Assembly (NCBI GenBank): GCA_965603825.1
Contig: CBFDEM010000037.1
Coordinates: forward strand, 248,001 to 312,000
Direction: 5' to 3'
DNA from: Blepharisma stoltei ATCC 30299
Taxonomy: Eukaryota; Protista; Ciliophora
Length of the DNA: 64,000 nt
In this document: in pieces, positions 1 through 64,000 of the stretch
Numbering within the stretch: the first letter of the stretch is position 1
Layout: each line of letters starts with the position of its first letter
Made by a program: the position numbers and the translations under genes
The notes under the pieces: generated by a model
What the model saw: the letters and a program-made list of their open reading frames with translations, nothing else
The model's database searches: none
Told to the model about the DNA's origin: nothing

Positions 1-719
1 CTTTGAGATAGCAACCCAGTGATGGGCTTCAGCCTAAATCCAGTTTTTTGTATTAAATATTCATTAATATCTTGTAGCTGTGGGATATTGTCCTCCCTAA
101 AACTGCAATGTTTTTTAAACTCTTCAACAGCTTGATTATATTCATCACATGCATACTGTTTATGCAGAGGGTCTAAAGCTCTATAAGCAGTTTGCCAGGT
201 CTCTATTTCTTGGTCAGTATAATGGACAACAGGTACTTTTGCATCACTAAGTTTATAGCCCATGGCGATTTTCGCTATTTCTGTTCTTCTTTGTCTATAA
301 ATTTCATCATTAAATCCTGGATGATCACTATCTAAATCGGCACCAGCAGCTAGGCAAGACTGGTCCAAATGGTCAAGGTCTTCGAATGATCTTGGGAACC
401 ATGGAACTTCTTTGCTTTTAACAATTTGTGTTTTAAAACCAAGTTTGTCTAGGTGCTTTAGTATCCTTTTCATCTTAGGGTCATCACTTAATTCGAAATC
501 AAGCTTAAAGTCATAGCCTTTTCGGAAGTCAATAATTTCTGCCGGGCGAGATTGAATGTGGGTAATATTGATGTTGTAAGCCGAAAAAGCTTCAAGAGCA
601 TCTTGAAGTCTGCCTGGTCCGTCGTTTTTAACAGTTAAAATCATTGATTTGAGGTGCTCCAAAGGCTCATGGTGAGATTTTAGCTTGGAGAAAAACCGGG
701 CTAAACGATAGCAGCTCAT
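1..719 (-). CDS. PAH: Phenylalanine-4-hydroxylase (aromatic amino acid hydroxylase), 5' part; continues beyond the left edge of the window
   Basis: Hand translation from ATG 719: ACT domain (NINITHIQSRP), then VPWFPR, GADLDSDHPGFND..YRQRR, DNIPQLQDI and TGFRLKPITGLLS. Not in the ORF track. Confidence 0.92.
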   Translation of the reverse strand, partial: MSCYRLARFFSKLKSHHEPLEHLKSMILTVKNDGPGRLQDALEAFSAYNINITHIQSRPAEIIDFRKGYDFKLDFELSDDPKMKRILKHLDKLGFKTQIVKSKEVPWFPRSFEDLDHLDQSCLAAGADLDSDHPGFNDEIYRQRRTEIAKIAMGYKLSDAKVPVVHYTDQEIETWQTAYRALDPLHKQYACDEYNQAVEEFKKHCSFREDNIPQLQDINEYLIQKTGFRLKPITGLLSQ

Positions 720-939
720 TTATAAACTATTGACTAATTTTAATGTGGATAAAATTGCGAATTAAATAATAGGATAATAATCATAAAACATTGAGAGAAT
801 AATTAATAAAAACCTTCGAAATGACTATTTGGTACTTAGGATTTCTTTGTTAATAAAATGAGCAGTAAATAAGCAGTTGAGAAAAAAACTGATAAAACAT
901 TAATTATACATAAATAAAATAGTTTACAGTAAACTCTCC

Positions 940-1467
940 ATGGAAGCTCCTCTCTCACAAAGCTGCAGGTCTTCTTCAAATTTATTTACCTTTGAGCCTA
1001 TTGATCTCATGCAAACTCAACACAGGATTGAGCATAGGCGAAAAAATTCTTATATCAGAATAAGCATAAAACAACAAAAGCCAACAAATTCAGTTGTAAA
1101 GAAGCAGCAATCTTCTATAAAATTAAAAGGCAAGCAGACTTTAACAAATGCTATGAGTTGTCGAAAACTGATTAGCTCTGATTGTCTAAGCAATAATTTT
1201 ACTCAAACATATAAGCCGCAATTATTGATTAAGAAAATTCCTTTAATTAATTCCAGGCAATTGACTGATAGAAAAAGCAATAAAATTCCAACTTATAGGA
1301 ATTCTTTGAAATTTAATTATGGCAGTCAATTCAATGAGTTTCAAAATTTTGAAGCTGAAGAAGCAAAATTAGAGATGCTTAAAATAGTTATTCAGTCGCC
1401 AAAAATTGAAAACACAGCTGAATCATCTTCTGATGAGGAAATTTATGAGCCAAAATATTCTTTATAA
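940..1467 (+). CDS. Hypothetical protein, 175 aa
   Basis: ATG-TAA ORF; no recognised motif. Confidence 0.65.
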   Translation: MEAPLSQSCRSSSNLFTFEPIDLMQTQHRIEHRRKNSYIRISIKQQKPTNSVVKKQQSSIKLKGKQTLTNAMSCRKLISSDCLSNNFTQTYKPQLLIKKIPLINSRQLTDRKSNKIPTYRNSLKFNYGSQFNEFQNFEAEEAKLEMLKIVIQSPKIENTAESSSDEEIYEPKYSL

Positions 1468-2001
1468 AACATTTTTTATGATCAGAATTTTAAGATTAAT
1501 ATATTTGGAGTGATCTTACTTTATAAGTATATGCTGCATTTTAATATTATTTAATATATAAGTTAGAAGATTGATTAAACATATCACTCAACAAATTTAT
1601 TTTATTTTTAGTAACCTTAAAATCGTGAATTCTATATATCTATTTTTTATTAAATTAAATTTTATTTTGGATAGAGCGATTGCTATTTATATCGTAAAAC
1701 TAAAATTTATTTAGAATTTTTGAGTTTCTGATTTTATTATTTCAATATTTTAAATTTAATAATTCCAAAATCAGTTTGTATAAAAATTGTTGAAGAATTA
1801 AATAAAAAGAGAATAGTCTAATTATTTTTAGATTTAAGGTTTAATGTCTTCCAAATATCATTTAAATGTGTTTATCAGCAGATTATAATTATAATAAGTC
1901 TAATTTTTTTTTCTAATTTAATAACTAATATTTATCTCTTTATATTATTATGACTCCTATTTTTTAATCATTTTAGCCATATTTTGTTTAATTTTTATAA
2001 A

Positions 2002-2970
2002 ATGTTTTTTCGAATCAGACCATTTTTTATGCCTAATCTATTACTGACAGCTAGGCCATTCTCTCAAAGAAATCCGTTTGACCCTGAAGCCATTGCCCCT
2101 TCTATTCCTGAAGATCAGCCAAATGATCCTATTTACTTCGAAAAAGGTGACACCAGAGAAATAGGAAAAAAATTATCCGCAAAAATATATAAGAAAATTG
2201 CTGTTATGACAGGCTCAGGAATTTCTGTTAAGGCAGGAATTCATGATTTTCGAACTCCTACAACAGGACTTTATGCTCAAATCGAAGATCCTGATTTACC
2301 TTTCCCAGAAGCTATATTTGATCTAAACTATTTCAAGCTTGACCCCGAGCCCTTTTACAGGATAAGCCCTAATTTGATCACAACAAACAAAATTCCTACC
2401 CTTACTCATTATTTTTTGAAATTATTAGAAGATCAAGGAATTTTACTTATGTGTTATACTCAAAATATTGATAGTTTAGAAAAAAAAGCTGGTCTTTCCT
2501 CTAAAAAGCTAGTTCAAGCTCATGGAAACGTTGATCACTCCCATTGTACTTCATGCAAAAAAGATTATCCAATTTCTGAATTAAGGCAGCATATGCTTTC
2601 TAAACAGCCTGCATTTTGTGAATGTGGTGGAACTATTAAGCCTGACATTGTATTTTTTGGAGAAAAATTGCCTCAAGAATTTCACTCTAAATCAGAATTA
2701 ATTTTATATGCAGATTTGCTATTAATTATAGGGACAAGTTTAACGGCTTATCCATTTGCATCATTAGCTCAGATGGTTAGCCCTAATACTCCTCGAATAG
2801 TTATTAATAAAGGAGGCTATAATGCTTTTGCACAGAATGGGTTCAAATTCGATTCTGAAATGAAAAGAGATATTTTCTTTGATGGAGATTGCGATGAAAT
2901 AATTAGTGATATAGTAAAAGACACTCAATGGGATGACAGCTTGAAGAAGCTTGTAGAAAGGAAAAATTAG
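2002..2970 (+). CDS. NAD-dependent deacetylase, class I sirtuin (SIRT2/SIRT3-like), possible mitochondrial presequence
   Basis: Motifs MTGSGIS, DFR, YTQNIDSLE, QAHG, CxxC/CxC zinc site, KPDIVFFGE, IGTSL..YPFA; first ATG at 2002 (MFFRIRPFF...). Confidence 0.93.
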   Translation: MFFRIRPFFMPNLLLTARPFSQRNPFDPEAIAPSIPEDQPNDPIYFEKGDTREIGKKLSAKIYKKIAVMTGSGISVKAGIHDFRTPTTGLYAQIEDPDLPFPEAIFDLNYFKLDPEPFYRISPNLITTNKIPTLTHYFLKLLEDQGILLMCYTQNIDSLEKKAGLSSKKLVQAHGNVDHSHCTSCKKDYPISELRQHMLSKQPAFCECGGTIKPDIVFFGEKLPQEFHSKSELILYADLLLIIGTSLTAYPFASLAQMVSPNTPRIVINKGGYNAFAQNGFKFDSEMKRDIFFDGDCDEIISDIVKDTQWDDSLKKLVERKN

Positions 2971-3627
2971 AAATACTGATAAGGCTATTTTATAAATATT
3001 TTTGTAAATTTTTTTAGGCAGGGCAAATCAAAAATAAAATTATAAGTAAAGATATTGATTTATTTTTATGAGCTAAATGTGATCGAATTTAATACAATTT
3101 ATTTGCGAATAAAAATAAATATTCCGCAAAACTGGCAGTGATAAAAAATATAAAAAATCTATCAGAGAACCCCTAAAATTATAAGTGATAAGCTATATTT
3201 AACTCGGCTTAGTATAATATAAAATTATTTCACATAATAAGAATAATTAATATATTTTCATTTCTTTGGGAATAAAATCAGGTGTAATTTCATTGATATT
3301 CCTTTTTTGACATATCTAGTGTATTTTCATAGTAAATTTATTATAATAATAGCCTGAGCATATCCAAAAAGAAGCTGAATCCAATATTTCTGAGATTTCA
3401 AAGTCTGATTATTCATAAACTAAAATTAAAATTTCAGCAGCTTTAATTTCCCTAAACTTTTTAATGTTACACATATCTTGTATAGAAACAGAGATATTTT
3501 TAAGATTTTGACATACTTAGAGAAAAAAGCGAAAATGCTACCTTTAAATCTAGCCTTCATGTCTAATATTATAGCAAACAAAATAATTTTCATTTAATGA
3601 TATAACTTAAAATCTAATATAATTAAA

Positions 3628-4527
3628 ATGATGCATGATTTGGGAAAGTAAATAATATTCAGTCGAAAACTCTTCGTAGGAGGACTTGCTCCACAAACAA
3701 CTCGAGAAAAAATGATCGAGCATTTTCAAAGATATGGCCCAGTTCAAGACTGCATCTTAATGATTGACCGAGCTACTGGAAGATCACGATGCTTTGGATT
3801 CATAACAATGCATAGCAGTCAATCAGCTGATATGATCCTAGTTGAGGACCAAATTATTGATGGAAAAAAAGTTGACTGCAAGTTAGCAGTCCCGAGAGAA
3901 CAAAATGCGCCGCCTCCAGTCCCAGACAATTTATCATCTCAAAGAACCAAAAAAATGTTTGTTGGAGGTCTTCCACCAGACGTGACAGAAGACATTTTCA
4001 GAGCTTTTTTCCAACAATTTGGACCAATTGAAGACAGTGTTGTTATGTTTGATAGGGAAACTGGAAGTCCAAGAGGTTTTGGCTTCATCACTTTTATAAG
4101 TGAAGATAGTGTTGAGAGAGTCCTAGAAAATTATGAACATAATTATATTAATGGGAAATGAATTGAATGCAAAAAAGCTACGCCAAGATACAATCAGCCA
4201 GATGAAAGATATAAAATGCAATTCATGCCGTATCCAGGCGCAATGCCATATATGATGTATCCTCCTCAGCAACAGTTTTATAATCAAGCTTATAGTGATT
4301 ATCCAAGCCTTTATGATCCTTATATAAACCAGCAAGTTCAAAATGAGAAGCCAGCTGATTCTTCTCCAAGTTTAATTGTTCAGCCTCAACAAAATGATGA
4401 AGCAAAAGATGAGCACATGAAACAGAAATTAATTGAAGATTTGCTTGGAGAAGCAAAAGAAAGCTCCAAGAAAAACAAAATGTAATTGATAGGTAGTGAC
4501 AAAAGCAGAGGGAAAATTTTTAATTAA
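3628..4527 (+). CDS. Two-RRM RNA-binding protein (Musashi/DAZAP1/hnRNP A/B type)
   Basis: ATG 3628; 15-nt intron 3648-3662 restores RKLFVGGL; RNP1 RCFGFITM and RGFGFITF; TGA 4159 = W in GKWIECKKA. A probable second intron at 4482-4496 moves the stop to 4527 (otherwise 4485). Confidence 0.88.
3648..3662 (+). other. 15-nt spliceosomal intron
   Basis: GTAAATAATATTCAG; removes an in-frame TAA between the ATG and RNP2. Confidence 0.88.
4482..4496 (+). other. Probable 15-nt intron
   Basis: GTAATTGATAGGTAG, A at position 10; no homology support downstream. Confidence 0.55.
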
Positions 4528-4551
4528 TGCCCAGATATTATTTTATTTCCT

Positions 4552-5571
4552 TTAATAATCCCCTTCATCTGACTCCAAATCATCTGAATAATTTTCTGAC
4601 TCAAATTCAGCTGAATATTCATTATAGTTTAGATCTCCAGGCTTCTCATTTGCTTGATAATCCTTTATAGAGCCATCATAATGACTTGAATATTCACTAT
4701 CCCTACTTATCCCTGATTTATTTGTGGACAAATTATTTTTCTTATTGGGTGAATATGCCAGCAATAGTGGAGTTGCCGATTTTTTTACCTCTTGAGACTG
4801 ATTAGTGTTAACTTTTACCTTTTTGGCTGATCTCTGCAAAAACTTTTGAAATTCTTTTTGAAAATCTTCTTGTTTTTCTTTCTTTTTCCTTTCTTCTTCT
4901 TGCTTTTTCTTTGCTTCCTCAATCCTTTTTTTGACTTTTTCTTTTTGTTTTTCTTGCTCCTTCCTAAGATTTTCTTTAAACCACTCTAAATATTCTTTTT
5001 CAACTAACTCTTTTTTTTCTTTTTCTTCTTGCTCTTTATTTAGTTTTTCTAATTCTTGTTGTCGTTTCTTTTCTATTTCTTCTCTTCTTTTTTTTCTTTT
5101 TCAATTATTATAAGAAGATTGAGAAATTATTTTATTTTCTTCTTTTTCTTGGTTTTGTTTTAATTTCTCTTCTTCGATTTTTTGGCTAAAAGCATCTTGC
5201 AGCTGCTTTTTTAAGGAAAATTCTTCTTCTTTTTGCTGCTTTCAGTCATCGTAGTTTTTAAACAATTTTTCTTTATTTTCTCGATCGATTGATTTGGATC
5301 GCTGCTCTTTTCTGATTATTTTATCAATTTTATAGTTGAATTCGAAGTTCATTTCATTGCTAGATCTTGGGTCTTGATGAGATTTTAAGGCTCGCAAATA
5401 TTCTTCAGATATAACTTTGGAGTGATTTTCTTGTTTTTTTAGATCCTGAATAATTTTTACGATTTTGCAAATAGATATTCTGGGGTTATTTCTTATTAGT
5501 GGTGATGAAGTGACTTTGGGTTCATGAGATTCGTATCTGTTTAGAAGCTACCTTGACTTATCATATTCCAT
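4552..5571 (-). CDS. Lys/Glu-rich coiled-coil protein
   Basis: ATG 5571, 15-nt intron 5537-5551, TGA read as W (YDDWKQ), in frame to TAA 4552. Confidence 0.8.
5537..5551 (-). other. 15-nt intron
   Basis: GTAGCTTCTAAACAG; removes an in-frame TAG. Confidence 0.82.
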
Positions 5572-5968
5572 TTAACGATTTAAATTATAATAATAAAATT
5601 TACAACTTTTCAAGATATACAGGAATCTTTCTAATGTAAATTATTTTTATATTGAAAAAAATTAAATTAATTACATAAAATGCATCTGCAAGCTTTATAT
5701 TAATTACTATAATAGTTTCTAGTTTATTAAATATGATTCGCAGATTATTAAAGATATGGTAGAAGCATAAATAATTTTTGCTAGCCTAATAAATAATAGA
5801 AAATAAATAAAAATAAGCTTTTAAAATAATGAAACTGTGAATAAAATTGATATTTTTCGTACAATTTTATCAAATTTTCTATAGCAAATTTCTAAATAAA
5901 TTTTCTAGAAAATCCAACTTAGTTGACTATATTTCAATTAAAAATATGAGTTAATATAATTAATAAAA

Positions 5969-6712
5969 ATGAATATCGAGAGGCCGGAAACATTGGAACG
6001 TGACGAGCTAATTTATCTCTCCCGCCTCGCCGAGCAATCAGAACGTTACGAAGAAATGATTGGCTACGTTAAAGCTTTTGTCAAAAAGTCCACCCAAGAC
6101 TTAACAGTTGACGAAAGAAACATCCTTTCAGTAGCTTATAAAAATGTGGTAGGAGCCCGCAGGACTTCTTATAGAGTCTTGAATTCAATTGAGCACAAAG
6201 AAGAGAGACGAGGGAATGCTGCGCACAAAGCTTCAGCAGAGTCATATCGTAATGAAGTTGAAGCTGAGCTCAGACGCAATTGTGATGATATTCTCAATCT
6301 GATTGATACTGACCTTATTCCTAAGGCTGCAAATTCGGAGGCTCGAGTGTTCTATTACAAAATGAAAGGCGACTATTACCGCTATATGTGCGAATTTTCT
6401 CAAGGAGCTGCCAAAAGTGGCCCTGCATCTAAAGCTGAGGAGGCTTATTTGGAAGCATTTGAGTTAGCGAAAAATGAGCTGCAGCCAACTCACCCAACTA
6501 GATTAGGATTGGCATTGAATTTCTCAGTGTTTTATTATGAAATTAAGCAGGAGCAAGGAAAAGCTTGTGATATGGCTAAAACTGCGTTTGACGAAGCAAT
6601 TCCTGAGCTAGATAACATTTCAGAAGAAAACTATAAGGACGCAACTTTGATAATGCAGTTACTGAGAGACAATCATACACTATGGACTTCTGGAGAAGCA
6701 GAAAAAGATTAA
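5969..6712 (+). CDS. 14-3-3 protein
   Basis: LAEQSERYEEM, ERNILSVAYKNVVGARR, KMKGDYYRY, PTHPTRLGLALNFSVFYYEI, LIMQLLRDN. Confidence 0.98.
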   Translation: MNIERPETLERDELIYLSRLAEQSERYEEMIGYVKAFVKKSTQDLTVDERNILSVAYKNVVGARRTSYRVLNSIEHKEERRGNAAHKASAESYRNEVEAELRRNCDDILNLIDTDLIPKAANSEARVFYYKMKGDYYRYMCEFSQGAAKSGPASKAEEAYLEAFELAKNELQPTHPTRLGLALNFSVFYYEIKQEQGKACDMAKTAFDEAIPELDNISEENYKDATLIMQLLRDNHTLWTSGEAEKD

Positions 6713-6926
6713 ATTTAAAGTAGATAATTTAGAAAATTGATAAAATTTTTATATTAATGTTCTCATTTACAAATCCAATTTATGCTATTGAAATCCCCAA
6801 TTTTAAAGCAATACGCAAAATTAATTTTCTTAAAACAGAAAATATTTGATAAGAATGACAAATAATTATCCAATTTCCCATCATTTCATAAAAAATCTAA
6901 CTTTTTTTGAGTAAATTATTTATGTG

Positions 6927-7274
6927 TTACTCGCTTTCTACTTTCTCTGGTCTAAGCCCTTCGAAGGAGTCTACAGGTAAGTATCTAACCAAGGTGTAAA
7001 GTTCTTCTCCAGCGGTTTCTTCTTCAGTTCTTTTTCTTTCCATTCTGACTCTGACTCTGAAAGGTACATGTTTGATACCTCTTGACCATAAAAAGTTGTT
7101 AAGGTGGTAGTCAATTCTGACATCTTTAGTCTTCATTACTCTTTGAGCGAAGTCTTTGATGATTCTTATTGACTTAGGAGCACGCTTTTTGAGATTGGTG
7201 TGGTGGAGACGCTTGTGGAGATGAATGGTGTAATCTCTAGTCACTGGCTCTAATTCTTTAGTTTCCTTAACCAT
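6927..7274 (-). CDS. RPL31: 60S ribosomal protein L31 (eL31)
   Basis: VTRDYTIHLHKRLH, KKRAPK, DVRID..LN..LWSRGI..VPFRVRV. Confidence 0.96.
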   Translation of the reverse strand: MVKETKELEPVTRDYTIHLHKRLHHTNLKKRAPKSIRIIKDFAQRVMKTKDVRIDYHLNNFLWSRGIKHVPFRVRVRMERKRTEEETAGEELYTLVRYLPVDSFEGLRPEKVESE

Positions 7275-7543
7275 ATTTAATAGTGCAAGATAAATCGAGC
7301 TAAGATGATATGCAGATTAGATAATTTGAAAAGTAAGTAGATCTTTAATATAGAAATAGCTTACTTTATATTGTAAATCTTTATATTATAAAATTAAGGC
7401 ATAAATTGTATTTACCTGATAATTTTGTTCTACTCTGAATAAAGATTAGCTTAATTCCATAAAGATTATAAAATTATCGAATTTTGAATTAATTATACAA
7501 AAATTATGCACTACTAATTTATTAGTTCACTATTGGCAAATAA

Positions 7544-8626
7544 ATGGGATGCAGCTGCAAATGCCAATGTGGAAGTAAATCAGACGACCCTGCACTAGAA
7601 ATTTCACAAATAACTATTAAAGTAACCCTCACATAGGTTCTCGAAGATGATCAATACTCTCTAATTTCTAAAAAACCCACAAATTATGCGCGATCTCAAA
7701 AAATTGACTCCACAATGCAATCCGACTCAAAGTTTTTTTCCTCTCCTGATCTCTCTGAAAATCGCAATCAATTTGACGCTATGACTTTTCACCAAGCTTC
7801 CAACGATCTTTCTGAACAAATTAACTATCAATTTTCTGAAAACAATCCATATAATCAGATTTCTGCGCAAACTATTTCAGATATTTCTCAAGAAAACTCA
7901 TATCAAGCTTCTAAAAAAACGCCTTATCAATTATCTGAACAAGTTTCTTATGATATTTCTGAACAAATTCCTTATGAGCAAGCTATAAAATCTATATCAA
8001 AATTCCCTGCTTCCTTTGTAACGTTATGAAGCTCAGATGATTTTTTATTAGAAGGAGAGTTGATGAGGTATCGCCCAGGAATTTCTCGCCAATTTGTAGC
8101 TCGATGATGTCAAGTGACAAATTTTGAGTTTATGTACTTCAAAAACCAATACTCAGCCCAATGCTGGTTTGACAAGCCTTTATGCCTAGTTCCGCTTTCT
8201 GAGATAAAAAATGTAAAAAGAGCGAAATTCAAAGTTCCGGAAAAGCAGCAAAAATTTAATAAATCCAATAACTTGTACCAATTCGAGATCTTTTTGAATG
8301 AAGAAGACCAAATGACAGAATTATCGAGGCATGCAGATGAAAGTCCAATCAGTCAAGTTTTGATGCTAAAAGCAAGCGTTAACGACTTAAAACAAAGTGT
8401 AGAAAATGGAAAACTTATGAAAAGGCCTGTTAGAAGTGAATCCCCAGAAAAACAAGAAAAGAAAGGAAACTCTAAGAAGGGCCAAGGCTATGAAAGAATA
8501 TCTTGGAGCACAAGAGAAATTGAATGATTTACTGCAGAGAGAAGATTACTTTTTAGTGCTCAGGACGAAGCCTCTTGTTTATTGTGGATAAGCACCATCC
8601 AAAATGCTATAAAAAATCTTAAATAA
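7544..8626 (+). CDS. PH-domain protein with N-terminal MGC acylation motif and a short S/Q/Y-rich repeat linker
   Basis: ATG 7544 (MGCSCKC); intron 7622-7636; TGA=W at 8027, 8105 and 8525 joins the track ORFs; PH-like LEGELMRYRPG..FVARWC..FMYFK and C-terminal LFSA....LWISTI. Confidence 0.8.
7622..7636 (+). other. 15-nt intron
   Basis: GTAACCCTCACATAG, phase 0. Confidence 0.82.
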
Positions 8627-8963
8627 TTTTTTACTTTCCCTAAACTGGAATGAAGATTTTGATAATTTTGTAGGCTTTGCAAAAATTAGTAAATACCAGT
8701 TTAAAGGATAAGCCATCGATTTCTTTGCAATTTTTCCATTCTTTTCTTGCCGAAATAAAGTAATCTGCGATTTAGATATAAAATTCAGCTAAAAATAATG
8801 ATAGTCTATCTGATTTTAAGCAAAAAATATCATTAACTGTAATAAAATATTAATTTTTCGATTTTTTTAATAATTAAAAATAAAAAATTCTTTCTTCTAA
8901 ATTTGCTAATTTATATATATTAAATATATTCAAATAATTTAATTACTTTGCCATTTAGAACAC

Positions 8964-10016
8964 TTATGCTCTTTCCGCAACAGGTTCAAGTGCATTGTAA
9001 AGTTTTTCAACTGCGCTTATCGAGCTTGGCTCTGCGTTTAGATCAAAGTTATGCTCTAAGCACAAGCAAAGCCTATCCAAAAGTGTCATCTGTTTAAAGT
9101 TTTCCTTAAGATCTGATAAGATCCTCACATGCTTTGCTAAACATTCCGCTATTTTATTCATGAGTGTTCTCAACTCTCCGTTTAAATAGTGCTTCAGTTC
9201 GACTACGAGTGTTATGATTCTATCATCATTTATGCCGATATCCATCGCTAGCCTATCTTTGAGTATTTTTTCATCGTCATATTTTTTTATGTATTGCTCG
9301 ATCAGGCCCAAGTATTTTTTCATCATTTCAAATTCCTCTGCCCAAATATTTTTTTGCTTTATCAAATTTGCTTCTAAAGTGGCAATTAATGTATAATTGT
9401 AGTCAGCTCTTTTGATGGCTTCGTCAGAGTCTACATCAAAACAGTCATGTTTTGTGTGCTCAAACATGCAGCGGCCGCATATTAACTTACTGCAATCACG
9501 ACAGTAACCAATTAATATCAGTCTGTGCTTTGAGCAGCGCTGTGGAGCTTCATCAATGTCCATGATTAGGGCAAAATTAACTGGTAAAAAATCGATCAAC
9601 GAAAAAAATTCTTTGTTATCGAACGGGCACAGCCCTCGTCCTGGAGTAATTAAACAGTTTTTCAAACAATTATTACAAAAAGTATGGCCGCATGGGAGGC
9701 ATATAGGGAGCTTATCTTTTGCCTCATATAGCTGTGAGCACTTGGGGCAAGTTTGAAATGGACAGGGTGTCCTTTTCAGAACAGGGTAGGTCCATGAAAG
9801 CTGCTCTAGTTGGTCAAGGAAAATGTTTCCTTTTTCTATATCGCTCGCAATTCCTATCGTAGCTGCCTCGAACAGCTTGTATTTTGGATCAGAATTATTG
9901 TCCCCAACGACCAGAATTTCCTTTTTTGATGCCTTTTCAGGAATTTTAGGCACTTTTTTCTTGAGAGTCCTGACAGGCCTTCTAGTTGTATTCGGGTTTG
10001 TATGGTGTTTTACCAT
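8964..10016 (-). CDS. RING + B-box + coiled-coil (TRIM-like) E3 ligase
   Basis: CPKC..LPCGHTFCNNC..CPFD RING; CSKH..YCRDCSKLICGRC..HTKH B-box. Confidence 0.85.
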   Translation of the reverse strand: MVKHHTNPNTTRRPVRTLKKKVPKIPEKASKKEILVVGDNNSDPKYKLFEAATIGIASDIEKGNIFLDQLEQLSWTYPVLKRTPCPFQTCPKCSQLYEAKDKLPICLPCGHTFCNNCLKNCLITPGRGLCPFDNKEFFSLIDFLPVNFALIMDIDEAPQRCSKHRLILIGYCRDCSKLICGRCMFEHTKHDCFDVDSDEAIKRADYNYTLIATLEANLIKQKNIWAEEFEMMKKYLGLIEQYIKKYDDEKILKDRLAMDIGINDDRIITLVVELKHYLNGELRTLMNKIAECLAKHVRILSDLKENFKQMTLLDRLCLCLEHNFDLNAEPSSISAVEKLYNALEPVAERA

Positions 10017-10783
10017 TGTGTCGCTAATTAATAATTATATGAATCCATCAAAAATTAATTGTTCTCAATGTTGAAAGAAATAATCATTTTTTGTTTAAAT
10101 AAGTCATGTAGTTTATAGATAGATTTTGGCAATTAACTTAGCTGTATTTCATATGTTCTTAGATGGTTCTAGAAGTCTGTTTGGTTACAAAAAATGGAGT
10201 ATAAAGCTTATAACAATTGTGCATTGATATAAGAAAATTAAAAAATGAGCCCATTTTCAGCTTTAAATTGAAATTATTTGTCTGTAGAGAATAGATTTAT
10301 AAAATTTGATCAATTCTAATTATTTAGCCTTGATCAGATTTTGAAATGAATCTATTAGAGTTATCAGAGCTATATTTTCAGAATTCTCAAGAAATTCTCA
10401 TTATTAAATATGGTTGCTAATCGATCAAAATGCATATACATATTTGACAAATATAATTTAATTTTGAAAGCTTCCATAATTTTTGTCAAAATGAAAATTT
10501 GCAATTATTCGCAAGTGCTAAAAATCAGCTTTTTCAGTAGTTTTTTTTAATTTCTAAATTTAAAGATTTGTCTATACACTCTTTGAAACAATATTTTGGA
10601 TATGCTACTTAACACGATTAATTAGCAAACTTTAAACTTTTCCGATGAGCATCATCAGAATTTCCATTTTTTTTGCAATTTAATTTAAATTAAAATCAGG
10701 CATAAACCAGCGAAATTATCAATTATCAAGCTCCTCTTCCTTCCTAAATTTATTTCTTTTAACCTATATCGCTTAATTTAAAA

Positions 10784-12369
<1,586 letters not shown>

Positions 12370-12596
12370 AATATATTTAGCTTAAAGACTGGGTCTCAAA
12401 ATCAAGCTTTAAGCAAGCTTCTAAAACAATAATTTTGTGAAAAAAATTAATATAACAGAAAATTTAATCACACTTAATCCATGAAAATTATTAAATACGA
12501 CAATTTTTTATTTGCTAAATAAATCTTAATATTATTTATCAGGCTAATTTAAAACATAAAATAAGCGAACCAATAAAAACGGATTTAAAGAAATAA

Positions 12597-14163
12597 ATGG
12601 GTTGCTGTCAGTCTAAGGTCGAAAAAGCTCCTATTAAAAAGCAAGACCCTGAGCTGCCTACATCTTCTAGCAAAGGAAGCTCGAGCTCTAAGCAAGCCTC
12701 AAACAAATTTGGCAATTTTGGCAATGCCCAGGCATCAAAAGGCATTAGAAAAGGAAATTTCATTCAGACTAAGCAAGGCGACGTCAAACAATTCTACCAA
12801 ATTATAAAAGAAATCGGCTCTGGAGGCTTTGGGACCGTATATACTGTAAAAGATAGACGATCAGGGCTCCAGAGGGCAATGAAAGAGCTGCCAAAGGACA
12901 GGATGGACCGAGAATCCAACGAAAAAATGCTTGAAGAGGTCGAAATTCTTAGAGAACTCGTAAATACTAGTTAGGATCATCCAAATATCATGAAAATATA
13001 TGAAGTCATTGAGTCTGCCAAAAGCTATTTTATCATTTCTGAGTTTTTGTCTGGAGGTGAGCTATTTGACAAGATCATAGAAACACAAGGATTTAATGAA
13101 AAAATAGCTGCCAAGTACTTCGTGGATATGATGTCAGCTATAAACTATTGCCATAGCAATGGAATTGTCCATAGAGATTTAAAGCCAGAAAACCTTCTTT
13201 TGGAATCCGCAGATTCTAATGCAAATTTAAAGGTTATTGATTTTGGAATTTCTCAGAGACTGATGCCAGGGGCCAAATTAACTTCTTCAAACGGCACTTT
13301 ATTTTATATGGCTCCAGAAGTTTTCTCTGGTTCACATGATGAAAAATGCGATATTTGGAGTGCTGGGACAATTCTATATATTATGCTTTGTAAAATTTTA
13401 TTTAGGCGGCCAACCTCCGTTTTATGCGGATAGTGACACTGCATACGTGAAGCTTATACAAAAGGGGCATTTCAATTTATCAAAAGGAATTTGGTCAAGC
13501 ATTTCAGAGGATGCTAAAGATTTATTGAGAAAAATGCTTGCAGTAAGCCCAACTAAAAGACTTAGTGCACAAGATACACTAAACCACCCTTGGGTGATAA
13601 AATACCTCAATAACTCTGTGGAAGAAACTCCTATTTCTTCTGAAGCTTTATCAAATTTAGGGAAATTTAGGGTAAATTCTATGTAGGACCAGTCAAAAAT
13701 AGCTAAATCAATAAAAACTTTTATTACAAGTCAAATTTTCACAGCCAAAGACGAGGCAAATTTAGTCAAAATCTTTAAAAGAGTTGATAAGAACGGAGAT
13801 GGAAAATTATCTAGGGCAGAACTAATGGAAGGGTACAATGAATTAGGGCTGACTTCACCTACAGACATAGAAGCAATCATGAAAAACTGTGACACTGATA
13901 ACAGCGGGTTTATAGATTTCACTGAATTTGTAACTGCTACCACTGAATGGAACCAAATGCTGAACCAAAATCAGCTTAAACAAGCCTTCCAAATTTATGA
14001 CGCTAGTGGAGATGGGACTTTATCTCTTGATGAGCTCAAAACAAGTATCCCAGGAATTGAAGATACTGAATGGAAGAAATTTTTAGATGAGGCTGACAAA
14101 GATGGAGACGGTGTCATCACTTTTGCGGAACTCAAAGACTATTTATTATCGAAACTTAATTAA
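12597..14163 (+). CDS. Calcium-dependent protein kinase (kinase + 4 EF-hands), N-terminal MGCC
   Basis: GSGGFG, HRDLKPEN, DFG, APE; EF-hands DKNGDG, DTDNSG, DASGDG, DKDGDG; three tiny introns. Confidence 0.95.
12960..12974 (+). other. 15-nt intron
   Basis: GTAAATACTAGTTAG; restores LREL|DHPNI. Confidence 0.93.
13390..13405 (+). other. 16-nt intron
   Basis: GTAAAATTTTATTTAG; restores ML|CGQPPF and explains the frame change. Confidence 0.93.
13672..13686 (+). other. 15-nt intron
   Basis: GTAAATTCTATGTAG in the junction domain; restores the frame into the EF-hands. Confidence 0.9.
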
Positions 14164-14175
14164 AGATATTTAGAA

Positions 14176-16470
14176 CTAAAGCTTCTTAAGGCCTAAAAAT
14201 CCTTCTGCTCCTGCATCACCAGTGTAAGTTATCGAAATTCTAGCTCTGGCTGGCAGTGCGATAAAATCAGTCACAGTAAGTCCAGCGATGTTTCCTGAAG
14301 AGTGTCTTCCCCAGACTTTTCCAAGGGTCTGACTATCAGTGATCACAGGCTCCCCATTCACCATTAACTGCACATTTGGTTTTTTTCTGGCAAAAAACCC
14401 ATAGAAAACTTCATAAAGTCCTGGTGCAATAGTAAGTACACTAGTTTTATCTTTTTCCCACAAAAAGTTATCAGGGCAGGTATTAACACTTTGGACTTCC
14501 CAAGGGACGGTATAGCCAGTTCTGACTTCTCCTGACTTCCATATCCATCTTGCCATGCAGTTTTCTCCACACAATGCTTCATTTATTAAAGCTTGACTGT
14601 TAATATGACTATGAAATTCATTAGCAGCTGCTTTTTTGTCAAGCTCATCATGCAAGTCTTGAAGAATTTTATTGATATCTTCTATATTTGGCTTCATATC
14701 AAGCAAAACGCATATATCTTTTATGTTGGCTTTGAGGAGAATTTCTTTGCTTATCTGTTCGAGGTGATTTTGAAGATCTTTTATGCTTGAATCAAGGTCC
14801 ATAAACTGAGCACGGCCATATGTTTGGGTGCGGATATCGTCAATTGTGCAGCGAAGATTGGCTTCATCAGTCTGAAACTTGTTAAGAAGGTTTTCAGTGG
14901 TTTCTGACAGAAGAGAGTTGACTTCTTGGATATCAGGCTTTTTGTCAATTTGGATTAAGATGTCTCTTTCTTTACGGAGGACGAGGTCTTGAAGCTCATC
15001 TTTGTTGTCTTTAAGCTCTTTGCTTAGCTCTCTAAAGGTAAGCTCAAGACGCTCTTGGAATTCTCTGGTGTCAATTTTTTGGTCGGTAAGAGTTCTTAAT
15101 TCATTTTTATCAACTTTTCGTGATCGAATCTCATCTATATCTCTTTGTACACTTCCAATTTCATGCCGAAGCGATTTCAAGTCTTCTGCTCTGGTCCCTG
15201 ATGTATAGCTTTGAATATATTTTAAGTTTTCTTCTAGGTCAACTTGGCTTTTTTCCATTGATGCTTTAAAAGTTTCTTTGAGCCTTGTTAAGTCTTCTTC
15301 GATTGCTTTCGTATAATTATCATTTCTTATTGATTTCTCTATAGCGCTTTCTTCAATTTTTCTTATATCTAGCCTTACCTGGGCTTGAATATTTTTCAAG
15401 GAATTATTAATTTCGTCTTTAAAATTTGCTATATTCTCTGCATCCACTTTTTTATTAACCAACTGCAAAGCTCTGTCTACATCTCTTGAATCACCTTTCC
15501 TATTCACCGCAGTTTGCAAATCATCTAAATCATTTTTCAATTTATTCAAAAACTGCTCCATTTCTAAGAATTTTTGGTTATTTTTGATATCTGCATCTTT
15601 CTTTGCTGAGTTAAAAGAGCTGAAAATGGTGTCAATATCAGATTTTTCGACTCTTTTTGAGATTTCGTGGTTGATAAATTTTATGGTTTCGGACTTATCA
15701 GCTTTAAGCTCAAGCTCTCGTGCTAAAATGTCAAGCTGAGAGAGATCTGCTTTATGCTCTAAATAAGCCATAAGATCAGTAGATTCCACTTTTTTAGCAA
15801 ACAATGCATCAATATCAGAGCGGTTGGCTTTTTTATGTAGAGCGCTAGCGACAGATTCAGTGTTAGCTTTTTCTTGCAAAGCCTGATTGATTTCAGCAGC
15901 ATTTGCTTTGGTTTCTATTTTTTTATCAAGCTGCTGTATATCTCTTAGCGTTGCACACTGCTGGAGTCTTCTGTAAGCATCATCATGGACTTCTTCAATA
16001 GCTGCCTTTATCGTTCTTAATTCAGCTTGAATTTCCCTCAAATCAGCTTTTGCTTCTAGTGCCGTTTTCAGTTCTTCATAGCTGACTTTGCTTGATAGTA
16101 AATATTGGGCATCATTTCTTGAGATTTTATCTTCAACCAACGTATAAACATCGTCAATATTCACTTTATTTTCAAGCGACGTTCTTAGTTCAGAAATCGA
16201 CCTGGTGAAATCTGAAATATTTACCTTAACAGATAGGCCAGAATTCAGCTCAGCTTTTGATGCTTTTGTAGGGAACTGAACATCAATTTCTCGTAAGCTT
16301 GATCCTTGGGATTTTACTATGTCTGAAAGAGCTTTGAATGTGAGTCTGACTATATCTTGAACAGAGCGCCATTCATTTAAGCCGCCTAATAGGTCTTCAA
16401 CAATTACTGGAGAGTAAGGATCTTCTGAACGGATTCTTGAGAGTGGAAAATCTCGTGCAGGACTTGTCAT
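14176..16470 (-). CDS. 764-aa alpha-fibrous protein with K-[AVI]-[DN] repeats and a C-terminal beta-rich (C1q/TNF-like?) domain
   Basis: Uninterrupted ORF; recurring KAD/KAN/KVD/KID; C-terminal VPW..APGLYEVFYGFF..VQLMVNG. The fold call is inference. Confidence 0.75.
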   Translation of the reverse strand: MTSPARDFPLSRIRSEDPYSPVIVEDLLGGLNEWRSVQDIVRLTFKALSDIVKSQGSSLREIDVQFPTKASKAELNSGLSVKVNISDFTRSISELRTSLENKVNIDDVYTLVEDKISRNDAQYLLSSKVSYEELKTALEAKADLREIQAELRTIKAAIEEVHDDAYRRLQQCATLRDIQQLDKKIETKANAAEINQALQEKANTESVASALHKKANRSDIDALFAKKVESTDLMAYLEHKADLSQLDILARELELKADKSETIKFINHEISKRVEKSDIDTIFSSFNSAKKDADIKNNQKFLEMEQFLNKLKNDLDDLQTAVNRKGDSRDVDRALQLVNKKVDAENIANFKDEINNSLKNIQAQVRLDIRKIEESAIEKSIRNDNYTKAIEEDLTRLKETFKASMEKSQVDLEENLKYIQSYTSGTRAEDLKSLRHEIGSVQRDIDEIRSRKVDKNELRTLTDQKIDTREFQERLELTFRELSKELKDNKDELQDLVLRKERDILIQIDKKPDIQEVNSLLSETTENLLNKFQTDEANLRCTIDDIRTQTYGRAQFMDLDSSIKDLQNHLEQISKEILLKANIKDICVLLDMKPNIEDINKILQDLHDELDKKAAANEFHSHINSQALINEALCGENCMARWIWKSGEVRTGYTVPWEVQSVNTCPDNFLWEKDKTSVLTIAPGLYEVFYGFFARKKPNVQLMVNGEPVITDSQTLGKVWGRHSSGNIAGLTVTDFIALPARARISITYTGDAGAEGFLGLKKL

Positions 16471-16771
16471 ATGGAAATTTTTAAATATTAAAATAAGGAG
16501 TTATTTGAAAATATAAAAAGAAGTGGGAATTTTAAAGGGAAAATAAATAAATTTGAGTAAGGGAAGAGATGTGAAGGAAGGGAATATTTTGAGGTGATTT
16601 AAATATATAAAATATAATATAAGATTTTGCAATGATATTTAGTAGTTAGAAATAAAAAATAGAGTGTAAAAAAGCAAGCTTTGAAAGAATGATTTAGGGA
16701 AAAGTAAAGAAATCGGATTTCTTTTAATTTAATAAGAATTAATTGATAGCAGGATTTAAAATTTAGGAAGA

Positions 16772-18323
16772 ATGGAAAGTAAACTTGGAAGCAGATTGCC
16801 GGTAAGCGCTTATCTAGGATTACGAAGTGATCAAGCCATTAGGAAGAGGTGCTTATTCATATGTTTACCACGTCAAATATCGTTCTACTTCTCAAGAATT
16901 TGCCTTAAAAATCATTGAAAAGCAAGTCGTTGTCCAAAAAAACTTGACAAATAGGCTACTTAACGAAATAAAATTACAAAAGCGGCTTAATCATCCATGT
17001 ATAGTCAAGTTTTATCATAGTTTTGAGGATGAGGATTGTATTTACTTAGTTCTGGAATATTGCGCAGGAGGCGAGTTGTTCAGCTACATAAAATCTGAAG
17101 GTCGCTTAAGTGAAGATGAAACCCGAATGCTCTGCAGCCAGCTAGTTGATGGAATTGACTACTTGCACAATCGTGGAATCCTGCATAGAGATTTAAAGCT
17201 AGGAAATTTATTACTATCAGAAGACAGAACCTTATTAAAAATTGGAGACTTTGGCTTAGCTGTAAAGCTCAGCAATTATAGTGAAGAAAGATCTACACTA
17301 TGCGGGACTCCCAACTATATATCTCCAGAAGTGGTAAATCGCCAGCCATATGGCCTTGCAGCTGATTTATGAAGCCTAGGATGTATAGTATATGGCTGCC
17401 TTACAGGAAACCCTCCTTTTGAGTCTCCTGATATACAGACAACTTTATTGAAAATAAAAGATATGAGTTATTCTTTACCAAATTATTTATCAGATGACGC
17501 TGAAACATTAATTAGATCACTTTTATCGTGAAATCCTGATGAAAGATTGTCAATACAGGATGTAAAAAACCAGCCATTTTTTAAGTCACAGTTTTTTAGC
17601 ACACTTGATACAAGAACTTTGCAGTCACCTACATTGATTTTAAGCCCTGTCTCTAAGCATAGATCAGCTACATATGTAGACTATACAGAAACTATAATTT
17701 CTCCTGAAAAACCAGGAAAATATGACTTACCAAGGTCAAATAGAAAAATAAAATCTCTGAAACAAGACCCTTTTGCTACTCCCCGAAGCAAGCCAATAGT
17801 CATTAAAATGCCTTTATCAACTGCAAATTTATTACCATTCAAACACATATCAAAAAACAGAGTCCTAGAAATCAACGACAAAGGCTGGGTCATTGTAAAT
17901 ATGAACAATCGCCAACTAGAAGTCTCAAGCGACGGCCTGACTGTAATTTACCAAGGGAAACTCACAAATTTCAGAGAAATGAACAACAATTGTGCGAAGC
18001 TTTATCAATACGCCCAAACTGCATTAGACTTAGTAAGGTCAAAAACCCCTAAAATTAAGCTGCAAATTAAAGATGCAATGTGCATGCTAATGTGAAATGA
18101 ACCGTATCCGAATTTCGAAGTGGATTTTGAAAATGGTGCTAGGGTTTGCTATCAGATAGGCAGTGGAAAACTCTATGTCCACCCTCTAACAGGCGGAAGC
18201 TTTGAAATTTCGCCTTCAGAAGATTACGAGCACTTAGACCAAAGCTTGAAAAACATTGTCGATACCACCTTAGAAGGCTTGAAATGCTGCATTGACGAAG
18301 AGCGGAAGCTTAAAATAACCTAA
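16772..18323 (+). CDS. PLK4: Polo-like kinase 4 (SAK)
   Basis: ATG 16772, 16-nt intron 16802-16817; HRDLKLGN, GDFGLA, TLCGTPNYISPE, DLW(TGA)SLGC; cryptic polo-box LVRSKTPKI and CMLMW(TGA)NEPYPNFEVDF. Confidence 0.88.
16802..16817 (+). other. 16-nt intron
   Basis: GTAAGCGCTTATCTAG; links the ATG exon to DYEVIKPLGRG. Confidence 0.88.
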
Positions 18324-18422
18324 TTGTCATTATTTATCCATTTTTCGCGATACAAATTTTCTGTAATAGCAAAATTTTATTAATAATCTACATTTTTTCA
18401 AATTAACTTTACTTATAGTCAA

Positions 18423-19940
18423 CTAAAATTTTTTTTCTTCTGATACATTCAAGGTCATCAGCTTCATTATTTTCGCAATAATTTCTACAGCATTCGCTGC
18501 GGTCTCAGCTTCATACATTTTCCTTTTCTTAACGTTATCTTCAGTATAATCGATCCACAAGCAGTTTAAGTTTTTTTCGTCTTGCTCTACCAAATGTATT
18601 GTAGAAATCGGGATTTCAGGGTGGTGGGTTATTGACTTAAAAATGCCAGCGAATTTTTTCCTCATGACATGTTGAGCTGTTCCTGAAGCTTTTCCTTTTA
18701 TAGCAGCTTTTGCCATGGTTTCTGTCATGTTATAAAGCCTGATTTGGTCGATTCCTAGAATTCTTTTTTGCCTCTTGCCCCTTCTGTTGACTTTGATGAT
18801 AGGGAATTCTTGATAAGCGCAGGCTTGTGCTTTTGTCAAATGGAATCTTAGAGGGTCAAATTTCATTTCTTCTTCGCTGAGTTCTTTTATAACAGGGAGT
18901 TCTTTTTTGATAAAAACTCTTTCTATTGGAGTATCCACATAGACTTTTCTGCAGAGTTTTAATTCTGTAGTGCCAAGGGCTTGAACATGCAAGTCTAAAT
19001 CAACGTTGCACTCTTCTTTCTGAAAGGAGTCTTCAAGGTCAACGTCAATTTTAAACTCAAACTCATCAGGATGGAAATAGGAAACACCTGAAAACTTCTG
19101 TTGCAGCTTATGCAAAATATCTCGTAAAGAGTCATTCGGCTGGGCTTTCACTATTGTCGAGTTTTCTTCAAAATAAATTTTTAACGCTATACATTGCCCT
19201 ATTTCAGAAACTCTTCTTACCTGCTTATGCGACACTGACAGCCTTGCTTCACCTGCATAATTAGGAATTGCACAAAAAGCTAGTGAATCGACTCCTAAAT
19301 CGCGGACTTTCATTGCTCTGTCGACATTAAAATCAGTTTCAGGCATACAAGTATCATCGTCTACAAGCCAAATTTCGTAGCCTTCTGGAATTGGGCCATA
19401 TGGGAGTTCTTTGTCTCTGCTGGCTGAGCTTCGGAGATAGGAAGAAATCACTTTGGCGATTAGTTGCTCTACTGTTGAAGATTTTGGGATGGAAACAATC
19501 ATATTTTCAAGGGTGGAAAAAAGATAGACTTTAAGCTGAATCATATCAGCGTTTTGAACTGCTTGTGGAGTGTCCTCGAACTTTAGAGACTTGGTTAGGC
19601 TTGAAACTTTGGCTATTGACTGGGAAAAACTTTCTCTATATGTTTCATCTCTTTCGACTTCTATATTAGTAGGAGACTCTTCCTCCTTTTCTGGGGTCAT
19701 TGGCCGTGGAACTTCTTCAGCTTGCTCTTGTTGCTGCTCTTGAATGCTGAATTTTCGTAAAGGTGCCTCTGGTATTGGCGGAGAATAAAATAAACAGTCT
19801 TCTATACTTTGGGCTAATTCCAGCATCTTGTCGATTGATTCTTGGGTTGTAGCGATCTCGTAGGAGTAAGGATTTTTATTTGGAGAGCTTCTGGAAATTT
19901 TTAGCATCCGATTCAGCTCAAAAGGCTCTGAAAATTCCAT
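18423..19940 (-). CDS. SIN1/Avo1/RIP3-like TORC2 subunit (CRIM-like, ubiquitin-like and C-terminal PH domains)
   Basis: LKVYL..STVEQLI..YEIWLVDDD (CRIM-like); YQEFPIIKVNRRGKRQKRILGIDQIRLYN..YEAETAANAVEIIAKI (SIN1-type PH). Confidence 0.7.
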   Translation of the reverse strand: MEFSEPFELNRMLKISRSSPNKNPYSYEIATTQESIDKMLELAQSIEDCLFYSPPIPEAPLRKFSIQEQQQEQAEEVPRPMTPEKEEESPTNIEVERDETYRESFSQSIAKVSSLTKSLKFEDTPQAVQNADMIQLKVYLFSTLENMIVSIPKSSTVEQLIAKVISSYLRSSASRDKELPYGPIPEGYEIWLVDDDTCMPETDFNVDRAMKVRDLGVDSLAFCAIPNYAGEARLSVSHKQVRRVSEIGQCIALKIYFEENSTIVKAQPNDSLRDILHKLQQKFSGVSYFHPDEFEFKIDVDLEDSFQKEECNVDLDLHVQALGTTELKLCRKVYVDTPIERVFIKKELPVIKELSEEEMKFDPLRFHLTKAQACAYQEFPIIKVNRRGKRQKRILGIDQIRLYNMTETMAKAAIKGKASGTAQHVMRKKFAGIFKSITHHPEIPISTIHLVEQDEKNLNCLWIDYTEDNVKKRKMYEAETAANAVEIIAKIMKLMTLNVSEEKKF

Positions 19941-20340
19941 CTTAAATTATGAAAGTTGATCAAAATCTTTCAGAAACTTTATAGGCGAATCTAGCTCATT
20001 ATTAAGATCATCACCAGAAAACAATTTAAAAATAAGAATATGATAAAAGTTGAAAAATCGAGTAAATGTTCTAGAATTTAAATAATAAAATACAAATTTG
20101 AAAATTTCATAGTTATGAACAATTTCATAAGGCAGGTTAATGAAATTTGGATAAGTTTACTGAGAGGATAATATATATTTTCATAAATATCTATAAGTAC
20201 TTATATAAAGTTTAATATTATTTTATTTAATTTATAAGAGATAATCCATATATTATGTGTAATTAAGCATTGAGCGTTATATAATTTACTTTTATTATAT
20301 TTATTACTAGATTTTTCCTATCATTTTTAAAATTCTATTA

Positions 20341-21222
20341 ATGGAGAGCGTTCTTAAACTGAATCTGACAAGAAAACTTCCCCAAAACCGCCACAATACA
20401 GAAATCCCTCGGCTTGGTTCATTCGAGCCAGACGATGACAGATCTCCAGTTAATAAAGAACGAGGAGTATGGACCAAAATGCAAAATAACACTCGCTTAA
20501 AACTTTTAGCAGCAGGCTTTTTAAAAAGTGCTTTTCCTACAGAGAACTTAAAAAAGTCTGAACAAATAAAAATTCCCCACATAAAATACAGAAATAGTGT
20601 CTGTTACCCAGAGGGTACACAGATTCTTCTCGGATTGTGCCAAAGCTATGACTTTAATGACCCTTTCCACAGAGAAAGGGCAGAAAGGTTTCGCCAAAGC
20701 TTAAGTCCAACCTTTATAGAGATGATTTGTAAAACCAATATAAGAAGATGCAAAAGCAAGCTTAGCAAGGTGTGAAGTGAAGGAGAAGAAGAAAAAGAGT
20801 TTGAAACTGAGAGAAATAAAGTAATCAGATGTATTACAGGAGAAAAAACACCTGATTCTGATGTAAAATCGATTGATACGTCAGAAACAAGTGATAGTGA
20901 TGAAGAAACTCTTCATACAGAAAGAACGAAAAGGGTTAAGATTAATTGTAAACGTGCAAAAAGGGTGAATAGTCCAACGTTATTAACGCCATTATCGCCT
21001 ATTCCGATAACAGCAAGCCCTTCTTTGCAGCAGCTACCAAAGATTAATCATAGCCCAAGAAATATAGTGATTAAGCCTCAGACAGCAAGAAATGAGATTA
21101 ATTCTAATAGAAAGCTGCAGCAAAAAAAACTGAAAAAGCGTCCACTCAAGCTAAAGAAAATCAGAAAATATCGTTCTCCATATGAGAATGTACTAGTCCC
21201 TGTAACAAGTCCTAAAAGATAA
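20341..21222 (+). CDS. Hypothetical low-complexity protein
   Basis: Two track ORFs are in frame across TGA 20773. Confidence 0.72.
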
Positions 21223-21454
21223 TAATTTATCCTATAACACTAATTTTTCGTAAACGGGGTTATTAATATCTCATTTCAGAATAAATGCTATTGAGCCTTA
21301 TGGCATTTTCTTTACCCTTATAATAATTGTTTCACCAAATTATGATTATATATTGAATTTTAAAATTCTCTTTAATTTTTCATTTTGCATGCCTTCTCAG
21401 TTTGGTTCATTTTATATGCCAATCAATTAAGATAATAAATAGCAAAGAAGTTGC

Positions 21455-21910
21455 ATGGCATTAATCAAAGAATCTAATAGCTTCGAACTCCCAAAATTAC
21501 TGCATAAATCCTCGTTAGTCTCTGATAGTAGCACACGGGAGAGTTTTGATGACATAGAAAGACGTTTTTCGCTGGATTTCGACTCCGAGAATTCTGAGGT
21601 GAAATCACCGAGATTGGCTGAAAATTTCCCAACTTTAAATATAATACAGCATTGTCAAAAACAAGGAGTTTGCAAGCCAATAGACATGGCTTGATTGTTT
21701 CAACCTCTTACAAGCTCACAGAAATCAAAAATTGAAAATTTAAATTATATGGTAGATCGGCTTCTAAATAACCTAGAAGACACATTTGAAGCAATCAACG
21801 TAAGAGATGATTGCTCGCTCAAGCCAAAATCAGTAGAACTCTCCAATCCAGACTGCTCTTTTATAAGCAAAAGACGCTTGACGCTGCCATGTCACACTTT
21901 AAGAGTTTAA
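21455..21910 (+). CDS. Hypothetical protein
   Basis: Two abutting in-frame ORFs joined by TGA 21692. Confidence 0.7.
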
Positions 21911-23038
21911 CTTTAATTATACAGTTAAATAATACAAACATTTTAAATTTAAATTTATTTTGATTTTCGATACCTGATTGAGTTTAGCACTTTTATTATG
22001 TGGATAAAATCTATTTTTTCAATAAAAGGAAATTTTAAAAAAGAAAATCTTCTTCGTTACAAAAAATTTTTATTTTTAAATGTAAATTAACGGAGGGGGT
22101 ATTTCTAGAATAAAGAATTAAACTTCTAGGTGTAATTTAAGGCAAAAAAATTTAAATCACTGTTTAATTCGTGGCTAGATAAATTCTGATAAAATATCTG
22201 CAATTTCAATGTTGAAATAGCTATATATAAAAATTGCCGCCAATGGTTCCTTAATAGTTATTTGATTTATTGGTCTTTAAAAGAGCTCTTCTATTTGTAA
22301 TAATGGTTTGCAATTGCATTAAATTCATAATTGATTCTTTTATTGTTCACAACTGTGAATAATATACAGTGGATCACTGGAAGTTTAGGACCAGCATCAC
22401 TTTACAAAAATAGCATACAGGCTTTGCATAACCTTTTATATTTATCTAAAAAATACTTTTTATATGTAAAAACTTAAAAGAGACCTTTCGCATGCACTAT
22501 TAAGTGTATCGAGCTAATAAAATAAGCGAGTCTGTTATAGTGGCACATAAACTGAAGATGCAGGATTGTTTAATTTACTTTAAAATCAATTTTATTATGA
22601 TACATTGGAAATACTGAATGTTGCCATAGCTAAGCCCTAATGCCTAAAAAATGTTTTCTATAAAATATTATTATTATATTAGCAGATTGGACACAGGAAT
22701 AGAATTAATCAAATGATAAGCGTAACATCTTACATTTTTGGGTAAGAATCGGCGCTACTTATATCAAGCCTATAAATAAGCCACAGCATTTAGAATTAAA
22801 GTTAAAATAGCTCAATATTGTTTAACCTAGCTTTTACATACAATTTTTTTTCATATTATTTCAATTTAATATTAAAATAGTGCTTATAATAAATAGCTTA
22901 TATTTCAATTTTTTATTGTTTATAGATAAAAATGTTTTTTCTTTCCGAATATCTAAAATATAGCAAAGTAATCCAAAATTGGTTTTAGATTAATATAAAT
23001 GTTTGATTTCTGTCTTTTGATTTAAATAAGTATTTAAA

Positions 23039-24211
23039 ATGGTTGAGCCGAATGAATCTGAAACCCCAGCTGCATCCTCAGAATCAGTTGACGCAGGTGT
23101 CCTTATGGAAGAAATAGTTGATATTTTAAAACTCATCAATTACGAAGAATCATTTCTCTCTGCAAAAGGCTTTAAACCTTTAACCCGTGCTCAATTTTCG
23201 ATTCAAGGTGCCAACCCTTCTGAGCAATTTATATACTTCACCGCCTTAGCCAGCTGACTTCTGCAAATCAACGGCTCTCAAGCCAGCTTTAATAAGTACG
23301 ATGACCCTTCAACAGTCGCAAATAGCATAATTGTCGAAATGAAGAAATTTGGAATTGATTTAGATTTACCGCCAGGCAAACTCCGTGGGGGTCATGGCGA
23401 AGGCCCATGTCTTGTTCTTTTATCTCTAGCAAAACGAGCTTTACAAACTAAAAAGTTCAAGTTTGGCAAGCCGATTTTTCCTAAAGAAAGCGAAATGGAA
23501 GGGGAAGTCATTGAAGATGATGAAGAAGGAGAAATTGTTGACGAAGCCATACAAGAGGAAGAGGAAGAAGCTATTTTTGCTGAAGTAGCGGCAGGGCAGG
23601 CGGTAAATCAAGTTGAAGAAGAAGGATTTAGACAGAATGCGCCTGTTTGGAGTTCTATAGACCCCAATGAATGGCTCTTGGAAGTGGAGAGAGTCGCCCC
23701 AAGGCTTAAATTGCCAGTAGATCCTACAGGAGGGGATATTAGAGAATGGAGAGCTCATTTAGAACAGACAAAATTGCTTAAAGAAAATATAGAAAAAGAT
23801 TTTCCAGATGTAGAACTAAAATTGAGAAGAATTGCAGATGATTTATCAAAGGCAGTAGAAAGAATAGGCTCACAAGAGAAAAAAATTAATTTATCAATGG
23901 GAGAAATTGCTGGGGATTATCGAAATCAGGCAAATCGACTGAATGATGTGACTACAAGGTACAAGCAGGTTAATGAAAATGTTGCAGAACTGTCCGCTCA
24001 ATACCAACAATTAGGAGAAAAGATTGAAGATTACCAACAAAAGATAGAGATGCAAGGGAAAATGGTCACTAATATTTCTCCTCTACAAGCAATAAAAGAA
24101 GGATTAAAGCTGTTAAAAGTTGAAGGCAAAGATATGGAATTGAGGTCTGCTGTTTTATCTCATGCGCTGTTTCAATCTAAATTGAAAGAAAAATCCACGA
24201 ATGATGCATAA
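23039..24211 (+). CDS. IFT57: Intraflagellar transport protein 57 (HIPPI)
   Basis: MEEIVDILKLINY, NPSEQF.YF..LASW(TGA)L, YDDP, PPGKLRGG.G, WLLEVERVAPRLK, EWRAHLEQ. Confidence 0.92.
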
Positions 24212-24319
24212 TAACTTATTTATAATCCTCAGTTCTTTAGGATTATTTAGTGACATATAAAATCACTTTATAATTTTCAATTGACATAAGATTTTTGACT
24301 AAAATTAAGTAAATTATAA

Positions 24320-25336
<1,017 letters not shown>

Positions 25337-25416
25337 ATAATTATTTTCTGAAAATTGGATCTAATTTATAAAGTATATATAAAGTCTTTTATATAAAAAT
25401 TTTTATATAATCCATT

Positions 25417-26307
25417 TTATCGAAATTGCTTTTTAAGCTCAGCTATTTCTAGCTTTCTTTCTCTATCTATTTGCTTAGTAACTTCATCTATTTCTCTTTG
25501 CATGTCCCTATCTAATTGGTTTAAAACCATTGATATTGTATCTAGATAAAACTTACCATTATTTCCCATCATATTGACTTCATTGATTTCTTCTCGGTAT
25601 TTGTTTTTAATTGTTTGAATTCTGCTAATTTTTTCATCCACATATTTCTCCATGATTTTCTCAATTTCCTCTTGATATTTTTCAAACTTTGTTTCCGATG
25701 ATATTTTCATCAAATTTTCTACAGTCTGCGATCTCATTCTTCCTCCTAAGGTTGCTTGAGGACTTCCCATTCTTTTTCTTGCTTTTAGCCTTTGTTCTAA
25801 GCTATCACCTTCTTGATGTCTTAGCATTTCACAAATTTTGAAACTTGTAGTTGAGCTACTACTTAGATGCTCTTTAATAGCCTGATCTGCATCCTTCTTT
25901 ATTTCTTTTTCAGGTGCTTTTCTTGCTCTAACATCGATTGATTTAGATCTTACACTAGAACTTTTTTCTAATGAGTTATTTCCAATTGCATTTGTACTTG
26001 CATTCTCTAACTTCACTGTCGCATTTCCATTAACAGCAGAAATAAAGTCATCCCTTGCTAATAATCTTTGCAGCCTTTCTTTATAATGTATATACCTATT
26101 ATCTCTTATTGACCCAAAATATTCCACAGCAGCCTACATTAACCATACTGAGTATAGTTCTATTAGCCTCGAGACCTTTTCAGCAGTGCAGTTTCTTTCA
26201 AGCTCGCTTTCTAAATTGACAACCTGGTCTACAAAATTTGCAGGGAGTTTCGGGGCCTCTAATTCTTCATTTATGGGGTTTTGTCTGTGCTTGTTTTTTC
26301 TTGACAT
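25417..26307 (-). CDS. Hypothetical coiled-coil protein
   Basis: ATG 26307; intron 26134-26148 joins to the track ORF; possible second intron 25542-25556. Confidence 0.78.
25542..25556 (-). other. Candidate stop-free 15-nt intron
   Basis: GTAAGTTTTATCTAG, full consensus, phase 1; leaves the ORF open if retained. Confidence 0.6.
26134..26148 (-). other. 15-nt intron
   Basis: GTATGGTTAATGTAG, phase 0. Confidence 0.85.
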
Positions 26308-26338
26308 GATTTAAATAAAATTAGCAAAAAAACTTATA

Positions 26339-26917
26339 TTATATGTTAGCTTCATTAAAAAGATCTTCAAAAGCTACATCGTTTTCGGTTTTTATTACAG
26401 GATTTTCTTCTTTTATGACCTCTTTTTTGACGTTTTGAGGCATTTCAGAAGGAATTGGGTCGGTTTCAGATTTGTAATGAAGGAAACTGTTTGGGCCTTG
26501 GAGGCAGTCTTTTATATGGATTTTTCCGGTGGCCAATTTTATGTAGTAAAGTTCGTCATAAAGACGGTATTTTGTATTTTCTGATAGCGAAAGTTGATCG
26601 GCAAAGGAGTAGACTTGGGCCATAGTAAATTTCAAGAGCTGCCTCATAGTGATTTTCGAATTTCTTATAATTCAAGTATCCTCAGAAGACAATTCAAGCT
26701 TGTGGCAAAGGATTTCTATTGGCGAAATTGAATTTTCGTAGATAAGCTTGGGAAGGCCGAAAGTTTGGACCATATGGCAAGTGCTGCTATTTTGTTGGAG
26801 ATGAGTTATAAGGCAGTTGATACAAAAATCAGATTCATTGCAATTGCAATACACTTCAGATGTACTTTTGCAACCTGGGGTTTTGCAATCTTTACTTTTG
26901 ATTCTAGGGGGCTCCAT
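26339..26917 (-). CDS. Small protein with N-terminal B-box-like Zn finger
   Basis: CKTPGC..YCNC..FCINC...H; two ORFs joined by TGA 26672. Confidence 0.72.
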
Positions 26918-26931
26918 TTTATAATAAAAAC

Positions 26932-27366
26932 TTAATAAAACGAGCTATTAACAAACTCCTGATAATTCACCCATCCATTTTCATCTGTGAAATGACTCAT
27001 ATGCTCCATAAGAAATTGCCTTTCTCTATAATCTTTTACTTGCTCTTTGATCAGTTCCTCAATTTTTGAAATATGGAGCCTCCTCTCATTGTCACTTAGC
27101 AGTAAAAATCCTTTGAAAATTTCTTCACTGGTATACTCATGACTTACACACCTCATTTTGAATAGCTTTAAAAAGTCGTCAAAAGTCGCATAATTGCGGT
27201 TTTCAAAAACTAATTGGATGTATTTTTCCATTTCTTCAGGGGATGGATTAAGTCTCACTCTTTGGAACATTTCTTCGAGCTTGTCACGAGTAATTTTGCC
27301 TTGAACTGCAAATAGATTGAAAATATCACGGTAATGGGCACGGTTTCCGACTAAGCCTTGATTCAT
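26932..27366 (-). CDS. Divergent calmodulin-like EF-hand protein
   Basis: 144 aa; DIFNLFA..GKIT, NPSPEEM, TFDDFL, EEIFKGF, DENGWVNYQEFV. Confidence 0.75.
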   Translation of the reverse strand: MNQGLVGNRAHYRDIFNLFAVQGKITRDKLEEMFQRVRLNPSPEEMEKYIQLVFENRNYATFDDFLKLFKMRCVSHEYTSEEIFKGFLLLSDNERRLHISKIEELIKEQVKDYRERQFLMEHMSHFTDENGWVNYQEFVNSSFY

Positions 27367-27429
27367 TTTTATTTATTAAGTTAAGAAATTTTATGTAAAT
27401 ATTTGGATAAATTTAGGCTAATTAAGTGC

Positions 27430-28119
27430 TTATAAGCCATCTAAGCTTAAATTATCTCTCCATCCTTTCAAATAATAAGAAGATGCCAATAGCATCACTG
27501 CAGCCACATACCCCAAATATGCAGTAAAATTATAAATATCATGGGTACACGATAAATATTCTCCCGAAATCCCATCTTCTACTGAAAATTCATTAGTCAA
27601 ATTGCATAAGGAATAATTATTTGTATTAGAATTTGACACTGCAAATAAGTCAAACGTAGAGGAAATAACTAAAAGTAAAGTAAAAAAATACGCAGAATTT
27701 ATATGAAGATCAGCAAGTTTTTTGTCTTCATTAGAAAGGGATAATAAGCCAATAATGACTACTAGGGCTGATCCTAATGCAAAGCAGATGCGTAGCTCAG
27801 ATATAGCATTTTCCCACGGACAGACTATTAAAGCTGATGCTTTGACTTCATCGTTGATATTTAGAAGAATTTCAGCTTTAAGAGGGCCTGTGAGGGTGCT
27901 GCATGATGCTTTCTGCATGAGTTCTTTGCAGACATAATTGTGCTTTGGGTCAGTGCTATCTAATTCGCATGTCCAAGAGTTAGCGGTACCTAGGTAAGTG
28001 CAATAGATGTGGATTATTAAGCAGACAAAGGTAAATAAGAGGACGAAGAGAGTTCTACGAGTTGTGTCAGGAGCTTCAAAAATTAGGCGTTTTGCATCTT
28101 CTGAGGAGAATCTTATCAT
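27430..28119 (-). CDS. Four-transmembrane protein with Cys-containing loops
   Basis: Four hydrophobic segments separated by two Cys-rich loops. Confidence 0.72.
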   Translation of the reverse strand: MIRFSSEDAKRLIFEAPDTTRRTLFVLLFTFVCLIIHIYCTYLGTANSWTCELDSTDPKHNYVCKELMQKASCSTLTGPLKAEILLNINDEVKASALIVCPWENAISELRICFALGSALVVIIGLLSLSNEDKKLADLHINSAYFFTLLLVISSTFDLFAVSNSNTNNYSLCNLTNEFSVEDGISGEYLSCTHDIYNFTAYLGYVAAVMLLASSYYLKGWRDNLSLDGL

Positions 28120-28183
28120 ATTTATTATTTATAATGCTTTTAGTAGTGAGACTTATCAATTATTTTACTTAGCCAAGCAGAGA

Positions 28184-29008
28184 CTAGCAGGAGTCATTCA
28201 TCGGCAAAGGCTTTAGCTTTATTGTGTTCTTGGCTTTTCTCTTTCTGACCTCTTCGAATTCTCTTATTTTATCCTTGGGGGATGGAAGTAGCATTGATAT
28301 CAGTGGAGATCTTGCAGTTATTGACTTATAAGGAGTTAATTTAACGAACGCTGGCAATGTTCTATCTCTTGACATATCAATTTTTGCCTTATTTTTCAAT
28401 ATTTTTTGTCTCATAAGAATATTTGTGATTATTGAATCAGGGTCTTTTCTGCTTGTTCCTTTTAGCTGGGGCAGCTTTTTAACTTTTTCTTCAGTTTTAT
28501 GTCTTCGCTCTGATATATTGAACGCCGTGCCTCTAAACAATCGGTTAAGTTCTTCTTCAAGCATGATCAATTGAGGCCTATCAAATGCAGGCTTCAAGAC
28601 TTTTACTATAAAATAAATAATTGTTTCGAAAAAATTCTGGTCGTCTTGATTTTTTCTGAAAATCCTTTCTTTTAGGATTAATTCTCCGTATTTTTGGGCA
28701 ACGATTTTGCCTTGCTCACTTAGTTGTTTTGACAAATCTTTTGTGGTTTCTTTGTATTCGTGCTGTTTTTCTTCTTCTTGCTTAATTAAAGTGTTAATTT
28801 CGGTCAATGTTTTGGAGTAATCATAAATTGTATTGTAGAGTTCAAGCATTTCTGGACGATTGTAACTGTCTAAGAAACTATATGGGAGAATTAAGCCAGG
28901 ATTTTCTTCTTTATCTTTTATCATTTCTTTAATTGAATTCTCAACTGAATTTAGCAAATTAAATTCTGCTGGCACTACTGGATCTGCTTTTCTTGGTGCT
29001 CTGCTCAT
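28184..29008 (-). CDS. PPP1R36-like (PP1 regulatory family) protein
   Basis: YGELIL, DQNFFET, EEELNRLFRGTAFN and RSPLISMLLPSP resemble the PPP1R36 family as I recall it. Confidence 0.55.
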   Translation of the reverse strand: MSRAPRKADPVVPAEFNLLNSVENSIKEMIKDKEENPGLILPYSFLDSYNRPEMLELYNTIYDYSKTLTEINTLIKQEEEKQHEYKETTKDLSKQLSEQGKIVAQKYGELILKERIFRKNQDDQNFFETIIYFIVKVLKPAFDRPQLIMLEEELNRLFRGTAFNISERRHKTEEKVKKLPQLKGTSRKDPDSIITNILMRQKILKNKAKIDMSRDRTLPAFVKLTPYKSITARSPLISMLLPSPKDKIREFEEVRKRKAKNTIKLKPLPMNDSC

Positions 29009-29228
29009 AATTATTATCCTTTTTATTTATAAACTTTAATTCATTATAAAAAATTAAAAGTGTTTAAATACTCTTTTTTTCGAATAATAACACTTCAAAT
29101 CACTTATTGGATGAATTCAGAGAGCTTTTTAAAATTATTTTATAAATTTTTTTAAAGTTGATATAATCGCTTTTTGCTCTATATATCATAATGTTCTTTC
29201 CCTTTTGGGCTCCAACCAAAACCAAGCT

Positions 29229-29438
29229 CTAGCTGCAAGAAACATAAAAATAATAGAATCCGCAAATCCACGATGTCAGCTTTACTATCACCATTGCATC
29301 ACCTAAAAGTCTTGAATTACTGCTGTAGCTAGGCCAGGTGCTGCTATAAGTAAAGCTATTAATCCATATAAAGGGTGAAAGAAAATCATAATTATTAATA
29401 TTTCGCATATAGATCATAAAATAGCCAAAATTTCTCAT
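29229..29438 (-). pseudogene. Frameshifted relic of the first FG-GAP repeat of the lectin-like family
   Basis: FLSPFIWINSF..STWPSYSSNSRLLGDA matches the start of the 29497-30726 gene; adding one base near 29295 gives DANGDSKADIV. Confidence 0.75.
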
Positions 29439-29496
29439 AGTTTTTATTACTTAAATGCAATCGTATAGAATAGTTAATTGAGTATTTTAACTTAAT

Positions 29497-30726
29497 TTAA
29501 AGCCTGACATACTCATTTCTTGCTCCTGATATATGAGCGTTCTTTTCTTTTTTAGCTCCAACTATAATCAAGAAAGTTGTAACTCCGATCCCAAGAAGCA
29601 CAAAGAAAGCTAAATACTCAAAAATTCCAGCATAACTGCTTTCTTTAATCATTTTCTGAGCATCTTTTGCGCTGTCCCTAAAACTTTTTTCTCCTACCTC
29701 AAGCAAATTAGGGTTATAATTAGGAAAGATAACAGCTACACGAACTCCTTCCCCTCCAAATCCTATAATATCATTGTATCCATCTCTATTAGCATCTGCC
29801 ATAAATCTTGGCTTCGAATCAAAAGTATCGAAGCCTTCAACCTGGCTATTTCTCCCAAAATAGTACATCAGTCATTCAGGATTATCAAATCCACTCCCAT
29901 TAGAGAGTGAATAACCAGTTGAACTATCTCCAAATCCTATGATGTCTGCTTTTTTATCTCCATTGAGGTCTTTTACAATTCTTGGGTTTTGATTAAAGCT
30001 TTCCCATCCAAAAGACGTCGACCAAAGCGTAGCTTTGTCAAAAGTAACTCCATTTGATAATGCGACCCAAGTTCCTTGAGAATTAAAGCCTACAATGTCA
30101 GCTTTTCCGTCACCATTTACATCAGCAACCATTCTGGGAGTTTGATCATAAGTTGTCCACCCTGCTAACACTGTAAACTCGCTAGAAGCAATTGTTCTGG
30201 TTAAAAATTGATTCCCATTCGATAATGATACATAAACGGAATCATAGCCAAATCCAATGATGTCATCTTTTCCATCTCCATTGAAATCTCCTAAAGCTCT
30301 TGGATATCTGTCAAAACTAGTCCAGCCTCCGTTAGAGTAGGAAAAATCATATATCCAGCGAGTAGCGTCATTTATTCTATAAGCATCAGAAATAGAGACA
30401 TAAACAGCGTCATAGCCGAAACCGACTATATCAGCTATTTTATCACCATTTACATCTCCTAAAAGTCTGGGATATAAATCTTGAGATGTCCAACCTCCAA
30501 CGTTCTTACAGAAAGCACCAAGTGAATTAGTTGGGGCGGTGAAATTACCACCTGTGGAATATGAAACTTTAATCCCGTTATCTGAAAAGCCAACTATATC
30601 AGCTGCGCCGTCACCATTTATGTCACCTACTAGCCTAGGATTACTGTTGAAACTAGGCCAAACGCTGCTGTCATAAAAGCTGCTAACCCATATAATGGGT
30701 GGAAGAAATGTAATCATTATATCCAT
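29497..30726 (-). CDS. PVL-type FG-GAP beta-propeller lectin-like protein with C-terminal TM helix (copy A)
   Basis: Six PRxxxDxNGDxxxDIxGF repeats; TGA 29872 = W joins the ORFs; TM YLAFFVLLGIGVTTFLIIV; tail ends YVRL. Confidence 0.85.
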
Positions 30727-32419
30727 TGAATGCTTGAACAGAAAATGTGGATGTTGATAAAGATGGAATGCTACAAGAGATTGAAAACTAAGCACTAATT
30801 GATGAATATTTTAAGAAAATTTAAAATATATTAACCAGATGTAGTTTAATAATATTTATTATTGAAGGCAGAGTTTAATTCGTAAAGAAAACACTAGAAC
30901 GCAATATAAGCCTGCACCAAATTTAAACAAGAAAGGAACAATTAAAGCATTAATTTCTAAAACATATATCATTTTCAAAATTGGTTAAAAGTTAAACGGG
31001 GTTCGCCTTTGTGATTTTTATGTCTCATAAATTAAATACAGATTAAAAACCATTTTTTATAAACTTTATTGCTCAAGTAAAATAAATGGCACTTATTCGT
31101 GAACTAACTAAAATTTTGTTCTTTGGTTTGAGCAATTGGAACTACTTTATTGCAAATTGGTTAATTTCTGCCAATTTATATTCATCAATAATGATTAAGA
31201 CTTTTTAATTTAAAATAAATGTGCATATATTTTCTTAGCGAACTATATAGAATCTTCTTTTCTAATAAAAATTCATTAGAGGGCTTTAAAAAGTTAGGAT
31301 GCTGCATAAAAGCATTATTTAATGCATTTTAAGAGAGAACAAAGGATATTTTACAAACTATAATCAACAATCTAAGAGTTAAATATAACTATAATAATTT
31401 TGTATAAATAACACTTTTCCATATTCCAAAATTTCTAGCTTATCACTAAATCCAATGTGAGTGATACTTGTCAATAGAAAAATCCTTTATTCGAATATTA
31501 CATTCTTAATTTATTTATAAACTGCATTAGGCGAATTACGCACATTTGGTAATTTTAGGCCACTCTAAAGTAATACTTATTAGGAAAAAATAAAGACCAA
31601 GCTAAGCGTACACTACACAGCGTGAAATTCAGTACATTTTTAAATGGATAAGAAGTTTTTTTAGAACATACAAATTTGGCATGAAAAACCCACAAGTCTT
31701 TTATAGTAAAATTAGCATGTGATATGCAGAGTTTTAGGAGGTTTAGAACAATTATCTCTTAAGCTAAGAGTAGACCAGATATCATTAAAGACTTACTTGA
31801 TTATACAGTCTAATATTCTCGACACAACAGAAATTTTTCATATTTTAACTATAAAATTGAGTCAATAAATTAATTATGAACTGAGTTTAAATAACTAATT
31901 GAGTATGGGCGTTAGTTGATGGATATTTTAAAAGAAAGTAATTTAAGGCTTTCACTTTGCTTATACTTAGTCTACTAATCTTGATAGTTGTTTGTTTATT
32001 TATAAAATCACATACTTGATACTTCACATGCCTAAAGACTGTGGCTTCTCTAATTTTGATAATCTTGAAATGGCTTTTATGATAGGCAATATATTAAGAA
32101 TTGCTTTGATTTTTAAGCCATTTCTTTAAGTTTCTTTTCTATAATAAACCAATAAATGAAAAATTTCAAATAAAACGTTAATTTAAATTGGACCAAAAGT
32201 TCTTAATATTGATAAACTTTTTAGTAATTATCTGTTTTAAATCTCTAAAATCATTATAATTACAAATCAAGAAGAAAACAAAAATAAATATAAGATTTAA
32301 ATGTTTAAGACTTTAATTAACTAATTAGGCGAAGCTATTAAGCTTTTCTTAAAATGTAACAGCTTTTTAAATGCATTTTATATTCCAAAAAATATCAAAA
32401 GTAATAGCTGATTAATTTT

Positions 32420-33544
32420 TTATTTCAAGCTCATATAAGAGCTTGCTGAGCCTTCACAAAATTCAAGATAATAAGGCTTACTTGATTTTTTTTTAAAACA
32501 AATTAAAAGAGCAACACCTAGAACTCCAAATAATAAAATTCAAGCCCAAATCCAATAGAATTTCCCTTCAGAATTTGAGCTATCAAATTTCAAAATACTT
32601 TCACGCGATTCTGCCTTGCATCTATCAAAGCAATTAATTTCTAGTTCATTACTTTCATATTCACTTAAGCACTTTACATCGCTTAATGAGTTATCAGATT
32701 TGATAGCATTCAACTTAGTAATCTTAATATCAGCTATATCATCAACCATTACAGAAACAAATGTTCCAGCATTTCCAAAGCCAATAATATCAAAAAGTCC
32801 ATATCCTGTCACATCCATAACTACTCTTGGGTGTCTATCATATGAATTTCCACCGCCTCCATTACTAACTGCCCCAAAACTAGACATAGCCAAAAAGGGT
32901 TCTTCAAAGTGTTTTCCATTAGAATAAGCTATATAAATCCCTGCTGATCCAAAGCCAATAATATCTGCTTTTCCATCATTGTTCATATCTTTTACAAATC
33001 TTGGAAATTGATCAAAATTTGTCCAGCTTCCAGCATCTGCTGAGCTCCCAAACCACCATGACCATAAGGTAGCTTTATCAAAGTTTACTCCATTCGATAA
33101 AGCAACTACCACACCGTCTGCATTGAATCCAACGATGTCAGCTTTTCCATCACCGTTTACATCCTCAATTCATCTAGGATTCATATTAATGCTTGATCAC
33201 CCATAACTCGATCCAAAATCTGTTGTATAATAGGAAATAGCTTTTGCAAATGAGTTGCCATTTGAGAAAGCAATGTAAATACTGTTGCTGTAAAATGTAA
33301 TGGCATCAGCTTTGCCATCACCGTTTACATCTCCAAGGAATCTTGCACAAGAATCTGAAGAAGATGAACTTGGGCATATAGTTTCCTTACTTCATAATGA
33401 AGAATCTGTAAATCCTGTGGTATTCGAAGTAGATACTAAGATGCCTGCATAGCTGAAGCCGACAATGTCAGCCTTTTTATCTCCATTGACATCGCCTACT
33501 ACAGAATATCTGTATGAATGGATGAATGGCTGCTTGGAGGAATT
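32420..33544 (-). pseudogene. 5'-truncated PVL-type FG-GAP gene (copy B): repeats 2-6, stalk, TM and tail
   Basis: Open frame (4 TGA=W) from TAA 33547-33545 to TAA 32420; homology starts near 33500 (VGDVNGDKKADIVGF); no upstream ATG or first repeat; tail ends YMSLK. Confidence 0.7.
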
Positions 33545-34224
33545 TTAAAGAGAAGATTTTTTATAAAATCTGATAAATAGCTATTTTTTGGCACTTCGCA
33601 CCAAAAGTAGCAGGGAAATCTTCAGCAAGCGATGCTGAGGAGTAGTGAATAAAGGTTTTTTTTTAGAGGCCTGTAGAATTTATGGAATTTCATTGAGATT
33701 TTTCAAGATTCATATGCATGATTACATAAAATCATTATTGATTCTCTTTGGTCCATATCGGATGTGCTATACGCGAATGGGTGCTACATCGAGAAACAAT
33801 TTTTATGCAGCTTGTGAAGTTGGATATTCAGCGGAGGATTGCTGATGTTTGCTAAATATTTAATATTACTTTAAAAAGCCTGCTATATGACTAAAAACTG
33901 TTAAATTTGTTGAAAAAATAATTTCTTTAATATTTGAAAGAATTTCTCGGTTTTTAGAAATCCAATATACAGTATGCTGACTTGGATCCGAAGATCTTTT
34001 TTGTGTCCATAATATTAGATTATATTGTAAGGGCTAAAATTTCTTTCTATCAAATGGTCCCAAAATCTTTTATTAGGTTCTTTAATTGTGAAACCATATG
34101 ATTATAGAAAGCAGCTAAAAATCAGCATTAAGGATACAAGCAGTTTTTACTCTATATTAAAAAAAATACTTATTTTAAACTGTTTAATAGTTTTTTATTT
34201 TAGCCATTTAGATTAGCTTAAATA

Positions 34225-35559
34225 TTAAGCCCTGATATAAGGAGTTTCTGATTCCTCTCCAAAATCATAACGAATTTTCTTGGATTTTCTCATCCCTTTG
34301 AAGTAATTCAACATGATAATTCCAAGAATTGCAAAAGACACAATCCATATCCAAACTCCAAAAGAGCCTACTTCAGACTGCTTAGTATCTCCTATTGCGT
34401 CACAATCACATGTTGCCTTGCATTTATCCAAGCAATTCGATCTCGGGCCATAATCTTTGCATTCACTTGTGCACTTTGCGTCACATGCGGTGCTATTAGC
34501 CTTGATACTCTTTAAGTTAATAGGATTTATAGCATTTGCATCGTTCAGCGATAGAGCAACATGGACTCCTGCAATTCCAAAACCAAAAATGTCATTATTT
34601 CTATCTCCATTTGCATCTCCTATCATTCTTGGATGTCTATCAAACGAATTCCATCCTCCAGCAGCAGCTAATTTCCCATAGTGGAACATCACCAATAAAG
34701 GATAATCAAATCCTTGCCCATTTGAAAGAGCTACATAAATACCTGCTAGCCCAAATCCAACAATGTCAGCTTTTCCATCACCGTTAACATCTCTTACAAA
34801 CCTTGGAAATTGATCGAAACTTGTCCAGTGCCCAGCATCATCAGAATTTCCAAACCATCCTGACCAAAGTGTAGGAGCTAAAAATCCAGTTCCAACTGAT
34901 AACGAAACCCATACTCCAGAACTGTTGAAGCCAATAATGTCAGCTTTCCCATCTCCATTTACATCTCCAGCCCATCTCGGCGTGTCATTAAAGCTTCTCC
35001 ACCCAGAAGCCACAGAAAATTCTGATATTAAATTTTGAGGACTTGCAAATGAGTAGCCTGTTGAATAAGAAATCCAAGTATACTCACCCCCAAAGCCAAT
35101 AATATCAGCTTTACCGTCACCGTTTACATCTCCAAGGCACCTTGGGTATAAATCAAAGCTACTCCAGCCTCCAGCTGCATATGCATAATTTTTGACCCAA
35201 GGTGAAGGCTCTGTGAACCAAGATCCAGTTGATATTGATACCCAAGTGAAATCATGTCCAAATCCAACGATGTCAGCTTTTTTGTCTCCATTGACATCTG
35301 CTACAAATCTTGGGTATTGATTATAGCTGGCCCAACCTCCTGCAGATCTTGCATAATTACTGACCCATCTTTTTGCAATTCCAAGATCTTTTCCGCTTGA
35401 CAAAGAGACGTAAGTTCCATCATTCGCAAAGCCTATTACATCGCTTTTTCCGTCTCCGTCGACATCGCCGACAAGTCTTGGATTCTCATTAAAACTAGAC
35501 CATCCTTGGTCCACACCAAATTGAGAAATCCATAAAGCAGGATACAAAAATTTTAACAT
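34225..35559 (-). CDS. PVL-type FG-GAP beta-propeller lectin-like protein, Cys-rich stalk, TM (copy C)
   Basis: Six repeats, CxxxCxxxC..CxxxCxxxC stalk, TM VWIWIVSFAILGIIML, basic tail. Confidence 0.88.
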   Translation of the reverse strand: MLKFLYPALWISQFGVDQGWSSFNENPRLVGDVDGDGKSDVIGFANDGTYVSLSSGKDLGIAKRWVSNYARSAGGWASYNQYPRFVADVNGDKKADIVGFGHDFTWVSISTGSWFTEPSPWVKNYAYAAGGWSSFDLYPRCLGDVNGDGKADIIGFGGEYTWISYSTGYSFASPQNLISEFSVASGWRSFNDTPRWAGDVNGDGKADIIGFNSSGVWVSLSVGTGFLAPTLWSGWFGNSDDAGHWTSFDQFPRFVRDVNGDGKADIVGFGLAGIYVALSNGQGFDYPLLVMFHYGKLAAAGGWNSFDRHPRMIGDANGDRNNDIFGFGIAGVHVALSLNDANAINPINLKSIKANSTACDAKCTSECKDYGPRSNCLDKCKATCDCDAIGDTKQSEVGSFGVWIWIVSFAILGIIMLNYFKGMRKSKKIRYDFGEESETPYIRA

Positions 35560-35933
35560 TTATAGCCATTAATAATTTTGGTAATAGTTAGGCATTCATT
35601 AGATATAAAATTACTAAATTATAATAAGCTCGACAAATATCCCTTAAAGAGAATAGGCTATATGAGTGTAATTAATTTTCTATTAAAATGGTATATTAAT
35701 ATTAAAATAAAAGTTGGATTTAAAAATTATGCAAAAATTAAAAAATTCATAGATATCGTGAACTATATAATCATAATAAATAAAAATAATTTTTCCGAGT
35801 TTTAACTTTCAATTAGTATACTTTTAAGCACTTTTTATTAAACGGAAGTTTAATTTGAATCAAATTAAACTTAGCTTAATATAATAGCGAAGAGGAATAT
35901 TTTTATTTTAAATGCTGAATTTAGCTTAAATAA

Positions 35934-37268
35934 TTAAGCCCTGATATAAGGAGACTCCAACCCCTCATTCAGGCCAGCATAAATCATCTTCGAATTTTTC
36001 TTCCCTTTTAAGTGGCCCATAATGATTGCTCCAAGAACTACAAAAGACAAAATCCAAGCCCAAACTCCAATAGTTATTGTTTCAGACTGTTTAGTGCAAT
36101 CTTTTACAGAAGATTCACAAAGAGCCTTGCATTCATCCAAACAACTTGATTTTGAGCCAAAGCTCTTGCATTTATTAGCACATTTTGCTTCGCAATCTGT
36201 GCTATTTGCCTTAATACCCTTTAAATTAATAGGAGTTATAACGCTGATATCACTCTGCCCTTGAGCAACGTTGACTCCTAAAATTCCAAAGGCAATAATG
36301 TCGCTAATTTTATCCCCATTCGCATCTCCTACCATTCGTGGATGGTTATCAAATGATTTCCACCCCCCATTAGCATTTCCCTTTCCAGATTTGATGGTTA
36401 TTAAAATAGGGGAGTCAAATCCTTGCCCATTTGAAAGAGCAAAGTAAATTCCTTGTAGCCCAAACCCAACAATGTCAGCTTTTCCATCATGATTAACATC
36501 TTTTACAAATCTTGGAAATTGATCGAAACTTGTCCAGTCCCCAGCATCAGCCGAGTTTCCAAACCACTCTGACCAAAGTGTAGGAGCTAAAAATCCAGTT
36601 CCAACTGATAACGAAACCCATACTCCAGAACTGTTGAAGCCAATAATGTCAGCTTTCCCATCTCCATTTACATCTGCGACCCATCTCGGTGTGTTATTAA
36701 AGCTTCTTCACCCCGAATTTACAGAAAATTCTGATGTTAAATTTTGATGGCTTGAAAATGAACTACCTGTTGAATAAGAAACCCAAGTATACCCAGCACC
36801 AAAGCCAATAATATCATCTTTACCGTCGCCGTTTACATCTCCAAGACACCTTGGATATAAATCAAAACTACTCCAGCCTCCAGCTGCACGTGCAAAATTC
36901 TTGACCCAAATAGAAGGCTCTGAAAATCCTGATCCAGTTGATATTGATACATAAGTGCCTGCATATCCGAATCCAACAATATCTGCCTTTTTATCTCCAT
37001 TGACATCTGCTACAAATCTTGGGTATTGGTCATAGCTGGTCCATCCTCCTGCAGACTTTGCATAATTACTGACCCATCTTTTAGCAGTTCCAAAATCCTC
37101 TCCACTTGACAATGAGGCGTAAGTTCCATCATTTCCAAAGCCTACAATATCGCTTTTTCCATCTCCGTCGACATCGCCGACAAGTCTTGGGTTGTCATTA
37201 AAACTAGACCATCCCTGGTCAACCCCAAATTGAGAAATCCATAAAGCAGGATACAAAAATTTTAACAT
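35934..37268 (-). CDS. PVL-type FG-GAP beta-propeller lectin-like protein (copy D, tandem duplicate of C)
   Basis: Same length as C (1335 nt), offset 1709 bp; its single TGA (36708) aligns with TGG (34999) in C. Confidence 0.88.
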
Positions 37269-38205
37269 TTATAACCATTAATAATTTTGATAAAAATTAG
37301 AGATAATTTAGCAGTAAAAATACTGAATATACAAACTTACTTTTAAGAATATGATCACTTAGGGTAATAAATCTCGCTATTGAAATTGTTTACACAAATA
37401 TTAAATTATAAGTTTGGATTGGTTAAGATATTTTTAATTTCTCATTTATGGTTGAAGATTAATCAAATATTCAGTAAACATTTTTCACTGAAAAATGGAC
37501 TGTTTTTCATATTGAAGAAATCTATTGAAAAATGCATTAACTTTGATAAGCTGCCTTTTATACTTATAAACTAGATTATAAATCGATATTTACATTAGAA
37601 ATTCATTTAAACCACTGCTCTCATGCTTACCACTGTATGACTAATTAAGATAATTTATCTAGCAAGTAAACATTATGGCTAGGCTTACCATTATCTCTTT
37701 TCAATATTAGAAGAGTTTATTACTAGGTTTTGTACACATAGTTAGACAGATTATCATAGGACGAAATAATTAATTCCTTAAGACTGTTATTACTTTCGTT
37801 AATTAGAAGAGACTATTTACTATGCTATAGGAATAAAAAAGCTCAAATTAATAAAGCAAAAAATATAAACTATTTAATAGAATTATTTTAATTCAGTAAA
37901 GGCCTTTTTATACATAAATATTCCAAATATTATATGCCATTATTATCACTTTAATATCATATAGAAACTTTTTATTTTATAAATATTCTAATATAAGAAT
38001 CCTTATATTTCTATCTCAAAAATCCTTTTCTTTCCTCTCTATAATCCATAGATCTAAAATTTTATTTTTCCTTTGCACCTAATTCTTTCCATATTCATTT
38101 TTACTATCCGAATACGTCATATATTTATCTATAAATCCCTTAAAATTCCTTATATCATTTAAATAGTTTCAATAGCTTTGTAATCACTGATCCATTACAA
38201 TAAAT

Positions 38206-39564
38206 ATGCCGATCGACCTAAACAGGCTTAGAACAGAGCGTGGTGGAGACCCTAATGAAGTCAGAAATTCCCAAATTGCTCGCTTCAAAGATGCAGGATT
38301 GGTTGATCGCGTTATTGAGCTTGACCAAGAGTGGCGTCGTGCTAGATTCAACCTTGAGCAGCTCAACAAAGAATTCGGCCAGCTTAACAAAGCAGTCGCT
38401 GAGCGTAAAAAGGCAAACAAAGAAGACCCATGCACTGAAGAAAACGCCAAAAAAGAAGAGCTTGACAAATTAATAGAAGAAGCCAAAGTCAAAGACCAAG
38501 AACTCTTAAACGCTGTTAATGAAGCCAACAACCTAATCGGAAACATTATCCACCCAAGTGTCCCTATTAGTGAGACTGAAGACGACAACAGAGTTGAAAG
38601 AACCTGGGGAGAACCTAACGCTATGGTCATTGACAACACCCCTGGACACTATTTCCATCATGCTGTGCTATCTAGACTTGATGGCTACGACTCAGAAAGG
38701 GGTGTCAAATTAGTAGGGCATAGAGGGTACTTATTAAAAGGAAATGGACTACTATTGAACCAAGCTTTAATTAACTATGGCTTGAACTTCTTAACACAAA
38801 GACAATACACCCTGATACAGCCACCTTTCTTTATGAACAGAAGCATGATGGCTCGTACAGCTGAACTGGCAGACTTCCATGACCAGCTCTATAAGGTGAC
38901 TGGGGAAGAAGGAGAAGAAGGCTTCTACTTGATCGCGACATCAGAGCAGCCTATATCTTGCATGCATCATAAAGAGTGGCTACCAGAAAAAAGCCTTCCT
39001 TTGAGGTACGGTGGGTACTCATCTTGCTTCAGAAGAGAAGCGGGAGCTCATGGAAAAGACACTTGGGGTATTTTCAGAATCCATCAATTCGAAAAAGTTG
39101 AACAGTTCTGCATCACAACTCCAGAAAAGTCTTGGGAAATGCACGAAGAAATGATCGCCACCTGCGAAGAGTTTTACAGAAGCCTTAACCTGCCTTACAG
39201 AGTCATTGCAATCGTTTCCAAAGAACTTAACTTGGCTGCTGCCAAGAAGTACGACTTAGAAGCTTGGTTCCCTGGCTACAAAACTTACAGAGAGCTTGTG
39301 TCTTGTTCCAACTGTACCGATTATCAATCCAGAGCAGTTGAAGTCAGATGTGGAGCCAAGAAACAAAACGAGACTGAAAAGCGCTACGTCCACATGCTTA
39401 ATGCTACTCTTTGTGCTACTGAAAGAACCTTATGTTGCATCCTTGAAAATTACCAAACTGCTGACGGCCTAGTCGTTCCTGAAGTACTTAGACCTTACAT
39501 AGGCGGAAGAGAGTTTCTTCCTTGGGTAAGAGAGCTTACAAAAGAGGAACTTAAGAAATTTTAA
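38206..39564 (+). CDS. SARS1: Cytosolic seryl-tRNA synthetase
   Basis: IGNIIHPSVP, YLIATSEQP, CFRREAG, GIFRIHQFEKVEQF, ELVSCSNCTDYQ, HMLNATLCATER. Confidence 0.97.
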   Translation: MPIDLNRLRTERGGDPNEVRNSQIARFKDAGLVDRVIELDQEWRRARFNLEQLNKEFGQLNKAVAERKKANKEDPCTEENAKKEELDKLIEEAKVKDQELLNAVNEANNLIGNIIHPSVPISETEDDNRVERTWGEPNAMVIDNTPGHYFHHAVLSRLDGYDSERGVKLVGHRGYLLKGNGLLLNQALINYGLNFLTQRQYTLIQPPFFMNRSMMARTAELADFHDQLYKVTGEEGEEGFYLIATSEQPISCMHHKEWLPEKSLPLRYGGYSSCFRREAGAHGKDTWGIFRIHQFEKVEQFCITTPEKSWEMHEEMIATCEEFYRSLNLPYRVIAIVSKELNLAAAKKYDLEAWFPGYKTYRELVSCSNCTDYQSRAVEVRCGAKKQNETEKRYVHMLNATLCATERTLCCILENYQTADGLVVPEVLRPYIGGREFLPWVRELTKEELKKF

Positions 39565-39613
39565 GCTACAGAGCACTTAAAACTAATAGGTTTATGAGGA
39601 AATTTAAATTAGA

Positions 39614-40507
39614 ATGATAAGATTTATTAATATTGGAAGAATATATATGTTAGATAATATTGTTAACACCCAACGATCATCATCTGTCAAGCATGCAGAA
39701 AGACTAAGCCAGTCCTCACATAGAGAAAGCATAAGTACAGCTTCTGATACCCCGTCTAGCACTCTTAAATGCACAAAACCCAAGCCTGTGAAGTTAATGA
39801 GGGCTATTCCTTTAAATAGAATAAAAGCATTTGAGGAGCCTGAAATTCAAATAAAACCATCAAAGACTTCACTAATAATAGATACTCCGCCAAAATCTTG
39901 CAATGAAAATGAGTTTGTATACACTACGCATTTATCGCCTTTGAGAATTCCGTCACCTGATGAATCTATGATATTGATCTCGACAACACAAATTCCTAAA
40001 AAGAAAAAAGCTAAAAGGCTGTTGATAAGTGAAGAAAAAGACATCACTTATATCAGGCCTACACATATAGAACTAATACAAGGGCTAAAAAAGATTAGAA
40101 GCTTGACTTTGCCTTTCCCATTTGCCCCTGAACTCCAAAAGCCAGATCTACGTAATTTCTATTTAGCATTTTCTTTAAGAAGTAGATCAGCACGCAAGCA
40201 TTTTAAAAAAAATAAAATTGAGTATATTGTGCCTAAGAATCCTATAGAACTTGGCACATTGCTGAAGAAAATGAAAGAAACTGAAAGAGTCCTTAGACAG
40301 GAAAATAATTTTTCGAAAAAAATTAGAAATTTAAAACCTGAAATACAGCTTACAGAAATACAGCAGGATAATAGTGTACAGAAAAAGAAAAAACATAATA
40401 AAAGTTTCGAAATACATGGAGGAAGAATTGTGAAGCCTTGTATAATACCGAATTCGGGGCTGATTATTCAGAATACCAAATCTTACAATAGCTATGAATA
40501 TATATAG
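39614..40507 (+). CDS. Hypothetical basic protein
   Basis: 297-aa ORF, no motif; start codon uncertain. Confidence 0.68.
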   Translation: MIRFINIGRIYMLDNIVNTQRSSSVKHAERLSQSSHRESISTASDTPSSTLKCTKPKPVKLMRAIPLNRIKAFEEPEIQIKPSKTSLIIDTPPKSCNENEFVYTTHLSPLRIPSPDESMILISTTQIPKKKKAKRLLISEEKDITYIRPTHIELIQGLKKIRSLTLPFPFAPELQKPDLRNFYLAFSLRSRSARKHFKKNKIEYIVPKNPIELGTLLKKMKETERVLRQENNFSKKIRNLKPEIQLTEIQQDNSVQKKKKHNKSFEIHGGRIVKPCIIPNSGLIIQNTKSYNSYEYI

Positions 40508-40512
40508 AAAAC

Positions 40513-41097
40513 TTAAATAATTTTATTGATATCATCAAAATAAGCTCGAAAAGTCTTATACCTCGATAAATTCCTATCCGCGTTATGAGTGGACAAATCT
40601 TTCCATTCTTCTTTTCCATTTGTCATTGACAATCCTCTCTGCTTTTTCTTTCCTTGATAATTTTTAAATCCATTCGAGTTTTTCTTTTCACTGGACACAA
40701 TAGAATGGCTTCGTTTTTGAATCCTCCCTGTTGTATTTAAAAACACGTTAGGAATGAACGAATCTTTATTATCTTGCTCAAAGTCCTTTGGGCTATCAAA
40801 ATACTCTCGCAGCTTTGTAGGGTAATTTTTATTATCCTTTGAAAAAGTATAGCAGAAACGATCATTTCAGCCACCTTCGAGGCGCTTTTGATCCCTGGGA
40901 AGGGCAGAAGAACCATTTGGGATTCTTTGTAGGTGCTTGGTAAGAGTAGCTTTTAGATTTGGGGATTCCAAAATTTTATACATTGGAGGGTATATAATTC
41001 TTCGTTTTGGACTTGCAGAAGACTTTCTAGCTGAAAATCTTGAAGGCTCCGAATCATTTTGAGTTGTCTGCTGTTTCGTTATCTCTATATTCGCCAT
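40513..41097 (-). CDS. Hypothetical protein
   Basis: ORFs joined by TGA 40867 (GGWNDRF..REYFD). Confidence 0.72.
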
Positions 41098-41212
41098 TTA
41101 TATCACTAAATCATGACCGTCTCATCAATTTTACTTATAGTTTACACAGTTCAAAATATTAGTCTATTTATAATAATTACTCGATATCCCTTCTCAGAAC
41201 ATCTGGCATATT

Positions 41213-41815
41213 TTAAATATCATTAAATTCCTCAATAAGCTGATCTACAATCATTTGTTTTTCCCTTATTGTGTCTGCGTGGAATTTTTCAGTATCTCTT
41301 TTCTCTTCTAGAAAAGAGAAATCAAAGTCCGGGAACATATTAGGAAAATTTGGCTTTTCCAATGGTGGTAACTTTACTACGTTTTTCTTGGGCAAGGAAT
41401 TATTGTCGATTTTAGGATCATTATTAGGAGCTGAGGCTTCAGGTACTTTTTGGGGGACAGTTTCTGGCTTTGATCGGGATGTGAGTTGTGGGATATCTTC
41501 TATTTTTTCGGTTATTTCTCCAAAGGAGGGTTTTGCATTATGCTTTGGCATATAAAGAATGTCTTTTGGGCTTTCTGTTGCTGTTTTAATGATTGGGATT
41601 TTCATTGCTTCGGCCTTTTTGTCATTTTTTTCAAGATTTTCTTTGACTTCTTTTTCAGGAATTATAAACTGGGCTTCTTCATCTGGAGTATCAATAGGAT
41701 CTACAGCTTTTCTTGGGGCAATTGGAATAGGTTTTTCGATTATTTCTTTTTCTTTTGGGGCGGGAGCATGAGTTTTTATAATCTCTCTGGGATATTTAGT
41801 CTCGATACAGCCCAT
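41213..41815 (-). CDS. Hypothetical Pro/Lys/Glu-rich protein, N-terminal MGC
   Basis: ATG 41815 in AAAATG context (alternative ATG at 41836). Confidence 0.68.
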   Translation of the reverse strand: MGCIETKYPREIIKTHAPAPKEKEIIEKPIPIAPRKAVDPIDTPDEEAQFIIPEKEVKENLEKNDKKAEAMKIPIIKTATESPKDILYMPKHNAKPSFGEITEKIEDIPQLTSRSKPETVPQKVPEASAPNNDPKIDNNSLPKKNVVKLPPLEKPNFPNMFPDFDFSFLEEKRDTEKFHADTIREKQMIVDQLIEEFNDI

Positions 41816-42078
41816 TTTTGAATAAAATAATTGCATAAATTTTGATTTATAGCATCATTAAATTATCATTTTTTTCTTTCATGGGCTTGCATATATTTAT
41901 TCTCCATATATATTCAATTTGATATTCTCAAAATAATTATAGTAACTATATTCTTATTCTAATAAAACGTATTATTATATTCAAAGTTTATCTTTATCTG
42001 TAAAACATTCCTATTTTATATATATCCTATCAATTTTTCTTAAAATTGTAAAGATTATGTTTTATAAATATTTTTTTG

Positions 42079-42708
42079 TTATTTCATTGCTTTTCTTTCT
42101 TCTTCTTTTTCCTCAAAAACTTTTTTGAACTTTTTCTCTTCTTTTTTCTCATTAAATAGCTTTTCCTCATCAGGAGATTGAGTAATTGTGTTCCATTTAT
42201 AATACTCTTTAAATGGCTGAGAAATATTTCCATATTGTCTTGGTTCAATAAAAGGGTGTCTCAATGGATCTTGCCCTGGCTCCAGCATGACATCATTTCT
42301 ATCTATATTCAAAATCCACCTCCTATAAAATAGCATATCTTTTCTAGGACTTAAAAATTGCATAGTAAGCATTGGTAGCCTTCTTGGGAATGGTGGGAAT
42401 TCTCCACTTTCCAACTTCTCTTTAACCAATTTCATTGTGTTAATAAAAAAGTCCATATCATGAGGATCAGTGATAGTTTTGGCTTCTCTGAAATATCCTT
42501 GAAATTCGATCCTTTTTTGCTCTTTTACTGAATATGAAGCGACCTTATCACGAATGAGCTTTTGGAGAGCGTAGTAAAGCTTTAACCGCTCTATTTGAGT
42601 AGACTCTATATAAGACTCTCTGAATTTTTTGGAAGACAGGCATTTAAAATAGTGAATAAAGCCTTTTCACCCATTGAAAGCTCGAGGTGTAAGCTTTTCA
42701 ATTGACAT
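42079..42708 (-). CDS. LYR-motif (Complex1_LYR-like) mitochondrial protein
   Basis: ATG 42708, one TGA=W; RLKLYYALQK..EFQGYFREAKTITDPHDM resembles the LYR..F..K..TDP pattern. Confidence 0.6.
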
Positions 42709-42737
42709 TTTAGTTATTAAGGATTATATGATAACTT

Positions 42738-43580
42738 TTAGGAATTTACTACTGTTCCAGAAGCCTTGGTAATTTTAAGTCTATTAAGTTTACTTTTCAA
42801 ATCACTTGCTTCCATCATAGTTTTCTGTATAGCACGCTTTATGCAATCAGCAAGCTCATTTTGGTTCATTGATTTCAGCGTCATCAATTCATCAGTATTT
42901 TCCATATCTGGACTTATACACTCTGTTATTGGCAAAGAACCTTCATATGAAGGAGATCTAGATAAACTTCCGTCTATTTCTTTTGAAATTGCATTTGTTA
43001 AATTTCTTGGTGAGTTTCTATAAGCATAATTAAAGAAAATCGTGTTTAAACATTTCGCCACAGTTTGTGTAGTAATGGTTTTTTCCCTTCCTCTTTTAAA
43101 TTTATAATTAGCTTGTGGTGTTTGAAAATACTGGTTATTCATTCTTGATTTTTTTAGTTTTTTCTTATTGACGCCAAATTTTCTCCTTTTGCTTTTCAGG
43201 ATTTTATAGTTTTCTTTATCGGAAAACATATCATAAGTCATATATTTTTTGTTCGTAGGATTATCATCATGGATAATCATTAACAAATTTTTTTCTTTTT
43301 CAATCTTTTTTGCGCGCTCTTCTTTGCGCTTTTCTTGCTCAATCCGTTTTTTGCCTAATTTGTAGGTCAGGGAGAGGTTAAAATTTTTATCAAAACGCTC
43401 TTCTGCAAGTGGTGGAAGGGATCTGAAGGTATTTATGCCAGGAAGCGATAAAAAGGTTTCTTCTTTGTAATTATGCAGTTCTCTTTGAAAAGTATTCAAG
43501 TTTGAGACAAATGAATCCAACTTTGTTCTAGCTTGCAATGGGGACTTTAAAGGTGGAAGAATAGGTGTAGATCTGGACAT
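42738..43580 (-). CDS. Hypothetical basic protein
   Basis: 280-aa ORF, no recognised motif. Confidence 0.68.
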   Translation of the reverse strand: MSRSTPILPPLKSPLQARTKLDSFVSNLNTFQRELHNYKEETFLSLPGINTFRSLPPLAEERFDKNFNLSLTYKLGKKRIEQEKRKEERAKKIEKEKNLLMIIHDDNPTNKKYMTYDMFSDKENYKILKSKRRKFGVNKKKLKKSRMNNQYFQTPQANYKFKRGREKTITTQTVAKCLNTIFFNYAYRNSPRNLTNAISKEIDGSLSRSPSYEGSLPITECISPDMENTDELMTLKSMNQNELADCIKRAIQKTMMEASDLKSKLNRLKITKASGTVVNS

Positions 43581-43718
43581 ATTTTTTGCCAGGTATTTAA
43601 ATGGATTAAATTTTTTTAGCTTAACGATAATTAATTGTCTTTTTTATTTTTTGTCAGCATCTTTCATTAGTTATTAAAGCTCAGCTTCTTATTTATAATA
43701 TAAATTATGTAAAATATA

Positions 43719-45293
43719 TTAAGATTTAGCTTTTTTTAACAATTCTTGGAGTCTAGATAGCCTTGCGTCAATATCACTAACTGCAGGCCCACTAGATTTG
43801 GGTGATCTTTTTCTTATTGGATTATTTTCATCTGTGACTCCTCCTCTTTGATATCCAGCTTTCGGTGAATTTCTGCTATTATAAGAATTCCTTGCATTTG
43901 GAGAATTCCGAGCATTATATGAAGTTCTTGAATTAGGAGAATTTCTTGTATTTGGTGAGTTTCTTACATTATATGAATTCCTGGTATTAGGAGAATTTCT
44001 TGCATTAGGTGAAGCTCTTGTATTTGGTGAGCTTCTTGTAGCTGGAGGAGAATCCCTTCTATTTGGAGGAGTCCTTTGTCTTGAATTAAGAGGACTTCTA
44101 TTAATAGAAGAAGCTGGAGATGTCCCTGGAGATCTTCCTCTGTACGGTTGAGTGACCCTTTGTGGAATTCTATCAGAGCCAGGTCTCGAAGAAGTCCTTG
44201 AATTTGTAGTAGCAGTTTTTGGAGAATTTGAGACTCTTGAGTATCCAGGGCTTCTAGCTGCAGGAGATCTACTTATTCTATTAGGCGAAGAGCCGACATT
44301 CTTGGCATTTCTTGCTTTTATTGCTGTTTGCAATTCACTTTCTAGCTGTTTAATCCTTTCTTTTTGTTTTCCATCGCATTCAGTTAATTTTTCAATTTCA
44401 ATTTGAACTTTATTTATTTCTTCGTTTAATCTTTTTTCGTTTTTTGCTGATTTGTCAAGCATTCCGCATAGACTTGTATATTTTGTCTTGATTTCTTTCA
44501 CTTCCATTCTTTCGTCATTTTCTGACTCTAATTGGTTTATTATTCCATCCATCTGCTGTTTTAGGCTATCAAGGCCTATTTGTAGATCTTCGTTTTTCTT
44601 TTTCAAAATCCTGACTTCTTTATTTCCTTCGATTTTTAATTTTTCATTTTCATCTTCAAGTATCTTATTTTCATTAATTAAATTTTCAATCTCCGGATTT
44701 TCTTTCCTCTGTGCTGAATTTATTGTCAAATTTTGCTCTAAAATCTGAAGCCTTTGTTTCAGCTGCGAATTTTCTTGATAAATCTTAATAATCCCTCCTT
44801 CTTCAGGAGCCGCATTTTTTATTGATTCCAATTCAAATCTCAGTCTCGAAATTGTCCTCTGTAGAGCCTCTGGGTCTGGCGTTTCTTGAAAAGCGAGAGG
44901 GAGTGGATAGTGAACTCTATCAAATTCTACTGTATAAGTTAAGATTAAGTAGCGTTTTGTAGTAACTTTAGGGTTAGGATCAGCTGAAGTATTTTGGGAT
45001 CTTCAATTGCGGAACATTGCAAGTTCTTGAGCTGTTAGGAGATCGATAATTACAGAGTCGCTCGAAGATTCCAATGAGGAAATGAGCATTTTGGTGAAGA
45101 TTGGGAAGCGTTTAAAAGAGTTCGCTTTTTGGGTCATTGATTCTATGTATTGATCGGTAAAGTCCCCTTGTCATTTTTTGCCTGTTTCTTTTTCTTCGAA
45201 AGAGATTTGAAGGGAGTCAGATTCTGCATGGAGGGAGTATAGGTATAAAGTGCCACGAATATTTATAGAGCCTGATTTTTCCGTTCTTTCCAT
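43719..45293 (-). CDS. CCDC61: CCDC61/VFL3 basal-body protein (SAS-6 paralog)
   Basis: Head domain missed by the track: KW(TGA)QGDF..YIESMTQKA.SFKRFPIF..DLLT..KRYLILTYTVEFDRVHYPLPL; coiled coil; C-terminal DIDARLSRLQ. Confidence 0.9.
43865..44040 (-). repeat. Coding 18-nt (6-aa) tandem repeat R-[NST]-S-[PY]-N-x, about 10 units
   Basis: RSSPNTRASPNARNSPNTRNSYNVRNSPNTRNSPNSRTSYNARNSPNARNSYNSRNSPK. Confidence 0.85.
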
Positions 45294-45748
45294 TTAAATT
45301 GTAATTTTTCATAGATGAAGATATCGAATTTCAAAGAGAAAATTAAATATTAATAAGAAGTAGAATCAATATTAAGGCTTGGAGAGTCTAATTAATTAAA
45401 AAGCTATTTGATAATTTAAATATATTTTAATACCATGCAATAAAGAGCACAATATAAAATGCTTGAACAAATTAGGTTTTAGGATCTTGGAATCTTAATA
45501 TTAGATGTTAAGTCTTCTATTTAGTTTAAAGTCAGACATTTTTATTATTAATTCTATTAAAAAATTAAGATATGGTGCTTTATATATAATTTTTCTGTTT
45601 AACTATAATTACTTATATTTTACAGGCGCCGTTATTTATATTCGATTTGCAATTGTGATTTACATTTCTGAGTCTAAAATTTTTTTTAAATGATTTTAGT
45701 ACTAGATTTCAGCAGATGATATTCGGGAAAAATGGCATGGAAATTAAT

Positions 45749-47059
45749 ATGGAAAATATCAAATGCTTTTTCTCAGACTGCGCTCTAAAGCCTCAGGGAT
45801 TCTGCGATTGCATGAGCTCTCCAACTCTATTTTGTGAGAGACACTGCTTTGACCACCTTCAAAGATTAGAAGAAAGTCCTCATAATTTTAAAAACCTTTG
45901 ACATTCTCCTTCTGAAGTAACAAGACAAATAATAATACATAAAGCTAATGAGCTAAAGCATAGTATTAAAAACAGCAAAAAATATTTGGTAGATGAGTAT
46001 AAAAAAGTATTTCAGTGTTTGATGGACTACCAAAGCAAATCATTAGCTATTTTAAATGATCTTGAAAAAAAAGCTGATAATTACATCAAAGCAGCATCGT
46101 ATCTTAAAGAGGTCCCAACCTATCCTGAAGCCACTACTTATCAGCTACTTTTAAGATTAAAGCCGGAAGAAGTAACTTATAGATTAAGAGCTTGAGAGAT
46201 TTCTAACGATTGATTGAAAACTCAACATATGATCGATTCAATTAGAGTTTCTTTTGAATGATTTAAAATTAATCCTTTTGTCGAAATTTGTGGTTGCCAA
46301 ACTAACTCTGAAAGCATTTTTTTTATTTGTGGTGATCATGTAAAAGAGTTAAATGAGTATAGGCTTGCTGAAAATAGACTTGTTAAACATCAATTAGATA
46401 TCCATGAAAGCATATGAAACAATACATCAATATGTGCTCTACCAAACCATGATTTGCTTTTTTACGGAAATTGGGTAAACAATGCTCACACTGGCTTTAG
46501 TTTTCTTATAGATAAAGGTAAAAATATCATGAAGCTGCCTACAGGAAAGGCTAATTGCGATTTAAGCTCAGTTTGGTATAATAATCATATTTATTCTTTT
46601 GGAGGTGTGTATGGAGCTTCTGAAAAATTTTGCTTAAAGAAAAACTCTTGAAAATCTTGCTGCAAGCTACCTGAAGGAAATTACCAATTCAGTACTAGTA
46701 TCATTTTTTGTGATATATTGCTATTAACTAGCCTTCGTTGTACAGACTTGATCAAATATAATTTTAAGAAAGACGCCTTTATAAAAATTTCAAATTTAAT
46801 ATTAGCCAAAGAAATTCATAAGAGATTATTTATTGGAAATTCTAGAGCCTATGTTATAGAGACATCTCAAAATATTTATGAAAGTGAAGAGCTAAACCCA
46901 ATGAGATGAAAAAATATTGGGAAGAATAATATTAAAAACGCATGAATTTGGTCTTTTGGGGCCTTTTTTAACGGTAAGTTATGGTTTATAAATTGGGAGT
47001 GCGATTTAATTAAATTCGATTTAGAATCAAAAAAATTGGATTTTGTGAAGAAAGTTTAG
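45749..47059 (+). CDS. B-box-like Zn finger + coiled coil + Kelch-like propeller protein (copy 1)
   Basis: Four track fragments share one frame across about 8 TGA=W; CFFSDC..FCDC..FCERHC..H; IYSFGG. Confidence 0.8.
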
Positions 47060-47272
47060 ATAAACATGTAATTAATTTTTACACAAACATAAAATCCCAA
47101 TATAATCAATCTAATTCTATTAATATTAAACGATATAGACATTAATATTTGATGATATCATTAGGCATGATGAAGGTTATTAAAATTTTAATATTTGTCC
47201 ACTTTTTATTATAGTCACAAAACTAAGAGGGCTTTTAAAAATTCGGGGAAATATGGCAGGATTATTTTTAAG

Positions 47273-48411
47273 ATGGACATTATAAAGTGTTTCATCTCAG
47301 AGTGTATTTTAAAACCTCAAGGATTTTGTGATTGCTTGGGCTATCCAGTGTTATTTTGTGAAACCCATTGCTATAATCATCTTCAAAATATTAAAGAAAG
47401 GCCCCACGAACTTCAAGATCTTTGGCACCTTCCGTACGAAAGTACCAGAAAAGTAATAATAGATGAGGCAAATCAATTAAAAAGAAGTATCAAGGATAGC
47501 AGAAAATATTTAATTTCAGAATTTAATAAAATACTTCACTTATTGGTTGGCTATAAAAATCTATCATTTTCTATCTTGAATAATCTTGAGAAAAAGGCTA
47601 ATGAATTTATTAAAGCAGCTTCATATATAAAAGAAGTCCCAACTTATCCCAAAGTAAAAGACTATCAGCTTCTTTTAAGATTAAAGCTTATTGAAGCAAA
47701 ATATAGAGCAAGAACTTGGAGGATATCCAGCGATTGAATTAAGACGAAAAAGATATTACTTTCTATTAAAAAATCATTTGAATTGTTTAGAATTAATCCA
47801 TTTAAAGAAATTTGCCATCTCTATACTTATTCTGATAGCATTTTTTATTTTTATGGTTATTCAAAAGAGCTTAAAGAGTTTAATTTTATTAGCAAGCAGC
47901 GCAAAGTATATAATCTTGATTTAAGGGAAAACATATGAAATAATATATCTGTGTGCCCTCTTCCTAATGATAGAATATTCTGTTATGGAAATCGCGCTAA
48001 TAATTCGATCACAGGCCTTACGTTTATTATTGAAAAAGATAAAACTATAAGCATGCTACCAGAAGGAAAAGCCAGTTGTGATTCAGGCTCAATACTATAT
48101 AATAATCATATTTATTCTTTTGGAGGAGTTTTAGGAGTTTCAGTAAAATTTTGTTTGAACAAAAATACTTGGAAATCATGCTGTCAACTCCCAAAAGGGA
48201 ATTATAAATAGAAGCATCTCAAAAGATTTATGAAAGCGCAGAGTTTGATCCAACAATATGAAAAGATATTGGAAGGAACTTTATTCAAAATTCCTATATT
48301 TGGTCATTTGGAGTGTATCAAGATAATAAGTTTTGGTTCATAAATTCTGAGACTGAATTAATTAAATTTGATTTCAAAACAAAGCAGCTTGGATATGAAC
48401 GAAACATTTAG
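47273..48411 (+). pseudogene. Zn finger/Kelch-like paralog (copy 2) with a 169-bp frameshifting deletion; premature TAG at 48209
   Basis: Colinear with copies 1 and 3 up to GNYK, then resumes in another frame at EASQKIYES; 1139 nt versus 1308 nt for copy 3. Confidence 0.8.
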
Positions 48412-48605
48412 ATAAATTATTTTCAAAATTTTTGATAATTAACAGAAATGAAACTATTTTGAAATCTATCTGCAAATTTCATAGTCTTTTCTATAATGCT
48501 GGAAGGCAAACTAATCTAGATTAATAAATTAGTAAAAAATTTTAGCTATAAGTCCATGAGAATTCGGTAATTTATTATGTTATAATAGCCATAGAATTAA
48601 TTAAT

Positions 48606-49913
48606 ATGGAAGACATCAGGTGTTTTGATTCAAGTTGTTCTCTAAAGCCTCAAGGATTCTGTGAGTGTTTAAACGAAACTACGCTATTTTGTGAGCGACA
48701 TTGCTTTAGCCACCTTCAAAGTCTCCAAGACACGAATCATAAGCTTCAAGATCTTTGGCATTCTCCATACGAAGAAACTCGACAAACAGTAATAAATGAA
48801 GCCCACAAGCTTAAAAAAGACATAAAAACTAGTAAAAAATACTTGATTGAAGAATATAACAAAATATTTCACTGTCTAAATGAATATAAAAACAATTCAT
48901 TTTCAATCTTAAACAGTGTGGAGAAAAAGGCAAATGAGCTAATCAAAGCCGCATCCTATATAAAAGAAGTTCCAACATATCCTAAAGTCAATGATTATCA
49001 GCTTATTTTAAGACTGAAACCTGCTGAAGCAAAGTATAGAGCAAGAACTTGAAGGATAAGAAATCATTGAATCAGAACTATTGCCATTATAGATGTCATC
49101 AAAAATTCATTTAAATTGACAAATATAAGTCCATTTCAAGAAATCTGTGGATTTTACAATTATACAGAGAACATATTCTACTTTGGAGACCATACCAAGG
49201 AGCTTAAAGAATATAATCTTGCTAATAGAAAACTTATAAAGACCGTTTTAAATATAAAAGAAACACTATGGAACAATATATCAGTATGCTACCTTCCAGA
49301 TGGAAGCATATTTTGCTATGGAAATTGATTAAATAATGTTGTGAATGGAACTACATTCATAGTTGATAAAGGAAAAAAAGTAGTGGAGCTGCCTGCAGGT
49401 AAAAGCAACTGTGATTTAAGCTCAGTTTTGTATAATGATCATGTTTACTGCTTAGGAGGAGTGTCTGGAGTGTCAGAAAAATTCTGTTTAAAGAAAAAAA
49501 CTTGAAAATCTCTTTGCCCTCTTCCTGGTGGAAATTATCAATATAGTACGAGCTTTATTTTTTGTGATATTTTATTATTAACAAGTCTGCGCTCTAATGC
49601 TTTATGGAAATATGATATCAATAAAAACACTTTTAAGCAGATTCAAGGCCTTGAATTAGCACGCGATTTTTACAAAAGAGGATTTGCTGGAAATATAAGA
49701 GCCTATATTATTGAAACCTCACAAAAAATATATGAAAGTGAAGAATTAAATCCATTGAATTGGAAAATTATTGGAAGCAATGCAGTTAGCAATTCATATA
49801 TTTGATCATTTGGGGCTTATTATGATAGTAATTTGTGGTTTATCAATTCCAAAAGCGAGCTCATTATGTTTGGCCTTGAGTCCAAAAAATTTGAATTAAT
49901 TAGAAAAATTTAA
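48606..49913 (+). CDS. Zn finger + coiled coil + Kelch-like propeller protein (copy 3)
   Basis: Intact frame with TGA=W; colinear with copy 1. Confidence 0.8.
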
Positions 49914-50232
49914 ACATTATATAATCTTGTAATTTATGAAAGAGCTTAATTCATTGATTATATTTCCAAAGTGAATTAAGCAATTTTGCAGATTCTGAAT
50001 AAGAAATTTAATCCATAAGCGGTGCCATAATTCATGCAAGGACATCTTTTTGCTAGACATAGAGAAGAGAATGAAACTTTTACATTAATAAGACTACTTT
50101 ATATTTTATCATCTTTACTCAATTAGCATATTAAAATATCAGAGTTAGTGATGCACAGATTTTATATATCTAAAGCCCAAAAGCATATTTTAAAATATAA
50201 AAACTCCTAATGAATTTAGAATTTTTTCTAAA

Positions 50233-50622
50233 ATGGCAGTTCGTCCCGCAACAAACAATTGAAAAGCTCTACTTTTTCAGTGCTGCAAGAATCCTGCAAT
50301 GTGCTTATTTTCAGTCTGCGTTCCATGCGGTATCGCATGCATGCAATGCAAATCGCATAGCTTAATAGATCACACAGGCCTTCAAGCTTGTGCATGTGCA
50401 TGCTTTTTAGGATGTATTGGCCAAGCCATAAACCGAAGTCAGCTGAGACAAAAACTTAACATAGAAGGTGGATTTGCTCAAGATTTATGCTGCTCATGCT
50501 GTTGTCCTTGCTGTGCAGTAAATCAAGAATGGAGAGAAACGATGATTTTTAAATTTAAAGATGAAACAAGGTCAATATTCAATGCAAGCGAAGCTCCTCC
50601 ACCTCAACCTCCTAAAGCTTAA
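50233..50622 (+). CDS. PLAC8/cornifelin family Cys-rich protein
   Basis: ATG 50233; NNW(TGA)KALLFQCC, CVPCG, RSQLRQKLNIEG..DLC..CCCPCCAVNQEWRE. Confidence 0.9.
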
Positions 50623-50949
50623 TTAACTACAGTCATCTTTCAATATGACTTTAACAGAATTTTAGCAGCTTCCTCTATTTAATAAATTTCGATTACATAT
50701 TTTAAGGATTAAGTGAATTATAGAGAATCCATAAAGCCATCAAGATTTTCCTTAATATTTAGGTCAATTATAACTCACTTCGTTAATCTTATCCAATACA
50801 ATAATAGACAGTTTTACAAAAGCATTGTATGATTGCCTCGCATACTAGCATATAAATCAATCTTCTTTCTACTTATTATCAGTCTATCTTCTAATATAAT
50901 TCCACTTCTTCTTAAAAATCATATATCTGAGCCAATTTTATAATAAGCA

Positions 50950-51510
50950 ATGGTGAAAAGTGACCCTACACTCGCAATGCACATCAGAGAATACGTGATT
51001 GCAGGCAGAAGACTCCCATCAGAAAAGGACGAGAACCCAACCATTTACAGGATGAGAATCTTTGCAAGTGATGAGGTCAAAGCAAAATCAAGATTTTGGT
51101 ATTTTGTCAAGCGAATGAACAAAATCAAGCCATCCCATGGCGAAATCGTTTCTGTTAAAGAAATCAAAGAAAAAAGAACCCTCCACGCTAAAACCTACGG
51201 AATCACCCTAAGATATGAAACCAGAACAGGAGTCACCAACATGTACAAAGAATACAGAGAAACCTCATTATGTGGTGCAATAGGAAGACTTTACATGGAT
51301 ATGGCTGGCCGCCACAGAGCAAGACCAGAAACCATCCACATTGTCCACACTAAGGTTTTACACACCTATGACCAAGTTAAGCGTTCAACCACAGGACAAT
51401 TTTACAACTCAAAGATCAGATTCCCATTATTGCATGAAACAGTAAGAGCACCTTCCAAAGCCCTCAGATCAACTTTTGTGGCTGCAAGACCTCTTACTCG
51501 TAGTCATTAA
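50950..51510 (+). CDS. RPL18A: 60S ribosomal protein L18a (eL20)
   Basis: YRMRIFA..V.AKSRFWYF, NMYKEYR, MAGRHRAR, IRFPL. Confidence 0.96.
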   Translation: MVKSDPTLAMHIREYVIAGRRLPSEKDENPTIYRMRIFASDEVKAKSRFWYFVKRMNKIKPSHGEIVSVKEIKEKRTLHAKTYGITLRYETRTGVTNMYKEYRETSLCGAIGRLYMDMAGRHRARPETIHIVHTKVLHTYDQVKRSTTGQFYNSKIRFPLLHETVRAPSKALRSTFVAARPLTRSH

Positions 51511-51573
51511 CCTAAGAGTTATCTTCCTTAATTTTCTTATACTCTCTATATGTTCTAATGCAAAAATCATAAA

Positions 51574-53301
51574 ATGATGCCTGATGTAAAAATTGACGAT
51601 GAAGTATCAGCTATGAATTTCAATAAACTGGCGATGAGTTATTTGCGGGAAGGAGAATTAAATTTAGCATTTGATTTACTTAAAAAAGCTGAAGGAATAT
51701 TACTAGGAAAAGAAGACCAAAAATCAATGAAACTTTTGGGGACAACTTGGAACAATTTAGGTTGTTTTTTTAAGCGTTCTGGAGAGCTAAATAAAGCTTT
51801 GCTTTATTTGAAAAATGCTTTGGAGCTTGAGAATGACTATCCTACAGATTCAATAAATATTGCTGGAACTCATCTAAATATTTGTGCGATTTATTCACAA
51901 CTTGGAGAACATAACAAAGCGTTAGAATTTTCTATAGAAGCTTTGGATATTTTAAACTCATGCCATGATAAGAATGAAAATTTATTAGAAACCTTGATGA
52001 TTGCATATCATAACGTAGGGACAGAGTATGAGTATTTAAATCAAAAGAAAAATGCGTTGAATATTTATAGAAAAGGGTATGGGTTATCCTTAAAATATTT
52101 AGGAGAAGACCACGATCTGACTGAAACGCTAAAAATTGGCTTAGAAAATGCAAAACTAAGCAGCTTAAGAGGAAAAGAAAGGATTTTGTCGCCTATTGAG
52201 TTTTCGAGAGTCTCTCCACAGAGAAAACGTGAAGCTGAATCTCTAAGTTCTGTGTCAGGATCTCATATAATTGATACAAAAAACAGATGAGATTCTGACG
52301 TAACTTACCAAAAGCTGCCTAATACTTTTAGTAAAAGGCTGAGTGATCATATAAATGATCCTATAAGAATCAGCCATGCTTCATCCAACGTTACATCTAC
52401 AAAATCAACAGTGAAATCATTAGGCCTATTGTCAACTCAGCCCTTTTCCCGTCCAAGATTTAATACCTTTGTTAAAAAAAGAAAAGATCCAATGAACGTA
52501 CTCAATAACAGTTTTGAACCTAAAAAACTAGTCTCATTTTCAGTGCCTCCTAAGAAAAATAACACTTATAAATATGTCCAGCCACGCTATATAAACAATC
52601 CAAGCATAAAAAAGCACTCATGCTTAAATCATGAAAATTATACAAGTAAAACCCCAATCCCTCCCAATTGAAAAAAGAAGCCTACATACACAAGACCAGG
52701 AAAGAGTGTCACTCCAGTCCCTGAAAAACGAAATTCTGTTGAAAATAAAATTGTGTCAAAATCAGTAGAAATTTCTAGTGGCAATGAAAATGGCCTTGAA
52801 AATTCTGCAATTAATATTCAAAAAAATTGGAAAAGATATCAAGCCATGAAGAATTTTCACGTATCAAAATTCATAGAAAAGCAAGAGCAAAATGCTAAAA
52901 CTTATATAGACAAAGACGCGATTGGTATTAAACAGACAAGAATTGTCAAAGTTATTGAGAAAGATAAAGAAAAAAGAGTAAATTTTGATTTAACTCCAAT
53001 GCCGATGAAGGTTAAAATGGAGTCTCCAGAGCCAAAAATAAATAAAAAAATGATTTCAATGGCGAAATATGAAAAGGAAAAAGAAAAAATTGTGAAAATT
53101 CAAGCGAATATAAAGAGATGATTACAAAGAAAAAGATTCTTGAAAATTAAATCAAATATAATAAAAGTCCAGGCAAAATATAGAAGCTACATTACAAGGA
53201 AGCTTTATAAAGCTATTCATGAGGCTATTATTTATATTCAAACAGTTTTTAGGGGCTACAGAACAAGAAAACTCCTGAAATACTCTTATTCCTTTTTGTA
53301 A
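51574..53301 (+). CDS. TPR-repeat protein with C-terminal IQ calmodulin-binding motifs
   Basis: TWNNLGC, THLNICAIYSQLGEH, AYHNVGTEYE; TGA=W at 52288, 52669 and 53119; IQKNWKRY, IQANIKRW, VQAKYRSY, IQTVFRGY. Confidence 0.85.
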
Positions 53302-53547
53302 ATATATAATAAATTAAAGCTATTAAAATTCGACTAAGACCAATATTAATAGAGATAATTCTAAAGAACAAAATACAAATAAATACTATAGTTAAGTGAG
53401 AGGAAAATCTTAACGATACAAATAAAGCTACTTATATGCAACTTTATATCTATTTCTTACTAAAATTATTTTAATTTAATGCCAATTTCATTAGCCTCAT
53501 TTGTTCCATTTCATATAAAATTCATAAGATATAAAAACTTTCAGAAA

Positions 53548-54474
53548 ATGAAATTCAAGTTATTTTTACGAGTATTTATCATCTAGTGGTGTTGTCAAGA
53601 TTCCAACGAAGTTGAAAGTGATAGCCAGCTTCCTAGAGTCATGCAGCTTGAAACCAACTCAAACGTTTCTCATTCACGATTTTCTCATCATTTTGAACAA
53701 GGAGTTAGTGGAGTTCAAGGGACTGTAGATGAGAGCAATTTAAGCCTTTATATGACTCCATTGACAGAAAAAGAAATTTCTGAATATCCAAAAATAAAAA
53801 TAACAGTGGTTGATAGCACTGTTATTGAGCCTGGCACCGCACTACACATAAATGCAGCTGGGATGATTAATTCAAGAAGGAATAAATCCGATTTGTGTAC
53901 TTATATAGGAGCTGCTGAGATGGATGGAGATGAGGTTATAAATGACTTTGTGGTAGATGAGCTAGATAAAGGTATGGGAAAAAAACATTTGGTCATAAAA
54001 TTTATACCAAATAAAGGAAAATATTTTATATCAGACTTAGGTGAAGGAACAGGGACTTTTGTAAGAATTGACGCTCCATTAGTTCTTCGAGACAGTTACA
54101 TCATTTCATTCGGCGATTCACACATGGCAACTCAATTTGTTCCAAATATGCCAAAGTAAGTTCTAAATAGCAAAATAAGTTTAAAATTTTTAGAAGGCCC
54201 AAAACAAAATGAAGTGATTACTTTCACAGACGCCGAAGGAAAAATTTTGATTGGAAGAATGGTGGATTGTAGGATCCGATTCGAAGATAACAGCATGTCA
54301 AGATACCAATGCAATATCCAATATTTCCCGGACCGAGGATGGGCATTAGAAGACGGAGATGGCAATAAAAAGTCAACAAATGGGACTTGGCTATTTGTAG
54401 AAGAAGATTTTGAGATTTATAATGCCATGGTCTTCAAAGCTGGCAAAAGTTTGTTCGAAATAACTTTTGAATAA
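53548..54474 (+). CDS. Tandem FHA-domain protein
   Basis: Introns 53572-53586 and 54156-54170; DLGEGTGTFV; IGR..C..MSRYQC..KSTNGTW. Confidence 0.85.
53572..53586 (+). other. 15-nt intron
   Basis: GTATTTATCATCTAG, phase 0. Confidence 0.75.
54156..54170 (+). other. 15-nt intron
   Basis: GTAAGTTCTAAATAG; joins the two FHA domains. Confidence 0.9.
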
Positions 54475-54502
54475 TATAAATAAATTCGAAACTAAATTCA
54501 AA

Positions 54503-55909
54503 ATGTCAAAAACCCCAATTAAAGGCAGCACTGTTATTGTGACTGATGAAAGCCGAGATAGGAACTGAACTGAGTGGGATATTGATAAAGACGAATATGA
54601 GTACTCACAAGAAAGCTTTCATAAAGAAAACTCAATCATTTTTCAGGATGAGCTTGATGAAGCTCAAGAAAGAAATAATGAAGAATTAATATTAGATAAT
54701 AGAGAGCTGTATGGGTCTCATGGATACTCAGGAAAAAGAAGAATATTTAGCGATTTAGAAGAGCCATTAAAAAGTGAAGATATGAGGGTGCTAAAATCTG
54801 CTGATGATTTTCTAAAAAATACTTCTGAGCTAAAAAATTTATTGTTGAAAAAACCTGAAAATATTGAGGTAAAAGACCCAAATCAAAAAATGATAAACAA
54901 TATCAATGAAATTTTGGTAAAAAATAATTTTCAGCCTTTAGAGCAGACTGTAAATGTGCAAAACTTATTGCGAACTTTGAATGAAGTTTTAATGGGTTTT
55001 GATAAGAAAAATATTGATGAAAACGATGGCACAGAAATTATATTCAAAAAATTTTATGGTAGAAATTCCAGTCCAAAAAATCCTACTGATATAAAAACAT
55101 TTGAATTAATTTTAAGTTATGAAAATAAGACCAGAGAACTTAATCAACATATTCAGCAATTAGAAGAAAATTTAAGAAATGTAAAATCATATGATAAATA
55201 CCAAGATTTAGAAGATGAATATAATGAGCTTAAACACGATTTCCATAAATTGCAGCAAGAACTATCAAAATCTGAAAATTTAAATGAAAACTTGTCCAAA
55301 AAAAATGACGAAAACAGTACAATTATAAGTGAAATTTGTAAAATTCTGACATTAAAAGATTCTAAACATATAGTAAGAGCTGTTGTAAAGCTTGAAAAAG
55401 TGCTGAGGGCTGTTCCGCATTTAGAAAAATTTATCAGAGAAGTTTGCATTATCGTCTTCCCAGATCTCAAAGAAGAAAAAAATAAATCAATTTGTAGCCA
55501 AAGAATGGATGATGTAATCCCGAAGTTAAAAAAAGTGTTTTCAGAGCTTGACCAATTAAGAAGAGCAAAAGAAAATCACATGAGAAATAAAAGTCCCATA
55601 GATGAAGCCAGAACAAATGCTCAGTCTACATCAAGAAAAATGAACCCCTTAGAAGATATAAGCAGAAACACCCCAAAAAGTGCTAGAAGAGAATTTACTT
55701 TTGAAGAACAAATCGTGCAGCATTTTTGCCATTTATATGAAATCCCTGAAGAGAAGCCAATGATTTTAGCCAAAATCGATCAGATTTTTATTTTTGTGCG
55801 TGAAATTGAATCTTTTTTGAAGATGTCTAAAGCAGCTTTAAGATTAGAAGAAGACGTATCAATGAATGAAGTCCTTCATAATTTAAAAGCAATAATAAAG
55901 ACAATATAA
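54503..55909 (+). CDS. CEP70-like centrosomal coiled-coil protein
   Basis: ATG 54503, TGA=W at 54566; IFKKFYGR..D..ELILSYE and IVQHFCHLYEI..KIDQIF resemble CEP70 conserved blocks as I recall them. Confidence 0.6.
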
Positions 55910-55913
55910 ATTA

Positions 55914-56846
55914 TTACATATTGAATAAGTTTAAAAACCCCGAATCCAGGGATGACTGAAACTGTGGAGTAGTTTTAAATGATGGCTGCCTCATATTAGG
56001 TGATCTTCCAGCTGTCAAATTCGCACTTAAAACCCTTCTGCTTATTTTCTCGTCTCTATTGATAATTATAGGTACATCATATAACTTGCCACTAGCAGGT
56101 CTCTTAAACATATTATCATCAAACGCAGGACTTTTCATAGGTCCTTTGTTTCTTATTTTTGTTCTTGGCCTTCCTTGAGTTTTTGGTCTTTCATGCTCTT
56201 CACAAATTGGGAAAGCAGTATTAGGAGGCTCAATCCTTTTTTCTATATTATGTTGATCGTTTCGGGATTCGCCTCTTTTTGATCTTGAATTTCAGCATTT
56301 GTCTGACATAAGCGAACGTGTGTCTGGAGGTGTACAAGTGCCTGGAGGTAAATATAAACCTAAGGCTTTTGGAGGATCTTTATGCTGAGATAAAGGTCTT
56401 AATTTTCTTTGATCTACTTCTCTAGAAGCTGGTGTTTCACTGATTTTTTCTAATCCTGATATTTTGAAGCCAAAAGTTACTGGACGCTTAATGACCTCTG
56501 CATGTTTTGCAGTTTTTGGTTTGTCATCTGGCATTAAAAGCGAGCTTGCCTTTATAGGACCTGCTATTGAAGAATTCCACCCAGATCCTCTTACAGAAAT
56601 CTTATTATTTTCATGAGAAAAAGGCACTCCTTGCAGAGAATTCATAGAATTGACAGAATACTTTTGTGAGCTAACTGGCATTTTTTGAGGATAACACGAA
56701 AGTGAGCTTACACAAGGCCCTGGGGCAGTCCCTCCTCTTTTCGCCTCATCTCTATATAGTAAATACACTGGTGCAAATGGCCAAATAGAATAAGTTTTAG
56801 GGACATCTTCGCTGTTCAAACTCCGATTGTTTCCTCTAGAGTTCAT
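55914..56846 (-). CDS. Hypothetical Pro/Ser-rich protein
   Basis: ORFs joined by TGA 56292. Confidence 0.72.
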
Positions 56847-56985
56847 TTATTTATATTTAGTATAACAATTTATTACTTCATATAATCATATTTGTCATCA
56901 TTAACTTATAGGAAAACATGAAGAAAATTGTTGGAATTTCTTTAATATAAAAGCATTTATTAATTGATTTTATTTATAAGATTTA

Positions 56986-58218
56986 TTATTCAAGTTTTTC
57001 TATTAATTCCCACTGGCGTCTATTGTTTTCTATAGCTTCCACATAATCAACGACTTGTGGCACAAAACTGTAAAAAAGTCTCCAAAGTGGCAGGATAAAT
57101 ATGTCGATAAATCCCACCTGATTTTGCTTAATTTTTTTTATGTCGTTGCCAATTCTCAAAAATTCTGATACAGGAATCCCTCTTTGCTCTTCTTGCCAAA
57201 CTTGCTGATTAAATTCTTTTATGACTCTCAGTGACCATACAGTGGCAAAATCAAACCTCAGTGTTGGGTTTCCTACATCTGCACAATGAAGCGCCATTCC
57301 CATAAATGCTTGCTTATGGTCAGAGTTTTCTTTGTTGTAATGCTCCATAGAGTTTCTGAAAGTTTCCATGACTTGGCCATGCTTTGCCATGTCTGTTGCT
57401 AAAATAGCTGGAATTATTTGTTTTCTCATATAAACTTTTTCAGCTGGAGAAAATCCAGAGAATATATCACAGCCTGACAGTTCAAGAAAATTAATAAGAG
57501 TTGCAGCATGGTAATTTTCCAAGACTGATGTGTCATTATATCGAATTGCCAAGCTATGACGAGAATTTATCATAAAAGCATTTGTAACTCCTGGATGGTT
57601 TAAATCATGGCCGATGGCAGAGACAAGCAAAGCAAGATGATCTTTGCTTTCTAAAAAGTCTGAGTACTTATTGGTTTTTACACCAATTGCATAAAGCATC
57701 TAAATAAGTTTTACTTGTGTCACACAAAATCCATGGTGAAAATTGTGAAATGGGTTGTTTTGGTAATTTTCTGAAATTGCAAAAATGAGTCTCTGAATTT
57801 TCAAAATATCAATATTAAATGCAGATATAAAATCATTATAAATATACAGTGCATATTCACGCAATTCTTCTTTTGTTTTTCCTAAAGTAGGGAAATCTTT
57901 TATCCCTGCTTCTTCAACTTTTTCGTGAATAGGAATAAATGGGTGCTCATTTGAATATTTAAGCTCTCCTTGGACTGAGAAATAAAGAGGAGAAAGAATA
58001 TCATCTTGTATTGCCTCGAGTCACTTATTTCTGCGTGTTTCATCAATCTCTTGCAAACTAAAAAACGTCTGGCGAATTAATTCTAGTTCTTGAGGGGAAA
58101 CAAGCTCTGTATTCTGATTTGCAAGCTGCTCAATTTTTTCCATCACAGCACGCTCTTGAGGAGTTTGTGTTTTAACTGCTGCCACCCTCATTTTTGTTCT
58201 TGATGCTGTACAACCCAT
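56986..58218 (-). CDS. Class I 3',5'-cyclic nucleotide phosphodiesterase, N-terminal MGC
   Basis: NPFHNFHHGFCVTQ|M, HDLNHPGVTN, YNDTSVLENYH, ILATDM, HCADVGNP, NQVGFI; TGA 58021; intron 57700-57714. Confidence 0.94.
57700..57714 (-). other. 15-nt intron
   Basis: GTAAAACTTATTTAG; restores CVTQ|MLY. Confidence 0.92.
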
Positions 58219-58514
58219 TTTTACAATATTACGTCAAATTAATTTTTTTGTGTATATAATTAATTTGTGTATCTTTATCAAAATAATATTTGTCTTTTTC
58301 CATAAAGTTTCAATAAATTAAATTTATGATTTACTTTTATATTATTTATTATTATGAAAATTAAAGATAAGGAAAGTTTAATGTCAGAAATTAATGGAGA
58401 ATATTATTAAAAACTTGGAATTAATTTATTATAAAACTAAAGACTAAATTTTTTTGAAAGTAAGATTAAAAATCTCTCAAACTTTGAGGCGAAATAATGT
58501 CAAATTAATAAAAT

Positions 58515-59615
58515 ATGGAGGATCAATTTGAGACTGAAAATACACAATCTGAAGAGCAGCTTAGCACAACAGGAGAGTCACTTGACATTATTGACCCTTC
58601 AATTGATCAAACTGCTTATAAAAAAGACAAAAACTGCATAATTTGCAACGTTAAATTCGGCAAAGGCTCTTTAGCGCATTCTCGAAAATATTTATGCAAG
58701 TTTTGTTATAGAGGAGTCTGCTTTAATTGCTCAAAAAATCGTATTCATGACCAAAGATGCTGCGATAACTGCTACCCTAAGCAAACTCATTCAAATCAAA
58801 AAGAGCCCGAAGATCACACTACAATAGAGCAATTAAAAAGAAAAATTAAAATTCTTGAAGAAAAACTTGAAATAGAGCAAATCAATATTAATCAAAATAA
58901 AGAAAAAATAATAGAAGCCGAAAATAATTGCGATAAAAAAGATAAAGAAATTCACGAGCTTAAAGAAAAAATAAAAGAAATGGGAATTCAATGAGAAAAT
59001 ATGGGCAACGGTATTGATAAAACCTTAGAAAGAAATTCACAACAGGTAGATTTAATTCAAAATGCTGAAAAAGAAATTGAGGAATTAAACGAAAAAATTA
59101 TTATGATGAATGATGAAAAAAGTCAGTTAAAAAATAGACTTTTTAAGCTAGAAAAAGAACTAGCTGAAAAAAATAAAGAAAATAATGAATATATGAACCA
59201 ATTAAAAGAGCTTAAAGCACAACTTCAAGAGTACTCGAACAACTCAATAAAAGATTATTCAACTGAAAATGAAATTTTAAAAGAACAAATAAGAGAGCTG
59301 CAAGCAGAACAAGAATGCCATAATAAAGATCTTATTGATGCTTTAGAAGTCTTAAGATTACAAATCACAAATGAGCATGAAGAAAACATAAAATTACGAG
59401 AATTTATTGAGCAACAGCAGGATACTGAAGAATTAGAAGAGCTATTAGGAGCAGAAAGGAAAAAAGTCAGAGAGCTTGAGGAAGAAAGAAAAATTTTACA
59501 AATGAAACTCGACAGAGAAAGGGAAAGAGAAAGAGAATATAACGAAGAAAAGAAAATTGAAGAAATGTCTACTGAAATCACTGCTGAGAAACGTTGTAAA
59601 TGTCAATTATTTTAA
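58515..59615 (+). CDS. FYVE-like Zn finger + coiled coil + C-terminal CaaX (CQLF)
   Basis: CIIC..F..RKYLCKFC..VCFNCS..RCCDNC; TGA 58992 joins the ORFs; ends KRCKCQLF. Confidence 0.8.
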
Positions 59616-60421
59616 TTTAAAACATTCTTATACACTTTTTTACTTTCTCACTTTTTCCCCCTTTTAATAACTTCTTCTTCTAAATCATCTAATCTTTCCT
59701 TATCAATTTTTTCCAATGTCCTCTTCTTCTCATAATACTCCTCTAACTTCTTTTTTTGCATTTCTAAATATTTTTGCTTTTTTTCTTCTTCTTTCTTTTT
59801 CTTCATACTTTGCTCCTGCTCTTCTAATTTCGCCTGCTCTTCTTTTAATTTTGCTTCTTCTTTATATTTTCCTAATTTCCCTTTAATCTTTTCTAAATGT
59901 TTCAGTCTTTTTAATTCAGAAATTTCCTGTTCTTTTTTAATTTTTTCTTGCTGCTCTTTGATTTTCTGGATGCTTTCAATCTCTTTTCTTAATTTTTCTT
60001 CTTTATATGCTTCAATTTTTTCTAAAAGCTTCAATTTCTGTGTATTTGGAAGTGAAGAATGCCTAGGAGCAGATGGGGATGTAAATTTTGTACCCCGACC
60101 TCTAAAGCGAATTGTAAAGCTTTTATTATTTTGCTCAATAGATGGCAGTGTGACGTTTAGTGCTGAAACATCGAGACCTTCTGAAAATTGCTGCAGAGAG
60201 AACTGAGGCTTTGTTGGTGATGGGAGAGCTGGCATTGCTTCAATAGAAGAAAAATGCTTGCATGGGAGTTTTAGGGTACATATGACACAACGACCTTGCT
60301 GAGGAAGTGTAGAACGGAGCTCACTTACTGCAAACTCAAATTCTTTTTTGCGTAATTCTTCAAGCGCCTTTTGGAGCTCTTGGCCTTTTTGATTTAACGT
60401 TGCTTCGATTGACTCTTCCAT
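59612..60421 (-). CDS. Coiled-coil protein with CxxCTLxLPCxH motif
   Basis: The track stop at 59648 is TGA (=W); the frame continues WESKKVYKNVLN to TAA 59614-59612. Confidence 0.75.
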
Positions 60422-60733
60422 AAATAAATATTTTAGTGAAATATAATAATGCTGGACAATATTAAATTTCTATGAAAATAATTGGATTATATGTTAACTT
60501 GAAAACTGGAGCTATTATGTCATTATTAGAAGAGAAAATATTATCACTTTTTCAAAGAACTTGTAAAAGAATGAATAGAATAATGAACCAGTTTATATCC
60601 CTTTTGTAAAGGAATATATATAAAATGAAGCATTCCACATTATTTTTAGGTTCCTTAATTATTGCTAATGTAATATTAATAAGCTTTACTAGAATAATAT
60701 CGAATTAGATTATTTTTAATAATGATCCAATAA

Positions 60734-61276
60734 ATGGGGAATTCTTATCAGAATTTTAAAGGGCGATTGAGCAGTATTAATGAATATACCCAATCTAAAG
60801 AATTTACCAAATATTCAGGTAAAATTTTATTTTTTCATGTCAAAGCCAAGAAAATAAATGAGTACGTACCTGTCTTTTGAAAGTTAAAAGGCTTCATTCG
60901 CATTTCTGTTTATGAAATAGGTGAAGAATCAGATCCTCGTAGGTCGCTTAAAAAGAAATTGTCAATTAGCAATACTAATAGGATTTATGAACTGTTAATG
61001 CATATGAAGTTTGCTTCATCATTAAGCCCAACCACAATGCTGAATGAAAATGAATGCTCTATTTGTTTAGAAAGACTAGCTGACACAATTTTGCCATGCC
61101 ATCATTCTTTTTGTCATAGGGATATTCATGAATGAGAAAAACGTCAAAATACCTGCCCAATATGCAGAAGACCAATTAATCTAAACAATTCATTCACAGA
61201 TCTCGCTGAGAGCTTTGAAGATATTCAAAATGAAATTGATAATTGCCTGTCTGAAATTATATCTTTAATTAACTAA
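60734..61276 (+). CDS. RNF141-like RING finger protein (absent from the ORF track)
   Basis: MGNSYQNFKGRL..FW(TGA)K..ECSICLE..ILPCHHSFCHRDIHEW(TGA)..TCPICR. Confidence 0.8.
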
Positions 61277-61292
61277 CTATAAATAAAGAAGC

Positions 61293-62231
61293 TTAATTAT
61301 TAGTTAAAACCAGCTCAACAGGATGATGGTCACTTCCAGGAATATCATCATGAATCAAGCTGTCCCTTACCCTTGGCATTAATCTTTGACTGACCACAAT
61401 ATAATCCAGCCTCCATCCCATATTTTCACTTTTTGCTCTCACATTTTTCGCGCTATACCATGAGTATTTTCTTTCTTGAGGGTGCAGATTTCTAAAGGAG
61501 TCTACAAATCCTTGTCCTAGAGTAACTGTAAACTGCTCTCTTTCTTGCTTTGTGCATCCTGCACATTTATCTTTCCCTTTCATATCATAAATATCAATAT
61601 CTTGATGTACCACATTTAAGTCCCCAAGCCAAACTACGCTTTTTCCTCTATTTTCCAGTCCTTTTATATAATTTCTGAAATCAACGTCCCATTCCTCAGT
61701 TCTATATTTAAGTCTTTCTAATTTTTGGCCAGCATTTGGAATATAAGTGGAAACTACAAAAAAGGTGTCGAATTCAACTGTTATAACCCTGCCTTCATCA
61801 TCATGCTTACGGCTACCAATTCCATATTCAATACTAATTGGCTCTGTTTTACTTAAAATTGCTGTCCCTGAATAACCTTTTTTAGCTCTGCTGCAGGACC
61901 AGTATTGATAAGGGAAAGTTGAAAATGTTCGACGGAATTCTGGAATGTTGGCATCTTGAAGTTTAGTTTCATTGAAGCAAAGGACGTCAATATTTTCGCG
62001 GCTTGCAAGCTCATTGAGGTTAGGCCTTTTTATGCACGCGCGGATTCCATTGATATTCCAAGAGACTATACGAATTTCAGGGCGCGAAAATTGCCCTGTG
62101 CTACTTGTTTGGAGCTTGGCTTCTTCTGCAATTAGAGTTGTTTGCTTAGTGGTTTTAGGCAATTTAATAGGCTTTTTTTCTTCTTCTTCACTGTCTGCTG
62201 CTTTCCTTTTTGCCGGCTTCTTTTCTTTCAT
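61293..62231 (-). CDS. APEX1: AP endonuclease / exonuclease III family
   Basis: SWNINGIRA, NETK, GYSGTA, EGRVIT, YIPNAG, GDLNV, GWRLDY, GSDHHP. Confidence 0.93.
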   Translation of the reverse strand: MKEKKPAKRKAADSEEEEKKPIKLPKTTKQTTLIAEEAKLQTSSTGQFSRPEIRIVSWNINGIRACIKRPNLNELASRENIDVLCFNETKLQDANIPEFRRTFSTFPYQYWSCSRAKKGYSGTAILSKTEPISIEYGIGSRKHDDEGRVITVEFDTFFVVSTYIPNAGQKLERLKYRTEEWDVDFRNYIKGLENRGKSVVWLGDLNVVHQDIDIYDMKGKDKCAGCTKQEREQFTVTLGQGFVDSFRNLHPQERKYSWYSAKNVRAKSENMGWRLDYIVVSQRLMPRVRDSLIHDDIPGSDHHPVELVLTNN

Positions 62232-62414
62232 ATTAATTATAAGAAATGAATAGATTTTTTGATATATTTGAGAATATAGAAAATTATTAGGAAAAATAAG
62301 ACAGAAAATTTATTGGCAAGTTAATATTTCCCAATATCTATTTTAAAGTTATATCCAAATAAATCTTTGGCTTCCAATTTAGATTAAGTTAAAAGGGTAC
62401 CTTATTTATCCATT

Positions 62415-64000
62415 TTATTCGTTGATCGATCTATTTTCAGAAGGACAAGGATCAATTTCAATGCTTTTATTTCTATCATCAGCTAGAATTGATGAAAAAT
62501 TTTCTAATTCAATGTCTTGAGTACTATTTATAATTCTACTCCCAGTAATATATAAATATTTCGAATTATTGATTACTTGAGTATTAGTTTCATATCCAAT
62601 TTTGTACTTTTTCCTTTTAAATAATCTACTTAGTAAAATTAAAGTAGTATCTTTTGCATCTTTTAAAAAGCTACTGAAAATTTTTGGCAATATATAAAGG
62701 ATGAACAGTAAATTTGCAAAGATAGTTATAATAAAGATAAAAACTTCACTAGAATAATCTAATTTTCCAGTAGCAAAGAATAAGCCAGTGAAGATTGTGA
62801 TTAATAAAATGAGTTTTGCTAGCAATTCAGCGTTGTTTAAGTATGTATCTGTAAATGGCTTATTTCTGTTTTGGAAATGGAAAAATAAAATTAAAATCAC
62901 TATTGCAGTGAGCGCTTGCAATGGTAGAGTAATATTTGATAAATACACTGAGAAGCAAATTAAAATAATTTTACTATAAAAGATAAAAAACTCCCAATAG
63001 AAATATTCTGTAGTGTAGCCATGACAAATGAACTCATATTTTAACTTGTCTGATCCTCCGCCCTGCACCCTTCTCAATCTTAAAACTTTCGTAAATAAAT
63101 ATGCTGGCCCTAAAATTCCTCATAGCAGTATTGATGGCAAGCCTATCGAAAATGCATAAAATAAATGCTCGCTAGTTCAGCACTGAATTTCAAGATTTTC
63201 ATTTAGCCAAAATTCTCCTTGGCTAATTTCTTTGCAGCTAAAAATTTTGAAAAATGGCTGCATCAAGTGTGGGTGAATTAAAAATAGTAAAACAATCCAT
63301 ATTGAGATAAAATAATGGGAAAATTCCGAAAAGCTTTTCTTTTTATATAAGAAATAAAGAGATAGCAGAATTAAGCATATGTTTCCTAATAAGAAAGGTG
63401 CAGAACTAATAATAAAAAAATTCGTATAAAATACACTTTTTTGAGAATCTAACTGTAAAAAGCAATCAATAGAAAAAATCTGCTCCATAATAAAATTCAT
63501 ACTAGACTCAATATGAAATAATTTCATAATTTCTTTTGGCCAGTTCAAATTGAAAGTCGTAATGATAGTTAAAATATGCAAATAATTTCAAAAAATTTTG
63601 ATATAAACTGGCGTATATGTTTGTGTGCCAAGTATAGATTTTTTTACAGTAATCCAAATTAAGAGAGTAATAACAGTAAGTACTCCTATAAATCCAAAGA
63701 AGTTCATAAAATTAATTCATCTTTCCGGACAAATTTTACAATAATTTTCATATAGCCTTCCATATCCATATTGACAAGCTTGGCACAATTTTCCCTCATA
63801 TCCTTTTTTACAAACTCCTGTATATGATAAATTTTTTGGATCAGGAGAACCTAAACATGCTGAAGGATTGGGACATCTCCAAAACACTTCAGTATCATTA
63901 CTTTCTCTCCAGTATCCTTCTTTAGGAACAATTGAAGAGTTTCCATAGCAGACAGCATGTTCTGGACAAGTAATGCACTCTGTATTATTTAATTCTAAGC
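62415..64000 (-). CDS. 3' part of a large multi-pass membrane protein with Cys-rich (ephrin-receptor-like/GCC2-GCC3) ectodomain
   Basis: CPEHAVC..GYWR..CPNPSACLG..CKKGYEGKLCQAC..GY followed by many TM helices; TGA=W joins the ORFs. Confidence 0.8.

What the first reader, a model, noticed from the sequence alone, without database searches (positions are those of the whole stretch)
29229..37268. Tandem array of membrane-anchored PVL-type beta-propeller lectin-like receptors
Seen: five same-strand members (relic, intact, 5'-truncated, two intact). Intact copies have six GW-x5-PR-x3-D-x-N-G-D-x3-D-I-x-G-F repeats, then an optional Cys-rich stalk, one TM helix, a Lys-rich juxtamembrane stretch and a short Tyr-containing tail. 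Known: this repeat is the signature of the integrin-like Psathyrella velutina lectin (PVL)/AAL2 family, soluble GlcNAc/Neu5Ac-binding propellers, with similar FG-GAP/VCBS repeats in bacteria. Inference: the propeller has been converted into a surface receptor family evolving by birth and death. It could serve glycan-based prey, self or mate recognition in a phagotrophic ciliate. This is the best candidate for an undescribed system in the window.
Basis: partly seen in the sequence, partly recalled or inferred. Interest (0 to 1): 0.85.

Follow-up and report, generated by a model that had tools for sequence, protein, structure and literature searches.

The report
Membrane-anchored PVL-type propeller genes in Blepharisma
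A ciliate genome carries a small, expressed tandem family of single-pass membrane proteins whose outer domain is a six-bladed, calcium-loop propeller related to bacterial and mushroom GlcNAc lectins. This domain combination appears not to have been described, and its ligand is untested.

Summary
On the minus strand lie a frameshifted relic (about 29218-29393), an intact gene B (29497-30726), a 5'-truncated gene C (32420-33541), and intact genes D (34225-35559) and E (35934-37268).

The genome reads TGA as Trp. All six in-frame TGAs fall on conserved Trp positions, which fits Blepharisma stoltei.

D matches the solved lectins PVL, AAL2 and PAL (E 7e-63 by sequence, about 1e-28 by fold). It is modelled with high confidence as six blades, not seven. 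After the propeller come a Cys-rich helical hairpin, one strong TM helix and a basic tail that ends in a Tyr motif.

The hairpin-TM-tail module was found only in Blepharisma. It also occurs in two non-propeller proteins that have clear signal peptides.

C, D and E are covered by contigs of runs that look like RNA. B, C and D have transcribed B. japonicum orthologues, and D versus its orthologue gives dN/dS 0.16. A decayed copy on another contig matches an intact B. japonicum paralogue, which supports birth-and-death turnover.

The ciliate clade is separate from the fungal lectins (AU p 1.3e-5) and sits among bacterial proteins.

Caveats:
- No pocket keeps the full AAL2 GlcNAc triad.
- The N-terminal signal peptide is only marginal.
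- Ligand and location are untested.

The parts
29218..29393 (-). Relic A. It keeps an N-terminal hydrophobic segment plus the start of blade 1. A frameshift then leads into a Ca-loop remnant (NGDSKADIV) and a possible TM/tail remnant. Most of the propeller is deleted.
   Evidence: Local tblastn with code 4: 62% identity to B residues 7-35 at 29298-29384, and D residues 193-226 at 29218-29310 in another frame. Three-frame translation.
29497..30726 (-). Gene B, 409 aa. It has six blades, no Cys stalk, a TM helix at about residues 372-390 and a tail ending NEYVRL. One in-frame TGA (Trp) lies at 29872-29874.
   Evidence: ORF with table 4. It equals database protein P0080. A B. japonicum-type transcript orthologue, P0130, is 79% identical and has an identical C-terminus.
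32420..33541 (-). Gene C, 5'-truncated in this assembly. The open frame is 373 aa with four in-frame TGAs, and there is no ATG before 33184. Blades 2-3 are degraded, blades 4-6 are kept, three stalk Cys are lost, and the TM and tail are present.
   Evidence: Contigs of the four runs cover 32408-33833. The B. japonicum orthologue fragment P0125 is 78% identical and keeps the stalk Cys.
33501..33502 (-). Breakpoint of the C truncation. Contigs in runs X1 and X3 leave the reference here and continue with sequence that encodes an intact blade-2 motif (FTSQTLYPRIVGDVNGDKK). In X3 the contig runs on for 194 nt, then 42 nt resembling E's 5' end. A full-length C form therefore exists in the sampled material.
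   Evidence: tables 5, 7 and 8. Translation of the 30-letter loose end joined to the reference. The last shared bases are TA.
34225..35559 (-). Gene D, 444 aa with no in-frame TGA. It is the reference member and has the deepest contigs.
   Evidence: It equals NCBI/UniRef protein P0128. Against the B. japonicum orthologue (L009) it is 88% identical with dN/dS 0.16.
35515..35559 (-). D residues 1-15 (MLKFLYPALWISQFG). This is a candidate signal peptide that is homologous to a blade D-strand.
   Evidence: It is more hydrophobic than every internal equivalent segment (0.94 against at most 0.56; in B 1.61 against at most 0.28). It is 100% conserved in D, E and the B. japonicum orthologue. AlphaFold2 places residues 8-11 as the closing strand of blade 6.
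34540..35514 (-). D residues 16-340: a six-bladed propeller with a DxNGDxxxD Ca-type loop in every blade.
   Evidence: AlphaFold2 pLDDT is above 90 throughout, with 24 strands in six blades. Foldseek gives AAL2 at E 2.6e-28 and PVL at E 6.5e-27. Blade alignment.
34378..34539 (-). D residues 341-394: linker with a conserved NST sequon, then a Cys-rich stalk (CX3CX3C ... CX3CX3CXC) modelled as two helices.
   Evidence: The module is shared with L005 and L008, and in 1.84 billion cluster representatives it appears only in Blepharisma proteins.
34228..34377 (-). D residues 395-444: a TM helix (about 395-418) and a basic cytoplasmic tail ending PYIRA.
   Evidence: Kyte-Doolittle maximum 2.29. AlphaFold2 helix at 400-422. 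Lys/Arg cluster after the TM.
35934..37268 (-). Gene E, 444 aa. It is a paralogue of D at 75% amino-acid identity, with one in-frame TGA (Trp) at 36708-36710.
   Evidence: Patchy, low-depth contigs cover 35928-37023. D-E dN/dS is 0.36.

Best explanation
This is a Blepharisma-restricted family of single-pass membrane proteins.

Shown:
- Each intact member has a six-bladed beta-propeller of the PVL/VCBS (FG-GAP_3) kind, with a Ca-type DxNGDxxxD loop in every blade.
- After the propeller come a linker, a disulfide-type Cys helical hairpin (lost in B), one TM helix and a 19-27 residue basic tail with a Tyr motif near the C-terminus.
- The hairpin-TM-tail module is a Blepharisma-specific anchor. 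It also occurs in two non-propeller proteins that have classical signal peptides.
- The family arose once, duplicated before the B. stoltei / B. japonicum split, and has since gained and lost copies.

Inferred:
- The propeller came from a bacterial-type secreted propeller, a separate origin from the mushroom lectins.
- The proteins are type I: the propeller faces outside or into a lumen, and the hydrophobic N-terminal 15 residues act as a signal peptide.
- The six non-equivalent inter-blade pockets bind a repeated extracellular ligand, most likely a glycan but not necessarily GlcNAc.
- The Tyr-based tail (YVRL, YMSL, YIRA) mediates adaptor-dependent sorting, so the proteins would act as binding or uptake receptors rather than signalling receptors.
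For: - Homology and fold. PVL E 7e-63, AAL2 1e-61, PAL 1.5e-58. FG-GAP_3 and FG-GAP score above their Pfam cut-offs. The AlphaFold2 model has pLDDT above 90 for residues 1-340 and six blades. Foldseek's best hits are AAL2, PVL and PAL at E about 1e-28.
- Membrane anchor. There is one segment with a Kyte-Doolittle score of 2.3-2.6 near the C-terminus, followed by Lys/Arg.
- Orientation. The same hairpin-TM-tail module follows clear signal peptides in L005 and L008. An N-x-S/T sequon is conserved before the stalk. The N-terminal segment is more hydrophobic than all of its internal homologues.
- Real, functional ciliate genes. All six in-frame TGAs fall at conserved Trp positions. Contigs of four runs cover only the genic parts of C, D and E and none of four intergenic stretches. 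B. japonicum MMETSP1395-type transcripts exist for the B, C and D orthologues and for a further paralogue. dN/dS for D versus its orthologue is 0.16 in the propeller, 0.13 in the stalk and 0.14 in the TM.
- Origin. The six Blepharisma sequences are monophyletic (98*). Forcing them into one clade with the fungal proteins is rejected (delta lnL 107, p-AU 1.3e-5). The top hits outside the genus are bacterial or metagenomic at 44-51% identity. Some are fused to chitinases, M23 or C1A peptidases, or ricin-B lectin domains.
- Restriction. The own genome has only this cluster plus one decayed copy. The anchor module has 6 significant relatives in 1.84 billion representatives. All six look like Blepharisma proteins and two are labelled B. 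japonicum.
Against: - The signal peptide is marginal. Its hydrophobic core is 8 residues in D and E. AlphaFold2 models residues 8-11 as the closing strand of blade 6 at pLDDT about 91. That placement may only reflect homology to blade D-strands. No dedicated signal-peptide predictor was available.
- No pocket keeps the complete AAL2 triad. The Asn/Asp is kept only in pockets 2 and 3 of D and E, and the His only in pocket 6. Every blade carries a one-residue insertion after the GW. Sugar binding is therefore inferred from family habit, not from conserved contact residues.
- The tail has no recognisable signalling domain, and the Tyr motifs are short enough to occur by chance.
- The runs are contigs with kind 'RNA?' (a guess), so expression level and transcript ends are not measured.
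- B was not covered by the read layout.
- Deep nodes of the tree are unresolved, so no donor can be named. Absence from other ciliates is judged only from the best 120 hits of two searches.
Confidence: 0.6

Rival explanations
1. Tail-anchored cytosolic propellers. There is no signal peptide. The propeller stays in the cytosol, as the fungal lectins do, and the C-terminal TM helix, 19-27 residues from the end, inserts post-translationally into an organelle or the plasma membrane.
For: AlphaFold2 integrates the N-terminus into blade 6 at high confidence. The N-terminal hydrophobic core is short in D and E. The TM helix lies within about 27 residues of the C-terminus. From my own knowledge, fungal fruiting-body lectins such as PVL lack signal peptides.
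Against: The Lys/Arg cluster follows the TM helix, so the positive-inside rule puts the tail in the cytosol. The Cys hairpin next to the TM is the same module that sits behind classical signal peptides in L005 and L008. A six- to seven-Cys CX3C hairpin and a conserved N-glycosylation sequon fit an oxidising, luminal side. A highly charged 26-residue tail is a poor substrate for tail-anchor insertion (inference).
Confidence: 0.2
2. Same topology, but not a lectin. The propeller would be a Ca-dependent protein-binding or adhesion head, integrin-alpha-like in logic. It could act in cell-cell pairing at conjugation or in attachment, and sugar binding would have been lost.
For: The Ca-type loop is kept in 6 of 6 blades, while the GlcNAc triad is incomplete in all pockets. 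The propeller-stalk-TM-short-tail layout parallels integrin alpha, and integrin alpha chains appear among the fold hits at E about 1e-6.
Against: The GW/GGW pocket motif and an aromatic residue at the His position are still conserved blade by blade across paralogues and species. The nearest bacterial relatives are fused to chitinases and cell-wall hydrolases, which points to glycan targeting. Sequence similarity to integrins is not significant (E 0.75). No beta-subunit partner was sought.
Confidence: 0.15
3. A decaying array with no present function: an old acquisition now eroding into pseudogenes.
For: Relic A, the truncated C with lost stalk Cys, and the frameshifted copy on contig C11 all show decay. 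C has a higher dN/dS against D and E, 0.44-0.49.
Against: B, D and E are intact. D versus its orthologue gives dN/dS 0.16 across all regions. B's orthologue is 79% identical with an identical C-terminus. C, D and E are covered by contigs of RNA-like runs.
Confidence: 0.03
4. Bacterial contamination or misassembly inserted into the ciliate contig.
For: The nearest non-Blepharisma relatives are bacterial.
Against: The genes use TGA as Trp at conserved Trp positions. The region has 31-35% GC like its surroundings. It lies inside a 759-kb contig between ordinary ciliate genes. The genes carry a Blepharisma-specific anchor module and have orthologues in an independent B. japonicum transcriptome.
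Confidence: 0.01

Closest known systems
Fungal PVL / AAL2 / PAL lectins (PDB 2BWR, 2BWM, 4TQJ, 5MB4)
   Same: They are homologous by sequence (E 7e-63 to 1.5e-58) and are the best structural match (Foldseek E about 1e-28, 32-38% identity). They share the W-motif blade with GW in the connecting loop, the DxDxDG-type Ca loop and the GFG 2-3 loop (PMC4483166, PMC8023676).
   Different: The fungal lectins are seven-bladed, soluble and without TM. Six of their seven pockets are near-identical and use Asn/Asp104, Trp112 and His117 to bind GlcNAc (PMC4483166). The Blepharisma proteins have six blades, a one-residue insertion after the GW, six non-equivalent pockets with none keeping the full triad, and a stalk, TM helix and tail. 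They are also a separate clade (AU p 1.3e-5).
Bacterial secreted VCBS / FG-GAP_3 'PVL-like' propellers
   Same: These are the nearest relatives outside the genus at 44-51% identity. They share the blade consensus and the Ca loop in every blade. They are extracytoplasmic, and the examples read have signal peptides.
   Different: The bacterial proteins keep the canonical N-F-G-Y-x-A-G-G-W-R-V-D-x-H-P-R pocket motif. The examples counted have seven blades. They stand alone or are fused to enzymes such as GH18 chitinase, M23, C1A, astacin or ricin-B. Among the best 120 hits, only the Blepharisma proteins and one bacterial protein (P0119) have a hydrophobic C-terminal segment.
Integrin alpha subunits
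   Same: The overall logic is the same: an FG-GAP-type Ca-binding propeller head, a stalk, a single TM helix and a short basic cytoplasmic tail. Integrin alpha chains appear among the fold hits (E about 1e-6, TM about 0.4). PVL itself was described as integrin-like (PMC8023676).
   Different: There is no significant sequence similarity (E 0.75). Integrins have seven blades, thigh and calf domains instead of a Cys hairpin, and work as heterodimers with a beta subunit. No such partner was looked for here. The resemblance is convergent architecture, not membership.
Blepharisma L005 / L008 proteins (G000 C33:609422-609724 and C50:54022-54318)
   Same: They share the Cys hairpin, the TM helix (SFGVWAW... 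type) and the basic tail with a Tyr motif (33% identity over the module).
   Different: They have no propeller. Instead they carry a classical signal peptide, a second N-terminal Cys hairpin and a long acidic, Thr-rich region.

Membership tests
PVL/AAL2 fungal lectin family | Significant sequence homology to PVL, AAL2 and PAL | tested here: met
   phmmer against PDB: 2bwm E 7.1e-63, 4tqj 1.2e-61, 5mb4 1.5e-58.
PVL/AAL2 fungal lectin family | Beta-propeller fold built of W-motif blades | tested here: met
   AlphaFold2 pLDDT above 90 over residues 1-340. Foldseek top seven hits are AAL2, PVL and PAL, E 2.6e-28 to 1.1e-25.
PVL/AAL2 fungal lectin family | Seven blades | tested here: not met
   Six repeats by motif and six four-stranded blades in the model, the last closed by the N-terminal strand.
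PVL/AAL2 fungal lectin family | GlcNAc pocket residues: Asn/Asp at W-8, GGW, and His at W+5 (AAL2 Asn104, Trp112, His117; PMC4483166) | tested here: not met
   Blade alignment. In D and E, Asn plus GGW occurs only in pockets 2 and 3, where His is replaced by Tyr. His occurs only in pocket 6, where Asn is replaced by His or Lys. All blades have a one-residue insertion between W and PR. Trp itself is conserved.
PVL/AAL2 fungal lectin family | Placement inside the fungal clade | tested here: not met
   The Blepharisma clade (98*) is separate. Holding it with the two Candolleomyces proteins costs 107 lnL units, p-AU 1.3e-5 (first tree).
PVL/AAL2 fungal lectin family | Soluble protein without a membrane anchor | tested here: not met
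   One C-terminal TM segment, Kyte-Doolittle 2.3-2.6, and an AlphaFold2 helix at 400-422.
PVL/AAL2 fungal lectin family | Binding of terminal GlcNAc (and Neu5Ac for PVL) | not testable with these tools
   Needs recombinant protein and a glycan array.
VCBS / FG-GAP_3 propeller superfamily (PF13517, PF01839) | Pfam match above the gathering score | tested here: met
   FG-GAP_3 53.7 bits (cut-off 26.9, 5 stretches); FG-GAP 51.6 bits (cut-off 22.1).
VCBS / FG-GAP_3 propeller superfamily (PF13517, PF01839) | DxDxDG-type Ca-binding loop between strands A and B (PMC8023676) | tested here: met
   The D-x-[ND]-G-D-x3-D motif is present in 6 of 6 blades of B, D and E. Metal binding itself was not tested.
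Type I single-pass membrane protein | Single TM helix with a positive-inside tail | tested here: met
   Lys/Arg-rich stretch directly after the TM helix in B, C, D and E.
Type I single-pass membrane protein | Cleavable N-terminal signal peptide | tested here: inconclusive
   Residues 1-15 are hydrophobic (KD 0.94 in D and E, 1.61 in B), more so than the homologous internal segments, and fully conserved. The core is short and AlphaFold2 uses it as a blade strand. No upstream exon is seen in contigs from either species. No signal-peptide predictor was available.
Integrin alpha | Significant sequence similarity, seven FG-GAP blades, thigh/calf legs, beta-subunit partner | tested here: not met
   Integrin alpha-E E 0.75. 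Six blades and a Cys-hairpin stalk. A partner was not sought.

The most novel reading that the evidence does not exclude
The family is a convergently built, integrin-alpha-like, Ca-dependent recognition receptor of Blepharisma that takes part in mating. It could be the still-unidentified receptor for the glycoprotein pheromone gamone 1, or an adhesin for pair formation. Its birth-and-death turnover between B. stoltei and B. japonicum would then contribute to species-specific recognition. The gamone 1 receptor is described only as 'putative' in PMC10892320. Gamone 1 carries N-linked glycans that bind ConA but not WGA. That would fit a propeller whose pockets no longer have the GlcNAc triad.
Probability: 0.05. 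Interest if true: 0.85.

Novelty: new variant of a known kind. Interest (0 to 1): 0.5.

Why it matters
PVL-type propellers are known as soluble mushroom lectins, used as probes for terminal GlcNAc, and as modules of secreted bacterial enzymes. Here the same propeller is reduced to six blades, has remodelled pockets, and is mounted on a lineage-specific stalk-TM-tail anchor in a ciliate. It has expanded in tandem and is under purifying selection.

If confirmed, this would be:
- a clear case of a bacterial-type binding module recruited into a eukaryotic surface-receptor scaffold;
- a natural six-blade variant for lectin engineering;
- a concrete candidate for the poorly known recognition molecules of heterotrich ciliates, in feeding, cyst wall or mating.

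It is not a new fold or a new principle.

Tried and rejected
- **Ciliate code 6 (TAA/TAG = Gln).** Rejected. The propellers contain no TAA or TAG and end at TAA, while TGA sits at conserved Trp positions.
- **An upstream exon supplying a classical signal peptide.** There are no joints in the contigs over D and E. Contigs from both species start within a few bases of the ATG. The upstream frames are closed.
- **Other relics inside the window** (30727-32419, 33542-34224, 37269 onward). None found at E up to 1.
- **Word-index search with the stalk-TM-tail region.** It returned only P0001. The exhaustive profile search was needed to find six relatives.
- **The look-up of encoding contigs for P0125 and P0123.** Not on record.
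- **Pfam scan of L005, L008 and the D tail.** Not repeated, and pieces were used elsewhere.
- **AU test on the 123-row tree.** Killed by the sandbox. Repeated on 44 rows with LG+G4.
- **C in the first tree.** It fell on a long branch away from its paralogues. I take this as an artefact of truncation and blade shift, because its blades 4-6, TM and orthologue P0125 are clearly of this family. C was left out of the second tree.
- **Blade counts by regular expression among the hits**. Too crude to say how common six-bladed relatives are.
- **Scan findings.** The word search gave nothing.

- Proteins with in-frame TGA were never passed by reference as one piece. E and C were given as pieces.
- The single read layout used 5951 letters.
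- No spliced model was needed.

Full report
**Genetic code and organism.** The window is AT-rich, 29-40% GC. Translating with the ciliate code 6 gave long frames. Marking each stop codon showed that the propeller-coding parts contain no TAA or TAG and that the genes end at TAA. TGA occurs in-frame at positions where the paralogues have Trp. With code 4 the whole window resolves into closely packed ORFs. All six in-frame TGAs of this family lie in conserved Trp contexts such as NSG-W-RSF, NPR-W-IED and SYG-W-SSI. The assembly has 41.46 Mb in 64 contigs, and the window is C37:248001-312000. This matches the published Blepharisma stoltei ATCC 30299 macronuclear genome: 41 Mbp, 66% AT, UGA read as Trp, tiny introns (PMC9942806). 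I take the host to be that species or a very close relative.

**Checking the observation.** All members lie on the minus strand.
- B is 29497-30726 (409 aa).
- D is 34225-35559 (444 aa).
- E is 35934-37268 (444 aa).
- These three are complete ORFs.
- C is open from 33541 to 32420 (373 aa). It has no in-frame ATG before 33184, lacks the N-terminus and blade 1, and has degraded blade 2-3 motifs.
- Relic A (about 29218-29393) keeps an N-terminal segment 62% identical to B residues 7-35. It then shifts frame into a Ca-loop remnant and a possible TM/tail remnant.
- No further relic lies in the window.

The stalk, TM helix, Lys-rich stretch and Tyr tail are as described.

**What the proteins are.** D matches Pfam FG-GAP_3 and FG-GAP above their cut-offs. 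It matches the solved lectins PVL, AAL2 and PAL at E 7e-63 to 1.5e-58. An AlphaFold2 model built on 58 aligned homologues has pLDDT above 90 for residues 1-340. The model shows six four-stranded blades. The last blade is closed by the N-terminal strand, residues 8-11. After the propeller come two helices (357-366, 376-384) that carry the CX3CX3C ... CX3CX3CXC cysteines, and then a TM helix (400-422). Foldseek ranks AAL2, PVL and PAL first (E about 1e-28). Lower hits are UmbA4, the TcB propellers and integrin alpha chains.

**Sugar pocket.** In AAL2 each GlcNAc is held by Asn/Asp104, Trp112 and His117, plus main-chain atoms of the GG before the Trp and of the 2-3 loop. Mutating the Asn counterparts abolishes binding (PMC4483166). 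A blade-by-blade alignment shows that fungal and bacterial relatives keep [ND]-[FY]-G-x-x-A-G-G-W-R-x-D-x-H-P-R. Every Blepharisma blade instead reads W-x-[ST]-[FY]-[DN]-x-x-P-R, with one extra residue. In D and E the pockets differ as follows:
- The Asn is present only before blades 2 and 3.
- The His position is N, Y, Y, T, F and H in blades 1 to 6.
- The spacer before the Trp varies from -1 to +2 residues.

No pocket has the full triad, so the six pockets are non-equivalent. The blade-specific versions are conserved between D, E, the B. japonicum orthologue and partly C, which suggests constraint rather than decay. The Ca-type loop D-x-N-G-D-x3-D is intact in all six blades. The family is therefore PVL-like by descent and fold, but GlcNAc/Neu5Ac specificity cannot be transferred to it.

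**The anchor and the topology.** Within the genome, D residues 343-438 also match two other ORFs, on C33 and C50. Those proteins start with classical signal peptides. They carry an N-terminal Cys hairpin and an acidic, Thr-rich region, and they end with the same hairpin, a TM helix of the SFGVWAW type and a basic tail ending SSASYKILV. A profile of this module, searched against 1.84 billion cluster representatives, found six significant relatives. All six look like Blepharisma proteins and two are labelled B. japonicum MMETSP1395. A word-index search had found only the D orthologue.

The anchor is thus a genus-specific module that normally sits behind a signal peptide. Together with the Lys/Arg cluster after the TM helix and a conserved NST/NTS sequon before the stalk, this argues for an N-out, C-in orientation.

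The weak point is the signal peptide. The N-terminus (MLKFLYPALWISQFG in D and E) is homologous to a blade D-strand. Its hydrophobic core is only 8 residues, and AlphaFold2 uses it to close the propeller. On the other side, it is more hydrophobic than every internal equivalent and is 100% conserved. No upstream exon appears in contigs of either species. I put type I topology at about 70%.

**Expression and selection.** Four runs of one study were found. They are coded, dated 2022, hold about 30 Mb of contigs each, and their kind is only guessed as RNA. They hold about half of the words of the D-E stretch. Laid on 31500-37450, their contigs cover C (32408-33833), D (34192-35524, the deepest) and E (35928-37023, patchy). 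They leave 31500-32295, 33888-34086, 35679-35877 and 37271-37450 empty, and they show no joints inside D or E. This gene-only pattern is what RNA gives. Because these are contigs, levels and transcript ends are not measured, and B was outside the stretch.

Independent support comes from a JGI copy of a transcript contig (L009). It encodes the D orthologue at 88% identity with a TGA Trp codon inside. Its cluster also holds an MMETSP transcript, and related clusters carry the label B. japonicum MMETSP1395.

| Comparison | dN/dS |
|---|---|
| D vs orthologue, overall | 0.16 |
| D vs orthologue, propeller | 0.16 |
| D vs orthologue, stalk | 0.13 |
| D vs orthologue, TM | 0.14 |
| D vs E | 0.36 |
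| C vs D or E | 0.44-0.49 |

B has a 79% identical orthologue with the same stalk-less linker and an identical ...NEYVRL end.

**Birth and death.** There are four lines of evidence.
- Relic A.
- C is truncated in this assembly and has lost three stalk Cys that its B. japonicum orthologue keeps (78% identity).
- Contigs in runs X1 and X3 leave the reference exactly at 33501. They continue with sequence that restores a canonical blade-2 motif (FTSQTLYPRIVGDVNGDKK). In X3 the contig runs on for 194 nt, then 42 nt about 88% like E's 5' end. A full-length C form therefore exists in the sampled cells. The published time course mixed strains ATCC 30299 and HT-IV. A strain difference is therefore the simplest reading, though it is an inference. 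The break abuts a TA, which is weak evidence for an excision-type event.
- The only other copy in the genome, on C11, is frameshifted and internally deleted. Its best match is an intact, transcribed 438-aa B. japonicum paralogue, P0127.

**Origin.** In a 123-row tree, B, D, E and the D orthologue form one clade (99*). It lies on an unresolved bacterial backbone. The two Candolleomyces (Psathyrellaceae) proteins nest elsewhere, next to actinobacterial-type sequences. In a 44-row tree the six Blepharisma sequences are monophyletic (98*), and a Blepharisma-plus-fungi clade is rejected (p-AU 1.3e-5). One caveat is that I named this group after seeing the first tree.

The best non-Blepharisma hits are bacterial or metagenomic at 44-51% identity. 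Many are fused to GH18 chitinases, M23, C1A or astacin peptidases, or ricin-B domains. This agrees with the published view that eukaryotic PVLs are satellites of prokaryotic clusters (PMC8023676). A bacterial-type origin independent of the mushroom lectins is likely. The donor is unresolved, and absence from other ciliates was judged only from the top 120 hits of two searches.

**Mechanism and verdict.** The most likely reading, at about 0.6, is a type I binding or uptake receptor. A Ca-loaded six-blade head with six different pockets would present multivalent binding to a repeated extracellular ligand, probably a glycan. The head is held off the membrane by a disulfide hairpin. A Tyr-based tail (YVRL, YMSL, YIRA; YKIL in the sister proteins) would sort the protein.
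- Shown: fold, blade number, anchor, transcription, selection, turnover, and separation from the fungal clade.
- Inferred: orientation, ligand class, and sorting role.

No paper in the searched library links FG-GAP or PVL-type proteins with ciliates, or lectins with Blepharisma receptors. I rate this a new variant of a known kind with moderate interest.

Noticed in passing
L006:1098-2090 (about G000 C11:168180-169172, + strand): A frameshifted, internally deleted copy of the family on another contig. Its collinear pieces match B. japonicum P0127 residues 6-26, 28-77, 191-336, 335-357 and 377-437 in three frames at 42-71% identity. P0127 is an intact 438-aa transcribed paralogue, so this member appears to have been lost in the window's species.
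   Followed up: partly
L005:613-1821 (+) and L008:1474-2550 (-), i.e. G000 C33 near 609422 and C50 near 54022: Two paralogous membrane proteins, apparently restricted to Blepharisma. Each has a classical signal peptide, an N-terminal CX3CX3C hairpin, a long acidic Thr-rich region, a second hairpin, a TM helix and a tail ending SSASYKILV. They share the anchor module with the propeller family. Their function is unknown.
   Followed up: partly
window 32765-33500: Contigs over C differ from the reference at about 1-2% of positions (for example 14 in 692). Most contigs over D differ at 0-2 positions in 500-775. This points to a second allele or strain of C in the sampled material.
   Followed up: partly
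window 35415-35494: One contig of run X3 over the 5' end of D carries nine clustered differences. Five of them equal the homologous base of E. This could be another allele, a chimeric contig, or gene conversion between D and E.
   Followed up: partly
window 45716-49913 (+): Three tandem paralogous ORFs (447, 312 and 435 aa) start with a conserved Cys/His-rich motif of the type ...KCF.S.C.LKPQGFC.C. The middle one is shorter. The scan's own note s1-634371 reports an IES-like, TA-bounded deletion there.
   Followed up: no
window 38206-39564 (+): The ORF directly downstream of the array looks like a seryl-tRNA synthetase, judged by eye from its N-terminal sequence. It is an ordinary housekeeping neighbour.
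   Followed up: no
window 30727-32419: A 1.7-kb stretch between B and C has no ORF of 120 aa or more and no recognisable relic. No contig covers the part that was laid (31500-32400). This is unusually long for an intergenic region in this gene-dense window.
   Followed up: partly
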